The notes below the pieces were generated by a model. The model ran no database searches. It had not been told where the DNA came from and worked only from the letters and a program-made list of their open reading frames with translations. Shown one piece after another: positions 1-64,000 of a DNA stretch of 64,000 nucleotides. Made by a program: the position numbers and the translations under genes. Location: NCBI GenBank assembly GCA_951406725.2, contig OX597823.1:81902001-81966000 (forward strand). The letters run 5' to 3'. The stretch is from Octopus vulgaris (taxonomy: Eukaryota). Within the stretch, counting starts at the first letter, position 1, and each line of letters starts with the position of its first letter.

Positions 1-660
<660 letters not shown>

Positions 661-1139
661 CTGGGAATGGGAGACGGCATTTAAAATGTAAAATATGTAT
701 ATGGAATATAGTTGGGAGGCGACAAATCTGTCTTGTTTCTTTTTGACTGGGCTTCCACAGGAGAGTGCAGTGCGGCCATTATTGCAGATCTTAGAATAAC
801 AAGACAAGAATTCAAGATTTGCTTTTTGAGAATGGACACTGAGTGGCGTTAACATTCCACTGGTTGGAAACAAAGAAACACATTCAGATTGAATCTGGAT
901 AGAAACAAGTGAAATACACTAAAGGAAAATAACATAGAGATATGTCTTCATTGTATGCCACAGATTCGATCGGCAGTTGAAAGAATGCCACCTGAATTAT
1001 ACCACGACAATGATTTTTGTAAAGGTATCATCAACCGACATCGTGGACGAATAAAATCGCTTTGATAATCGACGTTAGATAGACATGGATAACGAGGCAT
1101 AAAAATACAATACGAAAACCTGAAAAAAAAAAGAATACG

Positions 1140-1211
1140 TTCCCATGACGGGAATCGAACCCGGGCCGCCTGGGTGAGAGCCAGGAATCCTAACCACTAG
1201 ACCACATGAGA
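1140..1211 (-). tRNA. tRNA-Glu(CTC) variant on the Glu(TTC) body, possibly impaired
   Basis: 72-nt match to the cluster consensus with 3 changes: anticodon loop CTCTCAC, C3T (T-G wobble) and G64T (T-stem mismatch). T-run downstream. Confidence 0.75.
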
Positions 1212-1927
1212 ATGCTTTATGGCTACGCTTAACTTATAGTAGTTACATATTTCATCAGGAAGTGTCATAGGTTTTGCTTGCTTGTCGTCACATTATTTCC
1301 TCAGTTATCAAAGAACAAAAGAAGTTTAAGAATGCATCCTATGATCGATCCTATTTAATATCTAGTATTTATAAACTTGGTTACGTGGTTTTGGGAATCG
1401 TGACAATGCCTTGGATTCGTATTCAGTTTTCAAAATGAATCATCTGTGACACAAATTTTTCATGGGTATCTATCATAGCTGCTGTGGGATGAGGTTCAAC
1501 TCATCCCTACAGGGTAAAGAAAAAGGTCTGGAATATAACTCAGAGACAAATATTCAAGATTTGATCTTTGAGAATGAACACAGAGTGGTGTTAAGATTCC
1601 ACTTGTTGGAAACAAACAAATTCAGGCTGAATCTGGATAGAAACGAAGTTAGGTATACAATTGGGAAAAAATAATTCCCCACTGCAAAACAAAGTTTCAA
1701 TCTGCAGCTGAAAGAATTTCACTTTAAGTATACTACGACGATGACTTTTGTAAAGGATCCAACCTCAGAACAACTTTTTTCTCTTTTAGGTGAAGTCAAA
1801 GGAATCAGACTACACAACTTGGGCAAAAAAAATCTTAAGAATTTAATATCGCTTTGATATTCGTTGTGAAATATAAATCGATAACGTTGCATAAAGGTGC
1901 TATACTCTAAACGTAAAAGAAATCACG

Positions 1928-1991
1928 TTCTCATGCAGGTAATCGGACCCGGACCACCTGGATGAAAGCCAGGAATCCTAACCACATGGGA
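1928..1991 (-). pseudogene. tRNA-Glu(TTC) pseudogene
   Basis: Multiple substitutions including the B box, plus an 8-nt deletion between the two ACCAC repeats in the D arm. Confidence 0.85.
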
Positions 1992-2990
1992 ATATACAGC
2001 ATTTAGTTTTATAATAATCATATATTTCATTAGTAACTGGCATAACTGTTAATTGCGGCTCGTTAAATTATTTTGATTCACCAGTATGCGTCTTGCACAG
2101 AAGCAAAACTAAAACCTTTTTCAATTTACAAATTAGAAGTTAGTAATTAACGCCTTTCATCTCACAAATGGTTTGAAATGTTTTCTTCAGTCACTTATTT
2201 CGCATCTAAAGTTTCAGTTTACTTCCAAATAACAAAAGTTAAAGGAAAATGTTTGCATCCTATTATTGATCTTGTTTACTGTTTAGTATTTATAGACTGT
2301 TTACGTAGTTTTAGGAATGATGATAATGCTCTGTGTTCGTACTCAGTTTTGAAAATGAATTATTTGTGACACACATCTGGATAAATCACAGAAATAGACT
2401 CTTCATATTTAAACATATTGTGAGAAAATAGTGGACGGGAAACTTCTTAAACATATTTGAAATGGACGTTGTAAAGATTATGGAAAACGAGTCTCACTTA
2501 ATACACCAAATATGCATAATTAGCCGGTGTATTCTTTGATTAAAATGCAGGACTGAGTATTTCGCATCAGGAAATTCTATGTAAACGACTGAAGAACTTT
2601 CTTTTGTAACGTTACCACAGTTATTTCCTGTCAGATTTTTTCTGTGACCGTCTATAAATGTGACCGTCTATAACCACATAGTTGATAAGAGAGAAAGTAG
2701 TAGCAATACGTGAATTTCAATATCCAGTGTTGTTTAACAACCAGACATGCCGGTAGGAAGAATCTGCAACAAGAATAATCGAAAATGCTACTAACACTTG
2801 GCAAAAACTCGCATCTATTCATTCATTTACGCACGCTCCACTCTTTTCCTCTCTTTACTTATTTCTTTTTTTATGCCCACACAATTTCAGAACCAGGCCA
2901 CTACTACACCGCTTATTAAAAGTACTTTCTTTCGCTCCCCAGTGGACCACCGAGTCCAATATAGTCTTTTAAAATCGGCATATAAATAAT

Positions 2991-3384
2991 TGTAGTGGCA
3001 CAAGCAGTCAGCGCCATATTGGATGCCATATCCGAGACCGGAGCGAGACCTCACTTGCATCCATTTGCTATGCGCGAGATCACAACGAGGCTCGCGATGG
3101 CAAACTCTATATAAGGGCAAAGCAGAAACAGATTCAGCCCTTTTTGTTCCGCCTCTTAGCAGCAGCGCTGGCTGAGCGCACTCCATTGGCTGGGCCTGTC
3201 TGTATGTTGTACCTCCAGAGGCAATGCACCCGCACTAACGGAGCTACTACATAATGCACAAAGCTTAAGATGGTTGCTGAGAGCATCACACTTCACTTAT
3301 CCTGTAAAACTTATAAATAAATCAATTGTAAATTGCATTTGTACTTGAAGTCTTCTCTCTTCACCTGCCGGAGCCTGAACTACA
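2991..3384 (+). mobile_element. Solo LTR of an LTR retrotransposon
   Basis: Termini TGTAGT...ACTACA form a 6-bp inverted repeat. TATATAAG at 3108-3115, AATAAA at 3316-3321, GC-richer than flanks. No TSD seen. Confidence 0.65.
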
Positions 3385-3493
3385 CGAAGAACAAAATGAG
3401 ATAATGGAGGAAGGTGATATTCTCCCGATATCGTAAACCTTGCCATCCATTATATAATCAAAAATGACTTCTCTCTCATACAATTATCTATTA

Positions 3494-3933
3494 CTAGCAG
3501 CATAGCCCGGCGTTGCCCGGGTATGTAAGAGCCCCTAGTAGGCAATGACTAATCCCAATCTAGTCCTTTCCTTCTAGGGAACGAAGGCGCATGTGTAGGT
3601 TGCAATGTCTTCTCTTCACTCGAATACTTCTGTGTATACAATGTTCCTAGCTGTCCCTTTGGGCGATAAAAAGGTCGAGTTGTGTCCCCTAGACAGAAAA
3701 TGTGTTGCATATAAAAAGCTTAGATTCTCGACCCCATGTCGAATTTATCGACTTTTTTCAGAACTGGGGGAACTTTTCAAAATTTTCACTGCGTTAGTTT
3801 TGAATTATGACATTGGGCTATGTGTGTGTCAAGTTTCATCAGAATCGGTTGAAAGCCGTGGTCAGGGTGAGGGTACAACCTGACAGACACACAGACACAC
3901 AGACAGACAAACTGCCGTTTATATATAGAGAGA
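3494..3933 (-). mobile_element. Non-autonomous Helitron
   Basis: Minus strand starts TC and ends CTAG, preceded by hairpin CCCGGGCAACGCCGGG. Inserted between A and T. 5' half shared with 27458-27843. Confidence 0.8.
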
Positions 3934-4794
3934 TTAATGAGGTTTCTTTGCTAATTATATAAAATATATTAACCGATAAATTGTCAAAAGTGTTGATTTT
4001 TGGTTAGTATTTTTCACAGTTGAGGACTGTTATTGCATTATCTTCCCTCACCAACGGAGATGAGTAGAATATAATGTTTTGCCATAAGGACTAGCTTCTG
4101 ATTTGAGCTCCCAAGCGGTAATAGTAAGCTTTGGAACAATTGAACACTCGGAAATATTTTCTCCTGTCACCAGTTATAGAGCAATGAAGAGAAAATATGT
4201 CATCAATCATTATCACTGTTCCTGATTGCAGGCTGCTGTATTATTGTCTCTCATGAAGTGAAACAGGTAGAATAGTCTTGCTGAGAAACTAAATTTAAAG
4301 TTTTGTAATTGTCTTCAACTGATAAACCAAGAATTTGTAGTGAGAAATTGACTGAAATAGAAATTGATTGAAACACAACCTTCAGCCTTTAGCACACATC
4401 CGGTGTTTCCAAAACATATAAATGAACGAATGAAGGAATGAAGGAATGAATAAATAAAATATAGTTTAAAATATTCAAACAGCAAATAAATCACACAAAA
4501 CAAAGTGAAAAACAAACAAGATCAGTTTTGTAAACATTCACATTTGTCCATTTCTAGATCGGAGGTAATATTCCAGTTGTTAGAAACACAGTAATCCTGT
4601 TACTGGATCTTTTTTGTGAATGTATGGCCGGAAAAATATACTGAGGCTTGCTATCCATATGAAAGCTTAATCATGAATGGGACAGAAATACGCTTGATAC
4701 AACTAACGTAGAAACATAAAATATTTCATTTCATTACTGTTAAAACCTGAATAACAATTAATAAAACAGAATGTATTAGACATGAAAATAACCT

Positions 4795-4866
4795 TCCCAT
4801 GTGGTCTAGTGGTTAGGATTCCTGGCTTTCACCCAGGCGGCCCGGGTTCGATTCCCGGCATGGGAA
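4795..4866 (+). tRNA. tRNA-Glu(TTC)
   Basis: TCCCATGTGGTCTAGTGGTTAGGATTCCTGGCTTTCACCCAGGCGGCCCGGGTTCGATTCCCGGCATGGGAA: full cloverleaf, A/B boxes, TTC anticodon, T-run terminator. Used here as the cluster consensus. Confidence 0.97.
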
Positions 4867-5606
4867 CTTATCTTTTTCTTTTCTATGCGATATTCTATGA
4901 ATGCCTTCGAGAGTGAAATTATTTTCCATCACACTTCCTAAAAGGTTTAATTTACTTATTAGTTATTTGCCTCAGATTAACAATTAGTTATTTGCCTCAG
5001 AGTAACAATTTTTAAAAATATTTATACTAGTTTCCAAATAGATATAACAGAAATTGGTAGTGAGAGACAACATTGAAATGTAAATTATAAACAGAATACT
5101 GTAGGGAGGTGACAACTCCAGTCTTGTTTCGACCTAATGGGGCCTCCTCATAAGAGTACAGTGTGACCGTTACTGCAAATCTTAGAATAACAAGAGAAGT
5201 ATTCAAGATCTGATCTTTGGAAATGAACACAGAGTGGCGTTAAGATCTCACTGTTGGAAAGAAAGAAAGAAAGAAGGAAAGAAACAAACAAACAAAAAAA
5301 TTCAGACCGAAACTGGATGGAAACCAAGTTAGATACTTTAAAGTATAAGAACTTAGAAATATGTTCTTATTCCAAGACAGTTTCGACTCGCATTTGAAAG
5401 AATTTCTCTTTAATTGTACTTCCACGATGACTTTTCTAAAGCCATCAACCTCACTCCAGCTTTTATTTTTCCGGGCGAATTAAAATGACCCAACCTACGC
5501 AGCATAAATAACAACAAAAGCAGTTAATGAAAATTCGAATCATTCTGATATTTGATGTAAAATACCAATGAAATACGTGGTATAAAAATTGCTATAGTCG
5601 TAGGAG

Positions 5607-5769
5607 AGGCGTAAGAGTGGCTGTGTGGTAAGTAGCTTGCTTACGAACCACATGGTTCCCGGTTCCGTCGCACTGCGTGGCACCTTGAGCAAGTGTTTTC
5701 TACTATAGCCTCGGGCCGACCAAAGCCTTGTGAGTGGATTTGGGAGACGGAAACTGAAAGAAGCCCGTC

Positions 5770-5827
<58 letters not shown>

Positions 5828-6030
5828 ATATATTTGTGTGTCTGTGTTTGTCTCCTTGACAACCGATGCTGGTGTGTTTACGTCCCCGTAACTTAGCGGA
5901 TCGGCAAAAGAGACCGATAGAATAAATGCTAGGCTTACAAAGAATAAGTTCTAGAGTCGGTTTGGTCGACTAAAGGCGGTGCTCCAGCATGGCCGCTGTC
6001 AATTGATTGAAACAAGTAAAAGAGTAAAAA
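5607..6030 (+). mobile_element. tRNA-derived SINE, family A, full length
   Basis: Head with A/B-box-like motifs (TGGCTGTGTGG...GGTTCCGTCGC), internal (TA)n(TG)n, (GTAAAAGA)-type tail. More than 10 copies in the window. Confidence 0.85.
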
Positions 6031-6198
6031 GCTGTTACATTAGTTCCACACCCGAAAAGAGACATGTAGAATATAGTGTCTTGCACCTGAGTTGAATTAA
6101 AGCCTTTGAATAGATTCAAACTAACAAACAGGAATCGGTAGAAATGAGGTTTCATCTACTAAATCAGCTGAAATTGTTTGTTACTTCTCAAGCCATGC

Positions 6199-6279
6199 CT
6201 GCGTGGCACCTTAAGAGTCTTCTTCTATATATAGCCTCGGGATGATCAAAACGTTGTGAGTGGATTTGGTAAATTCGTC

Positions 6280-6351
<72 letters not shown>

Positions 6352-6545
6352 GTATGTATGTGCGTGTCTCTGTGTCTATGTGTGTCCCACACCTACCTCC
6401 ATGACTTAGTGGTTCGGCAAAAGGTAACGATAGAATAAACACTTGGCTTAAAAAGTACCGGAGTGGAGTCATTCGACTAAAAATTCTCTGTGGCTGTGCC
6501 CCAGCATGGCTGTAGTCTAATGGCTGAAACAAGTAAAAGATAAAA
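6199..6545 (+). mobile_element. SINE family A, 5'-truncated and degenerate
   Basis: Similar to the body and tail of 5607-6030. Confidence 0.75.
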
Positions 6546-6772
6546 TGTTCAAATTCTTTACTCATACAAAGTAATTGAACTTTCTGATCACAGGTAACTA
6601 TGTCTAGCACCATTTCATTCTTATTAGAAATCGAAAGTATGATATAATCTGTGGTAAATAACTTAAACCTTTTTGGAAGTGTAACATTTCTTATGGAGGG
6701 AAAATAATTTCACTCTCGAAGGCATTTATTGAATACTGCATAGAAATAATATTTTGAAAAGAAAAAGACAAG

Positions 6773-6844
6773 TTCCCATGCCGGGAATCGAACCCGGGCC
6801 GCCTGGGTGAAAGCCAGGAATCCTAACCACTAGACCACATGGGA
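6773..6844 (-). tRNA. tRNA-Glu(TTC)
   Basis: Identical to consensus. Confidence 0.97.
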
Positions 6845-7248
6845 AAGTTGCTTTTTAGCCTAATACATACTGTTTTATTAAAAATGCTGCTTCATTTTTT
6901 CCTACTTGTAACTGCCACTGATGATTATTACATTGTATCCGTCTTCACCAACAGTAGGCGGACACAAAATAATATCAGTAAATATTTTTTACTCGTAAGT
7001 AGAAGCATGTAGAATAAAGTGTCTTGGCACAGCAAATAAACTAAAGCCTTTGAATATATTCAAGTTTACCAAGCGGGAGTTGTTAGTAAGAAGACCTAAT
7101 CTACGAAATCAATATTTCTAAAATATATGAAGAAGAGCATAGATATGTGAATGAATGAAAACAGGTGGGATTAAAAGACTGAAACAGGTTAATTTATTTA
7201 GGGACGCCTGCCGCATGATAATTTAGTGATGAAGGCAATAAGTTTCTA

Positions 7249-7946
7249 GGTACTATTTAAGAAGAGTGGTCCCGGTGCGCGCACTCGCGCACTCGCGTAC
7301 TCGCGCACTCGCGTACTCGCGCACTCGCGTACTCGCGCACTCGCGTACTCGCGCACTCGCGTACTCGCGCACCCGCGCTAGCTAGTCGTGACTAGTCGAT
7401 CCTACGACTACCTAGCGCGTGTGCGTGTATGAAAATTAATATATGGGTTTTTTTAAAACAAATAGGGTTTTTCTAAACAAAATAAATAACTTTTTACACG
7501 AAGTAAATAATTTCTTAAAACAAAGTAAATAAAACACAAAACACAAAATAAATAATTTTTTTAAAACAAAGTAAATAAAAACTTTTTCTAAACAAACTAA
7601 ATAAATGTTTGGTACCCCGATCATAATTTAGATGTTTTTTTTTAAACAAATAGGGTTTTCTTAAACAAAATAAATAATTTTTAACACAAAGTAAATAAAA
7701 CACAAAGTTTTTGTGTTTTATTTATTTTACTCCTTTACTCTTTTACTTGTTTCAGTCATTTGACAGCGGCTATGCTGGAGAACCACCTTTAATCGAGCAA
7801 CTCGACCCTGGGACTTATTCTTTTGTAAGCCCAGTACTAATTCTATCGGTCTCTTTTGCCGAACCGCTAAGTGACGGGAACATAAACACACCAGCATCAG
7901 TTGTCAAGCAAATGCTAGGGGGACAAACACAGACACACAAACACAT

Positions 7947-7977
<31 letters not shown>

Positions 7978-8378
7978 CATATATACGACAGGTTTCTTTC
8001 AGTTTCCGTCTACCAAATCCACTCACAAGGCATTAGTCGGCCCGGGGCTATAGCAGAAGACACTTGCCCAAGATGCCACGCAGTGGGACTGAACCCGGAA
8101 CCATGTGGCTGGTTAGCAAGCTACTTACCACACAGCCTCTCCTGCGCCTATCACAGCCACTCCTGCGCCTATTTTGTTTAAAAAAGTTATTTACTTTGTG
8201 TAAAAACTTATTTATTTTGTTTAGAAAAAACCTATTTGTTTTAAAAAAACCATCTATTAATTTGCATACGCGCACTCGCGTTAGGTAGTCATTGTAGGAT
8301 CGACTAGTCACGACTAGCTAGCGCGAATGCGTGAGTACGTGTGTGCGCGCACTGGGACCACTCTTCTTCAATAGTACC
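7249..8378. mobile_element. Non-autonomous Mutator-like (MULE) foldback element
   Basis: Long TIRs (about 200-250 bp) GGTACTATT...AATAGTACC. Perfect 9-bp TSD AAGTTTCTA at 7240-7248 and 8379-8387. Empty-site paralog near 23110-23135. Confidence 0.8.
7726..8170 (-). mobile_element. SINE family A nested in the MULE element
   Basis: Reverse complement of 5607-6030, with a short duplication at the head. Confidence 0.85.
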
Positions 8379-8815
8379 AAGTTTCTAAATTACTAATTCT
8401 AGTTTAGATAAAAAAAAAATAAAGGTAGAAGACAATATTGAAATTTTTATTATTAGATTATAGACTTTGTATTGAGATAGTCCGACCTTTAACAGTACTA
8501 TTATAACTCCAGTCGTGTTTCGGTCTAACCAGACCTATTCAGCGGAGGATAGTAGCTATCATTGCTGGTGATTGCTGGCTGTTGGTTTTATTTTTCAGTC
8601 ATGAAGGGGAACTTGTAGAATAAAGTGTATTGCGCAGGTAGTAAACTAAGACCTTTGAACAGATTTAAACTGACAAAGAAGGCCTTAGTAGTAAATATCT
8701 CTGCTGTATGACATCGAATGAAATACTTTCTCAAGTCACCAATAATCGACTTAATATTTCTAAAATAAATAATAATAATAATAATAATAAACATTGTGTA
8801 CAGTGCTCAGGTGCA

Positions 8816-10681
8816 CTACAGCTCATCGAAAGTGTATATATAATCAGGTATAGTTTCGACGGATTTCGGAAAGCATGAGGGCTTAAAGGATGCAGTGTCA
8901 TGGCAGTCAACAACTGACGCAGGCAGTTTATTCCATGCTTCAGCAACTCTGAGTGTGAAGAAATGTTTCCGAAAGTCATGGGAGCTGTGTTGTTTTCTGA
9001 CTTTGTAGGCATGTCCACGGGTGTTAGACACATGGAGATCAAAAAGGTGTTCAGTGTTGTTATTGGTGAGGTGGTTGACAACTTTGTGGGTGTTTACCAA
9101 GTCCGTCGCCAGACGCCGGAGCTTCAGTGAATCCATACCCAGGGAAACAAGGCGCTCAGAATATGGTAGGTGTCTGATGGAGGGTATGCGTTTGGTTGCA
9201 CGTCTCTGAACAGATTCCAGGAGGTCAATGTTCTGAGCAAGATAGGGGTTCCAAACTGATGATGCGAATTCCAAGTGTGGTCGTACCATAGCTGTATACA
9301 GTTTTAAATAGATGGCTGGAGAGCGGCTAACAAAAGTCTTGCTGAGTGATGTCAAGACACCCTCGGCCTTCTTGACAATTTTAGAGATATGCTTTGTCCA
9401 ACGCAAATCACTGCTGACAGTGATGCCTAGGTCACGCTCGCAAGAGGATTTCTTGATATCAGTGTTGTGGAGGGAGTATGTGGACGCAGAGTTTTTTCTC
9501 CCAAAATGCATGGTGGTGCACTTGTCCACAGCCAGTTTCAGTTGCCAGTCTGTGATCCATTGCTGCATTGTGTCCAGGTCTGATTGCAGGAAAGAGCTGT
9601 AGACAACAGGATCTGTCCTCTTGATTTCAAGGTACAGCTTGATGTCGTCTGCATATTTTAATACTGTGGCATTCTTTAAATTTGCATCTATGTCATTAAT
9701 GTATGCCACAAACAAGAGGGGACGAAGGACAGATCCCCGTGGTACACCCGATGACATCTCATATGGTGTAGAATGCTGTCCTAGAATTGTGACTACTTCC
9801 TTTCGGTTGAGAATGAAGGACTTCAACCAGTTAAAAAGGTCATCCCTCACACCCATTGCAGAGAGTTTCACCATAAGCCTTTTGTGTGGCACAGAGTTGA
9901 AAGCCTTAGCAAAGTCGAGGTAGACAACATCCACCCATGAGCCACTGTCAGTGATCTGAGTAATGTCCTCAAGGAACTCGACAAGCTGATCACTGCAGCT
10001 GGAGTTAGGGACAAATCCATATTGTGAGGGTCGGATGAGACTGTGTGAGCTCCAGAAGTTCCAAAGTGTTTCTCTGACACACGATTCCATCAGTTTTGCA
10101 ATACAGCTAGTGAGACTGACTGGGCGATAGTTGACAGGTGATGTGCGGTCGCCCTTCTTGAACAGAGGAATGACACTGGCAGTTTTCCACTGTTCCGGAG
10201 TAGCACCATTGTTGAGACAGTACTGGAAGAAAGTAGAGAGCTGGTGTAAAAGGAAGTACCTGCCACGTTTGAGAAGCAGGTATGTAACTCCATCAAGACC
10301 AGGGGAGGCATAGTTGCGCTTATTTTGAAGGTGACGTCGCAGCATTGCAGGTGTAAATTCCATAGTTGTTATGGAATTTGCTGTTAGAGATGGTGAAGAT
10401 GGTACATTTTGACTTTCAACAGTGAATATGTTTGCATAGCACTCGGCAATGAGTTCTGCGCATTCCTTGGGGTCGTCAGTGATCTGGTTTGTGTGAGGGT
10501 TGCGAAGAGGGCCCACTGGAGAGTGAGGTCTCTGCTTCGAATGCACATATTTCCAGAAAACCTTGCTGTCAGGATTGGCTGCTATGCACTGTTCAAATTC
10601 AAGCACTGCTTTTTTTGTCACTTGCTTGAGATGGTTGGAAGATTTATTCCGCTTCTTCCTGTTGGTGTCTGATTTATGCAA
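8816..10681 (-). pseudogene. LINE ORF2 reverse transcriptase portion (frameshifted from the APE portion)
   Basis: Motifs SPGLDG, NYRPVSLTS, YLDFAKAFNSVPH, SGVPRGSVL, YADD and TRGH...FFTLRVAEAWNKLP. Confidence 0.9.
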
Positions 10682-11604
10682 CTTGTAATCCCGTTCAGCA
10701 GTTCAACGTTCCTTCCTGGCAAGTCGGACCGCTGAAGTTTCCCAAATTGCACTTTTGGGGCGGTTCTTCTTTTTCTGTTTACATGGCACTGATGCTGCAT
10801 ATGCTGCCCATATTGAGTCAGGATACTCTGGAGTATAGTATTCACATCTCCAGAGTTGTAGAATTCACGCCAGTTTGGGTGCTGTAGTTCAGTGTGGTAC
10901 AGGTTCCAATCTGCTCTCTTCCAATCGAAGGAAGCAGTTTGGAGATGGTTCAGGTTTTTGTTGCCCGCAAGAGCCAGATTGGCGATGATCATAGCATGAT
11001 CAGAGTCACCTAGAGGTTCCTCCGTAGTGCAATTGATAACCGCTTCAGGAGTTGTGGTGAAGAGCAGGTCCAAGGTGTTGTCGCCTCTTGTTGGAGAGGT
11101 GACTACTTGTGACCAGTTTGAGTCCAGTACAAGCTCAACAAAATCGTTTGCACTCTGTGGCAAATGGAAGGTTTCCCAATTGATCTCAGGATGATTGAAA
11201 TCGCCTGCAATGAAAACATAAGTGGCTGTTTTCCTGGCAGCAGCTCGGAGGATATCGCAAAGCTGTGTGTCCCGATGGTAATTTGGGGGACGATAAACAA
11301 CACCAAGCAGGAGTGTTGACATGGTCATACGTACATCACAGAAAAAAACTTCTTCTTGTGATTCGTTCAAATCGGCACAAGGAATTACTGAAAAATTTGA
11401 ACGAACGTAGACCATCACACCACCACCACGGCGGTTAATGCGGTCCTTGCGGAAGAGGTTGTACCCAGTGATGTTGAAAACCCCATCACAGAGTAAGGAA
11501 TGCGCCCATGTTTCCGTGACAGTGATGAAGTCAGGGTCAATACTTCCAACGTAGGCGTTGAACAAATGAATTTTGTTGCACAAACTGCGAGCATTTAAGG
11601 ACAA
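10618..11604 (-). pseudogene. LINE ORF2 apurinic-like endonuclease portion
   Basis: Motifs LNARSLCNK, ITVTETW, DR...GGGV, VYRPP, GDFNHP, PTRGDNTLDL and SDH. Confidence 0.9.
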
Positions 11605-12090
11605 GAATTTGTACCCTGCTTGCAGTTTATGATGGTGTAGAGGATGGCAGGTTGTTCAGGTTTAGTTTCCCTGAGTTGCTGTAGTTTTTTTAGTGTCAGT
11701 CATTGTGGGTAGAGAGCACTCAGACCAGCTGTTATCTCTCTTCCACGTTTCACCCGTCTTAATAAATCTCCAGATTTGAGGAAATGAGGAAATATATATA
11801 TGAATGGAAAAAAAAAATAAAGAAGAGTTCAGAATTATTTAACGAGTTTAATTGGATCAAATAAAACAGCTGTTTGAAATAGGCTCGAAAATAAATTGAG
11901 TGCATTAAAATCAAGAACAGCTTTTAGACTGGCAAGAGAAATATTTCAGGTTTGATTTTTGAGAATGAATACCGAGTGGCGTTAAGATTTCATTAGTTGC
12001 AAACAAACAAATCCAGTCCGAAACTGGATGGAAAACAAGGAACACATTATGTACACAGATTCAATATTCAGTTTAAGGCATTGTTCTTTA

Positions 12091-12499
12091 ATTATTATTA
12101 TTATTTCTTTATTGCCCACAGGGGACAAACAAGGACAGACAAACGGTTTGAGCCGATTACATCGACCCCAGTGCGTAACTGGTAATTAATTCATCGACCC
12201 CGAAAGGCTGAAAGGCAAAGTCGACCTCGGCGGAATTTGAACTCAGAACATAACGGCAGACGAAATACCGATTTCTTTACTACCCACAAGGGGCTAAACA
12301 CAGAGAGGACCATCAAGGACAGACAAACGGATTGAGCCGATTACATCGACCCCAGTGCGTAACTGGTACTTAATTCATCGACCCCGAAAGGATGAAAGGC
12401 AAAGTCGACATGGGCGGAATTTTAACTCAGAACGCAACGGCAGACGAAATACCGCTAAGCATTTCGCCCGGCGTGCTAACGTTTCTGCCAGCTCGCCGC
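12091..12499 (-). mobile_element. tRNA-derived SINE, family C, tandem dimer with a Tx1-like 3' tail
   Basis: One head followed by two body+tail units joined at 12270/12271, then an (AAT)n end. Degenerate TSD ATTG(TT/CC)CTTTAATTAT. Confidence 0.8.
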
Positions 12500-12664
12500 T
12501 ATATTGCCCTTTAATTATAAAAGGAGGAAGATTTCGTAACGGCATGAATCTCAGAGCATCTCTTATCCCTTCCACACGATGTTTAATGAGCATTCTTACA
12601 CTGCAAATAAAACAATAAAGATGAAAAGTGAATGCATAAAAACCGCTTTAAAAATAAAAGAAAG

Positions 12665-12736
12665 TTCCCATGCCGGGAATCGAACCCGGGCCGCCTGGGT
12701 GAAAGCCAGGAATCCTAACCACTAGACCACATGGGA
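12665..12736 (-). tRNA. tRNA-Glu(TTC)
   Basis: Identical to consensus. Confidence 0.97.
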
Positions 12737-13099
12737 TTACATGCCATTCTCGGTATGATAAAAAGGTTATCGTAACTGTTGCTCTCATCAGTAGCTATCA
12801 TTGTTGTTGATTGCTGGCCGTTACATTATTTTTCATTCATGAAGTGAAGCATGTAGAATATAGTGTCTTGTACGGTAACTGAACTGAAGCCTTTGAAAAT
12901 ATTGAAACTGACAAAGCGGGAGTTGGTAGTAAGGCGATCTAGTCTACGAAATTAACAAAAATACTTCCTCCAATCGCCAATAGCGCATCCGATATCTCCA
13001 AAATATATGAAGTACATTAATACATAAATGAATGAACACAGATTGGAGCTAAGTCTTAAGAGGCTGTAACAAATTAATTTACTTGGGGACACATGCTGC

Positions 13100-13222
13100 A
13101 TGTGGTAAGTAGCTTGCTTACGAACCACATGGTTCCGGGTTCAGTCCCACTGCGTGGCACTTTGGGCAAGTGCCTCGGGCCGACCAAAGCCTTGTGAGTG
13201 GATTTGGTAGACGGAAACTGAA
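13100..13222 (+). mobile_element. SINE family A 5' fragment fused to mariner
   Basis: Head of family A ending at GGAAACTGAA. Same junction at 17230 and 24859. Confidence 0.8.
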
Positions 13223-14315
13223 CCCTTTAAAATGGAAGACAAGAAAGTTCATTTTCGGCACTTGATGCTTTTCTTTTTGCGTAAAGTGAAGAATGCCTCA
13301 GAAGCAACCAAAGAAATATGCGCAGTTTACGGAGATGTTTCTTTATCCGAAAGAACTGTACAGAAGTGGTTCGCAGGGTTCTGAGCTGGAGATTGTAGCC
13401 TTATTGATAAAGAGCGATCAGACAGACCATCTACTACAGATGATGACCAAATCAAGTCATTAAATGAGAATAACCCACAATGCACAACCCGAGAATTGAC
13501 AGAAAGCCTCGACCTAAAAAATCCGACGTTCATGAGCACCTGGTAAAGCTTGGGTACACAAATCGCTACGATGTTTGGGTACCACATGAGTTGAGTGAGA
13601 AGAACCTTTGGGATCGCATTTCCATCTGTGATACGCTTTATAAACGGATTGAAAACGCGCCATTTTTAAAGCAAATTGTGACAGGTGATGAGAAATGGAT
13701 TATCTGCCGAAATGTTCAGAGAAAGCGATCCTGGAGTAAGCGACAGGAGCCACCCTTAGCTACCCCAAAAGCTGGTCTTCACCTTCAAAAAGTCTTACTT
13801 TGTGTCTGGTGGGATTGGAAAGGAATTCTGTACTATGAGCTTCTCTCAAGTAACCAGACAATTAATTCTGAGAAATACTGCACACAACTTGACGAGTTAA
13901 AAGTAGCAATTCAAGAGAAACGTCCAGAATTGGTCAACAGGAAGGGTGTTGCTTTCCAACATGATAATGCAAAACCGCACGTTTCTTTGGGAACCAGACA
14001 AAAATTGCCGCAGCTCGCCTGGGATGTATTATCCCACGCTCCATATTCATCAGATATTGCTCTATCGATTTCCACTTATTCTGGTCTCTGCAGAATTTCA
14101 ATTCCTTGGATGACGTAAAAAGATACCTTGATGAATTCTTTACCATGAAACCACCTCAATTCTGAGAAGAGGGTATTTTCAAGTTAAAGGAAAGATGGAG
14201 ACGCATTGTGCAACAAAATGGTTCATATTTGGTAGATTAAAAATGTAATGGCAAGTAATTATTGACCTTTTTCCTTCCTTTAAAAATCGGCACGAACTTT
14301 CCGGACAACCCAATA
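13223..14315 (+). mobile_element. Defective mariner (Tc1/mariner DD34D) transposon, copy 1
   Basis: ATG at 13232 (MEDKKVHFRHL). Motifs WVPHEL, TGDEKW, HDNAKPH, HAPYSSDIA, with stops and frameshifts. Right TIR ...TTCCGGACAACCCAA+TA; left TIR absent. Confidence 0.92.
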
Positions 14316-14715
14316 TTTCAATTTTGTGAGATGGATGTAAAGTGGTTTAAACTTAAAAAGAAAAAGAAACTATGACAAATTATGTCTTGGGACTCCTACT
14401 GCCTGAGAACTTAATGATACGAACTATCATTTTCTAAATTATTTTTTCTAGTTGAAAAAAAAAAAGCAAAACAAAAAAAGCCTGCAAATAAAGAACAGGC
14501 GGAAATAGATAATACTGATGGTATCTCCAGTCATATTTCAGGGTAATTGTATATTATCAAAGGAGCATAGTGTGAACGTTGCTGAAAATCATAGAATGGC
14601 GATGTGAGTATTAAAGATTAAGATTTGAAGAATAAACATAAAGTGGCGTTAACACCTCCGATGGTGGAAAGAAGCAAAGAAATCCAGACCGAAACTGAAT
14701 GGAAAACAAGAAGCA

Positions 14716-15081
14716 GTGGCACTCCGTCGGTTACGACGACGAGGGTTTCAGTTGATCCGATCAACAGAACGGCCTGCTCGTGATATTAACGTGCAAGTGG
14801 CTGAGCACTCCACAGACACATGTACCCTTAACGTAGTTCTCGGGGAGATCCAGCGTGACGCAGAGTGTGACAAGGCTGGCCTCTTTGAAATACTGGTACA
14901 ACAGAAACAGAAGGAAAAAGTGAGAGAAAGTTGTGGTGAAAGAGTACAGCAGGGTTCGCCACCACCACCTGCTGGAGCCCCGAGGGGATTAAGGTGTTTT
15001 CGCTCAATAAACACTCACAACGCCCGGTCTGGGAATCGAAACCGCGTCCACTGCCCTAACCACTAGGCCTTGCGCCTCCAC
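14716..15081 (-). mobile_element. tRNA-derived SINE, family B
   Basis: Minus-strand head GTGGAGGCGCAAGGCCTAGTGG...GGTTTCGATTCC. Repeated at 18741, 26375 and 42416. Confidence 0.85.
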
Positions 15082-15247
15082 AAGGAAAGCAAGTACACAA
15101 AAGGAAAAGAACTTTCATAGCCAATGATAGACGAAGTTTCAATGTATAGTTGAAGGAATTACCTTTTAATTATACTATGAAGATTTTGTATCTATTACCC
15201 TTTCCCGACAAAATGAGCACTGCAAAGAAAAATAAGAGACAAACACG

Positions 15248-15319
15248 TTCCCATGCCGGGAATCGAACCCGGGCCGCCTGGGTGAAAGCCAGGAATCCTA
15301 GCCACTAGACCACATGGGA
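15248..15319 (-). tRNA. tRNA-Glu(TTC), D-loop variant
   Basis: Consensus with a single T19C change (GGCTAGG); stems intact. Confidence 0.93.
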
Positions 15320-15502
15320 ATGCCTGCTTTTGGTGGTAAGATACAAAAATTATTGAAACTGTTGCTGTCATCAGTTACTATCATTGATGTTTATTGCTGG
15401 CTGTTACATTATTTTCATTTACGGAGTGAAGCACGTAGAATATAACAAAACTCTGTTTATGCCTTTAATAATTACTTTATTGAAGTATAAGTTGTTCGAC
15501 TT

Positions 15503-15574
15503 TCCCATGTGGTCTAGTGGTTAGGATTCCTGGCTTTCACCCAGGCGGCCCGGGTTCGATTCCCGGCATGGGAA
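15503..15574 (+). tRNA. tRNA-Glu(TTC)
   Basis: Identical to consensus. Confidence 0.97.
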
Positions 15575-15793
15575 CGTTTGTTTTCTTTTTTGATGCTGTA
15601 TAAAGATGCCTTTGAGCATATTGAAACTTAACAGAGCAGGAGCCGGTAGTAAGACGATCTAATCTACGAACTTAGAAGAAATAATTTCTCTAATCACCAA
15701 TACCGCGTCCAGTTTCCATTTTTGTTACCTTCATGCTTCATTTAAGTGGAACATGTGGAATAAAGTGTTCTGGATAGGAATCAATCTAAATCC

Positions 15794-16219
15794 TTTACCC
15801 TTTTACTCTTTTACTCTTTTACTTGTTTCAGTCATTTGACTGCGACCATGCTGGAGCACCGCCTTTAGTCGAGCAAATCGACCCCAGGACTTATTCTTTG
15901 TAAGCCTAGCACTTATTCTATCGGTATCTTTTTTGTCGAACCGCGAAGTTACGGGGACGTAAACACACCAGCATCGGTAGTCAAGCGACGTTGGGGGCAC
16001 AAACACAGGCACACAAACATATTCACACACATACATATATATACATGTATACGACGGGCTTCTTTCAGTTTCCGTCTACGAAATCCACTCACAAGGCTTT
16101 GGTCGGCCCGAGGTTATAGTAGAAGGCACTTGCTATAGTAGAAGACACTTCAGTGAGACTGAACCCGGAACCATGTTGTTCGTAAGCAAGCTACTTACCA
16201 CACAGTCACTCCTACGCCT
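15794..16219 (-). mobile_element. SINE family A
   Basis: Reverse complement of family A. Confidence 0.85.
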
Positions 16220-16659
16220 TTGAACAGTTACAATTGACCCCTGACGGCAATACCCTTTAAATATAATAAGACGAACACTTTTGCAAGGACATGAGTCTCA
16301 CAATATCTCTTATTGGCGATCTTTCGTTTTGACTCGAATTCTGTTAACAAACTACTCGGTAATTTCCGTGAGCACGTGTTGTCTTGTCAACTGTCAGTTG
16401 ACGTATCGAAGTGGAAAGAGAAAGCTAATGGGTTGTACGTGCGTGCTTGTTCCTTTGGGTGTGTGCGTGCTTGTTCCTGTGTGTATGTGTGTGCTTGTTC
16501 TGAATTTATGTGTTGTGGAATGTAGATATAACGAATTTACACCAAAACACACACACAAGAACAAGCACGCACACACACACAGACACACACAGAGGAACAA
16601 GCGGGCACACAAACAATAAGTATCTTTATACAGCAAAAACAAAAAAACTAAAACAAACG

Positions 16660-16731
16660 TTCCCATGCAGGGAATCGAACCCGGGCCGCCTGGGTGAAAG
16701 CCAGGAAACCTAACCACTAGACCACATGGGA
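16660..16731 (-). tRNA. tRNA-Glu(TTC) variant, probably impaired
   Basis: A24T breaks a D-stem pair and G63T breaks a T-stem pair. Confidence 0.7.
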
Positions 16732-17230
16732 TTACATGCTATATTCCGTATGATAAAAACGTTATCGTAACTGTTGCTCTCATCAGTAGCTATCATTGTT
16801 GTTGATTGCTGGCCGTTACATTATTTTTCATTCATGAAGTGAAGCATGTAGAATATAGTGTCTTGTACGGTAACTGAACTGAAGCCTTTGAAAATATTGA
16901 AACTGACAAAGCAGGAGTTGGTAGTAAGGCGATCTAATCTACGAAATTAACAAAAATACTTCCTCCAATCGCCAATAGCGCATCCAATATCTCCAAAATA
17001 TATAAAGTACATTAATATATAAATGAATGAACACAGATTGGAGCTAAGTCTTAAGAGGCTGTAACAAATTAATTTACTTGGGGACACATGCTGCATGTGG
17101 TAAGTAGCTTGCCTACGAACCACATGGTTCTGGGTTCAGTCCCACTGCGTGGCACCTTGGGCAAGTGTCTTCTACTATAGCCTCGGGCTGACCAAAACCT
17201 TGTGAGTGGATTTGGTAGACGGAAACTGAA

Positions 17231-18341
17231 CCCTTTAAAATGGAAGACAAGAAAGTTCATTTTCGGCACTTGATGCTTTTCTTTTTCCGTAAAGGGAAGA
17301 ATGCCTCAGAAGCAACCAAAGAAATATGCGCAGTTTACGGAGATGTTTCTTTATCCGAAAGAACTGTACAGAAGTGGTTCGCAAGGTTCTGAGCTGGAGA
17401 TTGTAGCCTTATTGATAAAGAGCGATCAGGCAGACCATCCACTACAGATGATGACCAAATCAAGTCATTAATTGAGAATAACCCACATTGCACAACCCGA
17501 GAATTGACAGAAAGCCTCGACCTAAAAAATCCGACGTTCACGAGCACCTGGTAAAGCTTGGGTACACAAATCGCTACGATGTTTGGGTACCACACGAGTT
17601 GAGTGAGAAGAACCTTTTGGATCGCATTTCCATCTGAGATTCGCTTTATAAACGGAATGAAAACGCGCCATTTTTAAAGCAAATTGTGACAGGTGATGAG
17701 AAATGGATTATCTGCCGAAATGTTCAGAGAAAGCGATCCTGGAGTAAGTAACATGAGCCACCCTTAGCTACCCCAAAAGCTGGTCTTCACCTTCAAAAAG
17801 TCTTGATTTGTGTCTGGTGGGATTGAAAAGGAATTCAGTACTATGAGCTTCTCTCAAGTAACCAGACAATTAATTCTGAGAAATACTGCACACAACTTGA
17901 CGAGTTAAAAGTAGCAATTCAAGAGAAACATCCAGAATTGGTCAACAGGAAGGGTGTTGCTTTCCAACATGATAATGCAAAACCGCACGTTTCTTTGGGA
18001 ACCAGACAAAAATTGCTGCAGCTCGGGTGTGATGTATTACCCCACGCTCCATATTCATCAGATATTGCTCCCACGATTTCCACTTATTCAGGTCTCTGTA
18101 GAATAGTCTTAATTGTAAAAATTTCAATTCCTTGGATGACGTAAAAAGATACCTTGATGAATTCTTTACCATCAAACCACCTCAATTCTGAGAAGAGGGT
18201 ATTTTCAAGTTAGAGGAAAGATGGAGACGCATTGTGCAACAAAATGGTTCATATTTGGTAGATTAAAAATGTAATGGCAAGTAATTATTGACCTTTTTCT
18301 TTCCTTTAAAAATCGGCACGAACTTTCCGGACAACCCAATA
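17231..18341 (+). mobile_element. Defective mariner, copy 2
   Basis: Near-identical to 13223-14315 with extra stops; same SINE junction and right TIR. Confidence 0.92.
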
Positions 18342-18740
18342 TTTCAACTTTGTGAGATGGATGTAAAGTAGTTTAAACTTAAAAAGAACAAGAAACTATG
18401 ACAAATTATGTCTTGGGACTCCTACTGCATGAGAACTTAATGATCCGAAATATCATTTTCTAAATTATTTTTTCTAGTTGAAAAAAAAAAGCTAAACAAA
18501 AAAAGCCTGCAAATAAAGAACAGGCGGAAATAGATAATACTGATGGTATCTCCAGTCATATTTCAGGGTAATTGTATATTATCAAAGGAGCATAGTGTGA
18601 ACGTTGCTGCAAATCATAGAATGGAGATCTGAGTATTAAAGATTAAGATTTGGAGAATAAACATAAAGTGGCGTTAACATCTTCGATGGTGGAAAGAAGC
18701 AAAGAAATCCAGACCGAAACTGAATGGAAAACAAGAAGCA

Positions 18741-19122
18741 GTGGCACTCCGTCGGTTACGACGACGAGGGTTTCAGTTGATCCGATCAACGGAACGGCCT
18801 GCTCGTGAAATTAACGTGCAAGTGGCTGAGCACTCCACAGACACGTGTACCCTTAACGTAGTTCTCGGGGAGATCCAGCGTGACGCAGAGTGTGACAAGG
18901 CTGGCCTCTTTGAAATACTGGTACAACAGAAACAGGAAGAAAAAGTGAGAGAAAGTTGTGGTGAAAGAGTACAGCAGGGTTCGCCACCACCACCTGCTGG
19001 AGCCTCGAGGAGCTTAAGGTGTTTTCACTCAATAAACACTCACAACGCCCGGTCTGGGAATCGAAACCGCGATCCTACGACCGCGAGTCCACTGCCCTAA
19101 CCACTAGGCCTTGCGCCTCCAC
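18741..19122 (-). mobile_element. SINE family B
   Basis: Paralog of 14716-15081 with a complete head. Confidence 0.85.
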
Positions 19123-19289
19123 AAGGAAAACAAGTACACAAAAGGAAAAGAACATTCATAGCCAATGATAGACGAAGTTTCAATGTATAGTCGAAGGAAT
19201 TACCTTTTAATTATACTATGAAGATTTTGAATCTATTACCCTTTCCCGACGAAATGAGCAATGCAAAGAAAAATAAAAAAACTAACACG

Positions 19290-19361
19290 TTCCCATGCCG
19301 GGAATCGAACCCGGGCCGCCTGGGTGAAAGCCAGGAATCCTAACCACTAGACCACATGGGA
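19290..19361 (-). tRNA. tRNA-Glu(TTC)
   Basis: Identical to consensus. Confidence 0.97.
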
Positions 19362-19561
19362 ATGCCTGCTACTATTAGTAAGTTACAAAGATTATTGAAA
19401 CTGTTGCTGTCATCAGTTACTATCATTGATGTTTATTGCTGGCTGTTACATTATTTTCATTTACGGAGTGAAACACGTATAATATAACAAAACTCTGCTT
19501 ATGCCTTTGATATGTTTATGCCTTTAATAATTACTTTATTGAAGTATAAGTTGTTCGACCT

Positions 19562-19633
19562 TCCCATGTGGTCTAGTGGTTAGGATTCCTGGCTTTCACC
19601 CAGGCGGCCCGGGTTCGATTCCCGGCATGGGAA
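19562..19633 (+). tRNA. tRNA-Glu(TTC)
   Basis: Identical to consensus. Confidence 0.97.
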
Positions 19634-20286
19634 CGTTTGTTTTTTCTTTTTCTTTTTTGTTGCTGTATACAGATGCCTTTGAGCATATTGAAACAGAGCA
19701 GGAGCCGGTAGTAAGGCGATCTAATCTACAAACTTAGAAGAAATAACTTCTCTAATCACCAATACCGCGTCCAGTACTTCCAGAATGTATGGAGTACATA
19801 AATATATGAATGAATGAACAAAATGGAGTTAAATCTTAAGAGACTGTAACAAATCAATTACTCAGGGACGCCTGCTGCACGAAAATTTAATGAAGAAAGC
19901 AGTGAGTTTCTAAATTTCTAATTCTAGCTTAGAGACAACAAACAAAAACAAAAAAAGACAGAAAAGAGAAAAAAAAAGCAGGGGAAGATAATACTGGATT
20001 TTTTATTAATAAATTATGAACTATTGTATAAGGATAGTCCGACCTTTAACAATACTATAACTACAGTCATGCGTCAGTCTAATTGATCGTCATCAACGGA
20101 GCATAATAGCGATCATTGCCGTCGATTGCTGGCTGTTTCCATTTTTGTTACCTTCATGTTTCATTTAAGTGGAATATGTGGAATAAAGTGTTCTGGACAG
20201 TATAAAATAGGATCACATGCGGTGGTATCGTATCGGGAATACGGTCGCACGCGGTCATATTCTTAATGAGATATTACAGACCATAT

Positions 20287-21267
20287 AGTTAGTTAGTTAG
20301 TTAGTTAGATTGTTAATTTGGCTCAAAAGCAAATAGCAAGGCCATGTAGGGGGACATGGAGTTAAGTACAGGGTGGTGTTCATGTAAAGAATTCAGGCCA
20401 CTTGAGGTCAAGGGAGGCTTTGAACAAAGCGGTCGTCGGCATCTTCACCTTCTCGTCTTGCAGCTTGTTCCACGGATCCGCAACCCGGACGGAGAAAGCT
20501 CCTCTCCTTCGATTGAGAAGAAATCGTCGCAGGTAGAGCTTTTCGGAATGACCCCGCAGCCGACGCTCTGGAGCAGGAGTGAAGAACAGCTCTTTCGAGA
20601 GGTTACACTTTCCGCTTATGATGTTGTGGGCGAGAATGAGATCACCACGGCGGCGGCGTTTTTCAAGAGAATAAAGGTCGAGCGTCCTCAGCCTTTCTTC
20701 GTAGGACAAATTTTTGAGAGCATGAACCATGCGGGTAGCCAGCTTCTGGACTCTTTCGAGATGCTGTATGTCTTTGAGGAGATAAGGAGAAGAGGCTTGA
20801 ATCCCATACTCCAATATGGGTCTCACCAGCGTGACATAGAGTGGTAGGAATATGGCTGCTGTGAGCATTCCGAATGACCGTCGAATCAAGAACAGAATTC
20901 CGCGTGCTTTGTTGGCAGCATGGACGCACTGGGCCGAAGGCGAAAAGGAGGAATCCACCAAGATACCTAGGTCCTTTACCTGATCGGTCCTCTCCAGCAG
21001 CAGACGACCCGGCTCGAAATCAAGTTGAGTTGCAGGAGTAGAGCCGACAGGCAGATGACAGCACTTTGACACGTTCAGACACAGGTCCCAATTGTTAGAC
21101 CACTTCCAAATTTGGTGGAGGCATCGACGAAGATCCTCTATATTACCGCGAGGAGCGACCAGTTTGATATCGTCGGCAAATAGAAGGGTGTGTTGCGTGA
21201 GGTCGTCGGGCAAGTCATTTATGAAGACTAAGAACAACAGGGGCCCAAGCACTGAAACTTGAGGCAA
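20287..21267 (-). mobile_element. 5'-truncated CR1/L2-group LINE, second family (RT C-terminal part)
   Basis: ORF 20380-21267 with PQVSVLGPLLF, FADD, VKDLG and RGH...AFSVRVADPWNKL. (TAAC)n tail at 20287-20308. Confidence 0.9.
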
Positions 21268-22256
21268 TAGAACACAAGTGGAATGACAACAAGATTTCTT
21301 TTTGAGATATATACATTATTTATTTTACATATTTTACAATCATGTTGGTTGGAAGTTTGTAAGTGTTAGCATGTTTTGTGTCTGTGTGTTCGTGAGTCAT
21401 AAAAGGTACTGACCAGAGAAATAACAATGGAATTTGGTTCACAGTTCATGTTGTTGGTATCAGCCTAGCAACTGGTAGTAGCAGATGGCTTAAGGTAGTT
21501 CTTAGAAGAACTAGAACTCGAGACAGATAATTGATTTACCGTTTATGAGGTACACGGAGTGTAAAAGTTCCATATCAAGATGTTGCGTCACGTAGTTGAG
21601 ATTAATTGAATCACTTGTTGTGTTTATCTTTCTCTTGATAAGAATATACTTCCAGATGTGTTAACTGTAGCCGTTTTTCCCGTGGTGAGATTTTCACCTA
21701 ACCGCTATAGTTGAATCTGTAGTTGTCTTGTGTACAAATTAAACCTCAGTAGATAGAGACGATGTTTGGCGATGAGTTGTGTCTGTCGCTTGGTTTTTGC
21801 TGCGTCTTCATCATATATTCTGCTTGGTTATTTTTCTCTTGATATAATGGTGGCCGCCTGCCTTTCGAACTGGAACATGGTCGAGTATGCTCTGTGTGGT
21901 CAGAGGTTCGCCCTGAGAAGGACTTGAACCAAAGACGAACTCTGTGGTCAGAGGTTTAGCTCTGAAAAGAACTAAAAACCCAAGACGAGAAATGTCTGAG
22001 GACATTTCCTTATATAAGGTTTATGTGGCTCAAAATGAACTTCAGAAATGGAAAGCTGTGATTGGCTGCTTGGAACAATGGCGCGAAAATAAGCGGAGGC
22101 AAATGGCGTCACGTGACACCCAGCGGTGCGAACGTAGTAGAGACCACGTGTCAGCCAATCGAATTAGTGTTTACAACATTGTTAAACTAGCCGAAGTTGT
22201 TTGTAATCTCGAACGAGATTATTCTTAATACTCTTCTCAAACAGTGAAGATAGCAG

Positions 22257-22362
22257 GAGCTTAAGGTGTTTTCGCTCAATAAACACTCACAACGCCCGGT
22301 CTGGGAATCGAAACCGCGATTCTAGAGTCCGCTGCCCTAACCACTAGGCCTTACGCCTCCAC
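22257..22362 (-). mobile_element. SINE family B head fragment
   Basis: Matches 19009-19122; left part lost at the rearrangement junction. Confidence 0.75.
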
Positions 22363-22544
22363 TAGGAAAACAAGTACACGAAAGGAAAAGAACTTTCATA
22401 GCCAATGATAGACGAAGTTTCAATGTATAGTTGAAGGAATTACATTTTAATTATACTATGAAGATTTTGTATCTATTACCCTTTCCCGACAAAAATAAAT
22501 GAGCACAGCATAGAAAAATAAAATGAAAAACTAAAATTAACACG

Positions 22545-22616
22545 TTCCCATGCCGGGAATCGAACCCGGGCCGCCTGGGTGAAAGCCAGGAATCCTAACC
22601 ACTAGACCACATGGGA
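22545..22616 (-). tRNA. tRNA-Glu(TTC)
   Basis: Identical to consensus. Confidence 0.97.
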
Positions 22617-22804
22617 ATGCCTGCTATTGTTAGTAAGATACAAAGATTATTGAAACTGATGCTGTCATCAGTTACTATCATTGATGTTTATTGCTGGCTG
22701 TTACATTATTTTCATTTACGGAGTGAAACACGTAGAATATAACAAAACTTTGATATGTTTATGCCTTTAATAATTACTTTATTGAAGTATAAATTGTTCG
22801 ACCT

Positions 22805-22876
22805 TCCCATGTGGTCTAGTGGTTAGGATTCCTGGCTTTCACCCAGGCGGCCCGGGTTCGATTCCCGGCATGGGAA
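22805..22876 (+). tRNA. tRNA-Glu(TTC)
   Basis: Identical to consensus. Confidence 0.97.
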
Positions 22877-23432
22877 CATTTGTTTTCTTTTTCTTTTTTG
22901 TTGCTGTATAAAGATGCCATTGAGCATATTGAAACTTACTTAGAAGAAATAATTTCTCTAATCACCAATACCGCGTCCAGTACTTCCAGAATGTATGGAG
23001 TACATAAAATATATGAATGAATGAACAAAATAGAGTTAATTAAATCTTAAGAGACTGTAACAAATCAATTACTCAGGCACGCCTGCTGCACGAAAATTTA
23101 GTGAAGAAAGCAATGAGTTTCTAAATTACTAATTCTAGCTTAGAGACAACAAACAAAAACAAAAAAAGACAGAAAAAAGAAAAAAAGAAAAAAAGCAGGG
23201 GGAGATAATACTGGATTTTTTATTAATAAATTATGAACTATTGTATAGGGATAGTCCGACCTTTAACAATACTATAACTACAGTCATGCTTCAGTCTAAT
23301 TGATCGTCATCAACGGAGCATAATAGCGATCATTGCCGTCGATTGCTGGCTGTTTCCATTTTTGTTACCTTCATGCTTCATTGAAGTGGAATATGTGGAA
23401 TAAAGTGTTCTGGACAGGAATCAATCTAAATC

Positions 23433-23840
23433 CTTCACTCTTTTACTTGTTTCAGTCATTTGACTGTGGCCATGCTGGAGCACCGCCTTTACTCGAGCAA
23501 ATCGACCCCAGGACTTATTCTTTGTAAGCCTAGTACGTATTCTATCGATATCTTTTGTCGAACCGCGAAGATACGGGGACGTAAACACACCAACATCGGT
23601 AGTTAAGCGATGTTGGGTGCACAAACACAGGCACACAAACATATTCACACACATACATACATATATATACATATATACGACGGGCTTCTTTCAGTTTCCG
23701 TCTATCAATCCACTCACAAGGCTTTGGTCGGCCCGAGGCTATAGTAGAAGACACTTGCCCAAGGTGACACGCAGTGAGACTGAACCCGGAACCATGTGGT
23801 TCGTAAGCAAGCTACTTACCACACAGTCACTCCTACGCCT
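23433..23840 (-). mobile_element. SINE family A
   Basis: Paralog of 15794-16219. Confidence 0.85.
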
Positions 23841-24288
23841 TTGAACAGTTACAATTGACCCCTAACGGCAATACCCTTTAAATATTATAAGACGAAGACT
23901 TTTGCAAGAACATGAGTATCACAATATCTCTTATTGGCGATCTTTCGTTTTGACTCGAATTCTGTTAACAAACTACTCGGTAATTTCCGTGAGCACGTGT
24001 TATCTTGTCAACTGTCAGTTGACATATCGATGTGGAAAGAGAAAGCTAATGGGTTGTACGTGCGTGCTTGTTCCTTTGTGTGTGTGTGTGTGCGCGTGCT
24101 TGTTCCTGTGTGTACGTGTGTGCTTGTTCTGAATTTATGTGTTGTGGAATGTAGATATAACGAATTTACACCAAAACACACACGCAAGTAGAAGCACGCA
24201 CACACACACAGACACACACAGAGGAACAAGCACGCACACAAACAATAAGTATCTTTATACAGCAAAAACAAAAAAACTAAAACAAACG

Positions 24289-24360
24289 TTCCCATGCCGG
24301 GAATCGAACCCGGGCCGCCTGGGTGAAAGCCAGGAATCCTAACCACTAGACCACATGGGA
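24289..24360 (-). tRNA. tRNA-Glu(TTC)
   Basis: Identical to consensus. Confidence 0.97.
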
Positions 24361-24859
24361 TTACATGCCGCTCTCGGTATGATAAAACGGTTATTGTAAC
24401 TTTTGCTCTCATCAGTAGCTATCATTGTTGTTGATTGCTGGCCGTTACATTATTTTTCATTCATGAAGTGAAGCATGTAGAATATAGTGTCTTGTACGGT
24501 AACTGAACTGAAGCCTTTGAAAATATTGAAACTGACAAAGCAGGAGTTGGTAGTAAGGCGTTCTAATCTACGAAATTAACAAAAATACTTCCTCCAATCG
24601 CCAATGGCGCATCAAATATCTCCAAAATATATGAAGTACATTAATAAATAAATGAATGAACACAGATTGGAGCTAAGTCTTAAGAGGCTGTAACAAATTA
24701 ATTTACTTGGGGACACATGCTGCATGTGGTAAGTAGCTTGCTTACGAACCACATGGTTCCGGGTTCCGTCCCACTGCGTGGCACCTTGGGCAAGTGTCTT
24801 CTACTATAGCCTCGGGCCGACCAAAGCCTTGTGAGTGGATTTGGTAGACGGAAACTGAA

Positions 24860-25980
24860 CCCTTTAAAATGGAAGACAAGAAAGTTCATTTTCGGCACTT
24901 GATGCTTTTCTTTTTGCGTAAAGGAAAGAATGCCTCAGAAGCAACCAAAGAGATATGCGCAGTTTACGGTGATGTTTCTTTATCCGAAAGAACTGTACAG
25001 AAGTGGTTCGCAAGGTTCTGAGCTGGAGATTGTAGCCTTATCGATAAAGAGCGATCAGGCAGACCATCTACTACAGATGATGACTAAATGAAGTCATTAA
25101 TTGAGAATAACCCACATTGCCCAACCCGAGAATTGACAGAAAGCCTCAACCTAAAAAATCCAACGTTCATGAGCTTGGGTACACAAATCGCTACGATGTT
25201 TGGGTACCACATGAGTTGAGTGAGAAGAACCTTTGGGATCGCATTTCCATCTGTGATTCGCTTTATAAACGGAATGAAAACGCGCCATTTTTAAAGCAAA
25301 TTGTAACAGGTAATGGGAAATGGATTATCTGCCGAAATGTTCAGAGAAAGCGATCCTGGAGTAAGCGACATGAGCCGCCCTTAGCTACCCCAAAAGCTGG
25401 TCTTCACCTTCAAAAAGTCTTGCTTTGTGTCTGGTGGGATTTGAAAGGAATTCTGTACTACGAGCTTCCCTCAAGTAACCAGACAATTAATTTTGAGAAA
25501 TACTGCACACAACTTGACGAGTTAAAAGTAGCAATTCAAGAGAAACGTCCAGAATTGGTCAACAGGAAGGGTGTTGCTTTCCAACATGATAATGCAAAAC
25601 CGCACGTTTCTTTGGAAACCAGACAAAAATTGCTGCAGCTCGTCTGGGATGTATTACCCCACGCTCCATATTCATCAGATATTGCTCCTTCGATTTCCAC
25701 TTATTCAGGTCTCTGCAGAATAGTCTTAATTGTAAAAATTTCAATTCCTTGGATGACGTAAAAAGATACCTTGATTAATTCTTTACCATGAAACCACCTC
25801 AATTCTGAGAAGAGGGTATTTTCAAGCTAAAGGAAAGATGGAGACGCATTGTGCAACAAAATGGTTCATATTTGGTAGATTAAAAATGTAATGGCAAGTA
25901 ATTATTGACCTTTTTCTTTCCTTTAAAAAGCACGAACTTTCTTTCCTTTAAAAAGCACGAACTTTCCGGACAACCCAATA
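24860..25980 (+). mobile_element. Defective mariner, copy 3
   Basis: Paralog of copies 1 and 2. TGDEKW has become TGNGKW; small duplication next to the right TIR. Confidence 0.92.
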
Positions 25981-26374
25981 TTTCAACTTTGTGAGATGGA
26001 TGTAAAGTGGTTTAAACTTAAAAAGAAAAAGAAGCTATGACAAATTATGTCTTGGGACTCCTACTGCATGAGAACTTAATGATACGAACTATCATTTTCT
26101 AAATTATTTTTTCTAGTTGAAAAAAGCAAAACAAAAAAGCCTGCAAATAAAGAACAGGCGGAAATAGATAATACTGATGGTATATCCAGTCGTATTTCTG
26201 GGTAATTGTATATTATCAAAGGAGCATAGTGTGAACGTCACTGCAAATCGTAGAATGGCGAACTGAGTATTAAAGATTCAAATTTGAAGAATGAACTTAA
26301 AGTGGCATTAATACCTCCGATGGTGGAAAGAAGCAAAGAAATCCAGGCCGAAACTGAATGGAAAGCATGTAGCA

Positions 26375-26740
26375 GTGGCACTCCGTCAGTTACGACGACG
26401 AGGGTTTCAGTTGATCCGATCAACGGAACAGCCTGCTCGTGAAATTAACGTGCAAGTGGCTGAGCACTCCACAGACACGTGTACCCTTAACGTAGTTCTC
26501 GGGGAGATCCAGCGTGACGCAGAGTGTGATAAGGCTGGCCTCTTTGAAATACTGGTACAACAGAAACAGGAAGAAAAAGTGAGAGAAAGTTGTGGTGAAA
26601 GAGTACAACAGGGTTCGCCACCACCACCTGCTGGAGCCTCGATGAGCTTAAGGTGTTTTCGCTCAATAAACACCCACAACGCCCGGTCTGGGAATCGATT
26701 CTACAGTCCGCTGCCCTAACCACTAGGCCTTACGCCTCCC
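26375..26740 (-). mobile_element. SINE family B
   Basis: Paralog of 14716-15081. Confidence 0.85.
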
Positions 26741-26923
26741 CTAGGAAAACAATTACACGAAAGGAAAAGAACTTTCATAGCCAATGATAGACGAAGTTTC
26801 AATGTATAGTTGAAGGAATTACATTTTAATTATACTATGAAGATTTTGTATCTATTACCGTTTCTCGACAAAGATAAATGAGCACAGTGTAGAAAAATAA
26901 AATGAAAAACTAAAATTAACACG

Positions 26924-26995
26924 TTCCCATGCCGGGAATCGAACCCGGGCCGCCTGGGTGAAAGCCAGGAATCCTAACCACTAGACCACATGGGA
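26924..26995 (-). tRNA. tRNA-Glu(TTC)
   Basis: Identical to consensus. Confidence 0.97.
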
Positions 26996-27212
26996 ATGCC
27001 TGCTATTGTTAGTAAGATACAAAGATTATTGAAACTGTTGCTGTCATCAGTTGCTATCATTGATGTTTATTGCTGTCTGTTACATTATTTTCATTTACGG
27101 AGTGAAGCACGTAGAATATAACAAAACTCTGTTTATGCCTTTGATATGTTTATGCCTTTGGTATGTTTATGCCTTTAATAATTACTTTATTGAAGTATAA
27201 ATTGTTCGACCT

Positions 27213-27284
27213 TCCCATGTGGTCTAGTGGTTAGGATTCCTGGCTTTCACCCAGGCGGCCCGGGTTCGATTCCCGGCATGGGAA
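27213..27284 (+). tRNA. tRNA-Glu(TTC)
   Basis: Identical to consensus. Confidence 0.97.
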
Positions 27285-27457
27285 CGTTTGTTTTCTTTTT
27301 CTTTTTTGCTGCTGTATAAAGATGCCTTTGAGCATATTGAACAGGAGCCGGTAGTAAGGCGATCTAATCTACGAACTTAGAAGAAATAATTTCTCTAATC
27401 ACCAATACCGCGTCCAGTACTTCCAGAATGTATGGAGTACATAAATATATGAATGAA

Positions 27458-27843
27458 CTAGCAGTATCGCCCGGCGTTGCTCAGGTTTGTAAGGGAAATA
27501 ACTATAAAGCATTTCTTGAGAGTTATAGCCAAAAAATAGAAAAAAAAATGGAAAAAAATGATGGTAAATTTTTTTTTGAGATTTAAAAAAAGTGGAGTTG
27601 CGTCCCCTAGACAGTTTGTGCTTCGTATTTCTGATTCTCGACCCCATGTCGAATTTATCGATTTTTTTCAGAACTGGGGGAACTTTTCAAAATTTTCGCT
27701 TCGTTAGTTTTGAATTATGACATTGGGCTATGTGTGTGTCAAGTTTCATCAGAATCGGTTGAAAGCCGTGGTCATAGTGAGGGTACAAGGAAACAGACAC
27801 ACAGAAACACGCACAGACAAACTGCCGTTTATATAGAGAGAGA
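27458..27843 (-). mobile_element. Non-autonomous Helitron
   Basis: TC...hairpin-CTAG termini. Removing it restores ATATATGAATGAA|TGAACAAAATGG exactly as at 19802-19826 (A/T target, no TSD). Confidence 0.9.
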
Positions 27844-28243
27844 TGAACAAAATGGAGTTAAATGTTAAGAGACTGTAACAAATCAATTACTCAGGGACGC
27901 CTGCTGCACGAAAATTTAGTGAAGAAAGCAATGGGTTTCTAAATGACTAATTCTAGCTTAGAGACAACAAACAAAAGCAAAAAAAGACAGAAAAACGAAA
28001 AAAAAGCAGGGGAAGATAATACTGGATTTTTTATTAATAAATTATGAACTATTGTATAGGGATAGTCCGACCTTTAACAATACTATAACTACAGTCATGC
28101 TTCAGTCTAATTGATCGTCATCAACGGAGTATAATAGCGATCATTGCCGTCGATTGCTGGCTGTTTCCATTTTTGTTACCTTCATGCTTCATTGAAGTGG
28201 AATATGTGGAATAAAGTGTTCTGGACAGGAATCAATCTAAATC

Positions 28244-28655
28244 CTTCACTCTTTTACTTGTTTCAGTCATTTGACTTCGGCCATGCTGGAGCACCGCCTT
28301 TACTCGAGCAAATCGACCCCAGGTCTTATTCTTTGTAAGCCTAGTACTTATTCTATCGGTATCTTTTGTCGAACCGCGAAGTTACGGGGACGTAAACACA
28401 CCAGCATCGGTAAGTCAAGCGATGTTGGGGGCACAAACACAGGCACACAAACATATTCACACACATACATACATATACATATACATATATACGACGGGCT
28501 TCTTTCAGTTTCCGTCTACCAAATCCACTCACAAGGCCTTGGTCGGCCCGAGGCTATAGTAGAAGACACTTGCCCAAGGTGCCACGCAGTGGGACTGAAC
28601 CCAGAACCATGTTGTTGGTAAGTTAGCTACTTACCACACAGCCACTCCTACGCCT
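28244..28655 (-). mobile_element. SINE family A
   Basis: Paralog of 15794-16219. Confidence 0.85.
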
Positions 28656-29097
28656 TTGAACAGTTACAATTTACTCCTGACGGCAATACCCTTTAAATAT
28701 TATAAGACGAAGACTTTTGCAAGGACATGAGTCTCACAATATCTCTTATTGGCGATCTTTCGTTTTGACTCGAATTCTGTTAACAAACTACTCGGTAATT
28801 TCCGTGAGCACGTGTTGTCTTGTCAACTGTCAGTTGACGTATCGAAGGGGAAAGAGAACGCTAATGGGTTGTACGTGCGTGCTTGTTCCTCTGTATGTGT
28901 GTGTGTGTGCGTGCTTGTCCTGTGTGTATGTGTGTGCTTGTTCTTTATTTATGTTTTGTGGAATGTAGATATAACGAAATTATGCCAAAACACACACAAG
29001 AACAAGGAACGCAAGCACACACACATATACACACAGAGGAACAAGCACGCACACAAACAATAATTATACAACAAAAACAAAAAAACTAAAACAAACG

Positions 29098-29169
29098 TTC
29101 CCATGCCGGGAATCGAACCCGGGCCGCCTGGGTGAAAGCCAGGAATCCTAACCACTAGACCACATGGGA
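29098..29169 (-). tRNA. tRNA-Glu(TTC)
   Basis: Identical to consensus. Confidence 0.97.
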
Positions 29170-29941
29170 AGGCTGGAAGATTTTTACTTTAATAAAGCAA
29201 TTGTTAAAACTACTGCTGTGTGTTCAGTTGCTGTGTATTCAGTTGCTGTTTTTGTTCCTGACTTGCTGACTGCTGACTGTTACATGATTTTTCACTCAAG
29301 TGAATCATGGCTTTAATGTCGTAAGCTACGAAGTCCTAACGAATTGGGAACCCGACATTCTAACAACTAGAGGTGCATATGAGCCTGTTGAGTTACACAA
29401 CATAAACGGAGTTTTTGTTGATTAGAAGTTCAACCTTTTCCTTGATATATGTTACTGTTTACACAGTAGCGTAGCTAGAATGTTTGTCCCCCGGGGTGAC
29501 TCCTGAGTTTGCTGTTTCTGCACTCCTATACACTCCTATACTACAAACCTTAAAAGTTTCACCCTTATAAAAGCTTTAGTCTAACCCTTTCTTAGGCCAT
29601 CACTATCTATATTCCCAGGAATAGGAAGCAAGCCTGTGCTAACATCTCAGCAAGCAGAGACGGTAACACGGTTTGAATCTGCTGTTGAAGTAAATTTAAC
29701 TTTACGAAAACATTTAACTTTCTTTAGTGTTAAGGTGTTCATGTTTGTGACTGTGCTACGATTCGGTATCGACTTGACACGGATCAAAGTCTTAAAAACA
29801 AAAATACTTATTCTATTGTTAACAAATAAATGTTGTTTCTACGAGTGACAAAGAAAAAGATGTTTACACAAGTTCGAAATTCATATGAGATATTTTGGGA
29901 TCAGGTACAGTAGTAGATGTCGTGGATTTTTTTGTTTGGCT

Positions 29942-30280
29942 GTACCTGTGGAAATTTTGAAGTTTAGTGAAAATTGTAAGATTTGGTAAATTGATGTAAT
30001 TTTCCACGCTGAATCTCAGAGGCGAATTCACTTTTTCCAGGAAAATTTTCAAAAAGTTTTAGAGTTTATAATTTGATAATTTTTACCCAGTCAGGAAACA
30101 GAATTTAGAAGCTCATTTTCTGCGTGATTGCACTTGTTGTCAACTATAACCAAGTAAAATACTGGAATATTGGAATTCTGTAATAGGTACGCCATATAAC
30201 CCTTCATAACTTTATTATTTTTTGGAATTTTTAGAAAATTTTTGCGAATTTATATTCCACTCACGGGAATTCCTACTATT
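29942..30280. mobile_element. Degenerate MITE fragment (family of 57700-58126)
   Basis: Shares CCACGCTGAATCTCAG...CAGAAAACAG...CGCCATATAACCC blocks with copies near 57720, 61330 and 62615. Confidence 0.55.
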
Positions 30281-30930
30281 ATGCAACCTCCCCCACAAAA
30301 ATAGTGCGTGATTTAAGGCCTACTTAGCTGGGGTTTTTTTTGGCACATCTCATACATTATGTGACCACCTCATACATTATGTGTTTTAAGCATTTAACAA
30401 ACGACAAAAAGAACACGTGGTAAGCAGCTTGGTAACAGCTTCGCTTGTTACGATGGAAACAGGCACCTATATGCCTGTTGGCTTTCGATTGGCAAAAATT
30501 AACCAAAATTTGCAAACTTTAAAAGCTATTAACTCTTTATTTACTGATTTGTGGTGAAAATGAATTTCATGTAATTGATTACCTTACAAAACTACACCAA
30601 TATGCCAAATGAAATCAACTGGAACAAAAATTAAAGGAAGTGAAAAGTGGCAGCCAACAAGGAAAGATCCAACGCCGTTGTGTGTTTTTTAGAATTAATT
30701 GGTTAGGGAGTGCCGCTGCCGCCGCCGTTGCCACCGCTGCAGTCTTCCTCGACTCTTATTTTGCATCTACGGAAAGTTCCCTGTTTCTGTCCTCTTTAGC
30801 TTCCACTTGCTAGAGGCTAAAATGCACAAAATTTATAGCTGATGCTCTTGATAAGAAAAAGCGCGCCAAAGATTTAATCCTGTTCTACCAAAAGTTTTGA
30901 ATAAATTAATGCTTTGATGACAATTGCAGC

Positions 30931-31088
30931 GTGGAATGTGTTTATAAGCCATTTAAGAAACACACAAACACCGTTAGATTCACTTCAACATTTAAAGTAA
31001 CGAAAATATTTTGACAAATTAAATTTAAATGTTGAAGTGCATCTAACGGCTTTTGTGTTTCTTAAACGACTTATAAGCATTCCAGCAC
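30931..31088. repeat. Inverted repeat (about 65-bp arms), MITE-like
   Basis: CCGTTAGATTCACTTCAACATTTAAA pairs with TTTAAATGTTGAAGTGCATCTAACGG. Confidence 0.7.
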
Positions 31089-31647
31089 ACGATCTCAGAT
31101 CAGGTCACTTGCTATGCAAGTACATCTCCGTAATGTTTTGATGACATCAGCAATACTTGAGCGAATCGTGCTCGTGTTCTTCACTTGTTTACTTGCATCA
31201 GATAGGGATCCGGATCCGATTTCTAGGTGTTTGTGACTGCTAAACAGTCCTGCTACATTTCCATTAAGGACATGAATATCACAACTTTGTATTTCTCCTC
31301 TGGACAAAACCACTTTAATCTAATGATACAAATTATGTAAATTAAACCTCCAATAGGTGGAGAATAGAAATCAAGTTGGAATCTTCGAGAAACAAATTAA
31401 ATAAGATGCCACGTACAGAAAATATATAATTAATTCTAATCAATAAAATTAGTACATTTCTATTCGAAGCATCGGGCAACAGAATGTCTGATTGAATGCT
31501 TGGATGCCAGACACCTACCGTTATTGACAACTTGCTTGAAATAATTACATAGAAAGTGTTTCACTTTTGTGATTTAATATGGTTTCGAATTGTAACAAGA
31601 TGTTCACTCCCACAAACAGTTACGACCTCTTTATTGGTAATATTTTG

Positions 31648-31755
31648 TGAAGGCGTGTAGCTTAGTGGTTAGAGTATTGCACTCACAATCGCCAGATAGA
31701 GGGTCCGATTACCTGACCGGGCAGCATGCTGTGTTCATAGGCAATGCACTTAATT
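31648..31755 (+). mobile_element. Degenerate SINE head (family B-related)
   Basis: GTGAAGGCGTGTAGCTTAGTGGTTAGAG...GGTCCGATT, A/B-box-like. Confidence 0.55.
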
Positions 31756-32933
31756 TGATATTTCTCTAGTACTATGTGGGGACTTCGACGTAAAAGATGA
31801 CTAAACTAGGTGGAGGTGGGATTTGAACTCTGACACCATAAAATCCCTCAGAAGCAATTACTACCCAAACAAATCCATGGGTTGGAGGGGTGTCGGCTGA
31901 GTGATGCAAAATTGTCATCCGCCTCGAGTAGGGAATCACCAATAAATGGCGGATGCAGCGACGCGCATACTCTTGCCATTTGTAATTTTTAGCTCTTTTA
32001 CACGATTTTAGACGAAGCTTACTGTTATTACTCTGTCTATAATCGTTGTTCTGTAAACGGTTGACGAAGTCCAATTAGACCGAAGCATGACGGGAGTTGT
32101 TACTGGCCTGTTGAAGTTTAGACTCAATCCCTTTTATACATTATTTAAATTCGACGGATATTTGTCCTCATCTTAACTTTACATCTTAATGTAAATAATG
32201 TACATAATTCCTCATCTCTTAAATATAGAACTGTATTATCTAATCGGTAGGGAGCCGACATTAGACTTCAATGGAGACATATACAGAAACTCCATCAAAA
32301 ACTAGCTCGCCTTTCAAACCATCTAACTTTCTTATGTAGATGTAGAGACTCAAAGCTAATACCACCTGGCTTGACTATAATGACACCAGTCGATTCACAT
32401 AAAGCTAAAAGAGTAGCGGAAGGGGCAGGACATGCCCTCGTCTGTGAGAGGATCCATTACAACCGATGGAAAAAAACATCAACTGAATACCAAAATCAAA
32501 CAAGAAGAGGACAAATATCTGTCGAACGTAAATAATGTAAATAATGTAAATAATGTACATAATTCCTCATCTCTAAAATATAGAACTGCACTCCCTTCTA
32601 TATTCCATATTTAAGTAGTTAGAATTTGATCGAACAAATCTAGAACTCACAAGAAGTCAGTTGAATCACGGGGAGCTCTATTTACACAGATCCAACTCTA
32701 GAGAATCACAGCTTGGCTCTAGCATGGTGTGACAATAAAGGTACGTGGTGATTAATATTCAGTCTGGTCTCTTCTTTTGTGACTGATGTTGTTGCTTAAT
32801 CTCTGGTCAGCTCTGACTAAATAAACTCAGGATCAATGTATTTCCAGCTGCAGCCATTCCGTCCTTTTGTATATCAGAATCAATGGTATAGCAAGAGAGT
32901 ATACCACCTAAGGAATATCTTGAGCTTGTCCTC

Positions 32934-35457
32934 AAGTTCCACTATTCGGTCTTTGACGAATCAAAATGGTGTCTTGGTAAATAAACCCGAGAAAATGTGT
33001 GAAGCCTTTCGGGAGTACTTTGCCCAGCTGTTCGGGGGTGATGGCGGTCCTTGTGGTGGGAGAGCCCTCGAGGACTTTCTTGCCGGGCTGCCGTGTCTCT
33101 CGGGGTCGGATGCGGAGACTTGCGAAGGGCCAATCATGCCTGTGGAGGTGATGGAGGCTTTGGCCGATTGTAAAGCGGGTAAGTCGCCGGGACTTGATGG
33201 TCTTCCGTATGAGTTGTATAAATGTATGCCAGACTTGTTCAGGCAACTACTGGCTGACGTGTACGCGAACTGGAAACAGAATGAGTTTATCCCCAGATCT
33301 GTGCGCCGGGAAGTAGTGACGTTGGTCAGAAAGGACCCGGACAAGAGGGACGTTATAGAGAATTTCAGGCCCATCACTCTGTTAAACGCAGAAGTGAAGA
33401 TTTTGGCCAAGGTCTTAGCAAAAAGGTTGGCGCGTGTCGCGAATGGTATAGTCGGGAAGGCATAAACATGTGCCATCCCAGGCAGAACCATTCAGGATGC
33501 CCTCCATCTTATTCGCTATACCATAGAGAGGGTTGGTAATAAATCTGGCAAAGGTGGGGCATTGGTACATTTAGACCAGTCTAAAGCATTTGATAGGGTT
33601 GACCATCGATACCTGGCGACTGTGCTTGGGCGGCTCGGCTTGGGTCTTGGCTTCCTCAGGTGGTTTATCGCTTTGTACCACAACATTGACTCAATAGTTC
33701 GGGTGAACGGTTTCCTTTCGAAGCCGTTCTGCATCAGACGCTCGGTTCGTCAAGGATGTCCGCTCTCACCACTTTTGTATGTGATGGCTCTGGAGCCGCT
33801 ACTGCGAAGGTTGAGTGGCATCCCGAGAGAACCAGATCTAGAGGAGTTTGTTACGGGTTACGTGGATGATATCACTATCAGCGTAACCTCGGTAGCACGC
33901 CTACGGGAAGTGGGTAATACTATTGAGGCTTACGAGGTGGCAGGAGCAAAGATTAACCGGGAAAAGTCGGTCGGCTTGCAGCTCGGCACCTGAGTTGGCA
34001 AGTCGATGCCTTCAGACAGCGTTGTTGGGTGCTGGACGTAGGGACCGGTTAAGTTGCTGGGAGTTTGGTTTGGACCAGGCCTCCAGATAGAGAAGAACTG
34101 GACGGAGGTATTGAGCAGGGTGGCTGCAGTAGTGAAGACCTGGTCTTGGCGGTGGCAATCCCTGAAAGGGAGGGCAGAGGTGGCCAATGTGTTTATCGCA
34201 TCGGTCATTACCTACCGCCTGACCGTCGTGCCCTGTCCGGATTCGTGGTTGATCAGGTTGGAGAGACAGCTCTTTCGCTTTTTGTGGAAGGACAGGTCGC
34301 CATTTGTAAAACGCTCTGTCTGCTGTCAAAAGCCTTTAAAGGGAGGTTTAGTGATGCCTTAGTTAATGATGCGCAGACATGCGTTGTGGTTGAGGCACCT
34401 CTGGATTCTCCTGGATAATGAACGGGTGTGGTCTCCGCTGGCCAGACAAATGTTCCCCGATTTCAAATACTTTTGCGAACAGGAAGCCTGGTGTTCTCTT
34501 AGACCGAGGTCGAGTGAGTGACATAAAGAGTGCTGTAAGGCCCTCTTGCTATTCCGGCGCTCGGGCAACGCCAGCAGTGGGGATTCCACACGGATTTTAT
34601 ATAGTGGGTTGGTAGAGTCTGAATGCGACGATAGCCTGGGGGGGGGGGGCGACTCTAGGTCCCGGGTTTATTCAACTGGACAGCCTGTTTCACTGTACAT
34701 TCGGGTTGAGAACGTTGGACAACTTCCAAAAGTCCTTAACCTGGCAATGCTACAAAGGTGCCTTGCCCGTTTGGGATAAGCTCGCAAGACATGGTAAGCG
34801 TCAGTCGCCGACCTGTCCAAGATGCTGTGGGGGGGGGGAGAGGGAAACTATCCCTCACGCTATTGTTCAATGTCCGGAGATAACTGAAAAGTGGGCTTAT
34901 GCTGAACACCTGTTGTCCGGCGAAGGAAGAGTACAGCTGTCGACTGAGTTAATTATAAAAATTCACCAGCCGGGAGTTTTAACGAACGAAGGTAAGAGTT
35001 GCTTTCTCACGGTTGTATCAATAGCGAAAGAGGCAGTATGGAAAACAAGGATAAAAGGAATTAAGACAGGCAACTTTATCTCTGGCCACAATTTACGGTC
35101 ATTTTGTTTTCCTTTTCATTTGAAAAGGAAGCTGTGGCTGGAGAAGAGATGTCTATCGGAGTGTACGTTCCAAAAGAGATGGAAGCATGTTGCACGAGTG
35201 TTGTGCGTGCAAGGAACCGTGTGAAAAGACGAAAAAAAAAAAAAGGTACCAGCGGTAGATCGGGGCTTGTGGGGTCGGAGCGTGGCCTGATCATCGCTTC
35301 ATTTGTATTGTCTTTGTATTGTTAATTCCATTCGTTTTTTTTTATATTGTATTTAAATTTTTAAAGTCACAATACATGTAAAATCATATCGCTTCACTGA
35401 TCCCATCAGTTGTTCTGTCCATTTCTATGTTTGGCCCCCGGTGGGCAATAAAGAAAT
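32934..35457 (+). mobile_element. Tx1-clade (L1 group) LINE, 5'-truncated pseudogene with 3' UTR
   Basis: Interrupted ORFs with KSPGLDGLPYELYK, NFRPITLLN, TCAIPGRTI, LDQSKAFDRVDH, VRQGCPLSPLLY, YVDD and CCHC finger CPRC...ETIPHAIVQC. Ends GTGGGCAATAAAGAAAT. Confidence 0.9.
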
Positions 35458-35628
35458 TGGTATTTCGCCCGTTACTACGTTCTGAGTTCAAATTCCGCCG
35501 AGGTCGATTTTGCCTTTCATTTTTTCGCGATCGATTAATAAGTACCAGTTACGCACTGGGGTCGATGTAATCGACTTAATCCTCTCCCCCAAGCTACCCT
35601 TGTGGCAAAATTTTAAAATCATTATTTA
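35458..35628 (+). mobile_element. SINE family C 3' remainder, with a different tail
   Basis: GGTATTTCG...TTCTGAGTTCAAATTCCGCCGAGGTCGA...GTACCAGTTACGCACTGGGGTCGATGTAATCG matches the reverse complement of 12150-12270. Confidence 0.8.
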
Positions 35629-35656
35629 ATTGTTTATTTATTATTCATATATATGT

Positions 35657-35895
35657 ATACTCTTTTACTCTTTTACTCGTTTCAGTCATTTGACTGTGGC
35701 CATGCTGGAGCACCGCCTTTTGTCGAGCAAATCGACCCCAGGACTTATTCTTTGGCAGCCTAGTACTTATTATATCGGTCTCTTTTGCCGAACCGCTAGC
35801 TTACGGGGACGTAAACACACCAGCATCTGTTGTCAAGCGATGTTGGGGGGATAAACACAGACACACAAACATACACACACACGCACAGACACACA

Positions 35896-35965
<70 letters not shown>

Positions 35966-36097
35966 CGACGTCTACCAAATCCACTCCCAAGGCTTTGGTC
36001 GGCCCGAGGCTACAGTAGAAGACACCTGCCCAAGTTGCCACGCAGTGGAACTAAACCCGGAACCATGTAAGCTACTTACACAGCCACTCCTACGCCT
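35657..36097 (-). mobile_element. SINE family A
   Basis: Reverse complement of family A with expanded (CA)n(TA)n. Confidence 0.85.
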
Positions 36098-36700
36098 ATA
36101 TATATATATATATATATATCAAATCAGGGAATTTTAAAAATAGTATATATATATAAATATATTTTTTTTTTTTAATTTAAAAAAAAAAATTTTTATCTAA
36201 TCTAGTTTCAGCTCACAATCTGTGGCCATGCTGGGGCACCGCCATATATACTATTTTTATAATTCCCCGATTCGTGTAAGGCACGTTATTGCTATTAAGT
36301 GAAAAACAATAGTTTGTACGTGGCTGCTTTTACATAATGGAATTAGTTGCAAATTTTCCAAAGAAAGGAATGTTAAATATAGCCTTAGATATATATACAC
36401 TGCCAGAAAATAAAATAAAATATAAGGGGTTTGATGCTTGGTCTCAGCTGGGATATTTTTGATTACAGGTTTGCTCGATCAGAAATTAGCTGGTGCTAAA
36501 CAACGACTGTAGCTGTTCGCTATTAACAGATTCCTAGTGTACAACTATCTCTGTTCTGTTACTGTTGCACTAGACGAAGCGACATCAGCTATATTATTCG
36601 AAAGCATCACACACATATAGAGTTATCTCCCATGCATGTTTAATCTCTTGCTGATGTTATTTAAAAGTAAGAAAGTTTTCCTATCGTATGTTCGGTTACA

Positions 36701-37368
36701 CATGGTTCTCAACCATTTTTTATCAGTGTACCCCTTTGATTACTATTTTATTCTTGTGGACCCCCATAGCCATTCAATGTTTATCAACCAGTTTTGTTGA
36801 CGCTTCTTTCAAAGTACCTATTGCGTTTTCACACATTTAACTTGTACTAGCAGTATCGCCCGGCGTTGCTCGGGTTTGTTTCGACCCTTTAGAATTGGAA
36901 TTTTTGAAAAGTAAAAATTTTGCATTATGTAGCTTTTTATTCTCTTTAAGTGAACATTCTTCTGATTGAAATACACCAAATAATGGCGACACAGCAGTAA
37001 AAAAAATAGGGATTTTCATAGAAAAAAAGCACCTCTTTGATGCAAATAATTTTTGGTGTTAACATGGTCAGAAGGAAGAGCAAGCCTTCCTCTATCATAC
37101 TCTCAATTTTGGTCAACTTGCACCGCAGGGTCTCGGAGGGGATAGTGTTAGTTGAAGGCTACCAAGCTTTATATATAGAGAGGTTAGTTGAACTATGTAA
37201 AACGCTAGAGAACCTAACTGTTTCTTTAATAAATATATCTAAAGCGAAATTTTTTCATGAACTCTCAAAGTACTACTGTGGACCCAATTTACTATTTTGA
37301 TTGTATGGATCCCCAAAATTTTTATATTAACCCCAAGGGGTTATATGGACGCCGTTTGAGAACCACTG
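36701..37368. mobile_element. hAT-like MITE with a nested Helitron
   Basis: TIR CA(G)TGGTTCTCAA...TTGAGAACCACTG. GGTTACAC on the left (36694-36701) recurs just right of the TIR in the duplicate at 49919-49926, giving an 8-bp TSD. Confidence 0.65.
36847..37181 (-). mobile_element. Non-autonomous Helitron
   Basis: Same CTAGCAGTATCGCCCGGCGTTGCTCGGG 3' terminus; TATATAGAGA-type 5' terminus. Confidence 0.75.
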
Positions 37369-37584
37369 TGTCTCTTTAATGTTCTTGGTATGAAAAATAC
37401 TTCTCATCTCAATTGAATAACGTCCCATATCAACCTATTTTTATGTTTTACCGTAAAACAATTATTTTTATATAGCACCGTCGAATATTTTATATTCCAC
37501 TGCAAAAAGTAGGCTCTTTACGAATTAAGACGGCAACGTAGCTTACCGCAGGTCAAACCTGAAAGAGTAGAAAATAAATAAATG

Positions 37585-37822
37585 CGCCATTTTAAAGCGC
37601 TAGCCAGGCTCATGGGCCCGGTTTCTATGGCGTATGTGTTCCCCAGCTGGACGGGACGCCAGTCCATCGCAGCATTACTCATTTTTACCAGCTGAGTGGA
37701 CTGGAGCAACGTGAAATGAAGTGTTTTGCTCTAGAACACAACGCGTCTCCCTGTCCAGGAATCGAAACCACAATCTTACGATCATGATGCTAACACCCTA
37801 ACCACTGAGCCATGCGCCTCCA
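37585..37822 (-). mobile_element. tRNA-derived SINE (family B-type head, different tail)
   Basis: Head GTGGAGGCGCATGGCTCAGTGG...GGTTTCGATTCC. Absent from the D2 paralog near 50128. Confidence 0.8.
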
Positions 37823-38714
37823 CAGAAAATGTAGACTCATGGCCAAAAACTTTCTAGTTGTTACGATTCCATTTATTTGACTAGACTACTCCATCGTATT
37901 TGTCTTCTAATTTTTAAGTCAGCCGGATGCAATTTGTGGAAGATTTGGCTGTTATTTTAGCAGATTGAGCATGCTCATAGACATTTCGTTGTTGTTTCGA
38001 TGGCGATGTGAAATTTCACTTTACTCGAGGCATTTCATTAAATCAAACTTTACAACATTCCCATCTCTTTAGGCCTTTGTACACCGTAATTTACACACAC
38101 GTGTATAAGAAACTATTTTTAAACTACGTGCAGCAACTAAGTTAAGTAACTTGGAATAAATGAGTAGCGTTGCTTTCATGAATGCAAGACATACAACGCA
38201 TGTCTAAGAGATATAAATAAGAGAAAATAGCAAATAAGGATTTTATAAATCACATATTTTAATGAGAGACAGCAAGAAAGATTGTACATATAAATGCTAT
38301 ATGTACTCTACTTCAGTTACGGCTTTTATTTTTTTAAATTACATGTTTTACCAGGATTTGTAAGTCGGTTGTTTAACTTCAGGTCAGGCATGATCGAGAA
38401 GACATGTGATCATAAGTATCCTAAACGTGACTAACCTGTTTTTTATTCCTTAAAATACATTGTGTATCCAGGAGGGTATTATACATTACCCATTTTTTTT
38501 AAAGACAGTAGGGTGTAAATTGGGGAAGATTTGGTTACTATTTCGATTTACCAACGGAGGTAAAAGCTTGCTTCGGCTCGAAACAGATTGAATACAAAAA
38601 CACAGAAAAGAGGCGTATGTATCTTCGTTGGTGTACTGTGAGAGAAAGTAGAAAGCTGTTAGAACTCAATACTTCCCAGCATTAGAAATGTCCGTCGGCG
38701 AAAAGATGTGGTCC

Positions 38715-38900
38715 ACCAGAATCGTTAGAAAGCCGACCAGAATACTCAGCGACATTTCGTCCGCATTTATATTCTGAGTTCAAATTCCACCGACGTCGAC
38801 TTTACCATTCAGTATCGATACAATAAGTACCAGTTGAACACTGGCATTGATGAAATCATCTTAACCCCTTTTCTGAACTTGCTGGCCTTGTGCTAAAGTA
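38715..38900 (+). mobile_element. Degenerate SINE family C (paralog about 51013-51205)
   Basis: TTCTGAGTTCAAATTCC...GTCGACTTTACC...TAAGTACCAGTTGAACACTGG blocks. Confidence 0.6.
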
Positions 38901-39000
38901 GGAAGCCGATATTATTTATCTCGTTATGGATGTGTGAATGAGCGTACGTACAAAGTTAAGTATTTTTAAAGTTATTAATTTTGACGGGAAAAACAATTTA

Positions 39001-39063
39001 TTTCCATGCCGGGAATCGAACCCGGACCACAGCCAGGAATCCTAACCACTAGGTCACATGGGA
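39001..39063 (-). pseudogene. tRNA-Glu pseudogene lacking the anticodon
   Basis: A 9-nt deletion (CTGGGTGAA on the plus strand) removes the anticodon; further substitutions. Confidence 0.9.
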
Positions 39064-39148
39064 AAGACGCCTGCTAAACCTAACAGTTACTGTTTTATTA
39101 AAGATACTGCGTTATTTAACCCATTTGTTTTTGTGTGAGTGTGTAAGG

Positions 39149-39184
<36 letters not shown>

Positions 39185-39528
39185 GTGTATGCATGTGTGC
39201 ACCCGTGCGAGCGTACTTGTATGCATTTGTGTTTGTGCATCCCTCTCACTCATTCTCTCTCCTCTCTCTCCCTCTGTCTGTCTGTCTGTCTGTCTCTCTC
39301 TATCTATCTATATCTATATATATTTAATACTTCTTTAGACCTAGACACATCGCTTTCACGTCGCATTCTCTTTTATAAAAATGGTTAAAACATGATTCTT
39401 AGATCTCTCCAGAATAAAAGGGAAACCGAAATAAGTAAACAAATAAATCCAAAATCAACTTCTATATAACTCTCAATTACATGACTGTCACTATAGATAC
39501 ATATTGACAGAGCAAAAAAAAAAATCCT

Positions 39529-39600
39529 TTCCCATGCCGGGAATCGAACCCGGGCCGCCTGGGTGAAAGCCAGAAATCCTAACCACTAGACCACATGGGA
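39529..39600 (-). tRNA. tRNA-Glu(TTC) variant
   Basis: Single C27T change, giving a T-G wobble at the top of the anticodon stem. Confidence 0.9.
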
Positions 39601-40337
39601 ATGTTGCTTAGCTGATGCTGCAGTTACTGTTTTATAAAACGTGTTGCGTTATTTTACCTACTTATGTGTGTATGTGTGTGTGTTTATATCTTTTAGTATT
39701 GCCTCCTACGTGCAGGCTTGTGACTAGAACTTCCAGTGGTTACCTCCACCTGTCCTTTTCTCCACTCCCCTATCGCTGCAGGACTCGAGGTTGACATTTC
39801 GAAAACTCGACTGTACAGACACCTGTGCGTGAAGTTATTTTAAGTGGGAGAACTTTTGCACAAGGACAATCCCACTCTCTCGGTAGAAAACCGTTATGGC
39901 TGGAAACCTTTCCTGCTGCAGTGGAAGGGTAGTACCTCTGGTGGGTGAGTGGGGGTTAGTCGTTCTCTCTGGGAGTGGTTCGTCTACCTTTGGGCCCCAT
40001 CTGGAATCCATCTCTCACCTGTGGCTCCAAGTAGCTGTAGCAGGCGCAGCGGCCACATCCCGGTAAACTGCTTCGACTGGCGGGCTACACCAGATGAGGA
40101 TAGCCAAGGGACCTGAAACCCTGTGTGAGATACAGGACCGGCGTATTTGCTCAGCAACAGGAAGTCATTGGTACTCGTCTTCCCAACTGTATGCTTCCCT
40201 ATAACCCTTTTCCACTGTTCTTCGTCCTTGCTGAATCTGGATTTGAACTCGCCAAGTATTAGAAACTTGTCGGTGTTACGCGTGCCATGTAGTATAGTGT
40301 CCAAGTCGGCATAGAACTGCTCTCTGATCTCCTTTCG

Positions 40338-40375
<38 letters not shown>

Positions 40376-40997
40376 GGGCTTATGATGGGGAAGCGGTTGT
40401 CGCTGACAGGTAATCTTCATAAGCCCTTCATTTACGCCTGTGGGCAGGCTGGGAATCCGTTTCAAGGAGTAGACTTGATAGCGAATCCAACTCCGTATAT
40501 TCTGTCCTCATGTAGGGCCTTGCTTTTCCAGAAGAAAATGTAGCCATTTCCTAATTCTGTCAGCGACCCCTCCTCAGTCAGTCGAGTTTCACTCATAGCT
40601 GTTATGTCGATACTGTATCTCGACAGTTCTTTGGCAATGAGGGCTGTTCTTCTCAGATGCCTGGAGACACTGTTTCGATCCTTGAGGGTACCTATATTCC
40701 ATATACCAATGACTATGTTTTTCTTTCTTTGTTTGAATCGACTGCAATGGGTAAGTCATCATCTTCCTCAAGAGGCTCATCACCAGCATCTTTGAGAGCA
40801 ACTTGCCTGAAGCCTAATGTGGCTTTCACCGTGGCCACTGCACCATAGAAATAGCATTTACTGTGCGTCAAGTCAAAGAGAAGTGTATTGAACAACAGAA
40901 GAATTCGTACAGTTCTATATTTAAGAGATGAGGAATTATGTACATTATTTACATTATTTACATTCGGCGGATATTTGTCCTCATCTTGTTTGTTGTT

Positions 40998-41043
40998 AAC
41001 ACAACGTTTCGGCTGATATACCCTCCAGCCTTCTTCAAGTGTC
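40998..41043 (-). ncRNA. Minimal type I hammerhead ribozyme motif (inverted copy)
   Basis: GACAC-TTGAAGA-A-GGCTG(10)CAGCC-GAAACGTT-GTGTT. First core C is mutated to T. Confidence 0.6.
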
Positions 41044-41237
41044 TTGGGGAAATTTCGAACCTAGGTTCTCATTCCCACGAGCATATAGCGTAGTGGTTAG
41101 GAGCGCGGGCTACTAAGCCCAAGATTCCGAGTTCGATTCCAAGCAGTGACCTGAACAATAACAATAATGATAATAATAATAATAATAACATCGAAAAATA
41201 CCTTAGGAATGAGAACCCAGGTTCGAAATTTCCCCAA

Positions 41238-41283
41238 GACACCTGAAGAAGGCTGGACGGTATATCAGCCGAAACTTTGTGTT
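41238..41283 (+). ncRNA. Minimal type I hammerhead ribozyme motif
   Basis: GACAC-CTGAAGA-A-GGCTG(10)CAGCC-GAAAC-TTT-GTGTT. One change (G to T) in stem III relative to the other arm. Confidence 0.65.
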
Positions 41284-42415
41284 AACAACAAACAAGATGA
41301 GGACAAATATCTGTCGAATGTAAATAATGTAAATAATGTTGAAGTATTTGTATTCAGTGTTCATAGACCTGACCAAAGCTTTCGACACAGAACAGAAAAG
41401 CTTTGTGGACCATCCTAACTAAGCTAGGCTGTTCATGTAAGTTCACCGCAGTGGTAAGTCTCTTCCACGACAATGCAATCGGTCAAGTTCTCTCTCTGCA
41501 ATGGGGACTGCATCAACTCTTCCAATAGAAACAGGGCTGCGTTCTCGTCCCGTCTTGTTCAACATGTTTTTCCCGTAGGTCCGATTCCACACAACAAAAA
41601 ATCTAGACCTAGGTGTATACGTCAAATATCTTTCAGACAGCTCAGCTTTCGCCCTCCAGCAACTCTCTGTTCGAACCAAGACGGTGGAAAAGCTCATCGC
41701 TGAAACACTATTTGCGGATGACAGTCCCCTAATGGCACACAAGAAAAGCCAGCGGTAGATTATTGTCGCCCACTTTGCAGAAGCGTCAAAGATCTTTAGT
41801 CCAAGCAGCCCCGAACAAATGTCACCCCTGTCCAAACATCACCATTAAGGTAGTCCAGTTGAAGTGTGTATGAGAGCTTCAAGCACCTTAGCCCAATCTC
41901 AGCCCAACTACAAATTACGATCAGACTATGCATACGTATAAATAACTAGAAGCCTGTGCGATTATCGAGCTGGAATTTGAAAACTGAACCACGAGTAGAC
42001 TACGTACGTATATAAGTGGTTAGAAGAGCGTGCACAAACGGTTCTTTAGCGTACACATTTTCATATTTCATATAGAAAATATTTTTGATATATTTTGTTA
42101 AAAACTTAACCATGGTTCGGGAGAAAGAAAAGGGCAAACGCACTCACAGTCGTGAGCGTGCGTGCACATACACACACACACACATACACACACACTAACA
42201 TACACTAACACACACTCACATATATATTTGCACATACGTATATATTTATGTATTTGCAGTACATGGATGGTCAAATATAACATCATTTCACGTCTTCATG
42301 TACAGTATGGATGTGACTTGGAACAGATTATCTTTATTTACATTTATTTTAACTACTCATGTGACGAACGATTTGCTTAACGAACATAGTTCAGGAACGG
42401 ATCATCTTGGTAGAA

Positions 42416-42736
42416 GCACTCGGTCGGTTACGACGACGAGGGTCCCAGCTGATACGACCAAGGGAACAGCTTGCTCATGAAAATAACGTGCAAGTGGCTG
42501 AGCACTCCACAGACACGAGTACCCTTAACGTCGTTCTCAGGGAGATTCAGCGTGACACAGAGTGTGATAAGGCCAGCCCTTTGAAATACAGGTACTACTC
42601 ATTTTTCCCAGCTGAGTGGACTGGAGCAACGTGAAATAAAGTGTCTTACTCAAGGACACAACGCGTCACCGGGAATTGAACTCAAGACCTTATGATCGTG
42701 AGCCTAATACCCTAACCACTAAGCCACTCGCCTTCA
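42416..42736 (-). mobile_element. SINE family B-related
   Basis: Tail shared with 14716-14900; head related to 37680-37822. Confidence 0.8.
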
Positions 42737-42829
42737 CTCATCTTTGTATATAGAGATTCCACTGTGTAGCAAACTCCGAAATACTTTTCTGATACTGCAA
42801 ATAAATTCTGACAGAAAAAGAAGGACGCG

Positions 42830-42888
42830 TTCCTATGCTGGCATCAAACTCAGGATGACCGGAATCTTAATTACTTGACCACATTGGA
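42830..42888 (-). pseudogene. Highly degenerate tRNA-Glu relic
   Basis: TTCCTATGCTGGCATCAAACTCAGG...GGAATCTTAATTACTTGACCACATTGGA, with cluster-type flanks. Confidence 0.6.
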
Positions 42889-43248
42889 AAGCTGGTCATG
42901 TATCCTGACAGTTACTGTTTTATCAAAAGTACCCCTTCATTTTTCCAATTTGCATGCTCTCTGTCCATGTATGCATGTATGTGTGTGTACGTATTTGTGT
43001 ATGTGTGCTTTGTCCTTCTTTAGATCTTGTAATGCAGGAGTCTAAGATAATCAATCTCTTATTCTGATACATCGACATTGTTTAACGGCTTGGATCTGCT
43101 TCTTTAAAGTTGATAAATTCCACTTGATTCTTAGATCTCTCTAAAAACAACAAAAAAAAGAAGCAATCAAATTGAATGAATAAAACTGGAATTAAGTTAT
43201 ATGTAACACTAAATTAGATAAATTATTTCGGTAAAAAAAAAGAATGCG

Positions 43249-43320
43249 GTCCCATGCCGGGAATCGAACCCGGGCCGCCTGGGTGAAAGCCAGGAATCCT
43301 AACCACTAGACCACATGGGA
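43249..43320 (-). tRNA. tRNA-Glu(TTC) variant with discriminator C
   Basis: Consensus except that the last (discriminator) base is A to C. Confidence 0.88.
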
Positions 43321-43953
43321 GAGCTGCGGGTTTAGACTACTGTTAATCATTTATAAAATATGTAACGTAATTTTATATATGTGTGTATGTTTTTGCTTTG
43401 CCTAAAAATCGGAAAAGGAAGAGTCGGAGAAGGAAGAATCAGAAGAGAAAGAGTCATCATAATCCAGTATTTTGTTCAGGTAGCGACATTATTTATCGTG
43501 TCGTAACTGCTTTTTCATTTCTTGCCCTATCCAAAAACAAAAGAAACCAAATGAATGAATAAATAACTAAAGAAAAAAAACGACTTCAATTACAGTGGGG
43601 TGCTTATATACGAACGGTTCTGTGAACCATAAAACATGAATATCGAGCGGTTTTTCTTTACGAAACGAAAGTCGAATATCAAACTGAAACTTCAAGGAGC
43701 TGGAACAACATGCAAACTACGCATACATACAAGTGGCTAAGCGAGCGTGTATAAAGGGTTCGTTAACGTACGCATTTGCACATGTTAAATAGAAAATAAT
43801 ATTCTTCATATATTTTGATCATCAAAAGCAAAAAGAGTAAGTGCACCCAATCATATATATGTATGTATATATGCATATATTTATATATTATATTATATTA
43901 TATTATATTATATCATATTATATTATATTATAATATATTATATTATATTATAT

Positions 43954-43993
<40 letters not shown>

Positions 43994-44025
43994 GATCAAA
44001 ATAAAAACATGATGCGAAGGATTCA

Positions 44026-44103
44026 GCGGTACATATGTTTCGGGCCTTTATTAGACAGATTTATAACAATGCATAATGTATGTCTGTGGCCTTCTTCAGC
44101 CGC
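44026..44103 (-). ncRNA. Type I hammerhead ribozyme motif (Penelope-type fragment)
   Basis: GCGG-CTGAAGA-AGGCC...long stem II...GGCCC-GAAAC-ATAT-GTA-CCGC. Core intact, stems I and III pair. Confidence 0.65.
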
Positions 44104-44161
44104 GCACAACAGCTTCCACCATATAAATATATGCATATATACATACATATATGTATATACC

Positions 44162-44234
<73 letters not shown>

Positions 44235-44538
44235 GCATATATAGGTACAGGACACAAAAAAACGTTGAACACAATGAGAAACGAAAACATAAAAACAAAA
44301 ACATAGAAAACGAACTTTTTCGTACAAAGAAAAAAACCAAACAGAGAAATGAGACATGAAACATAAAGAATATTCCCCTTCATCAGTTGTCCCTGTTTCA
44401 TCTACTCCGCATTACGAAGGCAAGGACAATACGCGGATTCATTTATGTAGTCCTTCCCGCAAAGCAAATTAAATAAAATTTGGGATTTTTTGCGGAGGGT
44501 GAAAGTGGTAACAAGAACAGGACAGTGAAAACAAAACA

Positions 44539-44570
<32 letters not shown>

Positions 44571-45217
44571 TGTCAGTTGGGTGTGAAGTTGGGTGTAAAG
44601 TCAGTTGGGTGTGAAGTTGGGGATATTTTCAGAGAAGCACTCAATCCGAATACTGGGTTCTGTTGGAATAATGTCGGAATACTTCTGGTGTAGAAAATCC
44701 AAGTTTCTCAACGATTATACTGCCATATGGTTTGGCGAAGAGTAAATAATCTAATGAAAAGAAGGCAAAGAAAATTCTTTAACGCATCTTTAATTATTTA
44801 TAAGTTACACATGTTTCCGTACCATCTCCGTTTGGAACACCAATTTACGCGAAAATTCTACAAGAGAAAATTACGTAATCATCATCATCATCATCATCAT
44901 CATCGTTTAGCGGTTATCGGTATCGGAGCGGCACTTCCTCAGACTTGCATCAAAGTCATGCTATTACATTGAGCGTCTCTATCAGATCTTGTTATGAAAG
45001 TATCGTGAGGAAATGAAAAGGAAAAAAATTAAAAGTGTGTGTGTGGGATGAGTCTGTGGGGAAGAAATTATGTGGGGGGGGGGGGGGTCAAAAGGGTGGA
45101 TACGTATAATGATAGGGGGGAGAAAGGGAAGGAAGGGGAAACGAGTAGAAGGCGAAAGAGAAGAATCGGAAGAAGGAGAAAGAAAAGCAAGATGGAGAAG
45201 AAAAAGAAGTAGTGGTA

Positions 45218-45280
45218 GAAGAAGAAGAAGAAGAAGAAGAAGAAGAAGAAGAAGAAGAAGAAGAAGAAGAAGAAGAAGAA
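45218..45280. repeat. (GAA)n microsatellite within a polypurine tract (about 45070-45285)
   Basis: Direct reading. Confidence 0.95.
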
Positions 45281-45620
45281 GGAAAAGCTGGTGGTGTGTC
45301 AGTCAGTACAGGCAGGACCATTGCTATCAAAATTCGCCCGATGAAATACGATGTATTTAACTACACAGGGATATTAGTCCGCGACAATTTAACGTGAAAA
45401 AAAAAATCTATTAAATAGATAACTAGACAATTGTCCGGAGTCAAAGGATGAGGATGTTAAAGATGTATGTTGTGGGGGAGGGGGGCTAAAATTTATGACC
45501 TTAGAGCGTTTCAGCACTGGGGGAGAGGTTCAAGTAGTAATAGTAAAAGACGAACATGCATACCGAAATACACACACTCACATACGCATACACACAGACC
45601 AACACAACATGTATATATAC

Positions 45621-45667
<47 letters not shown>

Positions 45668-45743
45668 AGCAATAATAAACCTCTGAACGAGGTATAAACA
45701 GTAACTGCACGACAATGTGAGGTATACTTGCCATCTCAATATG

Positions 45744-46125
45744 GCTAACCACTAAGGGTGGGTGTTACTGTAGTTTGTAGCTCCAGGAGAGCATCGTCTC
45801 CAGCTGGCTTTAGACACACTTTCTGTGCCCTTATGGTATTTGCAAAGGGAGGTCATCCCTCCCTCGTCAACCTAAGTGATACGCACGGACTGCAGATAAA
45901 ATATTTGCATTGGGACATCCCTTCATCGAAAACCGGTGATTGTCGTACGCCGACGACAGGTCAATACCTAGAAACTGGAGTCCGTGCGTATCACTTAGGT
46001 TGACGAAGGAGGGATGACCTCCCTTTGCAAATACCATAAGGACACAGAAAGTGTGCCTAAAGCTAGCTGGAGACGATGATCTCCTGGGGCTAAAAGCTAC
46101 AGTAACACCCACCCTTAGTGGTTAG
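45744..46125. mobile_element. Palindromic element (about 148-bp arms) with a hammerhead relic, Penelope-type
   Basis: Arms 45744-45891 and 45979-46125 (CTAACCACTAAGGGTGGGTG...CACCCACCCTTAGTGGTTAG). Hammerhead-like motif at 45945-45987. Confidence 0.7.
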
Positions 46126-46170
46126 GCACATATATATATATATTTATATATATATATATATATATATAGC

Positions 46171-46219
<49 letters not shown>

Positions 46220-46393
46220 CATACATACATGTATACTTGCACAGACACACATATATATATCTATATATAAATACATACAGACATACATACATACATAATA
46301 AATACATATATAACTATACACACACATAGATATACATACATTTACCTACACATACACATATACACGTACATACATAAATAAACACACACACAC

Positions 46394-46435
<42 letters not shown>

Positions 46436-46440
46436 ACATA

Positions 46441-46482
<42 letters not shown>

Positions 46483-46647
46483 CATATATATATATCTGTG
46501 GCTTGGAACGGAGTATCCTATTTTACATCTATTTGAATTACTCATGTAACGAACAATTTGCTTAACAAACAGAGATCCCGCTGTATAGGGAATCTGAAGT
46601 ACTTTTCTGACACTACTAGCAAATTATAATAGAAAAAAAAGGATGCT

Positions 46648-46705
46648 TGCCCATGCCGAGATTGAACTTAGAGCGCCCAGATCCTAACTGCTAGATCACA
46701 TTGGA
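46648..46705 (-). pseudogene. Highly degenerate tRNA-Glu relic
   Basis: TGCCCATGCCGAGATTGAACT...ATCCTAACTGCTAGATCACATTGGA. Flanks are paralogous to the 42830 relic. Confidence 0.6.
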
Positions 46706-47284
46706 AAGCTGATCACTGTTTTATCAAAAGTAGTGCTTTATTTTCCAATTTGCGTCTGTGTACGTATTTGTGTGTGTGAGTGTGTGTTTTGTTCTTCTTT
46801 AGATCAAGCAATCCAATCTAATTCTGATATATCGACGTTGTTTAACACGTTGCACATGCTTCTTTAAAACTGGTAAATCCTACTTGATTCTTAGATTTCT
46901 CCAAAATTTGAAGGAATCAAAAGGTATGAGTGAAACTTGAATTAAGTTATATGTAACACTAAGCTATTTAGATAAATTCTTTCGGGGAAAACAAAGAATA
47001 CAGGTTCCCACTACGAGCAGACTACGCACGAGTATAAATAACTAGGTGCCTAAGTGCATGTATGCGTTGTTCTTTAGATTTAACAATGCAGGAATCAGAG
47101 ATAATCCATTTCTTATTCTGATATACCGACATTGTTTGACGCGTCACATCTGCTTTCTTAAAACTGGTAAATACTGTTTGTTTCATAGATCTTTCCAAAA
47201 TATGAAGGAATAAAAAAAAATGGAATTGCGTCTTATGTAACACTAAATTATTTAGATAAATTCTTTTGGTAAAAAGAAAATGCG

Positions 47285-47356
47285 TTCCCATGCCGGGAAT
47301 CGAACCCGGGCCGCCTGGGTGAAAGCCAGGAATCCTAACCACTAGACCACATGGGA
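47285..47356 (-). tRNA. tRNA-Glu(TTC)
   Basis: Identical to consensus. Confidence 0.97.
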
Positions 47357-47600
47357 GAGATGCTGGCTGAACTTCACTGTCAATCATTTATAAAATGTGC
47401 AACATAATTTTATATATTTGTGTGTGTATGTCAAAGTTGTTCTTTAGTTTAAGAAATACAGGAGTCTAAGATAATCCATCTCTTATTCTGATAACTTGTT
47501 TAACAAATATTATTTGTTTCTTAGATTTTTCCAAAATATGAAAGAATCAAAAGGAATGAATAAAGCTGGAATCTTACGTAACAAGAAAGTATTTAGATAA

Positions 47601-48686
47601 CAAGGCTATTTTGAATTGTGAAGACTTCCGTACCCGGATTAAGGTGTTAGTACAGAGGGCATTGTGTGGCACCATCATTAACAATAGATGGTGGCACTCC
47701 CTCAAAAGAGCCATTCGTTCAGAGTCCATTAGATTTAGCAATCAGCTAAGGTTAGATAGGTCTAGGATAGAGGACGATTTAGTTAAGAATCTAAACGAGG
47801 CAATGGAAGCTGGCTCTGCATCCGGAGTGATGGCGGCAAGGACGGTATTGTACCGTCACCTTAACTCCAAACACGAAGGTTGCAGAGTCAGAGCTAAGCT
47901 ACGCGCTGGGAAACGAGAAGGTATTAACGTTGCCGGATGGGCCTGTCGAGTGGAGAGTCAGAGAGGTAACAAAGCCTCAATCAAGTCTTTAACTGACGAA
48001 CAGGGACAAAAGATCTATGGACAGGAGGAGATGCAAAAGTTTCTTCACCAGCATTTCGCCCGCGTGTTCGGGGGTGGTGTGGCGCCGGAGCGGGGAGGAC
48101 CTTAAAGGACTTCCTGGCCGGCGGACCGCGGCTCTCGGGGCGTGAGGTGGAGTGCTGTGAAGAAGCGATCACTCCCGCGGAGATAGAGGGGATACTGGCC
48201 GGATGCGCCGGGGAGAAGTCGCCGGGGTTGGATGGTCTGCCCTACGAGTTTTACCAAAGTATGCGGGACTTGTTCGGGGGAATATTGGCAGGCGTCTACA
48301 CGAACTGGCAGCAGAATGGGAGAATTCCCAGTTCTGTAAGCCGGGGAGTGGTGACGCTAATCCAGAAAGACCCGAGCAAGGGGGATAACATTAGTAACTA
48401 CAGGCCCATAACTCTACTTAATGTAGAGTTAAAGATTTTGGCCAAGGTGTTGGCAAAAAGGTTGACGGTTGTCGTGGAGAAACTTGTAGGGAGAGCACAG
48501 ACATGTGCAATTCCAGGCAGGTCGATCCAGGACAATCTTCACCTTATACGCTACACCTTAGATAGGGTGGGTAAATTAACCGGCAAGGGCGGGGGTAATG
48601 GTCCATTTAGACCAAAGTAAAGCGTTCGATAGGGTAGACCATGAGTACCTGGCGACGGTCCTCGAAGCGGCTGGACTGGGCCCTGA
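47601..48686 (+). mobile_element. Tx1-clade LINE internal fragment, second subfamily
   Basis: Frameshifted ORFs with WWHSLK, KSPGLDGLPYEFY, NYRPITLLN, QTCAIPGRSI and LDQSKAFDRVDH. Confidence 0.88.
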
Positions 48687-48857
48687 ATATAAGAAATTAA
48701 ACAAGAAATAGCTTACAAATTATTAAAAAAAATTTTTTTAACCCTAACCCTTTATAAAAAATAATTTATTTACTTAGTTGTAGCATCGACTACCTACGAC
48801 TAGCTAGCGCGGATGCGCGAGTGCGCGCATCGGGACCATTGTTCGCTAGTAGTACCC

Positions 48858-49037
48858 ATATATACATACATACATATATACAATAAGCTTCTTTCAGTGT
48901 TCGCCTACCAGTTCCATTCACAACGTTTTGGTCGGTCCTGGCTATAGAAGAAGACACTTGCCCAATGTGCCACGCAGTGAGAATGAACTTGAAACCATGT
49001 GGTTGCGAAGGAAACTGCTTACCACACCGCCGTGCCT
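48858..49037 (-). mobile_element. SINE family A 5' part, degenerate (paralog 55865-56044)
   Basis: GAAGACACTTGCCCAA...AACCATGTGGTT...CTTACCACAC. Confidence 0.7.
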
Positions 49038-49176
49038 TTATATATTAGTCGTTATTTAAACCTCATTTATTCTGAAATAGCGACATTGTTTGATGCGTCA
49101 TGCCTTTTCGTTTTAAAGAAATGGTAAATCGAACATGATTATCAGATTTCTTCGGGATAAAATGGAAGAACTAAAA

Positions 49177-49375
49177 GGTTTGACCCGAGCAAAAAAAAAA
49201 AAAAAAAAAAAATTTTAAATTAGTGTAACAGGTGTACAACAAATTGGTGTAAACGAATATGAAAACAAAAATGCGCGCTCGCGAAAGGGGGTGGCGAAGA
49301 GGACTTGGAATATTCACATATTGTTTTACACCTATTCCACTATTTTTGCTCTTTTGTTTTTGCTCGGGTCAAACC
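49177..49375. mobile_element. MITE (about 200 bp)
   Basis: TIR GGTTTGACCCGAGCAAAAA / TTTTTGCTCGGGTCAAACC. Paralog at 56183-56369; absent in the related flank near 59805. Confidence 0.8.
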
Positions 49376-49412
49376 ATTTATAAAACCTGAATAAGGTTTT
49401 ACGTAACACAAA

Positions 49413-49732
49413 AATGAAAAGTAAAAAAGTTGCATTATGCAGCTTTTTATTCTCTTCAAGTGAACATTTTTCTGATTAAAATACACCGAAAAATGGCGAC
49501 ACAGCAGTAAAAAAATCGTAAAAAATAGGAATTTTCATAGAAAAAAAGCACCTTCTTGGTGTTAACATGGTCCAATTTGAATTTTTTCTTCTACAGAAGG
49601 AAGAGCAAGCCTTCCTCTATCATACTCTTAATTTTGGTCAACTTGCGCCGCAAGGTCTCGGATGAGATAGTGTTAGTTGAAGGCTACCAAACCTGCCATA
49701 CACAGACAACTTCAGCATTATGTAGAGAGAGA
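49413..49732 (-). mobile_element. Helitron fragment (paralog of 36847-37181, 3' end lost at the duplication junction)
   Basis: Collinear with 36905-37181. Confidence 0.65.
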
Positions 49733-51303
49733 TTGGTTGAACTATGTAAAACGCTAGAGAACCTAACTGTTTCTTGCAATAGATATATCTAAAGCGAAAT
49801 TTTTTCATGAACTTTCAAAGTACTACTGTGAACCCAATTTACTATTTTGATTGTGTGGATCCCCAAAATTTTTATATTGACCCCAAGGTATTATACGGAC
49901 GCCGTTTGAGAACCACTGGGTTACACATGTGTCTCTTTAATGTTCTTGGTATGAAAAATACTTCTCATCTCAATTGAATAACGTAACACACCAACCTATT
50001 TTTATGTTTTACCGTAAAACAATTATTTTTATATAGCACCGTCGAATACTTTATATTCCACTGCAAAAAGTAGGCTCTTTATGAACTAAGACGGCAACGT
50101 ACCTTACCCCAGGTCAAACCTGAAAGAGTTGACTCATGACCAAAAACTTTCTAGTTTTGACGATTCCATTTATTTAACTAGACTACACTACTCTATTTGT
50201 CCTCTAATTTTTAAGTCAGCCGGATGCAATTTGTGGAAGGTTTGGCTGTAATTTTACCAGATTGAGCATGCTGATAGACGTTTCGACGTTGTTTTGATGG
50301 CGATGTGAAATTTCACTTTCCTCGAGGCATTTCATTCAATCAAACTTTATAATATTCCTATCTCTTTAGGTCTTTGTAAACCGTAATTCACCCCCCACAC
50401 ATATATAAGAGATTAATTTTAAGCTCCGTGCAGCAACTAAGTTAAGTGACTTGGAATAAATGAGTAGCGTTTCCTGCATGAATGCAAGGCATACAACGCC
50501 CGTCTAAGAGATATAAATAAGAGAAAATAGCAAATAAGGATTTTATAAATCACATATTTTAATGAGAGACAGCAAGAAAGATTGTACATATAAATGCTAT
50601 ATGCACTCTACTTCAGTTACGGCTTTTATAATTTAAAATTACATGTTTTACCAGGATTTGTAAGTCGGTTGTAGCCATGATCGAGAAGACATGTGATCAT
50701 AAGTATCCTAAACGTGACTAACCTGTATTTTATTCCTTAAAATACATTGGGTATCCAGGAGGGTATTATACATTACCCTTTTTTTTTAAAGACAGTAGGG
50801 TGTAAATCGGGGGAGATTTGGTTACTATTTCGATTTACCAACGGAGGTAAAAGCTTGCTTCGGCTCGAAACAGATTGAATACAATAAAACAGAGAAGAGG
50901 CGTACGTATCTTCGTTGGTGTATTGTGAGAGAAAGTAGAAAGCTGTTAGAACTCAATACTTCCCAGCATTAGAAATGTCCGTCGGCGAAAAGATGTGGTC
51001 CACCAGTTAATAGAGCTGGCAGAATCGTTAGAACGCCGGCTAGAATATTCAGCGACATTTCGTCACATTCATATTCTGAGTTCGAATTCCATTGAGGTCG
51101 ACTTTACCATTAAGTATCGATACAATAAGTAACAGTTGAACACTAGCATTGATGTAATCATCTTAACCCCTTTTCTGAACTTGCTGGCCTTGTGCTAAAA
51201 TAGGAAGCCGATATTATTTATCTCGTCATGGATGTGTGAATGAGCGTACGTACAAAGTTAAGTATTATTAAGGTTATTAATTTTGACGGGAAAAAACAAT
51301 TTA

Positions 51304-51366
51304 TTTCCATGCCGGTAATCGAACCCGGACCACAGCCAGGAATCCTAACCACTAGGTCACATGGGA
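51304..51366 (-). pseudogene. tRNA-Glu pseudogene lacking the anticodon
   Basis: Same 9-nt deletion as 39001-39063. Confidence 0.9.
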
Positions 51367-51797
51367 AAGACGCCTGCTAAACCTAACAGTTACTGTTTTA
51401 TTAAAGACACTGCGTTATTTAACCTATTTGTTTTTGTGTGAGTGTGTAAGGCTGTGTGTGTGTGTACATGTGTTCGCGCGTGCGAGCGTACTTGTATGCA
51501 TTCGTGTTTGTGCATCCCTCTCACTCATTCTCTCTCTCCTCTCTCTCTCCTCTCTCTCTCTCTCTCTATCATTCTATCAGTATCTATATATATTTGATAT
51601 TTCTTTAGACCTAGACACATCGCTTTCACGTCGCATTCTCTTTTATAAAAATGGTTAAAACATGGTTCTTAGATCTCTCCAGAATGAAAGGGAAACCGAA
51701 ATAAGTAAACAACTAAATCCCAAATCAACTTATATATAACTCTAAATTACATGACCGTCACTATAGATACATATTGACAGAGCAAAAAAAAAATGCG

Positions 51798-51869
51798 TTC
51801 CCATGCCGGGAATCGAACCCGGGCCGCCTGGGTGAAAGCCAGGAATCCTAACCACTAGACCACATGGGA
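51798..51869 (-). tRNA. tRNA-Glu(TTC)
   Basis: Identical to consensus. Confidence 0.97.
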
Positions 51870-51969
51870 AAGTTGCTTAGCTGATGCTACAGTTACTGTT
51901 TTATAAAACGTGTTGCGTTATTTTACCTATCTGTGTGTGTATATGTGTGAGTGTGTTTATATCTTTTAG

Positions 51970-53160
51970 TATTGCCTCCTACGTGCAGGCTTGTGACTAG
52001 AACTTCCAGTGGTTACCTCCACCTGTCCTTTTTCCCACTTCCCCATCGCCGCAGGACTCGAGGTTGACATTTCGAAAGCTGAACTGTACAGACACCTGAA
52101 ACTATTTTAAGTGAGAGAACTTTTGCACAAGGACTATCCCACCCTCTCGGTAGAAAACCGTTATGGCTAGAAACCCTTCCTGCTGCATTGGAGGGTTAGT
52201 ACCTCTGGTGGGTGAGTGGGGGTTCGTCGTTCTCCCTGGGAGTGGTTCGTCTACCTTTGGCCCCCATCTGGAATTCAGCTCTCACCTGTGGCTCCAAGTA
52301 GCTGTATCATGCGCAGCGGCCACATCCGGTAAACCGCTTCGACTGGTGGGCTACACCAGATGAGGATAGCCTAGGTACCTGAAACTCTGTGTGAGATACG
52401 GGCTCGGCGTATTTGCTCAGTAACAGGAAATCGTTGGTACTCGTCTTCTCAACTGCATGCTTCTCTATAACCCCTTTCCACTGTTCCTCGTCCTTGCTGA
52501 CTTTGGCTTTGAAGTCGCCAAGTATTAGAAACTTGTCGGTGTTAGGGGTGCCACGTAGTATAGTGTCCAAGCGGCAAAGAACTGCTCTCTGATCTCCTTT
52601 CGTAGTGAGTGTGTGTGTGTGTGTAGGGGCTTATGATGGGGAAGCGTTTGTCACTGACAGGTAATCTTCATAAGCCCTTCATTTACGCCTGTTGGCAGGC
52701 TGGGAATCCGTTTCAAGGACTGGACTTGATAGCGAATCCAACTCCATATATTCTGTCCTCATGTAGGGCCTTGCTTTTCCAGAAGAAAATGTAGCCATTG
52801 CCTGATTCTGTCAGTGACCCCTACTCAGCCAGTCGAGTTTCACCGATAGCTGTTATGCCGATACTGTATCTCGACAGTTCTTTGGCAATGAGGGCTGTTC
52901 TTCTCAGATGTCTGGAGACACTGCCTCGATCTTTGAGGGTACCTATGTTCCATATACCAATGACTATATTTTTCTTTCTTTGTTTGAATCGACTGCAATT
53001 AGATAAGTCTGTCATCTTCCTCAAGAGGCTCATCACCAGCGTTTTAGAGATCAACTTGCTTGAAGCCCAATGTGGCTTTCACTGTGGCCTCTGCACCATA
53101 AAAATGGCGTTTACTGTGCGTCAAGTTAAAGAGAAGTGTATTGAACAACAGAAGAATTCG
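51970..53160. mobile_element. RTE-BovB-like LINE relic (duplicate of 39700-40907)
   Basis: ORF 52821-53054(-) has IGIWNIGTL...RRTALIAKELSRY...ETRLAE. ORF 52798-53184(+) ends in EAQCGF...TVRQVKEKCIEQ. Confidence 0.8.
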
Positions 53161-53504
53161 TACAGTTCTATATTTAAGAGATGAGGAATTGTGTACATTA
53201 TTTACATTCGACGGATATTTGTCCTCATCTTGTTTGTTGTTATGTATACGTATTTGTGCGTGTGTGCTTTGTTCTTCTTTAGATCTTGTAATGCAGGAGT
53301 CTAAGATAATCGGTCTCTTATTCTGATACATCGACATTGTTTAACGGCTCGCATCTGCTTCTTTAAAGTTGATAAATCCTATTTGATTCTCAGATCTCTC
53401 TAAAAGAGAAAGAAGCGTTCAAATTGAATGAATAAATCTGGAATTAAGTTATATGAAACACTGAAGTATTTAGATAAATTATTTTAATAAAAATGATGAA
53501 TGCG

Positions 53505-53576
53505 TTCCCATGCCGGGAATCGAACCCGGGCCGCCTGGGTGAAAGCCAGGAATCCTAACCACTAGACCACATGGGA
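53505..53576 (-). tRNA. tRNA-Glu(TTC)
   Basis: Identical to consensus. Confidence 0.97.
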
Positions 53577-54155
53577 GAGCTGCTGGCTTAGATTACTCTT
53601 AATCGTTTATAAAATGTGTAACGTAATTTTATACATTTGTGTGTGTGTGTGTGTCTGTTTTTGTTTTGCATAAGAATCGGAAAATGAAGAATCAGAAAAG
53701 AAAGAGTCAGCACAATTCAATATTTTGTTCAGGTAGCGACATTATTTAACGTGTCGTATCTGCTTTTTCATTTCTTGCCCTATCCAAAAACAAAAGAAAC
53801 CAAATGAATGAATAAATTACTAAAGATAAAAAAAAAAAGGACTTCAGTTTCAGTGGGGTGCTTATATACGAGCCGAGCAGTTCTTTGAACCAGAAAACAT
53901 GAATATAGAAACGGTTTTTCTGTAGGAAATGGAAGTCGAATATCGAACTGAAACTTCATCGATTCGTACTAATAACTAGGAGCCTCTTCACTTAAGGAGC
54001 TAGAATTTGAATAACGAGTAAACTACGCATACATAAAAGTGGCTAAGTGAGCGTGTATAAAGGGTTCGTTAACGTGAGCATTTGCACATGTTAAATAGAA
54101 AATAATATTCTTCATATATTTTGTTCAACAAAAGCAAAAAGAGTAAGTGCACCCA

Positions 54156-54277
<122 letters not shown>

Positions 54278-54662
54278 ATAATAGTGAGTAGAAATATGAT
54301 TTTACATCTTTTTACATTTCTTTAACCCAGAAACGCGTATATAGTTAATCAAAGCCGGGTGGATTCGTTATTTTTTTCTTTTTACCTGCGAGTTGAGAGT
54401 ATTATTGTCTGAGAGATATCTTATGGTGGTGGAATAGTATTTAACTGCTATTTCTAAATTTCGGAAGGAATCAAAAGGAATGAGTGAAATTAAGTTATAT
54501 GTAACACTAAAGTATTTAGATAAATTCTTTCTCAGAAAATAAAGAATACAGGTTCCTATTACGAACAGACTACGCACGAGTATAAATAACTAGGTGCCTG
54601 AGTGCATGTATGCGTTGTTCTTTAGATTTAGCAATGCGGCAATCAGAGATAATCCATCTCTT

Positions 54663-54980
54663 ATTCTGATATACCGATATTGTTTGACGTGTCGCACCCG
54701 CTTTTTAAAAACTGGTAAATACTATTTATTTCTTAGATCTCTCCAAAATATGAATGAATAAAAAACAACTGGAATTATGTAACACTAAACTATTTAGATA
54801 AATTCTTTTGGTAAAAAAAGAAATTCTGATATACCGATGTTGTTTGACGTGTCACCCGCTTTTTAAAACTGGTAAATACTATTTATTTCTTAGATATCTC
54901 CAAAATATGAATGAATAAAAAACAACTGGAATTATGTAACACTAAACTAGTTAGATAAATTCTTTCGGTAAAAAAAGAAA
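54663..54980. repeat. Tandem duplication (about 160-bp unit) of a tRNA 3' flank
   Basis: ATTCTGATATACCGAT...GGTAAAAAAAGAAA occurs twice. Confidence 0.85.
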
Positions 54981-54986
54981 GACGCG

Positions 54987-55058
54987 TTCCCATGCCGGGA
55001 ATCGAACCCGGGCCGCCTGGGTGAAAGCCAGGAATCCTAACCACTAGACCACATGGGA
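54987..55058 (-). tRNA. tRNA-Glu(TTC)
   Basis: Identical to consensus. Confidence 0.97.
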
Positions 55059-55333
55059 GAGCTACTGGCTGAGTTTCACTGTTAATGATTTATAAAATGT
55101 GCAACGTAAAGTTGTTCTTTAGTTTTAGCAATGCAGGAGTCCAAGATAATGCACCTCTTATTCTGATATATTGTTTAATGCTTTGCATCTGCTTTCTTAC
55201 AAATGCTAAATATTATTTGTTTCTTAGATCTTTCCATCCAAAATATGAAGGAATCAAAAGGAATGAATAAAGCTGGAATCTTACGTAACAAGAAAGTATT
55301 TAGATAAATACTTTCGAGAAAAAGAAACACGCG

Positions 55334-55405
55334 TTCCCATGCCGGGAATCGAACCCGGGCCGCCTGGGTGAAAGCCAGGAATCCTAACCACTAGACCACA
55401 TGGGA
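55334..55405 (-). tRNA. tRNA-Glu(TTC)
   Basis: Identical to consensus. Confidence 0.97.
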
Positions 55406-55595
55406 AAAGCTAGTGTGGTGACGTTACTGTTAATCTTTTATAAAATATGCTGCGTTATTTTTTACCTATTTGTGCGGCTGTGTCTGTTTTTGTATTGACA
55501 AAGACTCGGAAAAGGAAGAATCTAAGGTCAACGTAATCCAATATTTTATTCAAATAGTGACATTATTTAACATGCCGTATCCGCTTTTTGTTTTC

Positions 55596-55863
55596 GAGAC
55601 CGGATCTTTTCACTTTGACCGGCAGATTTTTAAAATAATTTAGACGTCACTGATTGATTGAAATTTCCGAAATATAAGAAATTAAACAAGAAATAGCTTA
55701 CAAATAATTAAAAAAAAAATTTTTAAGCCTAACCCTAACCTTACTTTGTTTATAAAAAATAATCTATTTACTTAGTTGTAGCATCAACTACTTACGACTA
55801 GCTAGGGCGGATGCGCGAGTGCGCGAGTGCAGGCACCGGGACCATTGTTCGTTAGTAGTACCC
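55596..55863. mobile_element. Non-autonomous DNA element sharing one terminus with the MULE-like element
   Basis: GACTAGCTAG...GCGCGAGTGC...GGGACCA...TAGTACCC end as at 8311-8378; internal CCTAACCCTAACC. Partial paralog at 48687-48857. Confidence 0.55.
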
Positions 55864-56182
55864 ATATATACATACATACATATATACAATAGGCTTCTTC
55901 CAGTGTTCGCCTACCAGTTCCATTCACAACGTTTTGGTCGGTCCTGGCTATAGAAGAAGACACTTGCCCAATGTGCCACGCAGTGAGAATGAACTCGAAA
56001 CCATGTGGTTGCGAAGGAAACTGCTTACCACACCGCCGTGCCTTTATATATTAGTAGTTATTTAAACCTCATTTATTCTGAAATAGCGACATTGTTTAAT
56101 GCGTCATGCCTTTTTGTTTTAAAGAAATGGTAAATCGAACATGATTATCAGATTTCTCCGGGATAAAATGGAAGAACTAAAG

Positions 56183-56369
56183 TGTTTGACCCGAGCAAAA
56201 AAAAAATTAAAAATTAGTGTAACAGGTGTACAACAACTTGGTGTAAACGAATATGAAAACAAAAATGCGCGCTCGCGAAAGGGGGTGGAGAAGAGGACTT
56301 GGAATATTCACATATTGTTTTACACCTATTCCACTACTTTTGCTCTTTTATTTTTGCTCGGGTCAAACC
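56183..56369. mobile_element. MITE (paralog of 49177-49375)
   Basis: Same TIRs. Confidence 0.8.
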
Positions 56370-57048
56370 ATTTATAAAACCTAAATAAGGTTTTACGTAA
56401 CACAAAAATGCTTCCATTAGATCTTTCGATTGTTGTCACACTTTTTCAAAATTTTGATTGTGATCTACACATCGAGGACGAGACTCGTCTTATAAACTGT
56501 AGTTTCCTGCTCGGAATTTCTGGAACCACCGTTGAGACCGGCTTACGCTTATTGTCCGATCCCCATATACTGCATTAATATTCCTCGCACTTTCCGTTGC
56601 GTTATTGCCTTAATTGAACTCATAAAGCAAAATATGTCGAATATGCTCCTTTGTCGCTTCTATTATAGCTTTGAAGAAATAACTGTTAAAATCGAATTTG
56701 TATTGCGAATTTGTATTGCACACACAGGAATTCATATGATTATGCAATAATGAAAGAAGAAAAAAAAAGTAAAATATTTTCTAATATTCAGCGTGGAAAA
56801 TTACATCAACACACCAATTTTTAAAAATGTCCATAAACTTTGAAGTTTTCACAGGTGCAGACAAACAGAAAAATCAGTATTTGGACACATACGCTTACAT
56901 ACGTACACTCGCAAATAGTGAAAAGTAATGTAGCGTTTTTATAAATCAGTAATTGTAATAACAGAGTTATGGATTTTCCCGTAGAATATAACAAAGCTCT
57001 GTTTATGCCTTTAATAATTACTTTATTGAAGTATATGTTGTCCAACAT

Positions 57049-57120
57049 TCCCATGTGGTCTAGTGGTTAGGATTCCTGGCTTTCACCCAGGCGGCCCGGG
57101 TTCGATTCCCGGCATGGGAA
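57049..57120 (+). tRNA. tRNA-Glu(TTC)
   Basis: Identical to consensus. Confidence 0.97.
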
Positions 57121-57533
57121 CGCATATCTATTTTGATTTTTTAGTCAGAATCTATTTGTTGGAATATTAAAGACCCTTAGAGTTGATTATAATACAGCAG
57201 TCTTGATAAAGCAGTGACTGTTACAATGAATATACTGTTCTTCGCAAAATTTCTTGTGATATTAGCGGCATGCGATTGCACTCTTTCACCCACAGGTGCA
57301 GTCAAACAAAAAAGTCATTGGGACTCATAATTGTTGTCTGCCAGAATTCATTTGCAGTGATAATGGAAGTACTTTGGAGTTCCATATACACTGGAGTCTC
57401 TATATACGAGCATAATCTGCTACCGAACGCGATTCGTTACGTGAGTAACTGAAATAGATATGAATAGCGGTAATCTTTAATATTACAACAAATAAATTCT
57501 AACGAAAGAAAAAAAATGAAGCAAACGTATCTT

Positions 57534-57605
57534 TTCCATTGCCGGGAATCGAACCTGGGCTGCCGGGGTGAGAGCCAGGAATCCTAACCAATAGACCACA
57601 TACGA
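57534..57605 (-). pseudogene. tRNA-Glu pseudogene with a CTC anticodon
   Basis: Full length, but the acceptor stem is disrupted and there are several other substitutions. Loop CTCTCAC. Confidence 0.85.
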
Positions 57606-57699
57606 AAGCTTACTTTTTATGAAAACCTTGCATTACATTTTAATATTTGTGTGTGTACGTATATGTAAGTGTGTATGTCTAAATACTGACTTAGGGAGA

Positions 57700-58126
57700 G
57701 TTTCAAATCAAAGTAAAATTTGGTGTATTTGTGTAAATTCCCACGCTGAATATCAGGAGGTATTTCACTTTTTTCAGAATAATGTTCTAAAGTCATAGAT
57801 GTTTAAAGTTTGATCGTTTTTACGCAGTCAGAAAACAGGATCTAGTAGCTGTCATTTTGTAGCGTGACAGCATGTGTAGTCAATTATAAAGAAATGAAAC
57901 ACGTGTAGAGTTCTGTTATACGCACGTCATATAACCCCTTATAAATAACTTTTTTTAACTTTTTGGAATTTTCTGAAAATTTATGTTAGTTTGTATTGCA
58001 CGCACGGGAATTCATACGATTGCGCAAAAAAGAAAAGAAAATATCTACTGGGATTCAGCGTGGAAAATTACATTAATACACCAAATTGTAAAATTTTCAA
58101 TAAACTTCGAAATTTGCACAGGTGTA
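57700..58126. mobile_element. MITE with long TIRs (TA-ended, Tc1/mariner-type)
   Basis: TTGGTGTATT...CCACGCTGAAT pairs with ATTCAGCGTGG...AATACACCAA; ends CACAGGTGTA. Related pieces near 29942, 56690, 61330 and 62615. Confidence 0.6.
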
Positions 58127-58451
58127 CCTAAACAAAACAGATGCCCCTCCCTTTTTTTTTTATTCTTTCAGAAAACCGTTTGTATAATAGTACCCTACTG
58201 TATTTAAAATCGCTTTTTCTTTAGTTACTTATTTATTCATTTGATTTCTTTGTTTTGGAGAGATCTCGAAATCAAAAAATAGTTGTGACACATAAAATAA
58301 GATCTCCACCTGAATAAGGTATTGGATTACTTTAATTTCAAACTCTTCCTAATTCAGGATTTAGACATACACACATATGTAGACACACTAAGATTTAAAA
58401 ATAACGCAAGGCTTTTATAAAGCAGTAATTGTAATGCTAATGCATCGGCTT

Positions 58452-58523
58452 TCCTATGTAGTCTAGTGGTTAGGATTCCTGGCTTTCACCCAGGCGGCCC
58501 GGGTTCGATTCCCGTCATGGGAA
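58452..58523 (+). tRNA. tRNA-Glu(TTC) variant, possibly impaired
   Basis: C4T (wobble), G9A and G64T (T-stem mismatch). Strong T-run terminator. Confidence 0.72.
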
Positions 58524-58747
58524 TGTTACCTTTTTTTTTTTTTTCTCTGATAGTTAGATTCTATTAGTTTTAATATTACTGCTATTAATATTAATTTAGA
58601 TTACTCGTGTAACGATTTGCGTTCAGGAACAGATTAGGTTTGTATATAAACATTCCAGTGTATATAGAACTCCAAAATACTTTTCCTGTGACTACAAATG
58701 AGTTCTGGCAAAAAACACAAAACAAAAAACAAAAAAATAATAATGCC

Positions 58748-58810
58748 TTCAAGCGGTGGGATCGAACTCAGGATGCGTGGGTGAAAGCCAAGAATCTTAA
58801 ATACTAGACC
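58748..58810 (-). pseudogene. Degenerate tRNA-Glu relic
   Basis: GGGATCGAACTCAGG...TGGGTGAAAGCCAAGAATCTTAAATACTAGACC. Confidence 0.75.
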
Positions 58811-58999
58811 TGTTACTGTTTAAAATGCCGCATTCACATCATTAAAAATGGTAAACTCTACTTGATTCTTAGATCGATCGAAAATAAGAATCACTCAAAA
58901 GAAACGAATAAAACTCGAATAATGACATTCGTAATACCACAGTATTTAAATGACTGTATAGGTAAATTCTTTCGAAAAAAACAAACAAAAGCAGAAACA

Positions 59000-59071
59000 T
59001 TCCCATGCCGGGAATCGAACCCGGGCCGCCTGGGTGAAAGCCAGGAATCCTAACCACTAGACCACATGGGA
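59000..59071 (-). tRNA. tRNA-Glu(TTC)
   Basis: Identical to consensus. Confidence 0.97.
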
Positions 59072-59164
59072 AAGACGCTCGATGTCTGTTATAGTGAGTT
59101 TACATTAACAATGCTTCTTTATCATTTCTGTTTGTAGGTGTCTGTGAATGTATTTACGTTCCTT

Positions 59165-59418
59165 TTCTCTCTTACGTTTTACTTGTTTTAGTCCTTGCCC
59201 TGCCTCCATGCTGGGGCCCCTCTTTGAGGCATTTATTTGGTCGACCAAGTCGAACCCAGTACTTATTTTAAAACTTGATACTTATTTTGTCGGTCTGTTG
59301 GTGAACAGTAAAGTTATGGGGACGTAAACAAACCGATACAAGTTCCTCATCGGAGCTGGGGACAGACACGTACACAAAGATCCCCACACACTTATTCATA
59401 CATACATACATACATACA

Positions 59419-59452
<34 letters not shown>

Positions 59453-59620
59453 CATACATACATACATACAATGGGCTTCTTTCAGTTTCCGCCTACCAAA
59501 TCCATTCCCAACGCTTTGGTCGGTCTGGGCTATAGTAGAAGACACTTGTCCAATGTGTCACGTAGTGAGAATGAACTTGAAACCATGTGGTTGCGAAGGC
59601 AACTTCTTACCACACCGCCG
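59165..59620 (-). mobile_element. SINE family A, old and degenerate
   Basis: Family A body and head with a (CATA)n tract. Confidence 0.75.
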
Positions 59621-59650
59621 TTCCCATGCTGGGAATCGAACCCGGGCCGC
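59621..59650 (-). pseudogene. 30-nt 3' fragment of tRNA-Glu
   Basis: Matches consensus nt 43-72 with one mismatch. Confidence 0.8.
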
Positions 59651-59982
59651 ATATTAGTAGTTCTTTAGACCTGTCAAAGTAGAAAACTAAGGCAATCAAA
59701 TCATTTATTCTGACACAGCGACATTGGTTAGTACGCCATATCCTTTTTTCAAAGCAATGGTAAATCCAACGTGATTCTCAGATTTCTCCAGGATAGAATG
59801 AAGGAATAGATTTATAAAACCTGAATTAAGTTCTATGTAACACTAAAATGCTTCAATTGGATCTTTCGGTTACTGTCACACTTTTAGAAATTTATTATTA
59901 TGGTCCAATTGTTTTCAGTTTTGGAGGACTAATGTAGTTTTGTATACTAATTATGGAAATGGAATTCATTGTTGTCAGAAAG

Positions 59983-60175
59983 AAGTGGCTGTGTGGTAAG
60001 TAACTTGTTTCCCAACCACATGGTTCCGGGTTCAGTCCCACTGCGTGGCACCTTGGGCAAGTGTCTTCTACTATAGCCTCGGGCCGACCAAAGCCTTTTG
60101 GATGGATTTAGTAGACGGAAACTGAAAGAAACCCGTCGTATATATACATATATGTTTGTGTGTCCCTGTTTGTGG
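59983..60175 (+). mobile_element. SINE family A 5' part
   Basis: Head through the (TA)n region. Confidence 0.8.
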
Positions 60176-60375
60176 TCAAACTAAGGGGTCATTCATTTGA
60201 CGGTCTTTATGTTGGAGAAACCCCGCAATCAAAATGTGGTAGCGACACGTAAAATAAGGTCGTCACACGAATAAAATATTGGACTACTTTAATTTTTAAC
60301 TCTTCCTGTTTCAGGGCTTAGACACACACGCTTACACACAGATAATTAAAAATAACGTAGTATTTTTATAAAGCA

Positions 60376-60883
60376 CTAGCAGTATCGCCCGGCGTTGCTC
60401 GGGTTTGTAAGGGAAATAACTATATAAGCATTTTTAGAGAGTTACTTCCCTTATAAATTCGGGCTTTCTAAGCCATTTTTGTTTTGGTGTCTTCAAGCCA
60501 TGAAGTCGTTGTTCTAAAAGAACGCTGGTCTCCTTCACAACGCATTACGACGTTGATTTCTTTACACTCCCTTCCCCACAGCTTCACGAGGGAGGGAAGA
60601 AGGGGAGAAGCAAACAGGTGCAGCTGTGAGCGTGGACGCCAACTCCGCCGCCATCGACACACGATGCATTTTATGCATTAAAATGGAATAAAAAATGATG
60701 TTAAATTATTTTTAAAATCGTAGACTCATCGTTGACGCGCGCTAATAGTCAGGCGGGCTCGATATGAATCACGACTATAAGATACCCGAATTTGGTTAAA
60801 CTGCACCGCAAAATGTGGGAGGAGTTAGGAATCTAAATCGAAGGGGACAGACACTCACGCAACTAGAGTTTTATATATATAGA
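60376..60883 (-). mobile_element. Non-autonomous Helitron
   Basis: TC...hairpin-CTAG termini between A and T. Flanks rejoin to ATAAAGCA|TTAACTGTAAT, similar to 58417-58435. Confidence 0.85.
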
Positions 60884-60910
60884 TTAACTGTAATACCGAT
60901 CTACCAGCTT

Positions 60911-60982
60911 TCCCATGTGGTCTAGTGGTTAGGATTCCTGGCTTTCACCCAGGCGGCCCGGGTTCGATTCCCGGCATGGGAA
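60911..60982 (+). tRNA. tRNA-Glu(TTC)
   Basis: Identical to consensus. Confidence 0.97.
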
Positions 60983-61987
60983 CGCTTAGTTGTTTTTTTA
61001 AAGTTAGAATCTATTTGTTCTAATATTGAAGATTACTGCTATTTATAACTATTTCAGTTATTTACGTTACAAATTGCGTTCGGGAACAGATTATGCTCTT
61101 ATATAGAGACTCCGTGTATATGTAACTCCAAAGTACTTCTGTTATCACTGCAAATGAATTCTGACAGACAACAATTATGCGTTCCTAGGGCGGGAACGTT
61201 ATGAATAAATAAGGGGGTGGGGGATTGAAAGCTATTTTAAATACGGTAGGATATTATTATAAGAACTGTTTTCTGAACGAATAAAAGAAAAAAAAAAAGA
61301 GAGAGAGAGAATCATTTCTGTTTGGTTGCACTAATATTGAAAATTTTAAAATATGGTGTATTGAGATGTAAATTTCCACGTTGAATCTCGGGAGATATTT
61401 CACTTTTATCAGAATAATGTTTTAAGAAGTCATATAATTTTTACCCTGTCAGAAAACAGGATTTGGAAGCTGTCATTTTGTGCGTGACAGCACATGTTGG
61501 TAACTGTAAACAAATGGAATACTAACGGTGTTCTGCTTCATATACGCCATATAACATTTCATGAAAAAAAAAAATGTTTATTTTTTAGAATTTTCTGAAA
61601 ATTTTAGTGAATTTGTATTGCACGTACGGGATTTCGTACGACTGTGCAAAGGAGAAAAAAAGTAATGAATAAAAAATTGCATTTCTTCTGAAAATTGTAT
61701 TTGATTTAGCTTCTCAAGCGAAAGAAAGCTTTGAAAGGCTGTTCCAAGCCTGTACCAGTTTGTGTCTCACCGCCTTCATTGTCTTTGCCATTGTCCTGAA
61801 ATAGTACCAGGCAGTGGCTCACATGCCATCTGATCTTAACTGATTGGAAGTGTTACCATGTATATTGCTGTGTCTTGGTAGCAAATATTCTGCTCAGTAC
61901 CACAGATTTGCTGATCATTTGCTTGACCTTAATCACTTGAACATGTCTCTTAGTGGCTGACGATATGTGCATCTCTGATCACGAGCA

Positions 61988-62024
<37 letters not shown>

Positions 62025-62168
62025 ACATATGTACACATACAAATAGTTAAAAATAACCCAGCGCTTTTATAAAACAGTAATAATTTAAAACTTTTCCTAA
62101 GTCAGAATTTAGAAACACACACTCACATACAAATACACACAAATAGTTAAATACAACGTAGTGTTTAC

Positions 62169-62180
62169 ATAAAACAGTAA
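62169..62180 (+). promoter_or_regulatory. Candidate upstream Pol III (TATA-like) element ATAAAACAGTAA
   Basis: Lies at -35 to -24 of the tRNA. The same motif sits at the same distance for several diverged flanks, e.g. 51893-51904 on the minus strand. Confidence 0.45.
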
Positions 62181-62203
62181 TTGCAATACTGACGCTATGT
62201 CTT

Positions 62204-62275
62204 TCCCATGTGGTCTAGTGGTTAGGATTCCTGGCTTTCACCCAGGCGGCCCGGGTTCGATTCCCGGCATGGGAA
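62204..62275 (+). tRNA. tRNA-Glu(TTC)
   Basis: Identical to consensus. Confidence 0.97.
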
Positions 62276-63287
62276 CGCGAACTTCTTTTTTTTAAAGTTA
62301 GAATCTATTTGTTGTAATATTGAATATTACTGCTATTTATAACTATTTCAGTTATTCACCTTACAAATTGTGTTCGGGAACAGATTATGCTCGTATATAC
62401 AGACTCCAGTGTATATAGAACTCCAAAGTACATCTGTTATCACTGCAAATGAATTCTGACAGACAACAATTATGCGTTCCTAGGGCGGGAACGTTATGAA
62501 TAAATAAGGGGGTGGGGGATTGAAAGCTATTTTAAATACGGTAGGATACTATTATCAGAACTGTTGTCTGAACGAATTAAAAAAAAAAAAAAGAGAATCA
62601 TTTCTGTTTAGTTACACTAATATTGAAAATTTTAAAATTTGGTGTATTGAGATGTAAATTTCCATGTTGAATCTCGGGAGATATTTCACTTTTATCAAAA
62701 TAATGTTTTAAAAAGTCACATAATTTTTACCCTGTCAGAAAACAGGATTTGGAAGCTGTCATTTTGTGCGTGACAGCACATGTTGGTAACTGTAAACAAA
62801 TGGAATACTAACGGTGTTCTGCTTTGTATACGCCATATAACATTTCATGAAAAAAAAAAGTTTATTTTTTAGAATTTTCTGAAAATTTTAGTGAATTTGT
62901 ATTGCACGTACGGGATTTCGTACGACTGTGCAAAGGAGAAAAAAAGTAATGAATAAAAAATTGCAGTTCTTCTGAAAATTGTATTTGATTTAGCTTCTCC
63001 AGCGAAAGAAAGCTTTGAAAGGCTGTTCCGAGCCTGTACCAGTTTGTGTCTCACCTCCTTCATTGTCTTTGCCATTGTCCTGATGTAGTACCAGGCAGTG
63101 GCTCACATGCCATCTGATCTTAACTGATTGGAAGTGTTACCATGTATATTGCTGTGTCTTGGTATAAAAGATGGGCTACAGCAAATATTCTGCTCAGTAC
63201 CACACATTTGCTGATCATTTGCTTGACCTTAATCACTTGAACATGTCTCTTAGTGGCTGACGATATGAGCATCTCTGATCACGAGCA

Positions 63288-63342
<55 letters not shown>

Positions 63343-63521
63343 ACATATGTACACACACAAATAGTTAAAAATAACCCAGCGCTTTTATAAAACAGTAATA
63401 ATTTAAAACTTTTCCTAAGTCAGAATTTAGAAACACACACTCACATACAAACACACACAAATAGTTAAATACAACGTAGTGTTTACATAAACCAGTAATT
63501 GCAATACTGCCGCTATGTCTT

Positions 63522-63593
63522 TCCCATGTGGTCTAGTGGTTAGGATTCCTGGCTTTCACCCAGGCGGCCCGGGTTCGATTCCCGGCATGGGAA
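63522..63593 (+). tRNA. tRNA-Glu(TTC)
   Basis: Identical to consensus. Confidence 0.97.
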
Positions 63594-64000
63594 CGCAAGC
63601 ATTTTGCTTTAGTTAGAATCTATTTGTTGATAACCTCTAGTTTTAAATCATTTATACTTTTCATTTCTGTTCTTTCTGCTGGATGGTCTTCATTTTAGAA
63701 ATGCTTTGGCAGGTCTAACGAAGTACTAAAACTTTATACATTTATGTGTATGTACGCATGCCTAGACACACTCATACGCACACACACACGCACACACACA
63801 AACGCGTCAGTTTTAAATAAAACAGTAACTGTTACTATAAATATCTTGTCTTCACACAGGCGGACCGTGTTTGAGTAGCGGCGTGGGAGTGCATATCTTT
63901 TCTGTGATGGAATTTAACTGTAGCTAAATTGAAGGGATCTTTTCCGTTGCTATCACTGTTTGTAAAATGTTAAAATTAAGTGAAACGGAGTGTTAGGTAA

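Follow-up and report, generated by a model that had tools for sequence, protein, structure and literature searches.

An L1/Tx1-type LINE inserted at one base of a SINE head in the Octopus vulgaris genome, and a SINE with a related tail

The LINE Copy and the SINEs at the Locus

The window analyzed here is a stretch of 64,000 nucleotides of the Octopus vulgaris genome (contig OX597823.1, positions 81,902,001 to 81,966,000). It contains a copy of a LINE assigned to subfamily A, the remaining part of the SINE into which this copy is inserted and, on the opposite strand, a SINE dimer (Table 1). Full copies of subfamily A measure about 5.0 kb, and the window copy falls short of this length by 2,531 nt. 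Its ORF2 remnant matches RVT_1 (E = 1.3e-18) and zf-RVT (E = 6.1e-07). The window also harbors 28 tRNA-Glu genes in duplicated units of 2–8 kb on both strands (1139-63594), as well as a second, unrelated APE-RT LINE on the minus strand (8816-11655), which ends in (TAT)n, shares about 25% amino acid identity with subfamily B and served only as outgroup.

Table 1. Position of the LINE copy, its host SINE and the SINE dimer in the window.
Feature	Position	Strand	Remarks
LINE subfamily A copy, 5'-incomplete, L1/Tx1 type	32935..35458	+	91% amino acid identity to intact subfamily B ORF2
ORF2 remnant, broken (stops, frameshifts); reverse transcriptase and C-terminal zinc-binding domain	32935..35224	+	Domain matches, ORF list
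LINE 3' UTR, poly(A)-less; terminal T (35458) element-encoded	35225..35458	+	
SINE-shared tail; short predicted stem-loop before AATAAAGAAAT	35417..35457	+	Alignment
Target site within SINE head, downstream copy of the 15–16 bp duplication; upstream copy lost here	35459..35473	+	
Host SINE, 3' part	35459..35582	+	Ends at about 35582; 85% identity to SINE body
B-box-like GTTCAAATTCC in host SINE	35486-35496	+	Motif by eye
Non-Tx1 tail after host SINE	to about 35625	+	
SINE unit; head present, target site intact, tail of Tx1 type	12271..12500	-	
Second SINE unit, beginning at the target site (self-nested dimer), shorter Tx1-type tail	12103..12270	-	

The original prediction, made from the letters of the window, held that the LINE shares its 3' end with the tails of these SINEs, and the alignments bear this out. 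Positions 35424-35457 match minus-strand 12271-12304 at 28 of 34 nt, and the last 17 nt of the LINE are identical to the tail of the second SINE unit (ending at 12103). This similarity exceeds chance, with a local score of 46–47 against a maximum of 24–26 over 500 shuffles. The SINE head motif likewise stands directly 3' of the LINE, where T at 35458 is followed by GGTATTTCG from 35459. The further proposal that this is the same junction as in the SINE dimer holds for the site but not for the C placed in the junction, since the junction base belongs to the element and not to the target. The LINE terminates in AAAGAAATT and the SINE usually in AAAGAAATA (97 of the first 100 listed junctions have A), while the C in the dimer of the window, whose two units are 7.8% apart, is a rare variant found in 2 of 59 junction units. 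The terminal T of the LINE is considered element-encoded because an off-target copy (L119) has T there while its upstream duplicate reads A. Moreover, the SINE struck by the window LINE bears a different, non-Tx1 tail and, therefore, the LINE targets the head irrespective of the tail. As had also been noted, no 5' part of a SINE lies upstream of the LINE, whose 5' boundary is at about 32935.

Insertion at One Base of the SINE Head

The 3' ends of the LINE were collected across the 2.8 Gb genome with a 3'-UTR query stopping before the tail (260 candidates, 40 scored, 30 fetched, the last including the window copy and one tandem duplicate) and with a LINE-diagnostic 27-mer pattern whose flank was left open, only C at +8 being excluded (71 matches). 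These best-match and exact-pattern sets are biased toward well-preserved copies. Among the best 30 of the 260 matches, 25 run cleanly into a SINE body at the same base, two reach the SINE via a deletion, one enters a sister LINE at the motif and two are off-target. The pattern matches are followed by TGGTATTT in 13 cases, by TCGTATTT in 49 and by other sequences in nine, 62 of the 71 reading exactly T(G/C)GTATTT; the nine others comprise five mutated targets, one sister-LINE head, one SINE that is not a LINE and two off-target copies. Tabulated in this way, the SINE head motif, unspecified in the pattern, follows 67 of 70 LINE 3' ends, the remaining three consisting of one insertion into a sister LINE carrying the motif and the two off-target copies.

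The 5' ends give the same picture. Inspection of 9 kb upstream of 41 loci revealed 14 full-length copies, all of them with a SINE head or an array junction directly upstream, and an independent 5'-UTR search (106 candidates, 40 scored, 30 fetched) found such sequences upstream of 29 of the best 30 5' ends. The target duplication at these junctions is 15 bp long in subfamily A and 16 bp in subfamily B. In addition, the off-target copies L046, L050 and L119 are flanked by 15–16 bp duplications of look-alike sites, so the end of the element is fixed at AAAGAAAT(T). The proposal that a Tx1 family targets a SINE is thus upheld as regards targeting: insertion takes place at one base of the SINE head, genome-wide and as judged from both ends, and the window junction is not a one-off.

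Several side observations concern these ends. A sister family, C, carries the target motif at its 5' end and is found directly after A copies (L159, L160, L154, L123). The downstream flanks of L154 and L159 are 91% identical over 2.55 kb, contain the same rearrangement and both end in (TA)n, which may reflect a 3' transduction or an old duplication. B insertions of only 40–160 nt (L128, L133, L161, L166, L172, L177) form chimeras of head, LINE tail and SINE body, a possible route to new SINE subfamilies.

Copies without an Upstream Head

Of the 37 on-target copies in the old subfamily A, 18, including the one in the window, lack the upstream SINE, versus 4 of 51 copies in the young subfamily B (p = 3e-5; two off-target A copies were omitted and one B tandem duplicate was counted once). 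All 13 full-length A copies tested are internally deleted, with 35% of their bases gone, whereas this is the case for 4 of 37 B copies, with 2% gone. Since head loss tracks deletion load, later deletion is the likely cause of the missing heads, and the absent 5' half and head of the window copy are likely due to it. For the 18 A copies without a visible 5' target, loss of the head by deletion is deduced from this contrast between subfamilies. Some truncated copies lost target bases during insertion, and no paralogous empty site for the window copy was found in the tRNA cluster and the next 10 kb. Across the A loci L033-L069, which are about 9% apart, the deletions in the 13 full copies range from 0.15 to 3.7 kb and their breakpoints are all different.

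Repeated Targeting and Alternative Readings

The copies of subfamily B are 1.5–2.5% apart, while the SINEs downstream of them (nt 70-184) are 8–11% apart and have mixed subfamily alleles. Likewise, A copies precede at least four SINE body types and both tail classes, with the Tx1-type tail in 15 of 34. The host SINEs therefore predate the young LINE copies and are more heterogeneous, which argues for repeated targeting and not for one composite element. In a composite element, a head–LINE–SINE unit born of one founding insertion would have spread whole to random sites, its specificity being only apparent, and this would suit the half of A copies that lack an upstream head, the head type and similar body start shared by nearly all B copies, and the 2.55 kb of common downstream sequence in two A copies, maybe by 3' transduction. 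Such a unit is nevertheless barely credible and is largely refuted, since divergence among the downstream SINEs, with their mixture of subfamily alleles and tail types, is roughly five times that of the B LINE, truncated LINE copies are embedded in heads or junctions of SINEs, the off-target insertions stop at the tail and have duplications of their own, and head loss follows the deletion load given above.

A homing-like gene conversion, in which RNA–DNA homology at both ends of the element and not sequence recognition by the endonuclease would direct it to SINEs, finds some favor in the private alleles at 5' junctions (next section) and in the SINE bodies after B, which show 0.5–0.8 times the pooled-background divergence in nine of ten windows. 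It is still very improbable, because there is no gradient away from the junction and the rates equal those of the young C-type SINE subfamily; moreover, T at +18 is equally common in C-type heads (28 of 34 listed) and after B (27 of 31), and the off-target insertions have staggered cuts of 15–16 bp. A candidate of this kind, long 3' co-conversion by read-through RNA, was suggested by the more uniform start of B hosts and was rejected, given that the divergence has no gradient from the junction and that the +18 skew is an artefact of a small background of 15 heads. Repeated targeting of older SINEs by the LINE is, thus, the reading retained below.

Private Head Alleles and Site Preferences

The exact head variant ATGCATTGTGGTATATCG occurs eight times in the genome, in all eight cases before the LINE. 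A variant milder by one change occurs seven times, five of them in plain SINEs, which can be explained by chance. The ATGCATTGTGGTATATCG variant is present in 10 of 13 copies of one LINE clade (support 90) and in 1 of 17 copies outside it, and the five such loci with both ends visible have the ordinary GGTATTTC on the 3' side and different bodies. B loci, in turn, have T upstream and C downstream in 19 of 37 cases and the reverse in two. These allele differences between the upstream and downstream copies suggest that the upstream copy is often written from element RNA and, on this basis, LINE lineages would write private SINE-head alleles into their 5' junctions. The ends of the B element are present in contigs of four runs, although such contigs cannot show RNA ends.

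Subfamily B occupies heads reading GCGTAGC-CGTATTTCG, which represent 34 of the first 100 exact heads listed. Among truncated B copies, the eight informative ones (besides two ambiguous and four with none) comprise six in C-type heads, one in a G-type head and one in a junction (p = 0.02), suggesting that the younger subfamily B favors SINEs of the subfamily whose first target base is C, a one-base difference. The idea that C at +2 in B is written from RNA was mostly rejected because truncated B copies occupy C-type heads, L064 and L175 being the loci that do not fit. Furthermore, array junctions are absent from the listed full-length B junctions (28 + 10) and account for 10 of 30 A ends. The hairpin loop of the endonuclease, which may help to set target specificity, reads NSDGSSRT in A, NSDGSTRT in B and NNDGSHRS in D, so that A and B differ in it by one residue, with nine further differences elsewhere in the domain. 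The alignment places this loop opposite the segment that was swapped in the structure of the LR1 chimera.

Abundance, Nesting and Movement of the SINE

The SINE is about 230 nt long and is represented genome-wide by 140,158 exact tails and 33,411 exact heads. It is short, non-coding and highly repeated, and has target duplications and a LINE-related tail, as is usual in tRNA-derived SINEs. Motifs resembling the A and B boxes of a tRNA are read by eye in its head; ARAGORN made no tRNA call on the SINE, and a comparison with Rfam returned nothing with E values up to 10.

According to the original prediction, the tail-bearing SINE inserts into its own kind. Insertion of this type is indeed abundant and at the same base, but the aim of the SINE is far looser than that of the LINE: NGGTATTTC directly follows 41,795 of the 140,158 exact tails (29.8%; controls 0 and 5), about 70% of the tails have no exact motif next to them, and 43 of the first 100 rows allowing mismatches are not on the motif, as judged by eye with a pattern slightly biased toward the target. 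Of 34 terminal SINE insertions, 14 of them SINEs later split by B, 18 have duplications, against a mean of 0.2 after shuffling. These are 10–18 bp long and mostly begin right after AAAGAAATA, often with GGT, like the LINE target. By virtue of these duplications at look-alike sites, the SINE shows the signature of the A/B lineage with a looser aim. Adjacent array units differ by 0.084 versus 0.098 for random pairs (29 pairs, p = 0.08), so the arrays would fit serial insertion with some duplication; several adjacent pairs are less than 5% apart, and some array junctions may have been copied from multimeric masters. Two extra recurrent SINE-in-SINE sites were also observed genome-wide, one near head position 13, before AGAAACGTTAG, and one antisense in the body, beginning GGTACTTA (examples of both: L038, L053, L171, L136).

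It could be argued that the LINE is site-specific and that an unrelated LINE clade is the main mover of the SINE, the arrays then being products of read-through multimer masters or of tandem duplication. The exact motif after only 30% of the tails, the many SINE ends running into (TA)n or (TAA)n, the presence in the window of another LINE ending in (TAT)n and the few very similar neighboring units all agree with this. It remains unlikely, however, in view of the match between the SINE tail and the tail of the A/B lineage, the length, starting point and frequent GGT of the SINE duplications described above, and the right-hand units of junctions, which span several subfamilies and other tails. 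From the sequence signatures compared, we regard mobilization of the SINE by proteins of this LINE lineage, acting through the common tail, as likely.

Origin of the Shared Tail

A sister family, D, has 56% amino acid identity to B, 3,758 candidates, other targets and similar duplications. Its tail frame, TGTCC..TCTATGT..AATAAAGAAAT, is homologous to that of A/B, with a different stem. The SINE tail combines the doubled TGTCC of D with the stem of A/B and has a terminal A, whereas the A/B LINE has no duplicated TGTCC and a terminal T; a LINE with the exact tail of the SINE was not found. The proposal that the SINE acquired the Tx1 tail therefore stands as to homology and requires amendment as to the donor, which is probably a relative and not exactly A/B, likely an ancestor or sister of these subfamilies. 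Since D shares the tail frame while having other targets, the borrowing likely went from LINE to SINE. The link to D emerges only from the multiple alignment, as the D tail alone scores 24–25 against the SINE, not above shuffles (25–28), and the stems of D and A/B are out of shared register. Tail folding is no better than that of shuffles (z of -0.37 for the LINE tail and of +1.08 and -1.82 for two SINE tails).

The reverse transfer would make the SINE the source of the LINE tail, captured by template switching or by read-through with deletion. It would be favored by the life of this LINE inside SINE arrays and by a stem-loop that in A/B equals that of the SINE, unlike that of D. It is judged improbable, given the homologous frame in D, with its other targets, and the many SINE copies that carry other tails joined at the same point. 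Donation by a relative of A/B is the preferred direction.

Family D was also observed in the window, where an internal RT fragment (47635-48685, plus strand) lies in a tRNA-Glu repeat spacer and is 95–100% identical to copies elsewhere. This family is very young and abundant, with full copies of about 5.3 kb, some of them spaced 5.3 kb apart, and at least two recurrent non-SINE targets.

Classification and Relation to Known Systems

An intact natural ORF2 of 1,134 aa (L168) contains Exo_endo_phos, RVT_1 and zf-RVT only, without RNase H, and a CCHC motif, the zinc knuckle of the Tx1-type architecture, is read in the ORF1 region. The best solved relative of ORF2 is human L1 ORF2p (221 bits, versus 76 bits for R2), the best-scoring named match in a whole-protein search is a 'Transposon TX1' protein of Stylophora (322 bits), and the closest named relative is an Argonauta hians protein (63% over the RT region). 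In an RT tree of 33 rows, without reference Tx1L, Keno or human L1, subfamilies A and B, family D and the Argonauta protein form a 99% clade within a 27-row group (support 91) that holds the 'Transposon TX1' row, separate from the rows of plant type and those with RNase H. Look-ups in a protein atlas and in clusters returned no clade name for the LINE protein. Kojima places the threshold for sequence-specific insertion at over 20% of flanks (PMC4494074), and the values here are 67 of 70 3' ends and 29 of 30 5' ends, with duplications of 15–16 bp. The predicted membership in Tx1 is thus backed by architecture and by one named homologue rather than by the tree; the LINE behaves as a Tx1 element would, and it probably belongs to that clade.

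The comparisons that follow draw on the accessible portions of the papers cited. Tx1 families that target other transposons and have SINE passengers are already published (PMC4494074). In crocodilians, Tx1-Mar elements likewise occupy fixed positions in another transposon, SINEU passengers share the Tx1-Mar target and form tandem insertions around a duplication, as in octopus, and some Tx1-Mar copies have SINE-like heads at their 5' ends (Kojima 2015, PMC4494074). However, the crocodilian target is a DNA transposon, Mariner, and the pairing is not described there as resting on a common 3' tail (PMC4494074), whereas in the octopus pair the target is the SINE itself, which, having a LINE-lineage tail, would generate targets of its own. 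Xenopus Tx1L in Tx1D, Keno (U2), and Kibi and Koshi (microsatellites) are also APE-type, sequence-specific members of the L1 group, yet their targets are a DNA transposon, an snRNA gene and simple repeats and not a retroposon moved by the same machinery (PMC4494074).

Stringent LINE–SINE pairs similarly have a SINE tail homologous to the LINE 3' end, and only three SINEs with L1-clade tails are counted among over 800 L1-clade LINEs (Ohshima review, PMC3747384); the octopus pair differs from stringent pairs in its site specificity and in having no poly(A). In R2 elements whose RNAs keep upstream 28S sequence, privately substituted sequence from the target is also propagated at 5' junctions, and the explanation given is annealing of cDNA to the target (Eickbush et al., PMC3774820), although R2 has a restriction-like endonuclease, a ribozyme and an rDNA target (PMC3774820) instead of an APE element and a SINE head. 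An octopus repeat annotation (PMC13282606) counts L1-Tx1 families, the word 'target' being absent from its accessible text, and the accessible parts of PMC5786205, PMC3531059, PMC4758252 and PMC3747384 contain no SINE-targeting case. A literature search retrieved no Tx1 element targeting a SINE and no account of the octopus system, although Repbase or the supplement of Kojima 2015 may list one.

Proposed Mechanism and Significance

The directly observed site, duplication length, independent older hosts, shared tail, nesting of the SINE at the same base and SINE duplications at look-alike sites can be accommodated in one explanation, which we hold to be very probable as a whole: the LINE inserts at one base of the SINE head, and tail-bearing SINEs ride the machinery of the same lineage, each copy being a fresh target. 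The first nick would be made by the LINE endonuclease just before (G/C)GTATTTCG and the second one 15–16 bp downstream, while reverse transcription is likely primed at the nick and begins from the shared poly(A)-less tail. The LINE RNA would start in the upstream SINE head, and its cDNA would anneal to the target head, writing the lineage-private 5' alleles; subfamily B would prefer C-type SINEs, in which the first target base is C. The tail of the SINE presumably derives from an ancestral or sister LINE of A/B, and the looser targeting of the SINE would reflect its mobilization by several such sister families. As for the window copy, its 5' half and head would have been removed by a later deletion.

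A more ambitious reading is tentative, and we consider it possible but rather doubtful. It envisages a closed LINE–SINE loop coevolving at single-base resolution, in which the passenger SINE seeds the only landing sites of its carrier, sister LINE subfamilies have divided the SINEs between them according to a single base at the nick, which is recognized through a one-residue difference in the hairpin loop, and the co-transcribed SINE head acts as a built-in 5' homology arm.

The private 5' alleles provide natural markers of how the second strand is joined, the step of non-LTR integration about which least is understood. Moreover, A, B and D are young and closely related, have intact ORF2s and differ in their targets and, thus, constitute a natural series on how L1-type endonucleases gain specificity. 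Both the series and the markers bear on gene insertion by site-specific retrotransposons. For the octopus genome, the usual one-way parasitism would be reversed, with the SINE giving its LINE a renewable, harmless target, and this renewable target may help to explain the coexistence of a few hundred LINE copies and more than 100,000 SINE tails.
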